Shown piece after piece: positions 1 to 30,605 of a stretch of 30,605 nucleotides of DNA. The notes below the pieces were generated by a model that saw nothing but the letters and a program-made list of their open reading frames with translations, searched no databases and was not told where the DNA came from. The stretch is taken from positions 1 to 30,605 of IMG/VR virus record IMGVR_UViG_3300015370_000035; one strand, written 5' to 3'. The translations under genes were made by a program, and so were the position numbers. Positions within the stretch are counted from its first letter, which is position 1. Each line of letters starts with the position of its first letter. The stretch is from a virus (Duplodnaviria > Caudoviricetes).

Positions 1-16
1 AGGGACATCTATCCTC

Positions 17-406
17 CTAGCGTTTCCAAATACTTACTATTGATGTTACAAATGCACTAAACATTGCTATAAATATATATATATTAAAACTGAACTTATT
101 GCAGTAATATAGAACACACAAACAACCAACTATAAATAAAGCAAGAGAAGTTAGGCTATATACAATTCTACCGAGAAATGTTAACCCATCACCGACATCA
201 TCTATTCTTTCTCTGTTTTGTGATATTTCTGTCTGTATCAAGCTATCCTTGAGTTGCATTTTCTCAACTGTTTCCTTTAGTTCTCTAGTGGCTTTATTCT
301 GATTAACTACTCCCATAGCTATGAACTTTATTGGCTTTGAAACCTTCCACTTGTTTATCTCTTCTTCTTTTATGTCTATAGTGAATCCGTTGCTTCCGTT
401 TGCCAT
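17..406 (-). CDS. Membrane protein with coiled coil and two C-terminal TM helices (possible holin)
   Basis: 129 aa; hydrophobic segments IVYSLTSLALFIVGCLCVLYY and FNIYIFIAMFSAFVTSIVSIW; late operon; AAGGGG RBS. Holin role is inference only. Confidence 0.55.
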   Translation of the reverse strand: MANGSNGFTIDIKEEEINKWKVSKPIKFIAMGVVNQNKATRELKETVEKMQLKDSLIQTEISQNRERIDDVGDGLTFLGRIVYSLTSLALFIVGCLCVLYYCNKFSFNIYIFIAMFSAFVTSIVSIWKR

Positions 407-428
407 TATTGCCCCTTTTCTATAATAA

Positions 429-599
429 TTATGCGGTTAATGTAGCCAACAAGTCTGACCTTTCGTTACTTAATTGACCGACCTCGAGAGCCTTTAGCCT
501 CATTAATTCTGTTATTTTAATCAATCTCACCTTTGCCACATCATCATCTGCGACAGTTATCGCCTCTAATTGACTTTCTAATTCTGCACTTAACGCCAT
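429..599 (-). CDS. Small helical hypothetical protein (56 aa, MALSAELESQLEAI...LLATLTA)
   Basis: Not in the ORF track; hand translated; GGAGG RBS; fills the gap between neighbours. Confidence 0.7.
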   Translation of the reverse strand: MALSAELESQLEAITVADDDVAKVRLIKITELMRLKALEVGQLSNERSDLLATLTA

Positions 600-600
600 C

Positions 601-1041
601 CTACCTCCCTATAATAGTTATTCTATAACCTGTGCCAGCAGACCATTGCAATGTATTTCCGTCCCCTACAAGACTTACACCTCTGACCAATCCTATGTTT
701 ACCCATTTGAAATCTGTTGCTATCTTTCTCATCATTCCAACTCCACACCTTGTTGCATCTGCATTATAAAGCGGTCCAAAACCAAAAGAAAACGAAAGTA
801 TCTGGCTGAATAGTGCTGTTCCCGTAGGTGTTCCGTCAAGTGTAAGATAGATTGTATCTTCCCCAGCGGCATCCGTTACTCCGGTATCTACAAACATTTT
901 TATACCGGTAGTTATAGTTGGAACTAAGTTTGTGCCTGAATTGTAAACAGTTATGCTCGACGGCATTGAGACTATCTGTCCGCAAAAAGCATTACCGCAA
1001 ATTATCAAAAACAATGCTAAAGACATTAAAACTATTTTCAT
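601..1041 (-). CDS. Secreted beta-rich hypothetical protein (possible virion accessory protein)
   Basis: Signal-peptide-like N-terminus MKIVLMSLALFLIICGNAFC; Thr/Gly rich; G-rich RBS. Confidence 0.65.
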   Translation of the reverse strand: MKIVLMSLALFLIICGNAFCGQIVSMPSSITVYNSGTNLVPTITTGIKMFVDTGVTDAAGEDTIYLTLDGTPTGTALFSQILSFSFGFGPLYNADATRCGVGMMRKIATDFKWVNIGLVRGVSLVGDGNTLQWSAGTGYRITIIGR

Positions 1042-1050
1042 CCCACCCCC

Positions 1051-2325
1051 TCAATATATCACTAATTTTCGTTTTTTGTTAGGTTCGATATACACAATTC
1101 CACCAGATGGAAAATAAGCATTGTAATATTCCGTGAATGTTAAAACATCAACCTGCCCTGCGTCCTCGTATGTTTTAATATGGTCGCTTATAGCTTGAAA
1201 TAGTGAAGCGGTGCAGTCTGAACTGCTTGCAGTTACTTCCTGAACATTGTGAAAAAGCATAACCATCAATCCCTTTCTTTGCAAAACGAACGTATCTATT
1301 ATTGAACAGGCAACCTGAGTGTTGGCTATATTCCTATCTACATTATAGGTTTTTAAATTATGCTCTGCCCATCCATCAAATTCTATATGAGCCTGATTGG
1401 GATGAACTACGGAATTTGAGGACATCGTGTGGTTCTCCTTTACCTTCTGAACCACTGTATCGTTAAAATTGCCACCGGGATATGAGAAGAACTTATAACC
1501 CCTGTTAAACCCATTATCCGTAAGCCAGGTCTGCCCCCAACTCAACTCTGTGTCTATTGCCGTGCCTATGAGCGTCAAATCGTTGGGGTGGTCATAGGAA
1601 TGGTTACATATGTCCCATCCTGCGTTGTAGAGGTTTGTAAGCGAATCTGTGTCTATCTTCGTCCCAGTCCCAACCCACGCAGGAACAACCATCACGTTGC
1701 CCTTTTGGCTGTTTGCCGCCATTATGACAGCTGCCGTATCGTGCTGTCCCTGATAACCATCGTCAAAGCGGAATATGATTACCGGCTTAGCATCGTAGTT
1801 TACGCACAGATTGTCCATCGTAACCGTGCCGGAGGTGCCGAATATGGTAGGTTTGAGGCGTATCTTTGACACTGTGTCAGACCACGTCATACCGCCTGAG
1901 GCTGTGAAATCGCTCTGAACTGCAACATATCTATGCCATCCGTATACTCCGGGCTTTCCCTCAACAAACTGTCCTGTAAAGTATTTCGTTGCATCATTAA
2001 ATAGATATATGTAGAAGTTTGCTATTGATGTAGTATCAAGCCATACATCTATGCGAATACTTACAGTATTTGAGAAATCATAATTCAACCCACTCTTATC
2101 AGTAAAGGGTGCATTGTTGTTTGCTATGTTAAATCTTAATCCCTGTGTCCCTTGTGTAAAATTAACAAGGTCTGTGGTCTGCGTTGTGTTTGCAGATTGC
2201 AGTGCCCATCCGCTCAAATCCTCAAAATCCTCTATGACAACTCCATCGCTTGTTACGAATGGATTTGACAAAGAATACAAACAGGGATATAAAAATATTG
2301 ATAAAACTACAAGTATCTTTTTCAA
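1051..2325 (-). CDS. Secreted polysaccharide deacetylase (NodB/CE4) with N-terminal carbohydrate-binding-like beta-sandwich
   Basis: CE4 motifs IIFRFDDG, ICNHSYDHP, FSYPGG, MLFHNV; N-terminal signal peptide; N domain from IEDFED to MDNL resembles a galactose-binding-like fold. Confidence 0.85.
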   Translation of the reverse strand: MKKILVVLSIFLYPCLYSLSNPFVTSDGVVIEDFEDLSGWALQSANTTQTTDLVNFTQGTQGLRFNIANNNAPFTDKSGLNYDFSNTVSIRIDVWLDTTSIANFYIYLFNDATKYFTGQFVEGKPGVYGWHRYVAVQSDFTASGGMTWSDTVSKIRLKPTIFGTSGTVTMDNLCVNYDAKPVIIFRFDDGYQGQHDTAAVIMAANSQKGNVMVVPAWVGTGTKIDTDSLTNLYNAGWDICNHSYDHPNDLTLIGTAIDTELSWGQTWLTDNGFNRGYKFFSYPGGNFNDTVVQKVKENHTMSSNSVVHPNQAHIEFDGWAEHNLKTYNVDRNIANTQVACSIIDTFVLQRKGLMVMLFHNVQEVTASSSDCTASLFQAISDHIKTYEDAGQVDVLTFTEYYNAYFPSGGIVYIEPNKKRKLVIY

Positions 2326-2339
2326 TTTTATCCTCTATT

Positions 2340-2873
2340 CTACTGTACTTTGTCCGCATATATTGAAATTGAGGTGATTGTGGAATCTACTGCATGAATC
2401 TTTATCGCAGGGTCTGTAAGCGTCAATCCATTAAAATCTGGAGTATACCACTTCTCAACTCCACTCAAAATAAGATACGAATAGGTCTCATTATCAACTG
2501 CGAAATATATGCTGTCTCCAGCCGTGCCTATCACATCTATAGTGATTGAACGCACGATACCGCTTATAGTAATTGTCTCTGCTGTAGTCGTAAACTTATT
2601 CTTTCCATCGTGATCATAAACCCTGCCAGCATCGGCAATCTCAATCGTACCCACGGTATCTCCAGTTCCAAGAGTCCAATCTCTTGAGGCTGTCAATGTA
2701 CCAGTTGTAATACTGGAAATAGTAACTGTACTATCTCCAAAACCATCAATTCTTACATCTAGTGCAGATGAATCGTTTTTTGTAACCCTATCCATAACCA
2801 AGTCCGCAAAACCTGCAAAAGCAACCGTGGGTAGAATCAAAGCTATTCCCACGATAAATAATATCTTACGCAT
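2340..2873 (-). CDS. Secreted Thr-rich hypothetical protein
   Basis: Start moved to ATG at 2873 (GGAGG at 2881-2885); signal peptide MRKILFIVGIALILPTVAFA. Confidence 0.7.
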   Translation of the reverse strand: MRKILFIVGIALILPTVAFAGFADLVMDRVTKNDSSALDVRIDGFGDSTVTISSITTGTLTASRDWTLGTGDTVGTIEIADAGRVYDHDGKNKFTTTAETITISGIVRSITIDVIGTAGDSIYFAVDNETYSYLILSGVEKWYTPDFNGLTLTDPAIKIHAVDSTITSISIYADKVQ

Positions 2874-2894
2874 TTTCTTACCTCCATTCATTAT

Positions 2895-3053
2895 TTAAGC
2901 TCTGACTTCTTTATCCACGCACCACCTATAGCAGTATCCCTCTGGGGAAAGTTCACTTCTATAGAACTTCCACCCACAACGTTTACAGCGTTCGAGAACG
3001 TCAGTTCCCTTGTTAAATTTTTCTCTCTTTATCTTTCTTATTTCCATAGACAT
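2895..3053 (-). CDS. Small Zn-finger protein (52 aa; CKRC...CYRWC)
   Basis: Not in the ORF track; hand translated MSMEIRKIKREKFNKGTDVLERCKRCGWKFYRSELSPEGYCYRWCVDKEVRA. Confidence 0.65.
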   Translation of the reverse strand: MSMEIRKIKREKFNKGTDVLERCKRCGWKFYRSELSPEGYCYRWCVDKEVRA

Positions 3054-3061
3054 TTAATTTA

Positions 3062-3096
3062 CCTAAGAGAAGAGAAGGGGGCAGATATATGCCCCC
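3062..3096 (-). terminator. GC hairpin, probable weak intrinsic terminator
   Basis: Minus strand GGGGGCA-TATATC-TGCCCCC followed by pyrimidine tract TTCTCTTCTCTT, just after the stop at 3103. Confidence 0.55.
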
Positions 3097-3102
3097 ACCC
3101 CC

Positions 3103-3864
3103 CTATTGATTTGAACCTTTAATTCTTGCTTTGTAATAAATAACAGCATCTGTGGCAGCCCAAGCCGTTGCAGGATTATACGTATCGTATGTTCCATCCA
3201 CGGTTCCAGTAACATATCCACTCGTGCTTACATCTGCACCGTTTACTATAAGTTTGTATATGGTATCTCCGTAAACATCATTTGAAAGACCATACTTATA
3301 ACCATATCCTATACTTATAGTGTCTGCTGCACCAGCAGTCGTCCTAAATGCGGCATCTGTGGTAATCAGCGTAATAAGAGCAAACGCCTTGTTTGTAACT
3401 CTTGTAGTTATAGAATCAGCCACAAATGTACCAATGGCAACTGATTCATAATCAGAATTACCCTTTGCATTTACCCCATAAACTCCTATATTACCAGTAG
3501 ATGATAAATTTGCATTTCCATATGTGTAAATAGCTATGTTCAAGTTTCTTGGAACATCTGGTTGCACACAAACTGTTCCAGCACTTGAAATTTGGTCTAC
3601 CATAGTATTTGCTATAATGGATGTAGAATCTGGTACTGCAGGAGTGGGAATATACTCAACACAACGGACAATCAACCCAGTAATGTTACCATTATTATCA
3701 GCCTGAAATATAGTATCTCCAGATGTATTAAAAATAGCAAATGGAGGAAGATCCTCATCAACAAAAACAGGTTTTATTCTTAGTCTGTTAAAATCTGTTG
3801 GTCCTGCGAAACAAACTCCAGCAACCAAAAAACTTAACATTATTGAAAAAGCAATCTTTTTCAT
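3103..3864 (-). CDS. Probable virion decoration/minor structural protein with signal peptide
   Basis: Signal peptide MKKIAFSIMLSFLVAGVCFA; motifs PDVPRNL, KAF, DTISIGYG recall proteins encoded just after phage capsid genes (recognised from memory, unverified). Confidence 0.6.
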   Translation of the reverse strand: MKKIAFSIMLSFLVAGVCFAGPTDFNRLRIKPVFVDEDLPPFAIFNTSGDTIFQADNNGNITGLIVRCVEYIPTPAVPDSTSIIANTMVDQISSAGTVCVQPDVPRNLNIAIYTYGNANLSSTGNIGVYGVNAKGNSDYESVAIGTFVADSITTRVTNKAFALITLITTDAAFRTTAGAADTISIGYGYKYGLSNDVYGDTIYKLIVNGADVSTSGYVTGTVDGTYDTYNPATAWAATDAVIYYKARIKGSNQ

Positions 3865-3875
3865 CTCATCTCCTC

Positions 3876-4088
3876 CTACTTATTATTTTTTCCCTTCTTT
3901 ACTTCTTTCGGAGCCTTTTCCATCACAATCAAATCACTGCACTGTTTCTTTACTGTTTTACACTCAACATATCCATTCTGTTCCATTTCATACACATTCT
4001 CTGGTCTAACGCAACGATAAGAATATCCTTCTTTCTTATCTATAACTGGCATCTGTCCAAAAATCTTCGTAGCCACTTTACCCTCCAT
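3876..4088 (-). CDS. Small head-operon protein, apparent paralog of 6948..7340
   Basis: GYSYRCVR...EQNGYV...DLIVME aligns with the 130-aa protein; true start may be GTG at 4076 (GGAGG 5 nt upstream). Confidence 0.7.
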   Translation of the reverse strand: MEGKVATKIFGQMPVIDKKEGYSYRCVRPENVYEMEQNGYVECKTVKKQCSDLIVMEKAPKEVKKGKNNK

Positions 4089-4090
4089 AT

Positions 4091-4120
4091 GGGGGAGAGG
4101 GATTTAATTCCCCCTCCCCG
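4091..4120 (-). other. 11-bp stem-loop after the capsid gene (mRNA-stabilising or attenuating hairpin)
   Basis: Minus strand GGGGAGGGGGA-ATTAAA-TCCCTCTCCCC; no U-tract follows. Confidence 0.6.
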
Positions 4121-4130
4121 TTAATTCTAT

Positions 4131-5033
4131 TTATGCACCCGCACAACCATAATACCCAATCCAGTCAGTCCAACCAACGCTGAACCTAAGGAAAATCATG
4201 AAATTAGTTGTCTGTGATTTCATAACATCTTCAGCTTCCATTCTGGGTTGTTCTCTCCAGAAGAAGTTGAGTGAATGCTGGTCTTTCGCAGCAAGCAATT
4301 TCCAACTGTCAGTATCTGAAATGTGTGGATTTACTATGAGATTGAGACCCTTTCCAAGAATTACATTTGTTTCGTTGTTACCTGTATAGGGCTTCAGATT
4401 GGACTGCAGGAGCTCCATACCTACCCACTGGTTCGCAGTAGGAACAAGCAATGTCTGTGCTCTCAATCCTATGACCTGACCATTATGACCAAGCGTTGAC
4501 TCTATATCCGTAAGAGCCTGCTGTAATGATGTCGGACTTAAATCTGCATCTGTGGATAAGGTGTTCTGTTCGGTTCCACCAGAACCAACAAGGGGATGGT
4601 CTGTCGCAGCAAGAACCTTTCCATCGGGTCCAGTGTATGCAGCAGTAGTATCCCTGTTTATTATATTTGTAGCTTCAACATCAACCGTAAGAGCAGCGGA
4701 CCTAGCTATCGCAGCTGGAATCCTCTTTATAACGTTCTTGAGGTCGTCACTCATAAGTTCATGAGACACATTCAGGTAAATCGAATATGCCTTATGGGTA
4801 TACGTCTTGTCATACCCCTGCGTCAATGAACCCTCACTCGCATCAGTTGACTCAACCTTCTCAGGTATCAGTCCTATCGAAGCGATACCAGTTTCCTTCT
4901 CCTCTTTCTGCGTAGATGACATAACATTGAAAATCTTGTCATAATACGTAGGAAGTTGACTATACTTTAAAAACACAGCATCCCTAAACGCCGGATTTAA
5001 CAAATCTGCATAACCTGACCTTATCATTCCCAT
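4131..5033 (-). CDS. Major capsid protein (HK97 fold, Mu gpT-like family)
   Basis: 300 aa; family-typical pattern LLNP...YDKIFNV..S.QKEE, ELMSDDL, GPDGKVL..TDHPL, DLSPTSL, LLVP, NPHISDTDSW, RFSVGWTDW..YG; downstream of portal and scaffold. Confidence 0.88.
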   Translation of the reverse strand: MGMIRSGYADLLNPAFRDAVFLKYSQLPTYYDKIFNVMSSTQKEEKETGIASIGLIPEKVESTDASEGSLTQGYDKTYTHKAYSIYLNVSHELMSDDLKNVIKRIPAAIARSAALTVDVEATNIINRDTTAAYTGPDGKVLAATDHPLVGSGGTEQNTLSTDADLSPTSLQQALTDIESTLGHNGQVIGLRAQTLLVPTANQWVGMELLQSNLKPYTGNNETNVILGKGLNLIVNPHISDTDSWKLLAAKDQHSLNFFWREQPRMEAEDVMKSQTTNFMIFLRFSVGWTDWIGYYGCAGA

Positions 5034-5038
5034 CGTAA

Positions 5039-6388
5039 TTACCTCCTTTTTATTGTTGAAAACAAAACCTTACTTTCCTTAACACCTTCTTTTACTTCTA
5101 TCTTTGCTTCTTCTATATTGTCCTTACCTGCTTTTTCTATTAGCCCCCTTAAATCTTCCTCACTATAAATCCTTTCATGTTCTGCGGCAGCTGTCTGTGA
5201 AAGATTAACTGTCGGTGTTAACAGGATTATGTACCCTCCGTGTTTAGCCATTTCTATTGCTGCTTTTAAAAAACCTTCGTCATTCTTTATGTGCTCAAGA
5301 GTATGAACCAATAAAACATAATCATATTTATCTTTATTTTCATTTACTATTTCTTGGTTGATACTTTCAAAATCAACCTTCTTGGCTTTCATACCTTGTG
5401 AACGAAGACCCTCTATAGCCCCAAGTGAAAAATCCCAACCCTCCACATCACAGTTCTTTTCCTTTATAAGTCTATTAAGAAGAGCACCGCAGGCAGAACC
5501 TAACTCCAAAACCTTGGAGCCCTTATCTACCAAATTAACGATATCCGTATACTCTGGTATTAGGTTTGTTCTGTTTACCCAGCCGAGAGGTTCCTCTCTC
5601 CAAATCTTATTCCAATAAGATTCACTCTTGGCTTGCTTCTTTACGGTTTCCTCTTCTTTCTTATCAATGTCGGAGTTGTAGTATGAATCTACGCTAATGC
5701 TATTTACAATCCTATTTTCCATATGACCGCATTGAACATTTTTGTCTATCCATACCTTGTATCCGGCTTTCTTAACTTTATCACAAAAGAGTATATCGTG
5801 CCCAACAGCTCTACTACCTAATTTGTAGTCCCACTTGTCCTCAAAACAATTAACCCCTATCTTCTCTATTACTTCTCTCTTTACTAGGATACAACCGAAT
5901 CCAACCCAGTCTACGCCTATAAGGTTATTGTTCTTTTTTTCGAGCTTGATTTTACCATTGGGATTGTCTAACGGATAATATGAATCCTTGAAGAAATCTC
6001 CGCTAGAGTTTATGTATTTCCTTTTGACATTTAGTATACCGTTTTCAACCAAAACATTGTATGCGTTCCAACCTGCTACTATTGAGTATGGTGTATATTT
6101 AAGGTGATACTGACCGCTTACAACCGGTTCATCATTTGATAACAGTTGCGGTATAATGTCTATCGGAAACATCATGTCTATATCCATATAAAGGATATAT
6201 TCTGCACCCCAATCCATTGCGGCTTTTGTAACATCGTTAAGTGACTGTGACTTTATCGTAGCTATTCCACGGAATGCCCTCCAATTATCGGGTTTCAGTA
6301 TTGCACTGAAGTTCCAGAAGAAATCGGAGAGCACATAATCCTGGTTATTACAAAGAGCTAGTGCTACTTTTTTATTTTTCCACTCCAT
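5039..6388 (-). CDS. GT-A (GT2-like) glycosyltransferase fused to class I SAM methyltransferase
   Basis: DxD motif YILYMDIDM, VGFGCILVKREVIEK, HDILFC; C-terminal VLELGSACG, GWDFS, YDYV...HTLEHI. Confidence 0.88.
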   Translation of the reverse strand: MEWKNKKVALALCNNQDYVLSDFFWNFSAILKPDNWRAFRGIATIKSQSLNDVTKAAMDWGAEYILYMDIDMMFPIDIIPQLLSNDEPVVSGQYHLKYTPYSIVAGWNAYNVLVENGILNVKRKYINSSGDFFKDSYYPLDNPNGKIKLEKKNNNLIGVDWVGFGCILVKREVIEKIGVNCFEDKWDYKLGSRAVGHDILFCDKVKKAGYKVWIDKNVQCGHMENRIVNSISVDSYYNSDIDKKEEETVKKQAKSESYWNKIWREEPLGWVNRTNLIPEYTDIVNLVDKGSKVLELGSACGALLNRLIKEKNCDVEGWDFSLGAIEGLRSQGMKAKKVDFESINQEIVNENKDKYDYVLLVHTLEHIKNDEGFLKAAIEMAKHGGYIILLTPTVNLSQTAAAEHERIYSEEDLRGLIEKAGKDNIEEAKIEVKEGVKESKVLFSTIKRR

Positions 6389-6410
6389 TTTTAAATCCCC
6401 CCAATGTTAA

Positions 6411-6935
6411 TTATACAGCAGAGTTTACTCCACCTTTGTAGAAGTGTCTGTCAATCTTCACAATCCACTTTCTATTGGCAGTTCCCTCTTCATTCTTAAC
6501 ATCCCTATAAACTCCAACAACCTTTATTGCATGAGTCGTAGAAGCAGCAGCACCAGAAATGTCCATTTCCTGCTTGGACAAACCAGTTCCGGTATTTCCA
6601 GTCGTCAAGATAAGGGGAGCCGTTTCACCAATCAGGTCATCGTTGATATCTGAAGTCGTAACTCCAGCACCATCGTCCTGAATTATGAACTCATCGTTGG
6701 GATCAGCATAAACCCACACTGTTACAGCGGGAGTTGTTGCAGCTGGAATGTAGTTCGCAGCCACACCTATAACCTTGAGATTACCAGTCGTGGTTGTTAT
6801 TGATTTTACTCTTCCACCTGAACCCATCTGAACCACATCTCCCTGAAATATCGCCGTAGTTACACCGGCTTCATACGCCTTTTTAGGGGATACATTGAAC
6901 GGTCTGAGACCATTCGGATTGTCTATATTCGCCAT
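6411..6935 (-). CDS. Capsid cement/decoration protein
   Basis: MANIDNPNGLRP...AIFQGDVV...GVA...DP..EF.IQ, typical of the gene that precedes this capsid family. Confidence 0.7.
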   Translation of the reverse strand: MANIDNPNGLRPFNVSPKKAYEAGVTTAIFQGDVVQMGSGGRVKSITTTTGNLKVIGVAANYIPAATTPAVTVWVYADPNDEFIIQDDGAGVTTSDINDDLIGETAPLILTTGNTGTGLSKQEMDISGAAASTTHAIKVVGVYRDVKNEEGTANRKWIVKIDRHFYKGGVNSAV

Positions 6936-6947
6936 ATTGCCTCCTAT

Positions 6948-7340
6948 TTAGTTTTTTGTTTCTTTAACAGAAACATTTACACCATCATTACCCAGCATAC
7001 TCGATATCTGCTGCTTTGCACCTTCGTTTAACTTTTTTACTCCTGACAACATATCCGTCTTTACCTGCTTTGCGAGCTTTCTCTTTTCGTTAATTTCAAT
7101 CGATGTTTCCATGAGAATAAGCTCTTTCTTTTCCCCTGTCTTTCTACCCCATTCTTCAGGATTAGATACAACGTATCCGCTATCCTCTAAATCCTCAACC
7201 CTATCTTTCCTTACCCATCTTGCTCTAAAACCAGGTTTCTGTTTCCTCATTTTCATGGAGTTTGGTTTAAGAAACTCCATAACTACCTTTGCACTCATTT
7301 CTGTGTTTTCTGTTTTTTTCGGTCTGCCCCGTGATGCCAT
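6948..7340 (-). CDS. Conserved head-operon hypothetical protein (PG.R.RWVR motif)
   Basis: 130 aa; lies between scaffold and cement genes; AGGAGG RBS. Confidence 0.7.
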   Translation of the reverse strand: MASRGRPKKTENTEMSAKVVMEFLKPNSMKMRKQKPGFRARWVRKDRVEDLEDSGYVVSNPEEWGRKTGEKKELILMETSIEINEKRKLAKQVKTDMLSGVKKLNEGAKQQISSMLGNDGVNVSVKETKN

Positions 7341-7352
7341 TTTATCCTCCTT

Positions 7353-8153
7353 TTATTTATCCAACTTCATATCAAACAAGGGACGCCTTTCTTCGGGTCT
7401 CTTGTTCATATCTTCCTTTGATTCCTTGTACGCTTTCTCTGAAACTCCAAGTCTATCAGCCCACTTCTTTTCATCTGCATTCAATTCATTGGACTTACCT
7501 CTAGGCTGAACACTTGAACTTTCTCTGAAATAATCCTCTATGTTACCCTTCCCATCTTCACTTTCACCTATTTGTTTCATTTTTTCAAACCCCAATTTTG
7601 ATATTGCGAACTCGAACGCTTCCTGAGGGTCATCAAACCTTTCACCTAACCCACCCTCCCTTATCATTCTGCTTACTTCAGCCTTGAACTGGCTTTTCTT
7701 GGGATACGTTTTCTTCCAGAATATATTGTCTTCATAATAATCATTAGCCATCTCTGCAACTTCTACAGCCTTTGTAAGTTTAAGAAACTCTTTCTGTAAT
7801 ACAGCGGAGTTCTCTTCTTTTGCTATCTTCTTCATAACATCTATGGGATTCTCCCAAACCTTTTCATTTGTAAGTTCGGTATCTTCCACTTTGGTTTCCT
7901 TCTCTCTTGGTTTTGCAGCTTCAGCCAAAACGTTATTAAGTCTCTCTATCTCTCCAGCAAGTTCCTGATTCTTCGTGGAAACCTCGTTAATCTTAGTTTC
8001 CGTCTCTTTTGTCTTTGCAACATATTTGTCAAGTCTATACTTTGGAACCCACGGAACCTTCTCACCCTTCTTGTTTTCCCTTATTTCCTCTTCTGTCTCT
8101 TCGTGCTGTTCTTCGTTATTCTCTTCAGCTTTTTCTTCCTGCCCCTCTTCCAT
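7353..8153 (-). CDS. Probable capsid scaffolding protein
   Basis: Acidic N-terminus, VPKYRL motif, coiled coil, C-terminal LNADEKKWADRLGVSEKAY; between portal and capsid. Confidence 0.7.
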   Translation of the reverse strand: MEEGQEEKAEENNEEQHEETEEEIRENKKGEKVPWVPKYRLDKYVAKTKETETKINEVSTKNQELAGEIERLNNVLAEAAKPREKETKVEDTELTNEKVWENPIDVMKKIAKEENSAVLQKEFLKLTKAVEVAEMANDYYEDNIFWKKTYPKKSQFKAEVSRMIREGGLGERFDDPQEAFEFAISKLGFEKMKQIGESEDGKGNIEDYFRESSSVQPRGKSNELNADEKKWADRLGVSEKAYKESKEDMNKRPEERRPLFDMKLDK

Positions 8154-8171
8154 TTATCCTCCTATATTATA

Positions 8172-8402
8172 CTACCTCTTAACTATCTCTCTCAAAACTC
8201 TGAGTAGATTTTCAGCTAGGGTGCTATCTTCAATTATTTGTGCGAGTCTTCCTTGAATAAACCTGAGTTCCCCAGGGTCTTTTTCGGAAGTAAGGTCTCC
8301 AAGCAGAGTTCCCTTAACTCTTTCAAACTCTTCTTTTATTACCTCATTTGCACCGCTTCTTACAAAACTTTCAAGCTCTTCTACTTTTTGGGATTCATCC
8401 AT
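8172..8402 (-). CDS. Small helical protein after portal
   Basis: 76 aa; LRFIQGR motif; abuts the portal stop codon. Confidence 0.7.
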   Translation of the reverse strand: MDESQKVEELESFVRSGANEVIKEEFERVKGTLLGDLTSEKDPGELRFIQGRLAQIIEDSTLAENLLRVLREIVKR

Positions 8403-10319
8403 CTATACACCCCCCGTTTCTGCCCCTGCGACTCCACGCTTCTGCATTACTTCCTGAATGTATTGCTCTTGCTCTGGAGTCATCTGTCCCTCCTGTCCTT
8501 CACCTCCCTCTTTTGGAACGTATTCTTCAAGCGGCGGGAGTATCTCATCTACATTCTTTTCACCCCACACCACAAGAAGCCTTCTCAACATCATATAGAA
8601 TATCTTCTTTGTTCTTGGGTCTCCAAGTGCTTCTGGATTCTGTATGAGAGGATTGTTCATAATCGTTTCAAACTTGAACAGTTCGTTCTGTCTTTCCATA
8701 TCCTTATTTGCAGATATGGTATTACCCTGCATTACAAAATCAAGTCTTGTTTTAAGTATATCCTTCTCTAATTCACTCTTTGTTATTTTGCCCTTATTCT
8801 TAGCTATCAAAGGCATTCCGTCATTACCAAGTATATAGTACTCCATCTTTGGGGGCATATACTGATATGATAAACTTACTATCCAATCTGCAAGCTCACG
8901 CATAGAAGGCATTAATGTTTTTAAATAGTTATTAATCCTTATGTTTGCCTGTGCGTTCAGTACCTGAATCTTTACACCACTTGCTCGTGGGTCAGCTCCA
9001 CTTTCTCTACCTGCGGTAAAGCTTCCTATTCCAGCCCTTAACTCTGCGTATCTTGCGGTAAGTTCTTCTTCTCTATACGAAGAGAGGTTTACATCGCCAA
9101 ACTGGAACTCGGTAACGTCATCTGGACTGTTTACTGGTATCCTTGCACCGGGATAGATTGGTATGTCGTATAACGCAGCGTATGAGCCTCTCTTGACCTT
9201 TACAGCCTTGTTTATAGTAATAGCAGCATTATCTATTCTCTGATTATGCAGTGCGTTTATTTCGTATTGAGAAGACTTATTCATCTCAGCTATTCCCAAT
9301 CCCTCAAAACTATTGGGCTTGTTCTTTATTCTAAATGGTATCAATGGTCTCTTACATTTAAGATATGGAGACAGACTGCTTCTAAGCATCATTGTCTTTC
9401 CATTTTCAGCCATTGGCAACATATAGAATACGCAGTTCTCCATTATACCATCATTATCAATATCTTCGTATTTCCACAACTCATGAACTTCCCAGTAATT
9501 CTTATCTGGCTGAGCTTTTCTTATCTTCTCAAACTCTACCTTTCCACTATATTCTTCCCTTTCAAACCTTGCTATCATTGTCGGGGTTGAAACATATCTC
9601 CTTATTATAACCCAAGGAAGAATATTTACATCAAGAGTTCTTGAACCACTTGGTATTATAACGTCACGCCTATCAAGCACATCTACTGCTGGTCTATATT
9701 CAGTCGTTAACTCTACAAGTTCTTTCTTCTGTTTATTTCTAAATAAACCAGTTTTCTTATATACATACTGCTTCTCTTTCTTGTGCAGCCAATAAGGCTC
9801 AAGAAATGCTATACCCTTCATTGCGGTATCTGATATAACCAAGTCCAGTTCTGTATCTAAGTGCATAATGCCTATAGCCGTGAACTGTAGCCATTCTTCA
9901 ACCATCTTTACTTTCTCGTATCCGGTTATTCCCTCTGTGGGTGTCCACATCTTATCGGGAGAACCCGGGGGAGCTGTAACAAGCCACATTGGCTGAATGC
10001 CCGTAATAGTAGAAAGAAGTATAGATGATACTATATCGCACTCCATTGGAATTAGAGGAACAAAGTAATTTGAAGCATCTTTCCATGGAAATGACTTGGG
10101 AGTAACTACCTGATTGTATAGTTTTTCGTATTCGGCTATACTATCTTCTATACTTACTTCTTCATTCTTTATATTACTATAATTGCTTTCGTACCACTTT
10201 ATAAGTTCTTTCTTTTTGTCGTCAGATAACTCAAGTTTAGTTCTCTCTTCTTCTGACTGTCTTATTCTTTCTTCGTCTGACTGTTTCTCTTCCTGCTTGT
10301 ATTCTTTGTTATCTGGCAT
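8403..10319 (-). CDS. Portal protein (P22/podovirus-like size)
   Basis: Follows TerL; FPWKDASNYFVP, DIDNDG, FEGLGIAE, INALHNQRIDN; start placed at ATG 10319 behind AAGGAG. Confidence 0.85.
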   Translation of the reverse strand: MPDNKEYKQEEKQSDEERIRQSEEERTKLELSDDKKKELIKWYESNYSNIKNEEVSIEDSIAEYEKLYNQVVTPKSFPWKDASNYFVPLIPMECDIVSSILLSTITGIQPMWLVTAPPGSPDKMWTPTEGITGYEKVKMVEEWLQFTAIGIMHLDTELDLVISDTAMKGIAFLEPYWLHKKEKQYVYKKTGLFRNKQKKELVELTTEYRPAVDVLDRRDVIIPSGSRTLDVNILPWVIIRRYVSTPTMIARFEREEYSGKVEFEKIRKAQPDKNYWEVHELWKYEDIDNDGIMENCVFYMLPMAENGKTMMLRSSLSPYLKCKRPLIPFRIKNKPNSFEGLGIAEMNKSSQYEINALHNQRIDNAAITINKAVKVKRGSYAALYDIPIYPGARIPVNSPDDVTEFQFGDVNLSSYREEELTARYAELRAGIGSFTAGRESGADPRASGVKIQVLNAQANIRINNYLKTLMPSMRELADWIVSLSYQYMPPKMEYYILGNDGMPLIAKNKGKITKSELEKDILKTRLDFVMQGNTISANKDMERQNELFKFETIMNNPLIQNPEALGDPRTKKIFYMMLRRLLVVWGEKNVDEILPPLEEYVPKEGGEGQEGQMTPEQEQYIQEVMQKRGVAGAETGGV

Positions 10320-10422
10320 TTTTTCTCCTTGCATAAGACCTTCTCTTGAGTGCCTTTCTACGTGGTGAGTTCTTCTTTATCTTTATTCTGGATGTCAGAC
10401 TACTGAACATTGACCTTATCAT
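10309..10422 (-). CDS. Very basic 37-aa peptide (MIRSMFSSLTSRIKIKKNSPRRKALKRRSYARRKNAR)
   Basis: Not in the ORF track; TGATG overlap with the TerL stop, GGAGG RBS, ends overlapping the portal start. Confidence 0.6.
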   Translation of the reverse strand: MIRSMFSSLTSRIKIKKNSPRRKALKRRSYARRKNAR

Positions 10423-11846
10423 CAATATCCTCCATAAGGATTACTTCCAAAATCAGCACCTCTCTTCAGTGCTGCTTCAAACTTCTTTGGGTCCAGATAA
10501 GATGGTTCCTCTATTAACATATATCTTGCACAATCGGGCATATGGTCATCTTTCTTTCTTGGAACCTCTTTCTTGTCAACGTCTTTTCTGTGGAACCAAT
10601 CTTCCCAAACCCAGTTTTTAAGTTGCTTATCAAAAATTACAAGGTCATTAAAAACGAAAGTCTTTATCTCTCCGTGCTCATCTTCTGCGAACGCTTCTCT
10701 CATCATCTGTATTCCGGTGTTCACATCTGTATTAGCAGGTTCAGTTGCAACACCGTATCTAGCCAAGTCTTCCTGTATCGTTGTTCCCGTGGAGGCACTT
10801 CTTACTGCTCCACCACGAGGGTCTATGAACGAACGTTCTGTTCCACCATATTTCTCATCTTTCTTTCTTACTAGTTCAGCCCATTCCTTAGTAGTCTTTC
10901 CCTCTACAGAGAGTTCATCACAGAAATACAATACATTCTCTGGGCTAACAGCCATCCACAAAGCAGAAAATGGTCTTCTTGTATGTGGGTCTATTGCTTT
11001 CCAAACATTCCATCCGCTGGGTATACTAAATCTCTCTATTCTATTTTCTTCGCTATAATTGGGAACTATCCTACCAGTTCTAGACCTGAACTTTCCGTAC
11101 AACCTTATGTCTCTTTCTGCTTCGTCAAGTGAAAATATGTTCTCTGCTCTTTTTATCTCTTCCATACTCAGGTTGGCTTTATTATCATATATCGAAGCTA
11201 CGAAACACTCAACCTCTGGGTCATTAAGTTCGTTCCTGTAAATCTTATCATAACCCCACGACAATCCGTTCACTGGTGTCATTGTTCCCCATATGTCACC
11301 CTTACGCCTTAGAACACGCATGAAGATTTCTTCGTATATATCATAAGGTATCTCTTCGTCTATCCAAACCCAGTCCCTTGCCGCACCCTGGAATTTCTCT
11401 CTTCCGCTGTCAGCGGACTTGAAACCTATTACTGAACCGTTCTTTAAGTATAATACGTGGTTTGAATAATCCCACTTCTGTATCATATTTCTAGGCATCC
11501 AGTTGAACAGTGTCGGTTCAGCTGAATCCCTCAATGATGGAAAATCTACTCCTACAACCCAGCCAAGATTGGGTGTTTGTATGTCTCTATATGGGTGAGT
11601 TCCTGTTGATAACCAAACTGCTTCAGCTGCACCTGCCCAGCTCTTACCACTTGAGTTGGCACCATAGAACCACCTATTCCTCTTCTTGCTCTTGTGGAAC
11701 TTCTTCTGAATCTTGTGAGGTTTGTAGTATCGTATCTTCTCCTCTTCCCTCCGCCTCTGAAGCTCCATCACTGCCCTCGTTATCCTGTCCCTCGATATCG
11801 AGTTCAGATTCAGATTCTTTATCTGCTTCTGTAAATCGTTTATCAT
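10422..11846 (-). CDS. terL: Terminase large subunit
   Basis: Walker A GANSSGKS, Walker B WVWIDEE, coupling motif TMTP, nuclease AIDP and DDHMPDCARY; start at ATG 11846 (alternative 11870). Confidence 0.95.
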   Translation of the reverse strand: MINDLQKQIKNLNLNSISRDRITRAVMELQRRREEEKIRYYKPHKIQKKFHKSKKRNRWFYGANSSGKSWAGAAEAVWLSTGTHPYRDIQTPNLGWVVGVDFPSLRDSAEPTLFNWMPRNMIQKWDYSNHVLYLKNGSVIGFKSADSGREKFQGAARDWVWIDEEIPYDIYEEIFMRVLRRKGDIWGTMTPVNGLSWGYDKIYRNELNDPEVECFVASIYDNKANLSMEEIKRAENIFSLDEAERDIRLYGKFRSRTGRIVPNYSEENRIERFSIPSGWNVWKAIDPHTRRPFSALWMAVSPENVLYFCDELSVEGKTTKEWAELVRKKDEKYGGTERSFIDPRGGAVRSASTGTTIQEDLARYGVATEPANTDVNTGIQMMREAFAEDEHGEIKTFVFNDLVIFDKQLKNWVWEDWFHRKDVDKKEVPRKKDDHMPDCARYMLIEEPSYLDPKKFEAALKRGADFGSNPYGGY

Positions 11847-12222
11847 TTTCCTTCCAGTTCTCGTTCTCATTGAGGAGAGAAAGAGGCTTTACGGGTTTTT
11901 TTGGTTCTTCTTTTAACATACTCCTGAATATAGTAAGAACCTTCTTATCTGTTCCACTCTTATTTATTTCATTCAATACTTCCTGCAGTATGTCCTCATC
12001 GGTTTTATCTTTCATATCATCTGGAAAGTCCAACTTATCAGGCAGGAATTTGTTTGTTAAGGTAAGCATAGCCTTAGTAATATCAAGCCTTACCTTCTCG
12101 TTATCGCTTTCAAGAAGCCTCTCCGCCTCCATGAACGCACTTTTTGTAGCAGATACCACCTTTGCATATATGTTCCTTAAATCTCTTTCCGTCTTTTCTT
12201 TCTGTTGACTCACTTCTGCCAT
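11674..12222 (-). CDS. Probable terminase small subunit
   Basis: Immediately upstream of and overlapping terL; helical LLESDNEKVRL motif; positional inference. Confidence 0.5.
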   Translation of the reverse strand: MAEVSQQKEKTERDLRNIYAKVVSATKSAFMEAERLLESDNEKVRLDITKAMLTLTNKFLPDKLDFPDDMKDKTDEDILQEVLNEINKSGTDKKVLTIFRSMLKEEPKKPVKPLSLLNENENWKENDKRFTEADKESESELDIEGQDNEGSDGASEAEGRGEDTILQTSQDSEEVPQEQEEE

Positions 12223-12223
12223 A

Positions 12224-12490
12224 TTAGTCCTCTAGTTTAGCTAGTATATCATCTTCGTCCATAAGCATGAAACTTTTATCACCATAAGAAATAAGGGCAC
12301 CACCATATTTTGTATATAATACTCTATCATCAACTTCTATGTCTGCCGTAACATATTCTCCAACTGAAACCACGGTTGCTTCACGGGGTCTCTTCTTTGC
12401 TTCATCAGGTATTATTATACCACCCAAGGTAGTATCACTCATTTCATCCGGTTCCAATAAAACCCTAAACCCGCTTGCTCTTATCACCAC
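12224..12490 (-). CDS. groES: Co-chaperonin GroES (Cpn10)
   Basis: RVLLEP, mobile loop TTLGGIIIPDEAK, VVSVG, DRVLYTKYGG, EDDILAK. Confidence 0.93.
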   Translation of the reverse strand: MVIRASGFRVLLEPDEMSDTTLGGIIIPDEAKKRPREATVVSVGEYVTADIEVDDRVLYTKYGGALISYGDKSFMLMDEDDILAKLED

Positions 12491-12641
12491 CTTCCCCCTT
12501 TATAAAGTCTTCTATATCCAGTCTTAACCTTATTGCACTCATTTCAAAATCAAAACAATTACCATTGCTAGAAAGGATTTCAAAGCATTCAGACAGCTTG
12601 GTCAATATCTGGTTCAGCTGCTTTCTTTCCTTTTTCGTCAA
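12465..12641 (-). CDS. Hypothetical protein (58 aa, MTKKERKQLNQILTKL...)
   Basis: Not in the ORF track; TTG start with GAGGGG RBS; bridges the gap to groES. Confidence 0.5.
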   Translation of the reverse strand: MTKKERKQLNQILTKLSECFEILSSNGNCFDFEMSAIRLRLDIEDFIKGEGGDKSKRV

Positions 12642-12927
12642 GTTTGCCCCTCGTTACGTTATATTCTTTTATTAAATCAAACCAATTAATAAAATATTTA
12701 ATTAATCTCTTTATTCTCGGTTCTTCTTTCTTTATCCACTTCTTATGCTCTTTAAGATTTTCCCTATATCTCTTAATATCTCTCTTGTATTTATTCTCTA
12801 TTGAATGTAGATAATAGGCTTCTCTCATCTCACTTGGAAGCTGACCCAGCTTATATCCGCTACCAACCAACCTTGCAGCTTTCCTAGCCAGATTGTCCCT
12901 ACGTTGGATATAGTCTGTTTTGTTCAT
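12589..12927 (-). CDS. Basic hypothetical protein, first gene of the leftward operon
   Basis: 112-aa ORF co-oriented with the operon. Confidence 0.6.
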   Translation of the reverse strand: MNKTDYIQRRDNLARKAARLVGSGYKLGQLPSEMREAYYLHSIENKYKRDIKRYRENLKEHKKWIKKEEPRIKRLIKYFINWFDLIKEYNVTRGKLDEKGKKAAEPDIDQAV

Positions 12928-12947
12928 ATCGCTTCTTTTTAAAAATA

Positions 12948-13020
12948 TGGGCTCGAAAGGATTCTAACCTTTACCGCAAGGCTCCAAGGCTCCTTATGCA
13001 GTTCCCAGATTGGCGAGCCC
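12948..13020 (-). tRNA. tRNA-like element or degenerate tRNA (anticodon ambiguous, TTG or TGG)
   Basis: 73 nt; perfect acceptor stem GGGCTCG/CGAGCCC plus A; T-arm AAAGG-TTAGAAT-CCTTT; D and anticodon arms pair poorly. Confidence 0.5.
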
Positions 13021-13076
13021 GTTTATTCTACATTTAATTAAATAGACAAAAATTGTCTCTTTGCCCCCTACTATAT

Positions 13077-13103
13077 ATTATATCATACTTTTATAAAAGT
13101 CAA
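13077..13103 (-). promoter_or_regulatory. Leftward sigma70-type promoter of the packaging/head operon
   Basis: TTGACT-15 nt-TATAAT with TG extended -10; contains the palindrome ACTTTTATAAAAGT. Confidence 0.7.
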
Positions 13104-13300
13104 GGGGGTAAAACGACAAAAAGTGTCTTTTTTTTAAATAAAACGACGATTATTGTCATTCTATACCATAGATGGGTTTTAAGGCATAGATATACCAATA
13201 CCATACCAATATACCTATTTACATATATATCGCCTTAAATAGCCGTTTCTGCCATTTCTACGCTATATGTAGATATAGGCTAGAATATAGGATATCAACA

Positions 13301-13338
13301 ATATCCACAGTAAGCCTGATAGGCAGAAGTTATCCACA
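13301..13338 (+). promoter_or_regulatory. DnaA boxes
   Basis: Perfect TTATCCACA at 13330-13338 and one-mismatch ATATCCACA at 13301-13309, same orientation, non-coding. Confidence 0.45.
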
Positions 13339-13617
13339 AAAGTCTGGTTTAGAAAAAGTGTGGGATGGGATATATTATTATACCCTTTGGCTTTCGGGCA
13401 TTCGGACATTGCCTTTATGTTGTCTCCCCATCACCTATGGCTAAAGGCTTGTGGCTTGCATACCTATACTATACTATGGGGTTGTGGTATACACTATACC
13501 CTATACATTGTTGGGCTATGGTATCATATAGATACGGTATGGACAGTAGACAAACAAGCATGTATGTATCTAATGGGGGTTTTGGGGCTGTTTGTTCTGT
13601 AACTCTTGAAATGCCAA

Positions 13618-13688
13618 ACCACAACATATAGTGGTCGGGTATCGAAAAACACGGGGTTAGACACTGTCAGACCACAACATATAGTGGT
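13618..13688. promoter_or_regulatory. Tandem NrdR boxes
   Basis: Two identical 18-mers ACCACAACATATAGTGGT at 13618 and 13671, 53 bp apart; match the NrdR consensus acaCwAtATaTwGtg. Confidence 0.75.
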
Positions 13689-13840
13689 TTGGTCTTTTTG
13701 ATAGGATATATGGGTATATCAAGGCTAATGTCTAGTAGAATGGTAGACAATGTAGCTAGTATATAGTATATATAGAGAGAATGTCTAGTAAACTACTAGG
13801 GATTAGATGGGGAAAGGTGAAGGGAAAGGGGAAATCTATA

Positions 13841-13912
13841 CAATCTCAATCTCAATCTCAGCCTTTGCCTCCATCTCAATCTCAGCCCAAGTCTCAATCG
13901 TTAGTCTCAATC
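13841..13912 (+). repeat. Degenerate TCTCAA/TCTCAG hexamer array
   Basis: caatctcaatctcaatctcagcc...atctcaatctcagccc.agtctcaatc...agtctcaatc. Confidence 0.75.
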
Positions 13913-14523
13913 CCTGGTCTCTATCACCTTGGCTTGATTCCCTAACACCCCACTAACACCTCAAGCGCCACGTTATGTAGATATATATATATACTGTATA
14001 CTATATAATCTATATACCTGATGTGGTATAATGCTGTAGTTATTAATACACGTATTACTACCATTATTAATGTGGTTCTGTTGCGGGTTTTGTTCTGAAA
14101 GGGATCAATGCTAATGTATGCCTTGACTTGCGTTCGTGGCTGTATCGGGCTCTAATCGGCTATGTTTGCATTATTTTTGATTTCTTTTGCCCACTTTGTC
14201 CATTATCGCTATTCCCGCCTTGTTGTCACTAATAGTATAACCCGCAGTGCTGTAATACCGCATTATATATTATTGTGATAATCCATTATTATCTTGCGGG
14301 GTTCTTGCGGGGTATACTGCGGAGTTTCCGTGTTCAGTCAACTGAACTTTCTTACAGTGACCTTCTGGGTGACCTTTTCAGTGTCCTTTTTTGCGTTGTC
14401 AAGCGTTATATATCATTTTATTATTTATGCCATTATTTGTCTTTTAATGCTACTTTACCGACGGAGAATGTATAACTATAAAATATACTAAATAAAAAAA
14501 ATCACTTTATTTGCATTATTTAC

Positions 14524-14552
14524 TTGACAAATAAATTTTCTTGTGGTATACT
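14524..14552 (+). promoter_or_regulatory. Early rightward sigma70-type promoter
   Basis: TTGACA-17 nt-TATACT, TG extended -10, A/T-rich upstream region. Confidence 0.8.
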
Positions 14553-14603
14553 GTTAGTAGAAGGATGGGGAGAAGGAAAATAAAATAAACGAAGGAGGCT
14601 GAG

Positions 14604-14780
14604 ATGAAAGGTTTTAAAATGACAATAGGAAAAGCGGTGTTCTATTTAGTGGGTGATGAATTCCCCAAATATGAGTTTACACAAATTAAGAATATATTCT
14701 TTAACTACAAAATGACAAAAGATGAAAGGATAGATGCAATATTGAAATATTGTGCAGATAATGGCGTTGGAATGAACTAA
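14604..14780 (+). CDS. Early hypothetical protein (58 aa, MKGFKMTIGKAVFYL...)
   Basis: Not in the ORF track; AAGGAGG RBS; stop abuts ribozyme 1. Confidence 0.75.
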   Translation: MKGFKMTIGKAVFYLVGDEFPKYEFTQIKNIFFNYKMTKDERIDAILKYCADNGVGMN

Positions 14781-14845
14781 ATCCCGAAACGTCCCTATAA
14801 TAAGGATAGGGGCGTCTCTGGCTGATAGCCGGACTGATGAGGGAT
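14781..14845 (+). ncRNA. Type II hammerhead ribozyme 1
   Basis: ATCCC-GAAA-[CGTCCCTAT/ATAGGGGCG]-TC-[TCTGGCT/AGCCGGA]-CTGATGA-GGGAT; complete core; predicted cleavage after GUC at 14816. Confidence 0.93.
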
Positions 14846-14875
14846 ATCAGAATAAAATAAACGAAGGGGGCGGAA

Positions 14876-15199
14876 ATGAAAGCGAAAAAAAACAATAACG
14901 GAGAATGGGTAGTCACCGAGGGGGAGGAAAAATACATAGAGACCAGCTCTGCCCAACCAACCAATAGGCTGTTGGATGGCAGCAGGGATCACGGATACTG
15001 GATGGAGTATGAGGGACATGGGCATATAGACGGCACCCCGGTTACGGCGGTATATCTGCTGGGCAGCAGTAATAAGGATATAGAGGATGAGGGAGACTAT
15101 AACTGGGATGAGGCGCTGGCGAACGGGAGGCTGGTAGTTGATACAGACGCAATGACCGACAAGGATTGGGCTGATTTTTTGGAAAAATACTCGGGATAA
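14876..15199 (+). CDS. Acidic early hypothetical protein
   Basis: 107 aa, D/E rich; repeat leader RBS. Confidence 0.8.
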   Translation: MKAKKNNNGEWVVTEGEEKYIETSSAQPTNRLLDGSRDHGYWMEYEGHGHIDGTPVTAVYLLGSSNKDIEDEGDYNWDEALANGRLVVDTDAMTDKDWADFLEKYSG

Positions 15200-15223
15200 A
15201 ATAAAATAAACGAAGGAGGCGGA

Positions 15224-15715
15224 ATGAAAAACAAAAGAATCATAGCAAGAGCGTTGCCAGTAGACACTACGTATAGATTAGTTAATGTAGATTATGCTGG
15301 TGAAGGTGACGCTTCTTTTTGGCAGTGTGAAAACTGCGGTAAAATGATAAAGAACTTATGCACAGTGGAAAGCGGAACTGGAAAGCGGTATATAATAGGT
15401 ACTGAATGTTGTGATAGGCTGACTGGAATAGAGCCCTCAGATACTAAAGAAGCGAAACGTATATTGCGTATACTTAAAAGCATAAGGAAAAAGATTATAG
15501 AGAAAAAGAATGATAATAACTTCTGTTGCCTTATTGACTACTGGAAAAATGGTAGTACTGGAGAAAGCGGTTGCACTATTAGGTATATGAGCAAAAAAGC
15601 ATATGAGAATGACAATGTAGTTATGGGGTCTTTTGCCGTGTCTGGAGTGGGCGGTTTCAAGTCTATATCAAGCATAGTTGACTACCAGGATATTAGAATT
15701 TGCAGGGTTGCCTAA
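15224..15715 (+). CDS. Early Zn-binding hypothetical protein
   Basis: CENCGK.IK...IGTECC; repeat leader RBS. Confidence 0.8.
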   Translation: MKNKRIIARALPVDTTYRLVNVDYAGEGDASFWQCENCGKMIKNLCTVESGTGKRYIIGTECCDRLTGIEPSDTKEAKRILRILKSIRKKIIEKKNDNNFCCLIDYWKNGSTGESGCTIRYMSKKAYENDNVVMGSFAVSGVGGFKSISSIVDYQDIRICRVA

Positions 15716-15718
15716 CAA

Positions 15719-15783
15719 ATCCCGAAACCGCTCTACAATAAGGATAGGGCGGTCTCAAGCTTAAGGCTTGACTGATGAGGGAT
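15719..15783 (+). ncRNA. Type II hammerhead ribozyme 2
   Basis: ATCCC-GAAA-[CCGCTCTA/TAGGGCGG]-TC-[TCAAGCT/GGCTTGA]-CTGATGA-GGGAT; predicted cleavage after GUC at 15754; stems covary with copy 1. Confidence 0.93.
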
Positions 15784-15806
15784 AAATAAAATAAGGGGGG
15801 CGTAAG

Positions 15807-16040
15807 ATGGTAATACAAGTAGAGGATGTAAAAAAAGAAAATAGAAAATATTTTAGAGAAGAGTTATTAAAAAAGGGCGTAAATATAGTATCTTTTGCAG
15901 ATGATAATGCCCGTGTTGAAATCAGGCAAGCTTATTTTATAAATGAACAGGAATTAAAAAGAATATCTGAAATTAAAAAGGCGGTTTATAATTTTATAAC
16001 AGATTTTAGGCATTATCAGTTTAATAAATCATTAAAATAA
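15807..16040 (+). CDS. Early hypothetical protein
   Basis: 77 aa; G-rich RBS after ribozyme 2. Confidence 0.75.
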   Translation: MVIQVEDVKKENRKYFREELLKKGVNIVSFADDNARVEIRQAYFINEQELKRISEIKKAVYNFITDFRHYQFNKSLK

Positions 16041-16056
16041 ACGAAGGGGGCGGACT

Positions 16057-16209
16057 ATGGAAATGATACTTGGTTATATTTGGGGAGCTGGGGTCTTGGC
16101 TCTGATAGGGTTGGGCGGAGCGGTAAGGGCAGAGGCGGGCAGGCGTGATTATGAGGCTGAGAGGTTGGCGAAGATACGGCGGGCGTTGAAGTATATCAAG
16201 GTTAGGTAG
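16057..16209 (+). CDS. Small membrane protein (50 aa, MEMILGYIWGAGVLALIGLGGAVRA...)
   Basis: Not in the ORF track; repeat leader RBS; N-terminal TM segment and basic tail. Confidence 0.65.
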   Translation: MEMILGYIWGAGVLALIGLGGAVRAEAGRRDYEAERLAKIRRALKYIKVR

Positions 16210-16241
16210 AGCAACACTATAATAAGGTAAAAGGGGGAAAG

Positions 16242-16415
16242 ATGAGATATCGCTGGACAAGGGAAGAGTTGGAAAGGGCAACGGAGACGGAGATTTTGAG
16301 GTCATTAGTGGTAGAGCGACAAAGTTTTTGTACAAATATGTATGCTCCACTCTACAAAAGACTGGCTGAGATTTATAGCAATCTTAGCAAAAAAATAGAA
16401 GAGGAGGCGGAATGA
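16242..16415 (+). CDS. Hypothetical protein (57 aa, MRYRWTREELER...)
   Basis: Not in the ORF track; AGGGGG RBS. Confidence 0.65.
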   Translation: MRYRWTREELERATETEILRSLVVERQSFCTNMYAPLYKRLAEIYSNLSKKIEEEAE

Positions 16416-16433
16416 AAAACAAAAGGGGGAGCT

Positions 16434-16622
16434 ATGAAACAAGTTTATATCGTGATAATGTATCTGCACGACTCTTATTTGACGGAAGATGATGATGTTG
16501 AAAGTTGTATTTCCGGTGTATTTGCAACGCACAGAGACGCAGAGAAGAAAAGAGACGAACTTGAAGAACTTGATAAAAGTGGAGTGTGGTTATTTAAGGT
16601 AAGTAAATATAAAGTAAATTGA
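16434..16622 (+). CDS. Small phage hypothetical protein
   Basis: VYIV...GVFAT...AE pattern common in small phage proteins; GGGGGAG RBS. Confidence 0.7.
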   Translation: MKQVYIVIMYLHDSYLTEDDDVESCISGVFATHRDAEKKRDELEELDKSGVWLFKVSKYKVN

Positions 16623-16861
16623 AGGGGGGATATATGTATTATTCATTAAAAGCGACATATCCGGGTTTTGAAAGTGTGTCACGGAATAGCAGGACACGAA
16701 AAAGTTGTTTAAACAAAATGATAGAATTTATGATCCATAGCGGAGATGTTGAGCCCGGTATGCGCAGAGAAAAGCTCAGCCACAAGCAGGATTTTGTTGA
16801 AAGTTGTGATTATAAACTTGTAAGGCATAAAAATAAAAAGGGGGGGGACCGGAAATGTTAA
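16619..16861 (+). CDS. Hypothetical protein
   Basis: ORF track; likely start at the internal ATG (MYYSLK) after a GGGGGG RBS. Confidence 0.65.
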   Translation: MKGGYMYYSLKATYPGFESVSRNSRTRKSCLNKMIEFMIHSGDVEPGMRREKLSHKQDFVESCDYKLVRHKNKKGGDRKC

Positions 16862-16948
16862 TCGGTTACAGACCATTTCGAGGATATGCTCGGAAAGGTA
16901 GATATATGGTCAAGGTCAGGTAGGTAAATTATAAAAGGGAGGGCTGAT

Positions 16949-17050
16949 ATGGACATATTGGCAGGGCTGGGCTTGTTTAGCTTGTTAGCGTTGTTCTTGG
17001 GGGCATTCCTGAGCTTTGTGGATATGCTTATGCACAATAAAAAACATTAG
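16949..17050 (+). CDS. 33-aa single-TM peptide (MDILAGLGLFSLLALFLGAFLSFVDMLMHNKKH)
   Basis: Not in the ORF track; GGGAGG RBS. Confidence 0.55.
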   Translation: MDILAGLGLFSLLALFLGAFLSFVDMLMHNKKH

Positions 17051-17117
17051 GGCGGGCGTATCGTATTTGAATTGTGAAAGGGACGGAAAAAATAAGTTTG
17101 GTTAAGGAGGCTATCTA

Positions 17118-17444
17118 ATGCAAAACATTTTCAGAGGTGATGATGGTTGGCACAAGCGACTTCCCAAAAAACCGCAAAGGCTCAGTGGGTCGTTCCCTCA
17201 CCCTTACGAGGTCATAGAGCGTCCGCAGTGCAGGCAATGCGGTAGTCATATGAAGCCGATAGATATGCTTGATGGGAAGATGAGCGAAGAGGCGGGCGTT
17301 TGTATGGAAAAATGGGTATGTAAGTGCTGGAACCTGTGTGAAACGTGGAAGTATACGCCAAAACTTGGTTGGAAAGTGCTGGATTTTGATATATGGATAA
17401 GGAATATACAGAGGGAAGAAATTGAGGAGGTGGAAAATGTGTGA
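17118..17444 (+). CDS. Zn-ribbon hypothetical protein
   Basis: CRQCG...WVCKC; AAGGAGG RBS. Confidence 0.75.
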   Translation: MQNIFRGDDGWHKRLPKKPQRLSGSFPHPYEVIERPQCRQCGSHMKPIDMLDGKMSEEAGVCMEKWVCKCWNLCETWKYTPKLGWKVLDFDIWIRNIQREEIEEVENV

Positions 17445-17565
17445 TTTCGACCACGATTGTTATATGGATATGGTGTGCGAAGTAGAGCTTGACAGGGCTG
17501 TAGAGGAAATGCTTATCGGTCTTGAGGCTTTAGGCGTAACGGAGACAGATATAAGGTATAATTAG
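17437..17565 (+). CDS. Hypothetical protein (42 aa, MCDFDHDCYMDM...)
   Basis: Not in the ORF track; GGAGG RBS; overlaps the upstream stop. Confidence 0.5.
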   Translation: MCDFDHDCYMDMVCEVELDRAVEEMLIGLEALGVTETDIRYN

Positions 17566-17579
17566 CGTTTCTGATAATT

Positions 17580-17616
17580 TGGGGGGTGGATTGCCCTATC
17601 ACCCCCCATAAAAAAA
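17580..17616. terminator. Terminator-like hairpin closing the early block
   Basis: GGGGGGTG...CACCCCCC followed by an A-run, so the U-tract is on the minus strand. Confidence 0.6.
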
Positions 17617-17650
17617 TGCAAAAATAATGCAAAAAAGCGAATTTACCCTA

Positions 17651-17677
17651 TTGACTTTTGAAAAAGTGTGGTATAAT
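17651..17677 (+). promoter_or_regulatory. Sigma70-type promoter
   Basis: TTGACT-15 nt-TATAAT, TG extended -10; nearly the same sequence as the leftward promoter at 13077-13103. Confidence 0.75.
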
Positions 17678-17696
17678 ATATAGTAGAGGTACAAAT

Positions 17697-17838
17697 GCCC
17701 GGAGAGAACAAATTGTTACGCTTTTTTTATGTCAATTTGGATTACTTAATTCCCACAGTAGACACGAAGCGTAGCATAGTTTTGTCAAGGTTAAAACCTT
17801 GGGCTCTCCGGGCTTGTTTACTGTGGGATTTTGTTTTT
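17697..17838 (+). promoter_or_regulatory. Attenuator or antisense-type leader with alternative pairings
   Basis: 14-bp stem 17751-17764/17815-17828 plus U-rich tract; enclosed segments are complementary to 17697-17706 and 17714-17723. Confidence 0.6.
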
Positions 17839-18157
17839 AAGGGGCTGTTAAGTGCGGTTCTCCCCGTAACCATTATATAGATGGTTATAATGAATAGTGC
17901 AGATTTCAGTTAACTGAAACACAATGAAATCCAAGGTAGCGTCTCCCCGTGTAAAGCGGGGTTCGGGTAAAACCGAAGTTTTGTGGGGACTTATACTGAC
18001 GTCTTGGTCTGTGATACTCTCCGATAAAGGAGGTGTCGTGATAAATTGTTGTGATGGACTGAACTTTTTGGCTTTGAGAGTAAAATTCTTCCTAAATACT
18101 ATCACAGAAGAAAGAAAAGTCCCCACTATATCTAAATATAGGTAAAAGGAGGCAAAA

Positions 18158-18583
18158 ATGAACGGAACGATTGCTGAAGTAGCAGAAGTAAAGAGGGGAA
18201 CAAACAAAAAGGGAGAGTGGATACTCTCAAAGGTAAAGACAACGGAAGATGTGTTATTCTCAACGTTTGACAAGTCCGTGATTGGCGGAGAGGGTAAGTC
18301 CTTTAGTGCTGATGTAGTTAAGAATGAGAACGGATACAACGAGGCAAAGAAAGTTGCGATAACAGAAACAAAGGAAGTAGAGCAGGAAGAGGAAAAGGCG
18401 GCTCCTACTATAAAGGACTTATTAAAGCCCAAAGAGAGCAGGACCACACGCATAGTAGCCCTTAACGCCTCTGTGCTGTATCTTGGTGCCGTGGCGACAC
18501 ATCTAAAGGGCATGGGGGACTTGCCCAATTGGGGAAAGGTAGCCGAAGATATGGAGAGATGGTTAAAAGAGGAAAAAGAATAG
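18158..18583 (+). CDS. Possible OB-fold ssDNA-binding protein
   Basis: Beta-rich N-terminus (GTNKKGEW...FSTFD...KNENGYN), linker and helical C-terminus; AAGGAGG RBS; function inferred. Confidence 0.45.
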   Translation: MNGTIAEVAEVKRGTNKKGEWILSKVKTTEDVLFSTFDKSVIGGEGKSFSADVVKNENGYNEAKKVAITETKEVEQEEEKAAPTIKDLLKPKESRTTRIVALNASVLYLGAVATHLKGMGDLPNWGKVAEDMERWLKEEKE

Positions 18584-18592
18584 GGGGGTGTT

Positions 18593-18757
18593 ATGTCATA
18601 TACGTTTGAGGACTTTAGGAAAGAGAAATATGGGGAAAACTATATCAAGCAGGAAAAGATAAGGGGCGAGTTCAGTCAGCTGAACACGCAGTATGACAAC
18701 GTCGTGGCTGGTTTCAGGATACTGCTGGGGCAGATAAAGGAAGTCAGGGGAGGCTGA
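18593..18757 (+). CDS. Hypothetical protein (54 aa, MSYTFEDFRKEKY...)
   Basis: Not in the ORF track; G-rich RBS; fills the gap. Confidence 0.6.
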   Translation: MSYTFEDFRKEKYGENYIKQEKIRGEFSQLNTQYDNVVAGFRILLGQIKEVRGG

Positions 18758-18758
18758 A

Positions 18759-19100
18759 ATGACTAAATCAGAACGCAACACAATACTTGAAACTATCGCT
18801 CACTGGGACAGGATGATAGACTGGGCGAAGAAGCGGGAGAAGAGGTGGATGGTGAGTAGGGGGGATATGTGTTATGATGTGGGAGAGAATTGGCGTGGGG
18901 AGCATTGTCCGCTGTGTGTAAAGTATAAAGCTGATTATGTTTGTGGGAAATGTCCACTTTTGGAGAAGTATGGAAGGTGCGGTTATGGTAGGAAAAACCT
19001 ATGGCTTAAAGTTCACCTCTCAGAGACTTGGGGAACGTGGGTAAAGAACGCAGAGAAATTCAGAGAGCAGATAGCGAGCTTGTTAGAGGAGGCGAAATGA
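18759..19100 (+). CDS. Cys-rich phage protein (CPLC...CGKCPL...C)
   Basis: 113 aa; GGAGG RBS. Confidence 0.75.
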   Translation: MTKSERNTILETIAHWDRMIDWAKKREKRWMVSRGDMCYDVGENWRGEHCPLCVKYKADYVCGKCPLLEKYGRCGYGRKNLWLKVHLSETWGTWVKNAEKFREQIASLLEEAK

Positions 19101-19366
19101 TGTATGAAATAGATGCAGAAGAAGAATACAATTCATTTTGGAAGAGCGTGGTTGAAAACAATGACGGAACAATAAATATGGAACAATTAAAAAAAGAATT
19201 AGCAGACTATTCGCTTCTAATGAAAAATATGTCAGAATTGTTTTGCTTGATTACTGGTGGTAGAATATCAAAACAAAATACAATGGCTTATGTTATAGCG
19301 AGTATTTATGATGATGAACTACAAGCATCATACGATGATGGTTATAAGAATGGGAGGAATAAATGA
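19097..19366 (+). CDS. Hypothetical protein
   Basis: Start reassigned to ATG 19097 (GGAGG RBS, ATGA overlap). Confidence 0.7.
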   Translation: MMYEIDAEEEYNSFWKSVVENNDGTINMEQLKKELADYSLLMKNMSELFCLITGGRISKQNTMAYVIASIYDDELQASYDDGYKNGRNK

Positions 19367-20169
19367 CCGAACAAATTGACGTCGTAAAGAACTGGTTGCA
19401 GGAGATTAAATACTATAAGGAAACAATAACGAGGGATTTCCTTGCCTTGGGTAAGTTACTTATAGGCGGTCGCAGGGATAACCTATGGAAAGGCTTGACA
19501 GAAGACGGAAATAAGTTCAAGACATTTAATGATTTCCTTAAAAGCAAGGTATTGGGAATAGGAAAGACACAGGCATATAAGATAATGAACGCATACGAAT
19601 ACACGCAAGCTATGAAGATAGACGACAAGAGGGCTATGGAGATAGGGGTTGAGAAGCTGTCTTTGGGTTCTCGTGGAAAAGTTCAGTCGGCTGAACAAAT
19701 AAAGGAAAAGACCGTATCGGAACTAAAGCAAGAGGCAAACCACCCCATCAGTTTTGGGGTATACATAGACAACGAGAAAGTCAAGGTGGTAGAGCAGGCA
19801 ATAGATACCTTAATGAAACGAGACGGCATAACAAGCCGTGGTGAGGCTCTGTATCTTATTTGCGTAGACTTCCTGTCGGGTGCGGGTTGGGAACACCCAC
19901 GCAAGAAAACAAGCAAGGAAAGTATGGACGAGATTTGGGAACACTACAAAGAGGTTATGGGTCTTGAAAGCAACGTGTCATATGGAAGATTCAGCAAGGA
20001 TATGAAAGTCCTGATAGACCAAGTAAAAGATTTGGATATTATAAAAGAGGGCATAGGGATAATCTGCGAATACCACAAACACAAAGGGTTTGACTGTAAC
20101 CTTTCCACCGTCGTGAAAGTGTGGTCGGAATACGAAAGCAATCCACAGAAATATATTAATGGGAGGTAA
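19363..20169 (+). CDS. DUF3102-like DNA-binding protein with C-terminal replication-initiator-like helical domain
   Basis: FLALGKLL...LWK...FKTFNDFL...GIGKTQAYKIM; C-terminal EIWEHYKE...; upstream of the helicase. Confidence 0.5.
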   Translation: MTEQIDVVKNWLQEIKYYKETITRDFLALGKLLIGGRRDNLWKGLTEDGNKFKTFNDFLKSKVLGIGKTQAYKIMNAYEYTQAMKIDDKRAMEIGVEKLSLGSRGKVQSAEQIKEKTVSELKQEANHPISFGVYIDNEKVKVVEQAIDTLMKRDGITSRGEALYLICVDFLSGAGWEHPRKKTSKESMDEIWEHYKEVMGLESNVSYGRFSKDMKVLIDQVKDLDIIKEGIGIICEYHKHKGFDCNLSTVVKVWSEYESNPQKYINGR

Positions 20170-20171
20170 TT

Positions 20172-20387
20172 ATGGTTTGTAGTTGTTCAATGGCTGGAAC
20201 AAGGGTGTGTAAGTTTTGTAAGAATAATAATTTTTATTACGATAAAGATTGGATTGTATATCCCACAAGACCACCGCAGTTTGAACCCGTGAAAAGAGAA
20301 AGAGATATTTGTGAGGATATTGAAAGCCTCAATAAGAATATTGAAAAGTTGGAGAAACTGATTAATGATTATTTACTTGACAAATAA
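20172..20387 (+). CDS. Small Cys-rich hypothetical protein
   Basis: 71 aa; GGAGG RBS. Confidence 0.65.
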   Translation: MVCSCSMAGTRVCKFCKNNNFYYDKDWIVYPTRPPQFEPVKRERDICEDIESLNKNIEKLEKLINDYLLDK

Positions 20388-20404
20388 AAAAAACCTGATA
20401 TAAT
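20377..20404 (+). promoter_or_regulatory. Sigma70-type promoter
   Basis: TTGACA-16 nt-TATAAT, TG extended -10. Confidence 0.75.
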
Positions 20405-20411
20405 GGTATAC

Positions 20412-20593
20412 GTGGGTTGGTTGTGGCTGAACAATCCTGTTTGTAGGCAGGATAAGGCGTGATGAGTAGAAGGCTCGTGCCTCTACAGTCAGCAATCTAA
20501 GTCCTCACCAATAAGAGTGAGGTAAAAGGTTTGCAGTTGGTGCCTATGAGCCGTCAGAAATGATGCGAACACCATAACTGCCAACCAGCCCGC
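20412..20593 (+). ncRNA. Putative multi-stem structured ncRNA (~180 nt), family not assigned
   Basis: 12-bp closing stem 20412-20423/20582-20593 begins at the predicted TSS; at least five internal helices including a GAAA tetraloop. Confidence 0.6.
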
Positions 20594-20767
20594 CCGCGTT
20601 TCTTCTAAAAAAAAGAAATTATTGCCCCTTGCGGCTGAAAAGCCGGTGCAAACCACAAGTAAGTTCTCCTTCACGTGCGTACGTTTTAAGTGGTTGGTGT
20701 TAGTCCGTTTGGCTTTAAAGCCTACGAGTAAACGCACCAAGGGGCAAAACTCTAAAAGGAACTCAAA

Positions 20768-21688
20768 TTGGATAAGCGTATATTCACACAAACCATAGAG
20801 AACATAAAGAAAAGAGGCAGGGAGCCGGAGTTCCCAACACTCCCCTGCCTTGATAAGAAGATATACGGTCTCAATCGTGGCGAGGTTACTGTCGTGGGTG
20901 CAGTGTCTGGAGAGGGTAAGACAGCATTCGCAACACAGATATGTCTTGAGTTAGCTGAAAGAAAAAAGAACGTTATTTTCATATCCCTTGAGATGTCTGC
21001 CCCACAAATATGCGAAAGGTTAATATCTCACTATGTTGGTATACCACGACCAAAGGTACAACAAAACGATCTAAATGAAGAAGACTGGGCTAAGGTACAT
21101 CAATTTATGGATTTAAGCGTGTTTAAGGAGGGTTTCGACATAAGTGAGGGTGGACACCTGTCTGGAGAGGAAAACTCGTCTAGAACCGACTACGAGAACA
21201 TTCGGACGCTATGTGAGCAGAGGCACCCAGATTTCATAGCAATAGACCATATACAGCGTATAAGAATGCCACACGGTATTGATGAAAAAAGAGCAATAAA
21301 GGATTTTGTGGTAAATATGACAGAATTGGCTAAAAAACAAAATATACCCATACTGCTACTTAGTCAGTTGAGGAAAACTGATTCATCATCTGGTCCAAGA
21401 AGACCTAATCAGGACGACTTGAAATGGTCGGGGGATATAGCGAACGAAGCTACTACTATTTTGTTATTGTATAGACCAGCAGAACACGGATTTGAACAGA
21501 AAGAACCACCGAAGATTATGCAGAAGAACAATATAATGGAATATAGTAGACTTATGGATATGAATGAAAAAATGAGAGACAAGAGTTATTGTGAAATACT
21601 TATAGTAAAGAACAGGAATGGTGAACGCACAAAGGTTGAGTGTAGGTTTAGGGGAGATATATACAAGTTTGAGGAATGGGAGGAGTGA
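20768..21688 (+). CDS. DnaB-like replicative helicase (C-terminal ATPase domain only)
   Basis: Walker A GAVSGEGKT, FISLEMS, IAIDHIQ, LLSQL, DLKWSGDI, KNRNG. Confidence 0.92.
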   Translation: MDKRIFTQTIENIKKRGREPEFPTLPCLDKKIYGLNRGEVTVVGAVSGEGKTAFATQICLELAERKKNVIFISLEMSAPQICERLISHYVGIPRPKVQQNDLNEEDWAKVHQFMDLSVFKEGFDISEGGHLSGEENSSRTDYENIRTLCEQRHPDFIAIDHIQRIRMPHGIDEKRAIKDFVVNMTELAKKQNIPILLLSQLRKTDSSSGPRRPNQDDLKWSGDIANEATTILLLYRPAEHGFEQKEPPKIMQKNNIMEYSRLMDMNEKMRDKSYCEILIVKNRNGERTKVECRFRGDIYKFEEWEE

Positions 21689-21696
21689 TTTTTTTC

Positions 21697-21724
21697 TTGA
21701 CATTTTTCAAAAGTATGATATAAT
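21697..21724 (+). promoter_or_regulatory. Sigma70-type promoter
   Basis: TTGACA-16 nt-TATAAT, TG extended -10. Confidence 0.75.
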
Positions 21725-21753
21725 GGTATGTAGAAGTAAAACAAGGGGGAACA

Positions 21754-22440
21754 TTGCAAAAGAAATCAATGGAAGAAATAAACAAGAAGTATTCACGCAG
21801 AGACGGATATTATTATAAGGGAAGCAAGCGGTATGTTTCCGTAACAACAGCGTTGCAGTGTATAAACAAGCCCGCACTGGTTAGCTGGGCTGGATATGGT
21901 TGTGCTAAGACAGCACTTGAAGACCCGTCTTTAACTCACACAGAAGTATACGCAAAGTTTATGGATGGCACAAAAACAAAGAAAGCAGGTATGGGAACAC
22001 GCATACACGAAATATCCGAGGGTATAGAGAAAGGAACTATAAAGGATGTAGAGAACATTAGCGAAGACTTGCGTGGGTATGTTAAGGCGTTCCAGTCTTT
22101 TCTAAAAGAAATCAAACCCGAACTACTACTATCGGAAACAAAGGTGTATAGCGAGAAGTATGGTTATGCAGGCTCTCTTGACAGAGTGTGGAAGATAGGG
22201 GATAGCATAGTGTTGGCGGACATCAAGACGAGTAAGAACTTATATAAGGAGTATGGACTTCAGGTTGAAGCGTACCGTCGCGGTTGCTATGAAATGGGTC
22301 TCGTAGAAAAGATAGATAAAACAAAAGGCTTGCTACTCAAGCCCAACGGAACATTTGACTGGAAAGAAATGAACGGAGATTTTGATGTGTTCCTTTCGTG
22401 TTTGAAATTATGGAGATGGTTATACGAGGAGGTAGAATGA
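21754..22440 (+). CDS. PD-(D/E)XK (Cas4/RecB-like) exonuclease
   Basis: SVTT, GTRIHE, E...YAGSLD, DIKTS, QVEAY. Confidence 0.88.
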   Translation: MQKKSMEEINKKYSRRDGYYYKGSKRYVSVTTALQCINKPALVSWAGYGCAKTALEDPSLTHTEVYAKFMDGTKTKKAGMGTRIHEISEGIEKGTIKDVENISEDLRGYVKAFQSFLKEIKPELLLSETKVYSEKYGYAGSLDRVWKIGDSIVLADIKTSKNLYKEYGLQVEAYRRGCYEMGLVEKIDKTKGLLLKPNGTFDWKEMNGDFDVFLSCLKLWRWLYEEVE

Positions 22441-22634
22441 CAACAGACAACAAAGAACAGGACATAGACTATGAACAGTTAAAAAAAGAATTTAGGAATA
22501 AACTTGAACTTATTATTGAGTTGGAGGTGGAGAGTTTGGCTAACAGCATACCAAAAGAGAAATTTTATGATTTCAAGTTAGAGCTTTACCGCAAGATTTT
22601 GGATTTAGTTGGAAAATACCAGATGTTTATATAG
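22437..22634 (+). CDS. Hypothetical protein
   Basis: Start at MTTDNK with GGAGG RBS and ATGA overlap. Confidence 0.65.
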   Translation: MTTDNKEQDIDYEQLKKEFRNKLELIIELEVESLANSIPKEKFYDFKLELYRKILDLVGKYQMFI

Positions 22635-22642
22635 GAGGTATA

Positions 22643-22894
22643 ATGGACGACAGGGAAAACGTTTCGGAAGACTATCGTGAAGATGTTATCGTGAATGTGG
22701 AAATGATACTGTTCGCATTGCGTTCAGACTTGGGAAGGCTTGAACCACTTCTTTTAAACTTTATAAAGAGAGCAGGATTTAAAGAGATTTCAGAGATAGT
22801 TGGGGAGCTTAAAGAGATAGGGGAAACCTGTATCAGGTTGAGCAATGAAATAATACTAATGTCTATGTGCAACGAACTTGATAAAAAAGTCTGA
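22643..22894 (+). CDS. Hypothetical protein
   Basis: 83 aa; AGGAGG RBS. Confidence 0.7.
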   Translation: MDDRENVSEDYREDVIVNVEMILFALRSDLGRLEPLLLNFIKRAGFKEISEIVGELKEIGETCIRLSNEIILMSMCNELDKKV

Positions 22895-22906
22895 CTGGGA
22901 GGAATA

Positions 22907-23074
22907 ATGAGGGGACGTTGTGATGAATGCGAGAAGAACAAAGGGATAGTGTTTATATTGACGGAACTTGATAGAAACGAGGATGTTCACGCTAGCATGG
23001 TTGCAAGATTTTGTTCAAAAAAATGTATTTCAGAATATGTGGCTGATTGTTATCTTGAACCAATGGAGGACTGA
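22907..23074 (+). CDS. Small Zn-finger protein (CDEC...FCSKKC, 55 aa)
   Basis: Not in the ORF track; GGAGG RBS. Confidence 0.65.
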   Translation: MRGRCDECEKNKGIVFILTELDRNEDVHASMVARFCSKKCISEYVADCYLEPMED

Positions 23075-23147
23075 ATGAAGAAACTCTTGGAGGACTGATG
23101 ACTACCGAAGAATTCAAAAAGAAGAATAGTCCTAAACAGGAGGAGAA

Positions 23148-23306
23148 ATGGGAAAAGTAAAAGAAGTAAGAGATGATGATTTTAAAAAAAATGATTGGGT
23201 TGAAGATAAATATTTGGTAAGTTTAGATAATCCTATTTGGAGACTTGTAAGATTAAGATTACATTTTTGGAACACAATATTTAGAAAAAAGGAGTGTCTT
23301 AAATGA
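23148..23306 (+). CDS. Hypothetical protein (52 aa, MGKVKEVRDDDF...)
   Basis: Not in the ORF track; AGGAGG RBS; ATGA overlap with the next gene. Confidence 0.6.
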   Translation: MGKVKEVRDDDFKKNDWVEDKYLVSLDNPIWRLVRLRLHFWNTIFRKKECLK

Positions 23307-23686
23307 CTATCAAAGAGTTTGAGAAGTTGTCGGATGAGGATAAGAATAAGATGGTGGCTGAGGCTATGGGAAAGTGTTGGCACAATATAGAGGAATTGCC
23401 TGACGGTTATAGATTTTGTAGAAAGTGTGGTGAATCATCTAATACTATATTGACATTTGAAAACATTGACTATCTCAATACCCCAGAAGGTTGCGTGGCG
23501 ATGATGGAGTGGTGGTTAAATAAATATACTCAATTTAAACTTTATAAAACAAAAGATGGTATTCTTTTTGAGTATATAGATTATGGTTCTACTGAAAAAA
23601 TGTGGAGGATAGAATTTGCTTGTGAAACAATAAACACAGCCCTCGCAATAGCAATACTCAAATCTTCTGGTAAAGTGGAGGACTGA
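23303..23686 (+). CDS. Phage ABA-sandwich/BC1872-like protein, paralog A
   Basis: VAEAMG..W, DYLN, ALAIAILK pattern. Confidence 0.6.
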   Translation: MTIKEFEKLSDEDKNKMVAEAMGKCWHNIEELPDGYRFCRKCGESSNTILTFENIDYLNTPEGCVAMMEWWLNKYTQFKLYKTKDGILFEYIDYGSTEKMWRIEFACETINTALAIAILKSSGKVED

Positions 23687-24718
23687 ATGAAAATAGCAAG
23701 AGTATTCCCGAAAAGAACTAATATGTCTCCAACCGATCTTGATTGTTATTTTTCCGTTCCTCCATGTTTTATTCCTAAATATGATGAAATTCATATATCA
23801 GTAGTTTTTACTTGGGATATTACTTATGCAGAATTCTTAAAAAAACAATGGGAACAAGTATGCTCTATTGTGAAAATAGGTGGTCCCGCCTTTAATGATT
23901 CTGGTGGAGAATTTACACCCGGATTATATACTAAACAAGGTATAACAATAACTTCAAGAGGTTGTCCGAATAATTGTTCTTTTTGTTTTGTGCCTAAGCG
24001 AGAAGGCAAAATAAGAGAATTAGAAATTAAGGAAGGCAATATTATACAGGATAATAACTTTCTTGCTTGTTCTAAACAACATAGGGATAAAGTATTTGAA
24101 ATGCTTAAAAATAAACGAGCAATTAGTTTTGTTGGTGGATTAGAACCTGCAAGGATTACAGATGAAATAGTGGAACAATTAAGAGGTTTAAAAATTAAAG
24201 ACCTATGGCTTGCGTATGATATGCCTGCCAGTGATCGCTTTCTTGAAAAAGCGGTTAATAAATTAAGCAAGTATTTTAAACGAGATAAAATTCGTTGTTA
24301 TATTTTAATAGGTTATGAGGGAGATACTGTTGAAAAAGCAGAAGCGAGGTGTCGCAGAGCTTGGGAGATTGGAGTATTGCCTTTTGCACAAAGATATAGA
24401 ATTGATAGTAGGGATTATAAAAATAGTTTTTTACAAAAAAGTAAAGAATGGCAGGATTTAGCAAGAACTTGGTCAAGACCTGCTGCGACAAAATCACACA
24501 TAAAAAAAACAATTCTAAAATCCTTCATTGAGAAGTGGAGAGATAAAATAAAAAGGGGAGGTGGGGAGATGAATGCCGAAGAAGAATTTAATGAATTTCG
24601 TAAAACACTTGATAATATTACTAGGTTGTTAAAAGCAAATAGAAGAGAGGAAAACAAGAAAAGAGAGTTTCCATATAAACCAAAAAGGAATAAGAAAGGT
24701 TGGTATAAACTCGTGTAG
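23687..24718 (+). CDS. Radical SAM protein
   Basis: TSRGCPNNCSFCFVP (CxxxCxxC), DNNFLA, YILIGY; last ~50 aa may be a separate fused ORF. Confidence 0.9.
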   Translation: MKIARVFPKRTNMSPTDLDCYFSVPPCFIPKYDEIHISVVFTWDITYAEFLKKQWEQVCSIVKIGGPAFNDSGGEFTPGLYTKQGITITSRGCPNNCSFCFVPKREGKIRELEIKEGNIIQDNNFLACSKQHRDKVFEMLKNKRAISFVGGLEPARITDEIVEQLRGLKIKDLWLAYDMPASDRFLEKAVNKLSKYFKRDKIRCYILIGYEGDTVEKAEARCRRAWEIGVLPFAQRYRIDSRDYKNSFLQKSKEWQDLARTWSRPAATKSHIKKTILKSFIEKWRDKIKRGGGEMNAEEEFNEFRKTLDNITRLLKANRREENKKREFPYKPKRNKKGWYKLV

Positions 24719-24723
24719 GCGCA

Positions 24724-24921
24724 TTGGCTCTAATAGATAATAATAAGTGTGATTATGTTTATGTGGTGCTTGGCACGCAAAGAGATAAAAAATCCGACCC
24801 AATATATAGAGGTTCTTTCTATTTTGAAGAAGGAGAAAATGATGATATAGGAAGAGTTCTTGATAGATTTAGAAAAAGTCTTTTTTTACTGCATCCAGTT
24901 TTTGAACGGAGCAATGAATAG
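24724..24921 (+). CDS. Hypothetical protein
   Basis: 65 aa; TTG start; weak RBS. Confidence 0.45.
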   Translation: MALIDNNKCDYVYVVLGTQRDKKSDPIYRGSFYFEEGENDDIGRVLDRFRKSLFLLHPVFERSNE

Positions 24922-24929
24922 GGGGAGAA

Positions 24930-25094
24930 ATGAACCCAATAGAAAAGGTTTATGAACAATTTAAACACCTTGATAAATTAATATCTGATATAACATTTTT
25001 AGATGGAGGAGATAAAATACATAGCCTCTGTTTTGAATTATGGCAAGCGATAAAATCAGAGATGAAAAGATTGAAAGAAAAGGAGTCCAAGTGA
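24930..25094 (+). CDS. Hypothetical protein (54 aa, MNPIEKVYEQFKHLD...LWQAIK)
   Basis: Not in the ORF track; GGGGGAG RBS; GTGA overlap with the next gene. Confidence 0.65.
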   Translation: MNPIEKVYEQFKHLDKLISDITFLDGGDKIHSLCFELWQAIKSEMKRLKEKESK

Positions 25095-25516
25095 AACAAT
25101 ACACCGAACAGGAATTCTCTGCATTATCTGACGATGAGTATAATCGGACTGTAGCGGAGGCGATGGGTAAATGTTGGCACGAGTATAAAGTTAATTTTTA
25201 TAAAGGAGACAGGGATAATAGAGAAAACTATAAATGTTGGAAATGTGGTAAAATAAATGATGCCCCCTATTATTCAACTCCCATGAACATTAACTATCTC
25301 AACTCTGCCGAAGGTTGCGTGGCGATGATGGAGTGGTGTGGCAAAAACATAGAAAGATTTATGATACAATCTGATATTAGGCAAAAGTTTTGGAGAGCAG
25401 GACAGCAAGAAAAAGGCACAACTTGGTTTGAGTGGATTGTTTTTAGCAAAACTTTAGAAGACATAAACACAGCCCTCGCAATAGCCATACTAAAGTCAAA
25501 AGGAGTTGTGGAATGA
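25091..25516 (+). CDS. Phage ABA-sandwich/BC1872-like protein, paralog B
   Basis: Start reassigned to GTG 25091 (AAGGAG RBS); shares blocks with 23303..23686. Confidence 0.6.
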   Translation: MKQYTEQEFSALSDDEYNRTVAEAMGKCWHEYKVNFYKGDRDNRENYKCWKCGKINDAPYYSTPMNINYLNSAEGCVAMMEWCGKNIERFMIQSDIRQKFWRAGQQEKGTTWFEWIVFSKTLEDINTALAIAILKSKGVVE

Positions 25517-25866
25517 AAATAGAAAAGCAGGTTACCAGTTTAGAGCCGAGCAAGAAGCTGGAAGAGGCTGGAGTGAAGCAGGAGAGTGTGTGGTGTTGGT
25601 GTAATCACAATGGAAGCTGGGTAATAGAGTTATCTGAGACGGAATGCTTAGAAAGTAGCGATGGTGTAAGTGCCTTCACTGTTTCAGAACTGTTGGAAAT
25701 GTTGACGAATGAGGAGATTGTTGATTATATATATAGAGAAAAATATTTACACGACTGTTTAGATGATACTGACATTTGCAATCTAATAGATATATTCCGT
25801 TCCCCAGATAAACTTGCCGAAGTATTGATATGGGCGATAGAAAATAAACTTGTGGAGGAGAAATGA
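25513..25866 (+). CDS. Conserved phage hypothetical protein
   Basis: EKQVTSLE.SKKL.E.GVKQES...SAFTVSELLEML; coupled overlaps. Confidence 0.75.
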   Translation: MKIEKQVTSLEPSKKLEEAGVKQESVWCWCNHNGSWVIELSETECLESSDGVSAFTVSELLEMLTNEEIVDYIYREKYLHDCLDDTDICNLIDIFRSPDKLAEVLIWAIENKLVEEK

Positions 25867-27023
25867 CCCGTTCCCGCTGGCAGTTTATTCTCATGGTAAT
25901 TATCGCAGCTTTCGCATTTAGAGTAGCCTATGTCTCAACCCTATCTTGCGACAAGTTTTACTTTGCCGATTCCCTGCAATTTAACGAGATGGCTGTAAAC
26001 TTTCTCAATGGCAATGGTTTATCCGTGGGAGACAGCTATGCCTTCAGAATGCCACTATATCCACTGTTCCTTGCCGTATCATATCGTATCTGCGGAGTTA
26101 TGCAGTTAGACGCTGTCAGGATTGCCCAGTCTCTCATATCCGCTCTAACGATACTGTTTATCTACCTCACGGCTGTTCTCGTATTCAACGAGGCTGTCGG
26201 CAAGTTATCGGCAATAATAGCAAGCATATACCCATTCTTCATATATTACAGCGGTGCCATTTTAACCGAAACATTATACATATTTCTAATCTCAATAACA
26301 CTATGGTTTTTCGTTAAGCGAAAATATATCTGGGGGGCTGTATTCATAGCACTGTCTACATTAGTAAAGGCGGAAATATCAGGGTTTATGTTTCTTGCTA
26401 TACTGTATGCTCTGATTACAGTGCCAAAGCCGCAGAAGCTGAATACCATTATAGCGATGATGGCGGTGTTCCTTTCCCTGATGTCTCCGTGGGTTATAGG
26501 GAACTATATCGTATTAAAGCGGTTTGTCCCCCTGTCTACAATGGGCGGAAGGGTTTTATGGGAAGGTAATAATCCGCAGAACTTATCTGGCGGTCCGTGC
26601 CACTATTTCCCCTTACAATCTGATGGGTTAGATGAAGTAGAAATTGACAGAATGTATAGAGATTCTGCAATAAAGACAATTAAGAATAATCCCAAAGCAT
26701 TCCTAAAGCGCTGCGGCAGAAAGTTTTTGCGGTTCTGGAATGTTAGGCTAAATACAGACAACAAACTGTATGCTACAAAGAGAAACAATATCGTATCAAT
26801 GGTATCGTTCCTACCCGTGCTTGTGCTTTTTACAATGGGGTTATTTGTCTCATTTGTCAACAGGGATAGACCACTGATAATATATCTATTCATACTGTAT
26901 ACCCTGCTCATAAACTTGGTGTTCGTTTCGTCGTTGAGGTATAGATTACCAATAGAGATGTATCTGATAATGTTCGCAAGTTATGCTTTGTATTTTCTCT
27001 TTAGCGAAGTAATACACAAATAA
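25863..27023 (+). CDS. GT-C membrane glycosyltransferase (ArnT/PMT_2-like)
   Basis: Many TM helices; acidic first loop FADS, RMPLYPLFLA, LTETLY, PW...N, RYRLPIE. Confidence 0.85.
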   Translation: MTRSRWQFILMVIIAAFAFRVAYVSTLSCDKFYFADSLQFNEMAVNFLNGNGLSVGDSYAFRMPLYPLFLAVSYRICGVMQLDAVRIAQSLISALTILFIYLTAVLVFNEAVGKLSAIIASIYPFFIYYSGAILTETLYIFLISITLWFFVKRKYIWGAVFIALSTLVKAEISGFMFLAILYALITVPKPQKLNTIIAMMAVFLSLMSPWVIGNYIVLKRFVPLSTMGGRVLWEGNNPQNLSGGPCHYFPLQSDGLDEVEIDRMYRDSAIKTIKNNPKAFLKRCGRKFLRFWNVRLNTDNKLYATKRNNIVSMVSFLPVLVLFTMGLFVSFVNRDRPLIIYLFILYTLLINLVFVSSLRYRLPIEMYLIMFASYALYFLFSEVIHK

Positions 27024-27052
27024 AACTATCATTAAGTATTGAGGAGGGTAAG

Positions 27053-27562
27053 ATGACATATCTAGATAATTTCATTGACGAGATTCACTGTGCCGATTCC
27101 GTAGAGTTTATGAAAACTATTCCCAGCAATTCGGTGGATGCCTGCGTGTGCGACCCTCCGTATGGCTTGGAGTTTATGGGGAAGGAATGGGATAGGTTTA
27201 ATAGATTTGGAGTTGCGGGAGAAGAAGGAGAAAATGATTTAAAGGTGAAAAAGAATTTTAAGATATTACCACGATTTTTTAATAAGGATTTACTAAACTA
27301 TCAATCGTGGTGTCAGCAATGGGCTACTGAACTTCTGCGTATACTCAAGCCAGGCGGTCATCTCCTTGCATTTGGTGGCACGCGAACATATCACAGACTT
27401 GCCTGCGGGATTGAGGACGCAGGGTTTGAGATAAGGGATTGTATGCAATGGATTTATGGCTCAGGATTCCCGAAAAGTTTAAATATAGGTAAGGCGATAC
27501 TAAAACAAATTGAAAATGAATTAGAAAAACAGGGTGTAAAAGGAGAAATACAGTGGAAATAA
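27053..27562 (+). CDS. N6/N4 DNA methyltransferase (beta class), N-terminal catalytic half
   Basis: DPPY motif IV, RILKPGG, FEIRD, WIYGSGFPKS; no FxGxG SAM motif. Confidence 0.9.
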   Translation: MTYLDNFIDEIHCADSVEFMKTIPSNSVDACVCDPPYGLEFMGKEWDRFNRFGVAGEEGENDLKVKKNFKILPRFFNKDLLNYQSWCQQWATELLRILKPGGHLLAFGGTRTYHRLACGIEDAGFEIRDCMQWIYGSGFPKSLNIGKAILKQIENELEKQGVKGEIQWK

Positions 27563-28017
27563 AATGTAATTACTGTTCCAAAATGTTTGATTATAACGGT
27601 GGGAAATCACACTATAATAGGTCAAAACATCATTATTGTTCTCCAAAATGTTTGACAAAATCAAATACTATACACGGTCTTGCATCTAAAAAAAGAATAG
27701 GTGGAAAACAAGATAAGAGATATAGGATTTGGTGTAATGTAAAAAAGAGAGCAAAAAAAGATGGAACATTGTTTAGTTTAAAAATAGAAGAAATACCGGA
27801 AATACCAAAAGTATGCCCCGTTCTTGGTGTTAAGATAAAAGAAAATAATAAGTCTGCACCACTAGACAGTAGTCCTTCAATGGATAGGATAAACCCAATT
27901 TTAGGATATGTTCGTGGCAATGTGCGTATTATCAGCAATAGAGCAAATAGAATTAAATCCGACTCTACGATTGAAGAACTTAAATTGATATTAAGCGATA
28001 TGGAGAGATATATATGA
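27553..28017 (+). mobile_element. Free-standing HNH-type (homing) endonuclease gene inserted in the methyltransferase
   Basis: N-terminal CNYC...CSPKC; CPVLG...SPSMDRINP..GYVRGNVRIIS.RANRIK. Confidence 0.85.
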
Positions 28018-28859
28018 AAAAATATATAGTAAATATAGGTAATGAAAAAATTGAGATTATACAAGATACGAATGGCAAATTCATTAAACCTGATTTAGTG
28101 AAAGAAAAAGAACAATTTGGAACAGCGTTAAAACCTGCCTGTGAGCCAATCGTATGCTGTAGGAAGCCCCTGTCAGAGAAGAATGTGGCGAGCAATGTAT
28201 TGAAACACGGAACGGGTGGGATAAATGTGGATGGGTGTAGGATAGGTTTTAGTTCTCAAGTAGAGAAGGAGAAACATAAACAAGAATGGAATAGGGAATG
28301 GAAAACAGATTGGTTAAAACAGAGGCACGACCAAGAACCTAACTATCCCGGATGGAAATCAAGAAAAGAGTTCGGTAAGGATACACAAGGTCGCTTCCCA
28401 GCCAATGTGCTATTTGATGAGGAGGCAGCGCAGGAATTGGATAGGCAGAGTGAAAGCTCCTCCCGCTTTTTCTACTGTGCCAAAGCAAGCAAGGCGGAGA
28501 GGAATATGGGGTGTGAGGGGATGGAGGATAATGAAAAATATAACGATTTTGGATTAAAAGAAAGAATAGAAAATGGAGAACAAACAAATAGAAGAACAAA
28601 CGAACAAGCATTAAAATCAAAGAATTTCCATCCCACTGTTAAGCCCCTATCCCTTATGCGTTATCTCGTCAAGCTCGTCTGCCCCAAAGACAGTATCTGC
28701 ATAGACCCGTTTGTCGGAAGCGGAACAACGGCAATGGCTTGCAAGTCCGAGGGCATACACTATATCGGAATAGACAAAACGGAAGAGTATGTAGAAATCG
28801 CACGCAAGAGAGTAGGGGCGACACAATACCAGCCAGAGCTATTTAGGGGGTCTCAATGA
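28014..28859 (+). CDS. N6/N4 DNA methyltransferase, C-terminal SAM-binding half
   Basis: GTALKPACEPI..CRKP, GRFPAN, SRFFYCAK, HPTVKP, DPFVGSGTT. Confidence 0.9.
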   Translation: MKKYIVNIGNEKIEIIQDTNGKFIKPDLVKEKEQFGTALKPACEPIVCCRKPLSEKNVASNVLKHGTGGINVDGCRIGFSSQVEKEKHKQEWNREWKTDWLKQRHDQEPNYPGWKSRKEFGKDTQGRFPANVLFDEEAAQELDRQSESSSRFFYCAKASKAERNMGCEGMEDNEKYNDFGLKERIENGEQTNRRTNEQALKSKNFHPTVKPLSLMRYLVKLVCPKDSICIDPFVGSGTTAMACKSEGIHYIGIDKTEEYVEIARKRVGATQYQPELFRGSQ

Positions 28860-29545
28860 AACTATCAGTTATCATACCTGTATACAACGAGCCAGACACA
28901 ATTAGGCGTATAGTAAACAGAGTAATGAAAGTTGATATGGAGAAAGAGATTATCATCATAGACCAGTCCACGGATGACACATACCGCATAGTTGGAGAGA
29001 TTATGTCCTATGCTCCCGTCAATCAAAGCGATATAAAATTATTCAGAATGACTAAGAAGAAATCTGACGGCAAAGGTTCGGCGATACGGGAAGGGCTTAA
29101 ATATGTAACCGGCGATATAGTAATCATACAGGACGCAGACTTGGAGTATGATCCCAACGATTACTACGAGCTTGTAAGGCCTATAGTGGAAGGCAGGGCA
29201 AGTGTGGTGTATGGCTCAAGGATTTTGGGCAATAATGAGAAGTCATCCCTATGTTTCTACTTGGGCGGAAGGTTGCTGACATTCCTTGCTAATATTCTCT
29301 ACAAAGCCAACATTACAGATGAGCCGACCTGCTACAAGGTATTCCTGACAGCCGTGATAAAGAGTATTGACCTGAAGTGTAAGCGATTTGATTTCTGCCC
29401 CGAAGTTACTGCGAAAGTCAGAAAGATGGGATATGAAATACTTGAAGTTCCTATCCACTATTATCCTCGCTCACTTGAAGAAGGCAAGAAGATAAGGTGG
29501 CAAGATGGGATTGAAGCGATATGGACGCTGATAAAATATAGATAG
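28856..29545 (+). CDS. GT2 DPM1-like polyprenyl-phosphate glycosyltransferase
   Basis: LSVIIPVYNE, GKGSAIR, IQDADLEYDP, VVYGSR, TD..TCYK, GKKIRWQDG. Confidence 0.9.
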   Translation: MKLSVIIPVYNEPDTIRRIVNRVMKVDMEKEIIIIDQSTDDTYRIVGEIMSYAPVNQSDIKLFRMTKKKSDGKGSAIREGLKYVTGDIVIIQDADLEYDPNDYYELVRPIVEGRASVVYGSRILGNNEKSSLCFYLGGRLLTFLANILYKANITDEPTCYKVFLTAVIKSIDLKCKRFDFCPEVTAKVRKMGYEILEVPIHYYPRSLEEGKKIRWQDGIEAIWTLIKYR

Positions 29546-29554
29546 GGGGAATAG

Positions 29555-30088
29555 ATGAAAATCACAAAAGAACTACTGAGGAGATGGGGTCTCTTAGAAT
29601 ATAATACGAGATGGTGTGACAATTATAAAGAAACTGACGGATTGAAATTGGTTAAAGTGCTGATAGAGGATAATCAATTATCGTGGGCTAATTGGCTCAT
29701 TTCACACCTAATGAATTACGAACAGAGAGTTTCTTATGCGGTTTTTGCTGCGGAGCAAGTTATAGATTTGTATGAGGAGAAGTATCCTAATGACAAACGA
29801 CCACGAGAGGCGATAGAGGCAGCGAAAAAGTGTATTGAAAATCCAAGTAAGGAAAACAAAGACGCAGCTTATGCGGCGGCATACTTGGCACGCTTATCAG
29901 ACGCCTTGGTAGACTCATCGTATGAAGCAGTATACGCAGTATCTGCGGCATCATACGCAGCATACACATCAGAAGATGAAGAAGACTCTGCAGAATATGC
30001 GTCATACGCAGCAGATGAAGCATCGGTAGACTCAGAAATGAAAGTCAAGATACTTAATTATGGAATTGAATTATTGGAAGTCAAATAG
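29555..30088 (+). CDS. Imm5-like phage protein with Ala/Tyr-rich repeats
   Basis: AEQVIDLYEEKYPNDKRPREAIEAAK followed by AAYAAAY-type repeats. Confidence 0.6.
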   Translation: MKITKELLRRWGLLEYNTRWCDNYKETDGLKLVKVLIEDNQLSWANWLISHLMNYEQRVSYAVFAAEQVIDLYEEKYPNDKRPREAIEAAKKCIENPSKENKDAAYAAAYLARLSDALVDSSYEAVYAVSAASYAAYTSEDEEDSAEYASYAADEASVDSEMKVKILNYGIELLEVK

Positions 30089-30099
30089 AGGAGGAATAG

Positions 30100-30507
30100 A
30101 TGAAAAATGTTGAGCAGAAGACATTTGTTTGCGAGGAATGTGGTGATGAATTGGGAAGAATTGATATTGAAGGAGAAAGACCGCAACAACTTTTTTGTAG
30201 AAAGTGTAGTACAACAAACTGTTCTACCACTAAAGAAATTTATAATATTGCCAAAAAAATTAAAGCATATCATCAGTTTATAGATATGCGAGATATATGT
30301 AGTATTGTTTCAAGCACATTACAAACCATCTCTTCAGACGAACTCCGTGATGAGTTGAAGAAGATGGGGTATGTGAAAGTGAGGGAAGTTAAAATAGAAT
30401 CTTTTATAGAAGATACATTGGGAGAAGTGTCCGTTGAATATGGTGATGGAAAAGATAGATTGAAAATTGGCGACACAATCTATCTACCAGTTGAGGAGGG
30501 GAAGTGA
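30100..30507 (+). CDS. Zn-ribbon hypothetical protein
   Basis: CEECG...CRKC; GGAGG RBS. Confidence 0.7.
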   Translation: MKNVEQKTFVCEECGDELGRIDIEGERPQQLFCRKCSTTNCSTTKEIYNIAKKIKAYHQFIDMRDICSIVSSTLQTISSDELRDELKKMGYVKVREVKIESFIEDTLGEVSVEYGDGKDRLKIGDTIYLPVEEGK

Positions 30508-30605
30508 ATAGGAATTCAGTATTTAACTTAGTAATGCGAGGCAATAAAATACTCGGTACAAAGGTAGATATGTGCCATCTCACAAAGCCCTGCCTACGCA
30601 ATATG
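30504..30605 (+). CDS. Partial ORF running off the window
   Basis: GTG start overlapping the upstream stop, GGAGG RBS, open to the window end. Confidence 0.45.
   Translation, partial: MNRNSVFNLVMRGNKILGTKVDMCHLTKPCLRNM

Follow-up and report, generated by a model that had tools for sequence, protein, structure and literature searches.

The window, by which we mean the whole stretch of DNA analysed here, comprises 30,605 nt and is the entire virus record IMGVR_UViG_3300015370_000035, a linear and about 36% complete genome of a groundwater phage. Its left part carries terminase, portal and head/packaging genes on the minus strand, and its right part carries helicase, exonuclease and methylase genes on the plus strand. 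Judging by this layout, the block of small genes considered here would be an early region, and a promoter-like site at 14524..14552 is, by its sequence, the likely transcript start. The features of this block are as follows.

14524..14552, plus strand: sigma-70-type promoter-like site (11/12 consensus, TG ahead of the -10 box)
14583..14599, 14855-14871, 15204-15220 and 16035-16051, plus strand: A-rich leader and Shine-Dalgarno element in four copies
14604..14780, plus strand: 58-aa ORF, the first gene, with its stop codon directly before hammerhead 1 and no family in PHROGs or Pfam
14781..14849 (14781-14845 without the full tail), plus strand: type II hammerhead 1, found by descriptor, fold and Rfam
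14781-85/14841-45 (stem II), 14790-98/14806-14 (stem III) and 14817-22/14828-33 (stem I), plus strand: stems of hammerhead 1
14823-27 and 14845-49, plus strand: loop I and tail of hammerhead 1, with up to 5 bp of pseudoknot pairing possible
14817..15754, plus strand: 938-nt RNA whose release is predicted
14876..15199, plus strand: 107-aa ORF, starting 59 nt past cut 1
15224..15715, plus strand: 163-aa ORF with a cysteine-bearing N-terminal domain
15719..15785 (15719-15783 without the full tail), plus strand: type II hammerhead 2, found by descriptor, fold and Rfam
15719-23/15779-83 (stem II), 15728-35/15745-52 (stem III) and 15755-60/15766-71 (stem I), plus strand: stems of hammerhead 2
15783-85, plus strand: tail of hammerhead 2, forming with loop I a 3-bp A-U pseudoknot at most
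15807..16040, plus strand: 77-aa ORF, starting 52 nt past cut 2

The motifs were said to begin 0-3 nt past a stop codon, and the measured distances are indeed 0 nt for hammerhead 1 and 3 nt for hammerhead 2. The junction between the 107-aa and 163-aa genes bears the same leader (15204..15220) and no ribozyme, so the leader appears to be functional without a hammerhead.

No close relative of this phage came to light. Searching 50,697 phage records with blastn gave no match, and a terminase scan gave one partial relative at 42%, without hammerheads. An alignment search with the 107-aa protein was empty for viral contigs, and among genome contigs its one match was weak and probably spurious; three window-specific patterns matched 0 viral contigs, in sets from which records very near the window may be absent. 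Neither PHROGs nor Pfam holds a family for the small proteins, the 107-aa and 163-aa ones included, and when the small proteins of the window were compared with 260 fetched loci, one weak match was the only one obtained. The 107-aa protein has two homologues (62% and 53% identity) and nothing usable in the protein atlas; for the 77-aa ORF no homologue was found besides itself. The 163-aa protein belongs to a widespread unnamed family (181 matches at E<=0.001, itself included; unnamed viral clusters in the protein atlas), in which residues C35, N37, C38, G59 and C62 of the N-terminal domain are invariant, and this domain is likely, judging from these residues, to be zinc-binding. Some long homologues bear ART-PolyVal, DUF3140 or sliding-clamp domains, a domain company that fits an early host-interaction role without showing it.

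Several other elements of the record deserve mention. The region 13000-14550, about 1.5 kb between divergent promoter-like sites, is mostly non-coding and of low complexity with short tandem repeats; contigs of a metagenome run break inside it, at 13833-13836, and it is possibly a genome end or origin. A 48-nt inverted repeat (85%) lies at 13065-13112 and 17642-17689, with both arms promoter-like, one facing the packaging genes and the other the middle genes. Past the minus-strand promoter-like site 13103-13075, the minus-strand stretch 12948-13020 is tRNA-like: it has a hairpin resembling a T arm and a stem of 7 bp resembling an acceptor stem (no ARAGORN call; z -1.85). Right after another promoter-like site (17651-17679), the plus-strand segment 17696-17818 folds into a long, strong stem-loop (z -4.4, 0/200 shuffles) that has no Rfam match and might be a phage non-coding RNA. 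The small-gene block ends in a G/C-rich plus-strand hairpin at 17580-17608, followed by A runs and with no U tail on either strand (z -2.51; a SAM-II match at E 0.89 is likely due to chance). At 20410-20591 (plus strand) there is a weak manA RNA match (E 0.004, 26.4 bits versus a gathering score of 55.2), placed after a promoter-like repeat and ahead of a DnaB-like helicase gene (z -2.87 for 20405-20550). Finally, ORFs 23303-23686 and 25040-25516, a duplicated pair flanking a radical SAM gene, have three repeats of 46-57 nt in common (72-89% identity).

Two complete type II hammerheads in the same orientation had been reported at this locus by the initial annotation, and both their coordinates and their cores were confirmed. 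In hammerheads 1 and 2, respectively, GAAA lies at 14786-89 and 15724-27, GUC at 14814-16 and 15752-54, and CUGAUGA at 14834-40 and 15772-78. The order stem II-GAAA-stem III-UH-stem I-CUGANGA-stem II, which places them in type II, is present in both copies; loops close stems I and III, whereas stem II is open, and no mispair adjoins the core. The proposed spacing of 938 nt between the predicted cut sites, 14816/14817 in copy 1 and 15754/15755 in copy 2, was reproduced by the descriptor scan. When folded as 81 nt, each copy adopts the three-way junction as the fold of lowest energy (z -3.74 and -4.75), and 0/200 shuffles folded as well as either of them. A scan of both strands with descriptors for all three permutations recovered the two copies and one weak type III-like match with 3/3/3-bp stems at 29516-29650, while in 100 dinucleotide-shuffled versions of the window the scan made 19 loose matches and 0 strict ones; a search for a degenerate third hammerhead in the window with nhmmer found nothing significant. 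An Infernal search with Rfam models, which had been proposed as a check, gave a mixed outcome: the RF02276 model matches both motifs over its own whole length with 31 and 25.7 bits (E 2.9e-6 and 7.3e-5 for the genome), but these scores stay under the gathering score of 37 bits. It needs to be mentioned that this score is a curation threshold rather than a biological definition, and that just 8 of 34 clear seed motifs from the comparison loci pass it.

The two copies are 81% identical across 68 nt, and the differences are unevenly spread. As had been claimed, stem II (0/10 positions changed) and loop III (0/7) are invariant, while changes fall in stem III (6/18), stem I (4/12), loop I (3/5) and the tail (4/5). 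The further claim that stems I and III differ by compensatory changes holds in part. Four pairs are altered on both sides, but the two stems taken together also contain one wobble and one C-A mismatch; within stem III two pairs are altered on both sides, one has become a wobble, and the loop-adjacent one is the C-A mismatch in copy 2. This retention of pairing despite sequence change speaks for selection on RNA structure. The identity of loop III is marginal (chance about 0.04-0.13 by a hand estimate) and fits common descent. We considered loop III as a family signal and dropped it, the heptamer occurring in 0 other of the 193 motifs compared and a 5-nt part of it in two others. In 14550-17100 (plus strand) the heptamer AATAAGG occurs 5 times against 0.86 expected; two occurrences are the ribozyme copies, and the remaining ones lie at 15071 (coding), 15790 and 16221 (leaders), with those at 15071 and 16221 outside hairpin loops. 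This excess may reflect merely the leader style of the phage.

A feature absent from the initial annotation is a possible pseudoknot between loop I and the 3' tail, whose pairing potential amounts to 5 bp in copy 1 and to 3 bp, all A-U, in copy 2. Such a pseudoknot is the usual tertiary contact of type II motifs and speeds cleavage (PMC3088659). Because the pseudoknot of copy 2 reaches just 3 bp of A-U, hammerhead 2 may be slow. Copy 1 has a different peculiarity: when at least 40 flanking bases are included, a model without pseudoknots turns it to a rival hairpin in which the catalytic core pairs with the tail (P 0.96), so that the tail has two alternative partners, loop I or the core, in a competition that the folding model cannot score. 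The same flanked, pseudoknot-free model loses stem II in 144 of 191 motifs and pairs the core in this way in 47 of 191; thus the rival hairpin is a weak counter-argument, and we rejected the low stem II probability of copy 1 as a sign of inactivity. A core-tail hairpin of 6-7 bp is found in 12/191 motifs, and copy 2 is free of such a rival.

We then placed the pair within its family. The comparison set was built from 258 fetched loci and the window and holds 193 distinct type II motifs (the window's two included) in 181 clusters; the loci were fetched by patterns fixing stem II, which makes them a biased and not a random sample. One stem II variant by itself matches about 1200 viral stretches, and the loose metagenome pattern matches mostly by chance, about 20 of 120 loci holding a hammerhead and those without one adding nothing to the counts; the descriptor run on reversed sequence gave 0 matches. 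The breakpoint, second-scan and copy-comparison counts leave out six loci that overlap with an adjacent one on their contig. Three regularities emerged. First, GAAA lies within 10 nt of an upstream stop codon in 135 of 179 flanked motifs, as compared with 305 of 4706 random positions; the end of the stop codon precedes GAAA by 2-8 nt in 131/179 motifs, and by 5 and 8 nt in the window. Second, the distance from the cut to the next start codon is nearly constant (median 56 nt, quartiles 50-62, n=171), and the values of 59 and 52 nt found here are typical. Third, a pseudoknot of at least 4 bp is possible in 120/189 motifs, against a mean of 53 (maximum 65) with tails permuted. For this stop-codon and Shine-Dalgarno geometry we found no publication in a full-text search that covered few subscription papers, which is a thin basis for calling it unreported.

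Arrays in this family reach 8 and 9 motifs per locus, and 61 adjacent pairs enclose units of 250-2432 nt, among which 36 hold one called ORF, 11 hold two, 8 at least three and 6 none at 40 aa. With units spanning 250-2432 nt and two ORFs in 11/61, a unit of two genes and 938 nt is unremarkable, and the window pair is an ordinary member of the type II family. The largest arrays (L170 and L173, with 8 and 9 type II hammerheads at successive junctions in about 3 kb) would be stronger test cases. Three sequences (L140, L147 and L179) show a variant with one extra base between CUGAUGA and stem II, which the descriptor misses; such variants, found by Rfam, lie about 300 nt from a standard copy, and L143, L148, L158 and L202 may be further cases. 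We had also considered the argument that many hammerheads are solitary and hence no circle is formed, and we dropped it: the descriptor called 34 of 55 well-flanked loci single, yet 8 of these 34 carry a second ribozyme according to Rfam, and one further locus a type III motif according to the descriptor.

Taken with tested relatives, this anatomy leads us to favour, as the best and a reasonably probable reading, self-processing of the transcript into linear, hairpin-capped mRNAs. The initial annotation had offered host-independent mRNA maturation as the alternative to its main proposal, and it is this alternative that motif structure, family geometry and the analogy with tested motifs best support. 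In this scenario, a transcript from the promoter-like site would run through the 58-aa gene, hammerhead 1, the 107-aa and 163-aa genes, hammerhead 2 and further small genes. Both hammerheads would cut after GUC during or soon after transcription, without host nucleases, yielding three linear messages, and such cleavage is likely in view of relatives for which it was demonstrated: three tandem hammerhead clusters cut in vitro, one of them also in E. coli (PMC3088659), and cleavage in Desulfovibrio cells is known for type II motifs close to phage genes, of which two are separated by about 310 nt (PMC8782182).

With each cut, stem III would stay on the upstream piece and stem I would stand at the first base of the downstream piece. 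Since only a 5-bp helix (-5.5 kcal/mol) would hold the products together, the pieces would be expected to separate. Each gene block would thereby gain a fixed leader of 52-59 nt, an open ribosome-binding site, its own rate of decay and, most likely, a longer life. Two junctions would be punctuated in this way, and the pair would not mark the border of a special unit. The predicted structures agree with this outline, as the 938-nt piece has the stem I hairpin at its first base (pair probabilities 0.79-0.98) and the stem III hairpin two bases from its end (0.95-1.0). The anatomy, together with relatives that have been tested (Perreault 2011; Olzog 2021), thus leads to the initial annotation's 938-nt two-gene RNA with a hairpin at each end, but its release remains a prediction. 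After cutting, the ribosome-binding regions would be mostly unpaired (mean 0.83 for the 107-aa gene and 0.78 for the 77-aa gene); the predicted openness rises on cutting from 0.62 to 0.78 for the 77-aa gene and is 0.83 both before and after for the 107-aa gene.

As to the lifetime of the pieces, 5' monophosphates and unpaired 3' ends favour decay and end hairpins hinder it; because RNases E, J and Y have a preference for ends with a 5' monophosphate, and unpaired ends are what 3' exonucleases need (PMC7509114), a longer life seems likely. The effect may nevertheless have the opposite sign, since a 5'-hydroxyl end does not protect in every case: RNase J1 degrades the glmS product that begins with one (PMC11780869).

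This example leads to the first alternative, namely that the cuts are real but lower or time expression, either because a 5' exonuclease takes the 5'-hydroxyl piece or because cleavage is gated by the terminating ribosome or by the rival hairpin of copy 1. We regard it as unlikely. The glmS case is a metabolite-gated one, and here a hairpin begins at the very first base of the product. Gating by the ribosome draws on the geometry of the stop codon: with its end 2-8 nt before GAAA in most motifs, the 5' strand of stem II falls within the footprint of a terminating ribosome, and so close a stop codon suggests that the ribosome covers this strand, from where it could control folding or pull the two products away from each other. 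The same tight spacing could be explained by genome compaction alone, and a control with junctions that lack a ribozyme (median gap 53, n=593) overlooks small genes and does not settle the matter. The choice of the copy 1 tail between loop I and the core, together with the 6-7-bp core-tail hairpin of a dozen motifs, would fit gating by a hairpin, but copy 2 has no such hairpin.

Another alternative holds that the ribozymes matter little and that the ribozyme-plus-leader blocks are duplicating short repeats, serving as joints for the exchange of small-gene cassettes, with cutting being tolerated. The similarity of the two copies over 68 nt and the fourfold occurrence of the leader element are what one would expect of such joints. 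Furthermore, the 163-aa gene family is not tied to ribozymes, as among 28 loci with distant homologues (several with short flanks) 26 have no hammerhead, 2 have one type I hammerhead beside the gene and 0 have two. These type I motifs, at L279 551-611 and L289 2876-2925, adjoin the homologue upstream of the gene in the former and 3 nt after its stop in the latter, and were missed by Rfam at E 0.1. In addition, 18 of 124 internal homology ends fall within 40 nt of a hammerhead, such stretches making up about 2.5% of a locus, but these ends are not independent of one another, a hammerhead in either locus counts, and the figure lacks a control from ordinary gene junctions. What speaks against mere joints is that pairing was kept through four double-sided changes, as pure recombination joints would keep sequence and not pairing. 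Contigs of one groundwater metagenome DNA run, which may be from the source sample, also contain no joints, deletions or variants between the copies. We thus consider this explanation distinctly unlikely, and linear self-processing remains the preferred one.

The main proposal of the initial annotation was a retrozyme-like, protein-coding circular RNA formed by ligation of the 938-nt piece. In the version weighed here, host RtcB or the hammerhead in reverse would join the ends, and the circle would accumulate and act as the functional message. On one hand, the idea is not without appeal. The predicted end chemistry is what RtcB joins (PMC8782182), RtcB is common in hosts (10/14 control genomes), the identical stem II of both copies lets the joined ends form 5 bp, and the 107-aa and 163-aa genes each retain their own ribosome-binding site. 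The core-tail hairpin could even hide the rebuilt core in the released piece and spare the circle. On the other hand, the fold that spares the circle would silence the precursor likewise. The rebuilt junction would be a complete ribozyme, and with every flank length used its fold resembles that of native copy 1 (stem II P 0.91 versus 0.92 with 10-nt flanks, and 0.03 versus 0.02 with 40); therefore a circle would be re-cut whenever copy 1 can cut.

The family comparison does not help the circle either. In 15 of 61 neighbour pairs (16/62 in a second scan) stem II of the circle junction has fewer than 2 bp. The circle junction is better than the reverse junction in 10 pairs and worse in 16-17 (p 0.25), and the absence of a bias gives no sign of selection for self-ligation, although this test says nothing on ligation by a protein; identical inner stem II in neighbours (36/62) is a figure inflated by the search patterns. 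Among 37 phage records with several ribozymes, 11 of which reach a completeness of at least 90%, 0 encode RtcB, and neither does the phage's own record. Folding of the circle is ordinary (z -1.0 with 20 shuffles, 54% paired versus 55%), and it has no endless frame.

Published work points in the same direction. Circles and spliced products from such clusters were named as alternatives in Perreault 2011 and, as data not shown, were not detected there (PMC3088659). Viroid monomers cut by hammerheads in E. coli did not circularise to a substantial extent unless a plant ligase was added (PMC5895719). Circular RNA agents described in PMC13725137 nearly always carry type III motifs, and the retrozymes of PMC7761336 are non-coding with type III or I hammerheads. 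A literature search that covered few subscription papers returned no relevant publication on circles of phage ribozymes with RtcB. Hence the retrozyme-like coding circle finds no support: the retrozyme features tested are lacking, stem II compatibility is not kept between neighbours, the junction would be re-cut, and Perreault 2011 looked for such circles and detected none. Nothing in the present evidence points to it, and we hold it to be very improbable. Equally little credence is due to its most specific form, in which a host RtcB-type ligase acting on tandem type II hammerheads gives a 938-nt two-gene circular mRNA, closed by the copy 1 tail on the rebuilt core. If true, a DNA virus of bacteria would here possess a natural circular message that codes for protein, which would matter far more than linear processing.

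Least probable of all is that a motif, or even both, fails to cut within its natural surroundings. In favour of this are the scores under the Rfam gathering threshold, the rival fold of copy 1, the weak pseudoknot of copy 2 and the 4 of 18 consensus hammerheads inactive in Perreault 2011 (PMC3088659). Opposed to it are the perfect cores, stem lengths of 5, 8-9 and 6-7 bp, pairs changed on both sides, a textbook position, the 14 of 18 that were active in the same study and the activity of all motifs of its three tandem clusters.

Processing into linear messages, which we prefer, is also what has been proposed for the closest known system. Perreault 2011 (PMC3088659) described several hammerheads placed close around one gene or short block in phage or prophage DNA, intergenic and on the coding strand, of type II form with a loop I/tail pseudoknot and with variable flanked genes. 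Its proposal was processing into operon- or gene-length mRNAs, with circles and splicing as undetected alternatives, so that this paper already contains the arrangement as well as both the processing model and the alternative of a circle. What differs here is a new phage for which no close relative was found, with two motifs and enclosed genes of no known family; moreover, the geometry of stop codon and leader measured by us is not given in the compared parts of that paper. The type II motifs of Desulfovibrio vulgaris (cyPhyRNA-seq, PMC8782182) likewise have hypothetical and phage-like genes as neighbours, and two of these motifs are near each other on the same strand, but they have in-cell cleavage data (weak for one locus), whereas cutting by the pair in the window is predicted.

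The likeness to retrozymes (PMC7761336) consists in two same-sense hammerheads around a 0.6-1-kb stretch and in the same end chemistry. Retrozymes, however, are non-coding, eukaryotic, multi-copy and highly self-paired, with type III motifs in LTRs of about 350 bp or type I motifs in tandem repeats of 150-300 bp (PMC7761336). In contrast, the locus studied here is of type II and coding (two ORFs with ribosome-binding sites and homologues), and has a 68-nt repeat, a single pair and ordinary folding. No tandem array was found at the locus, and the 30.6-kb record (36% complete) holds one hammerhead pair and no RVT_1.

The role of self-cleaving ribozymes in bacteria and phages was still called largely elusive in a 2019 review (PMC6765202). 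The present locus does not answer this question. It does offer a clean and small test piece of 1.6 kb, with a promoter-like site, two junctions predicted to be cut and one uncut junction with the same leader, and the type II geometry (stop codon 2-8 nt before GAAA, near-constant leader, a hairpin on each of the products) leads one to expect end-capping and perhaps a link with translation termination. The early RNA of T7 is cut by RNase III, and RiboJ is a synthetic insulator; the arrangement described here resembles both in that a long message would be cut at gene junctions, giving each piece a fixed leader and structured ends. It differs from them in that no protein nuclease would be involved, the ends would be a 5'-hydroxyl and a cyclic phosphate, and the device is natural and repeated along the operon.
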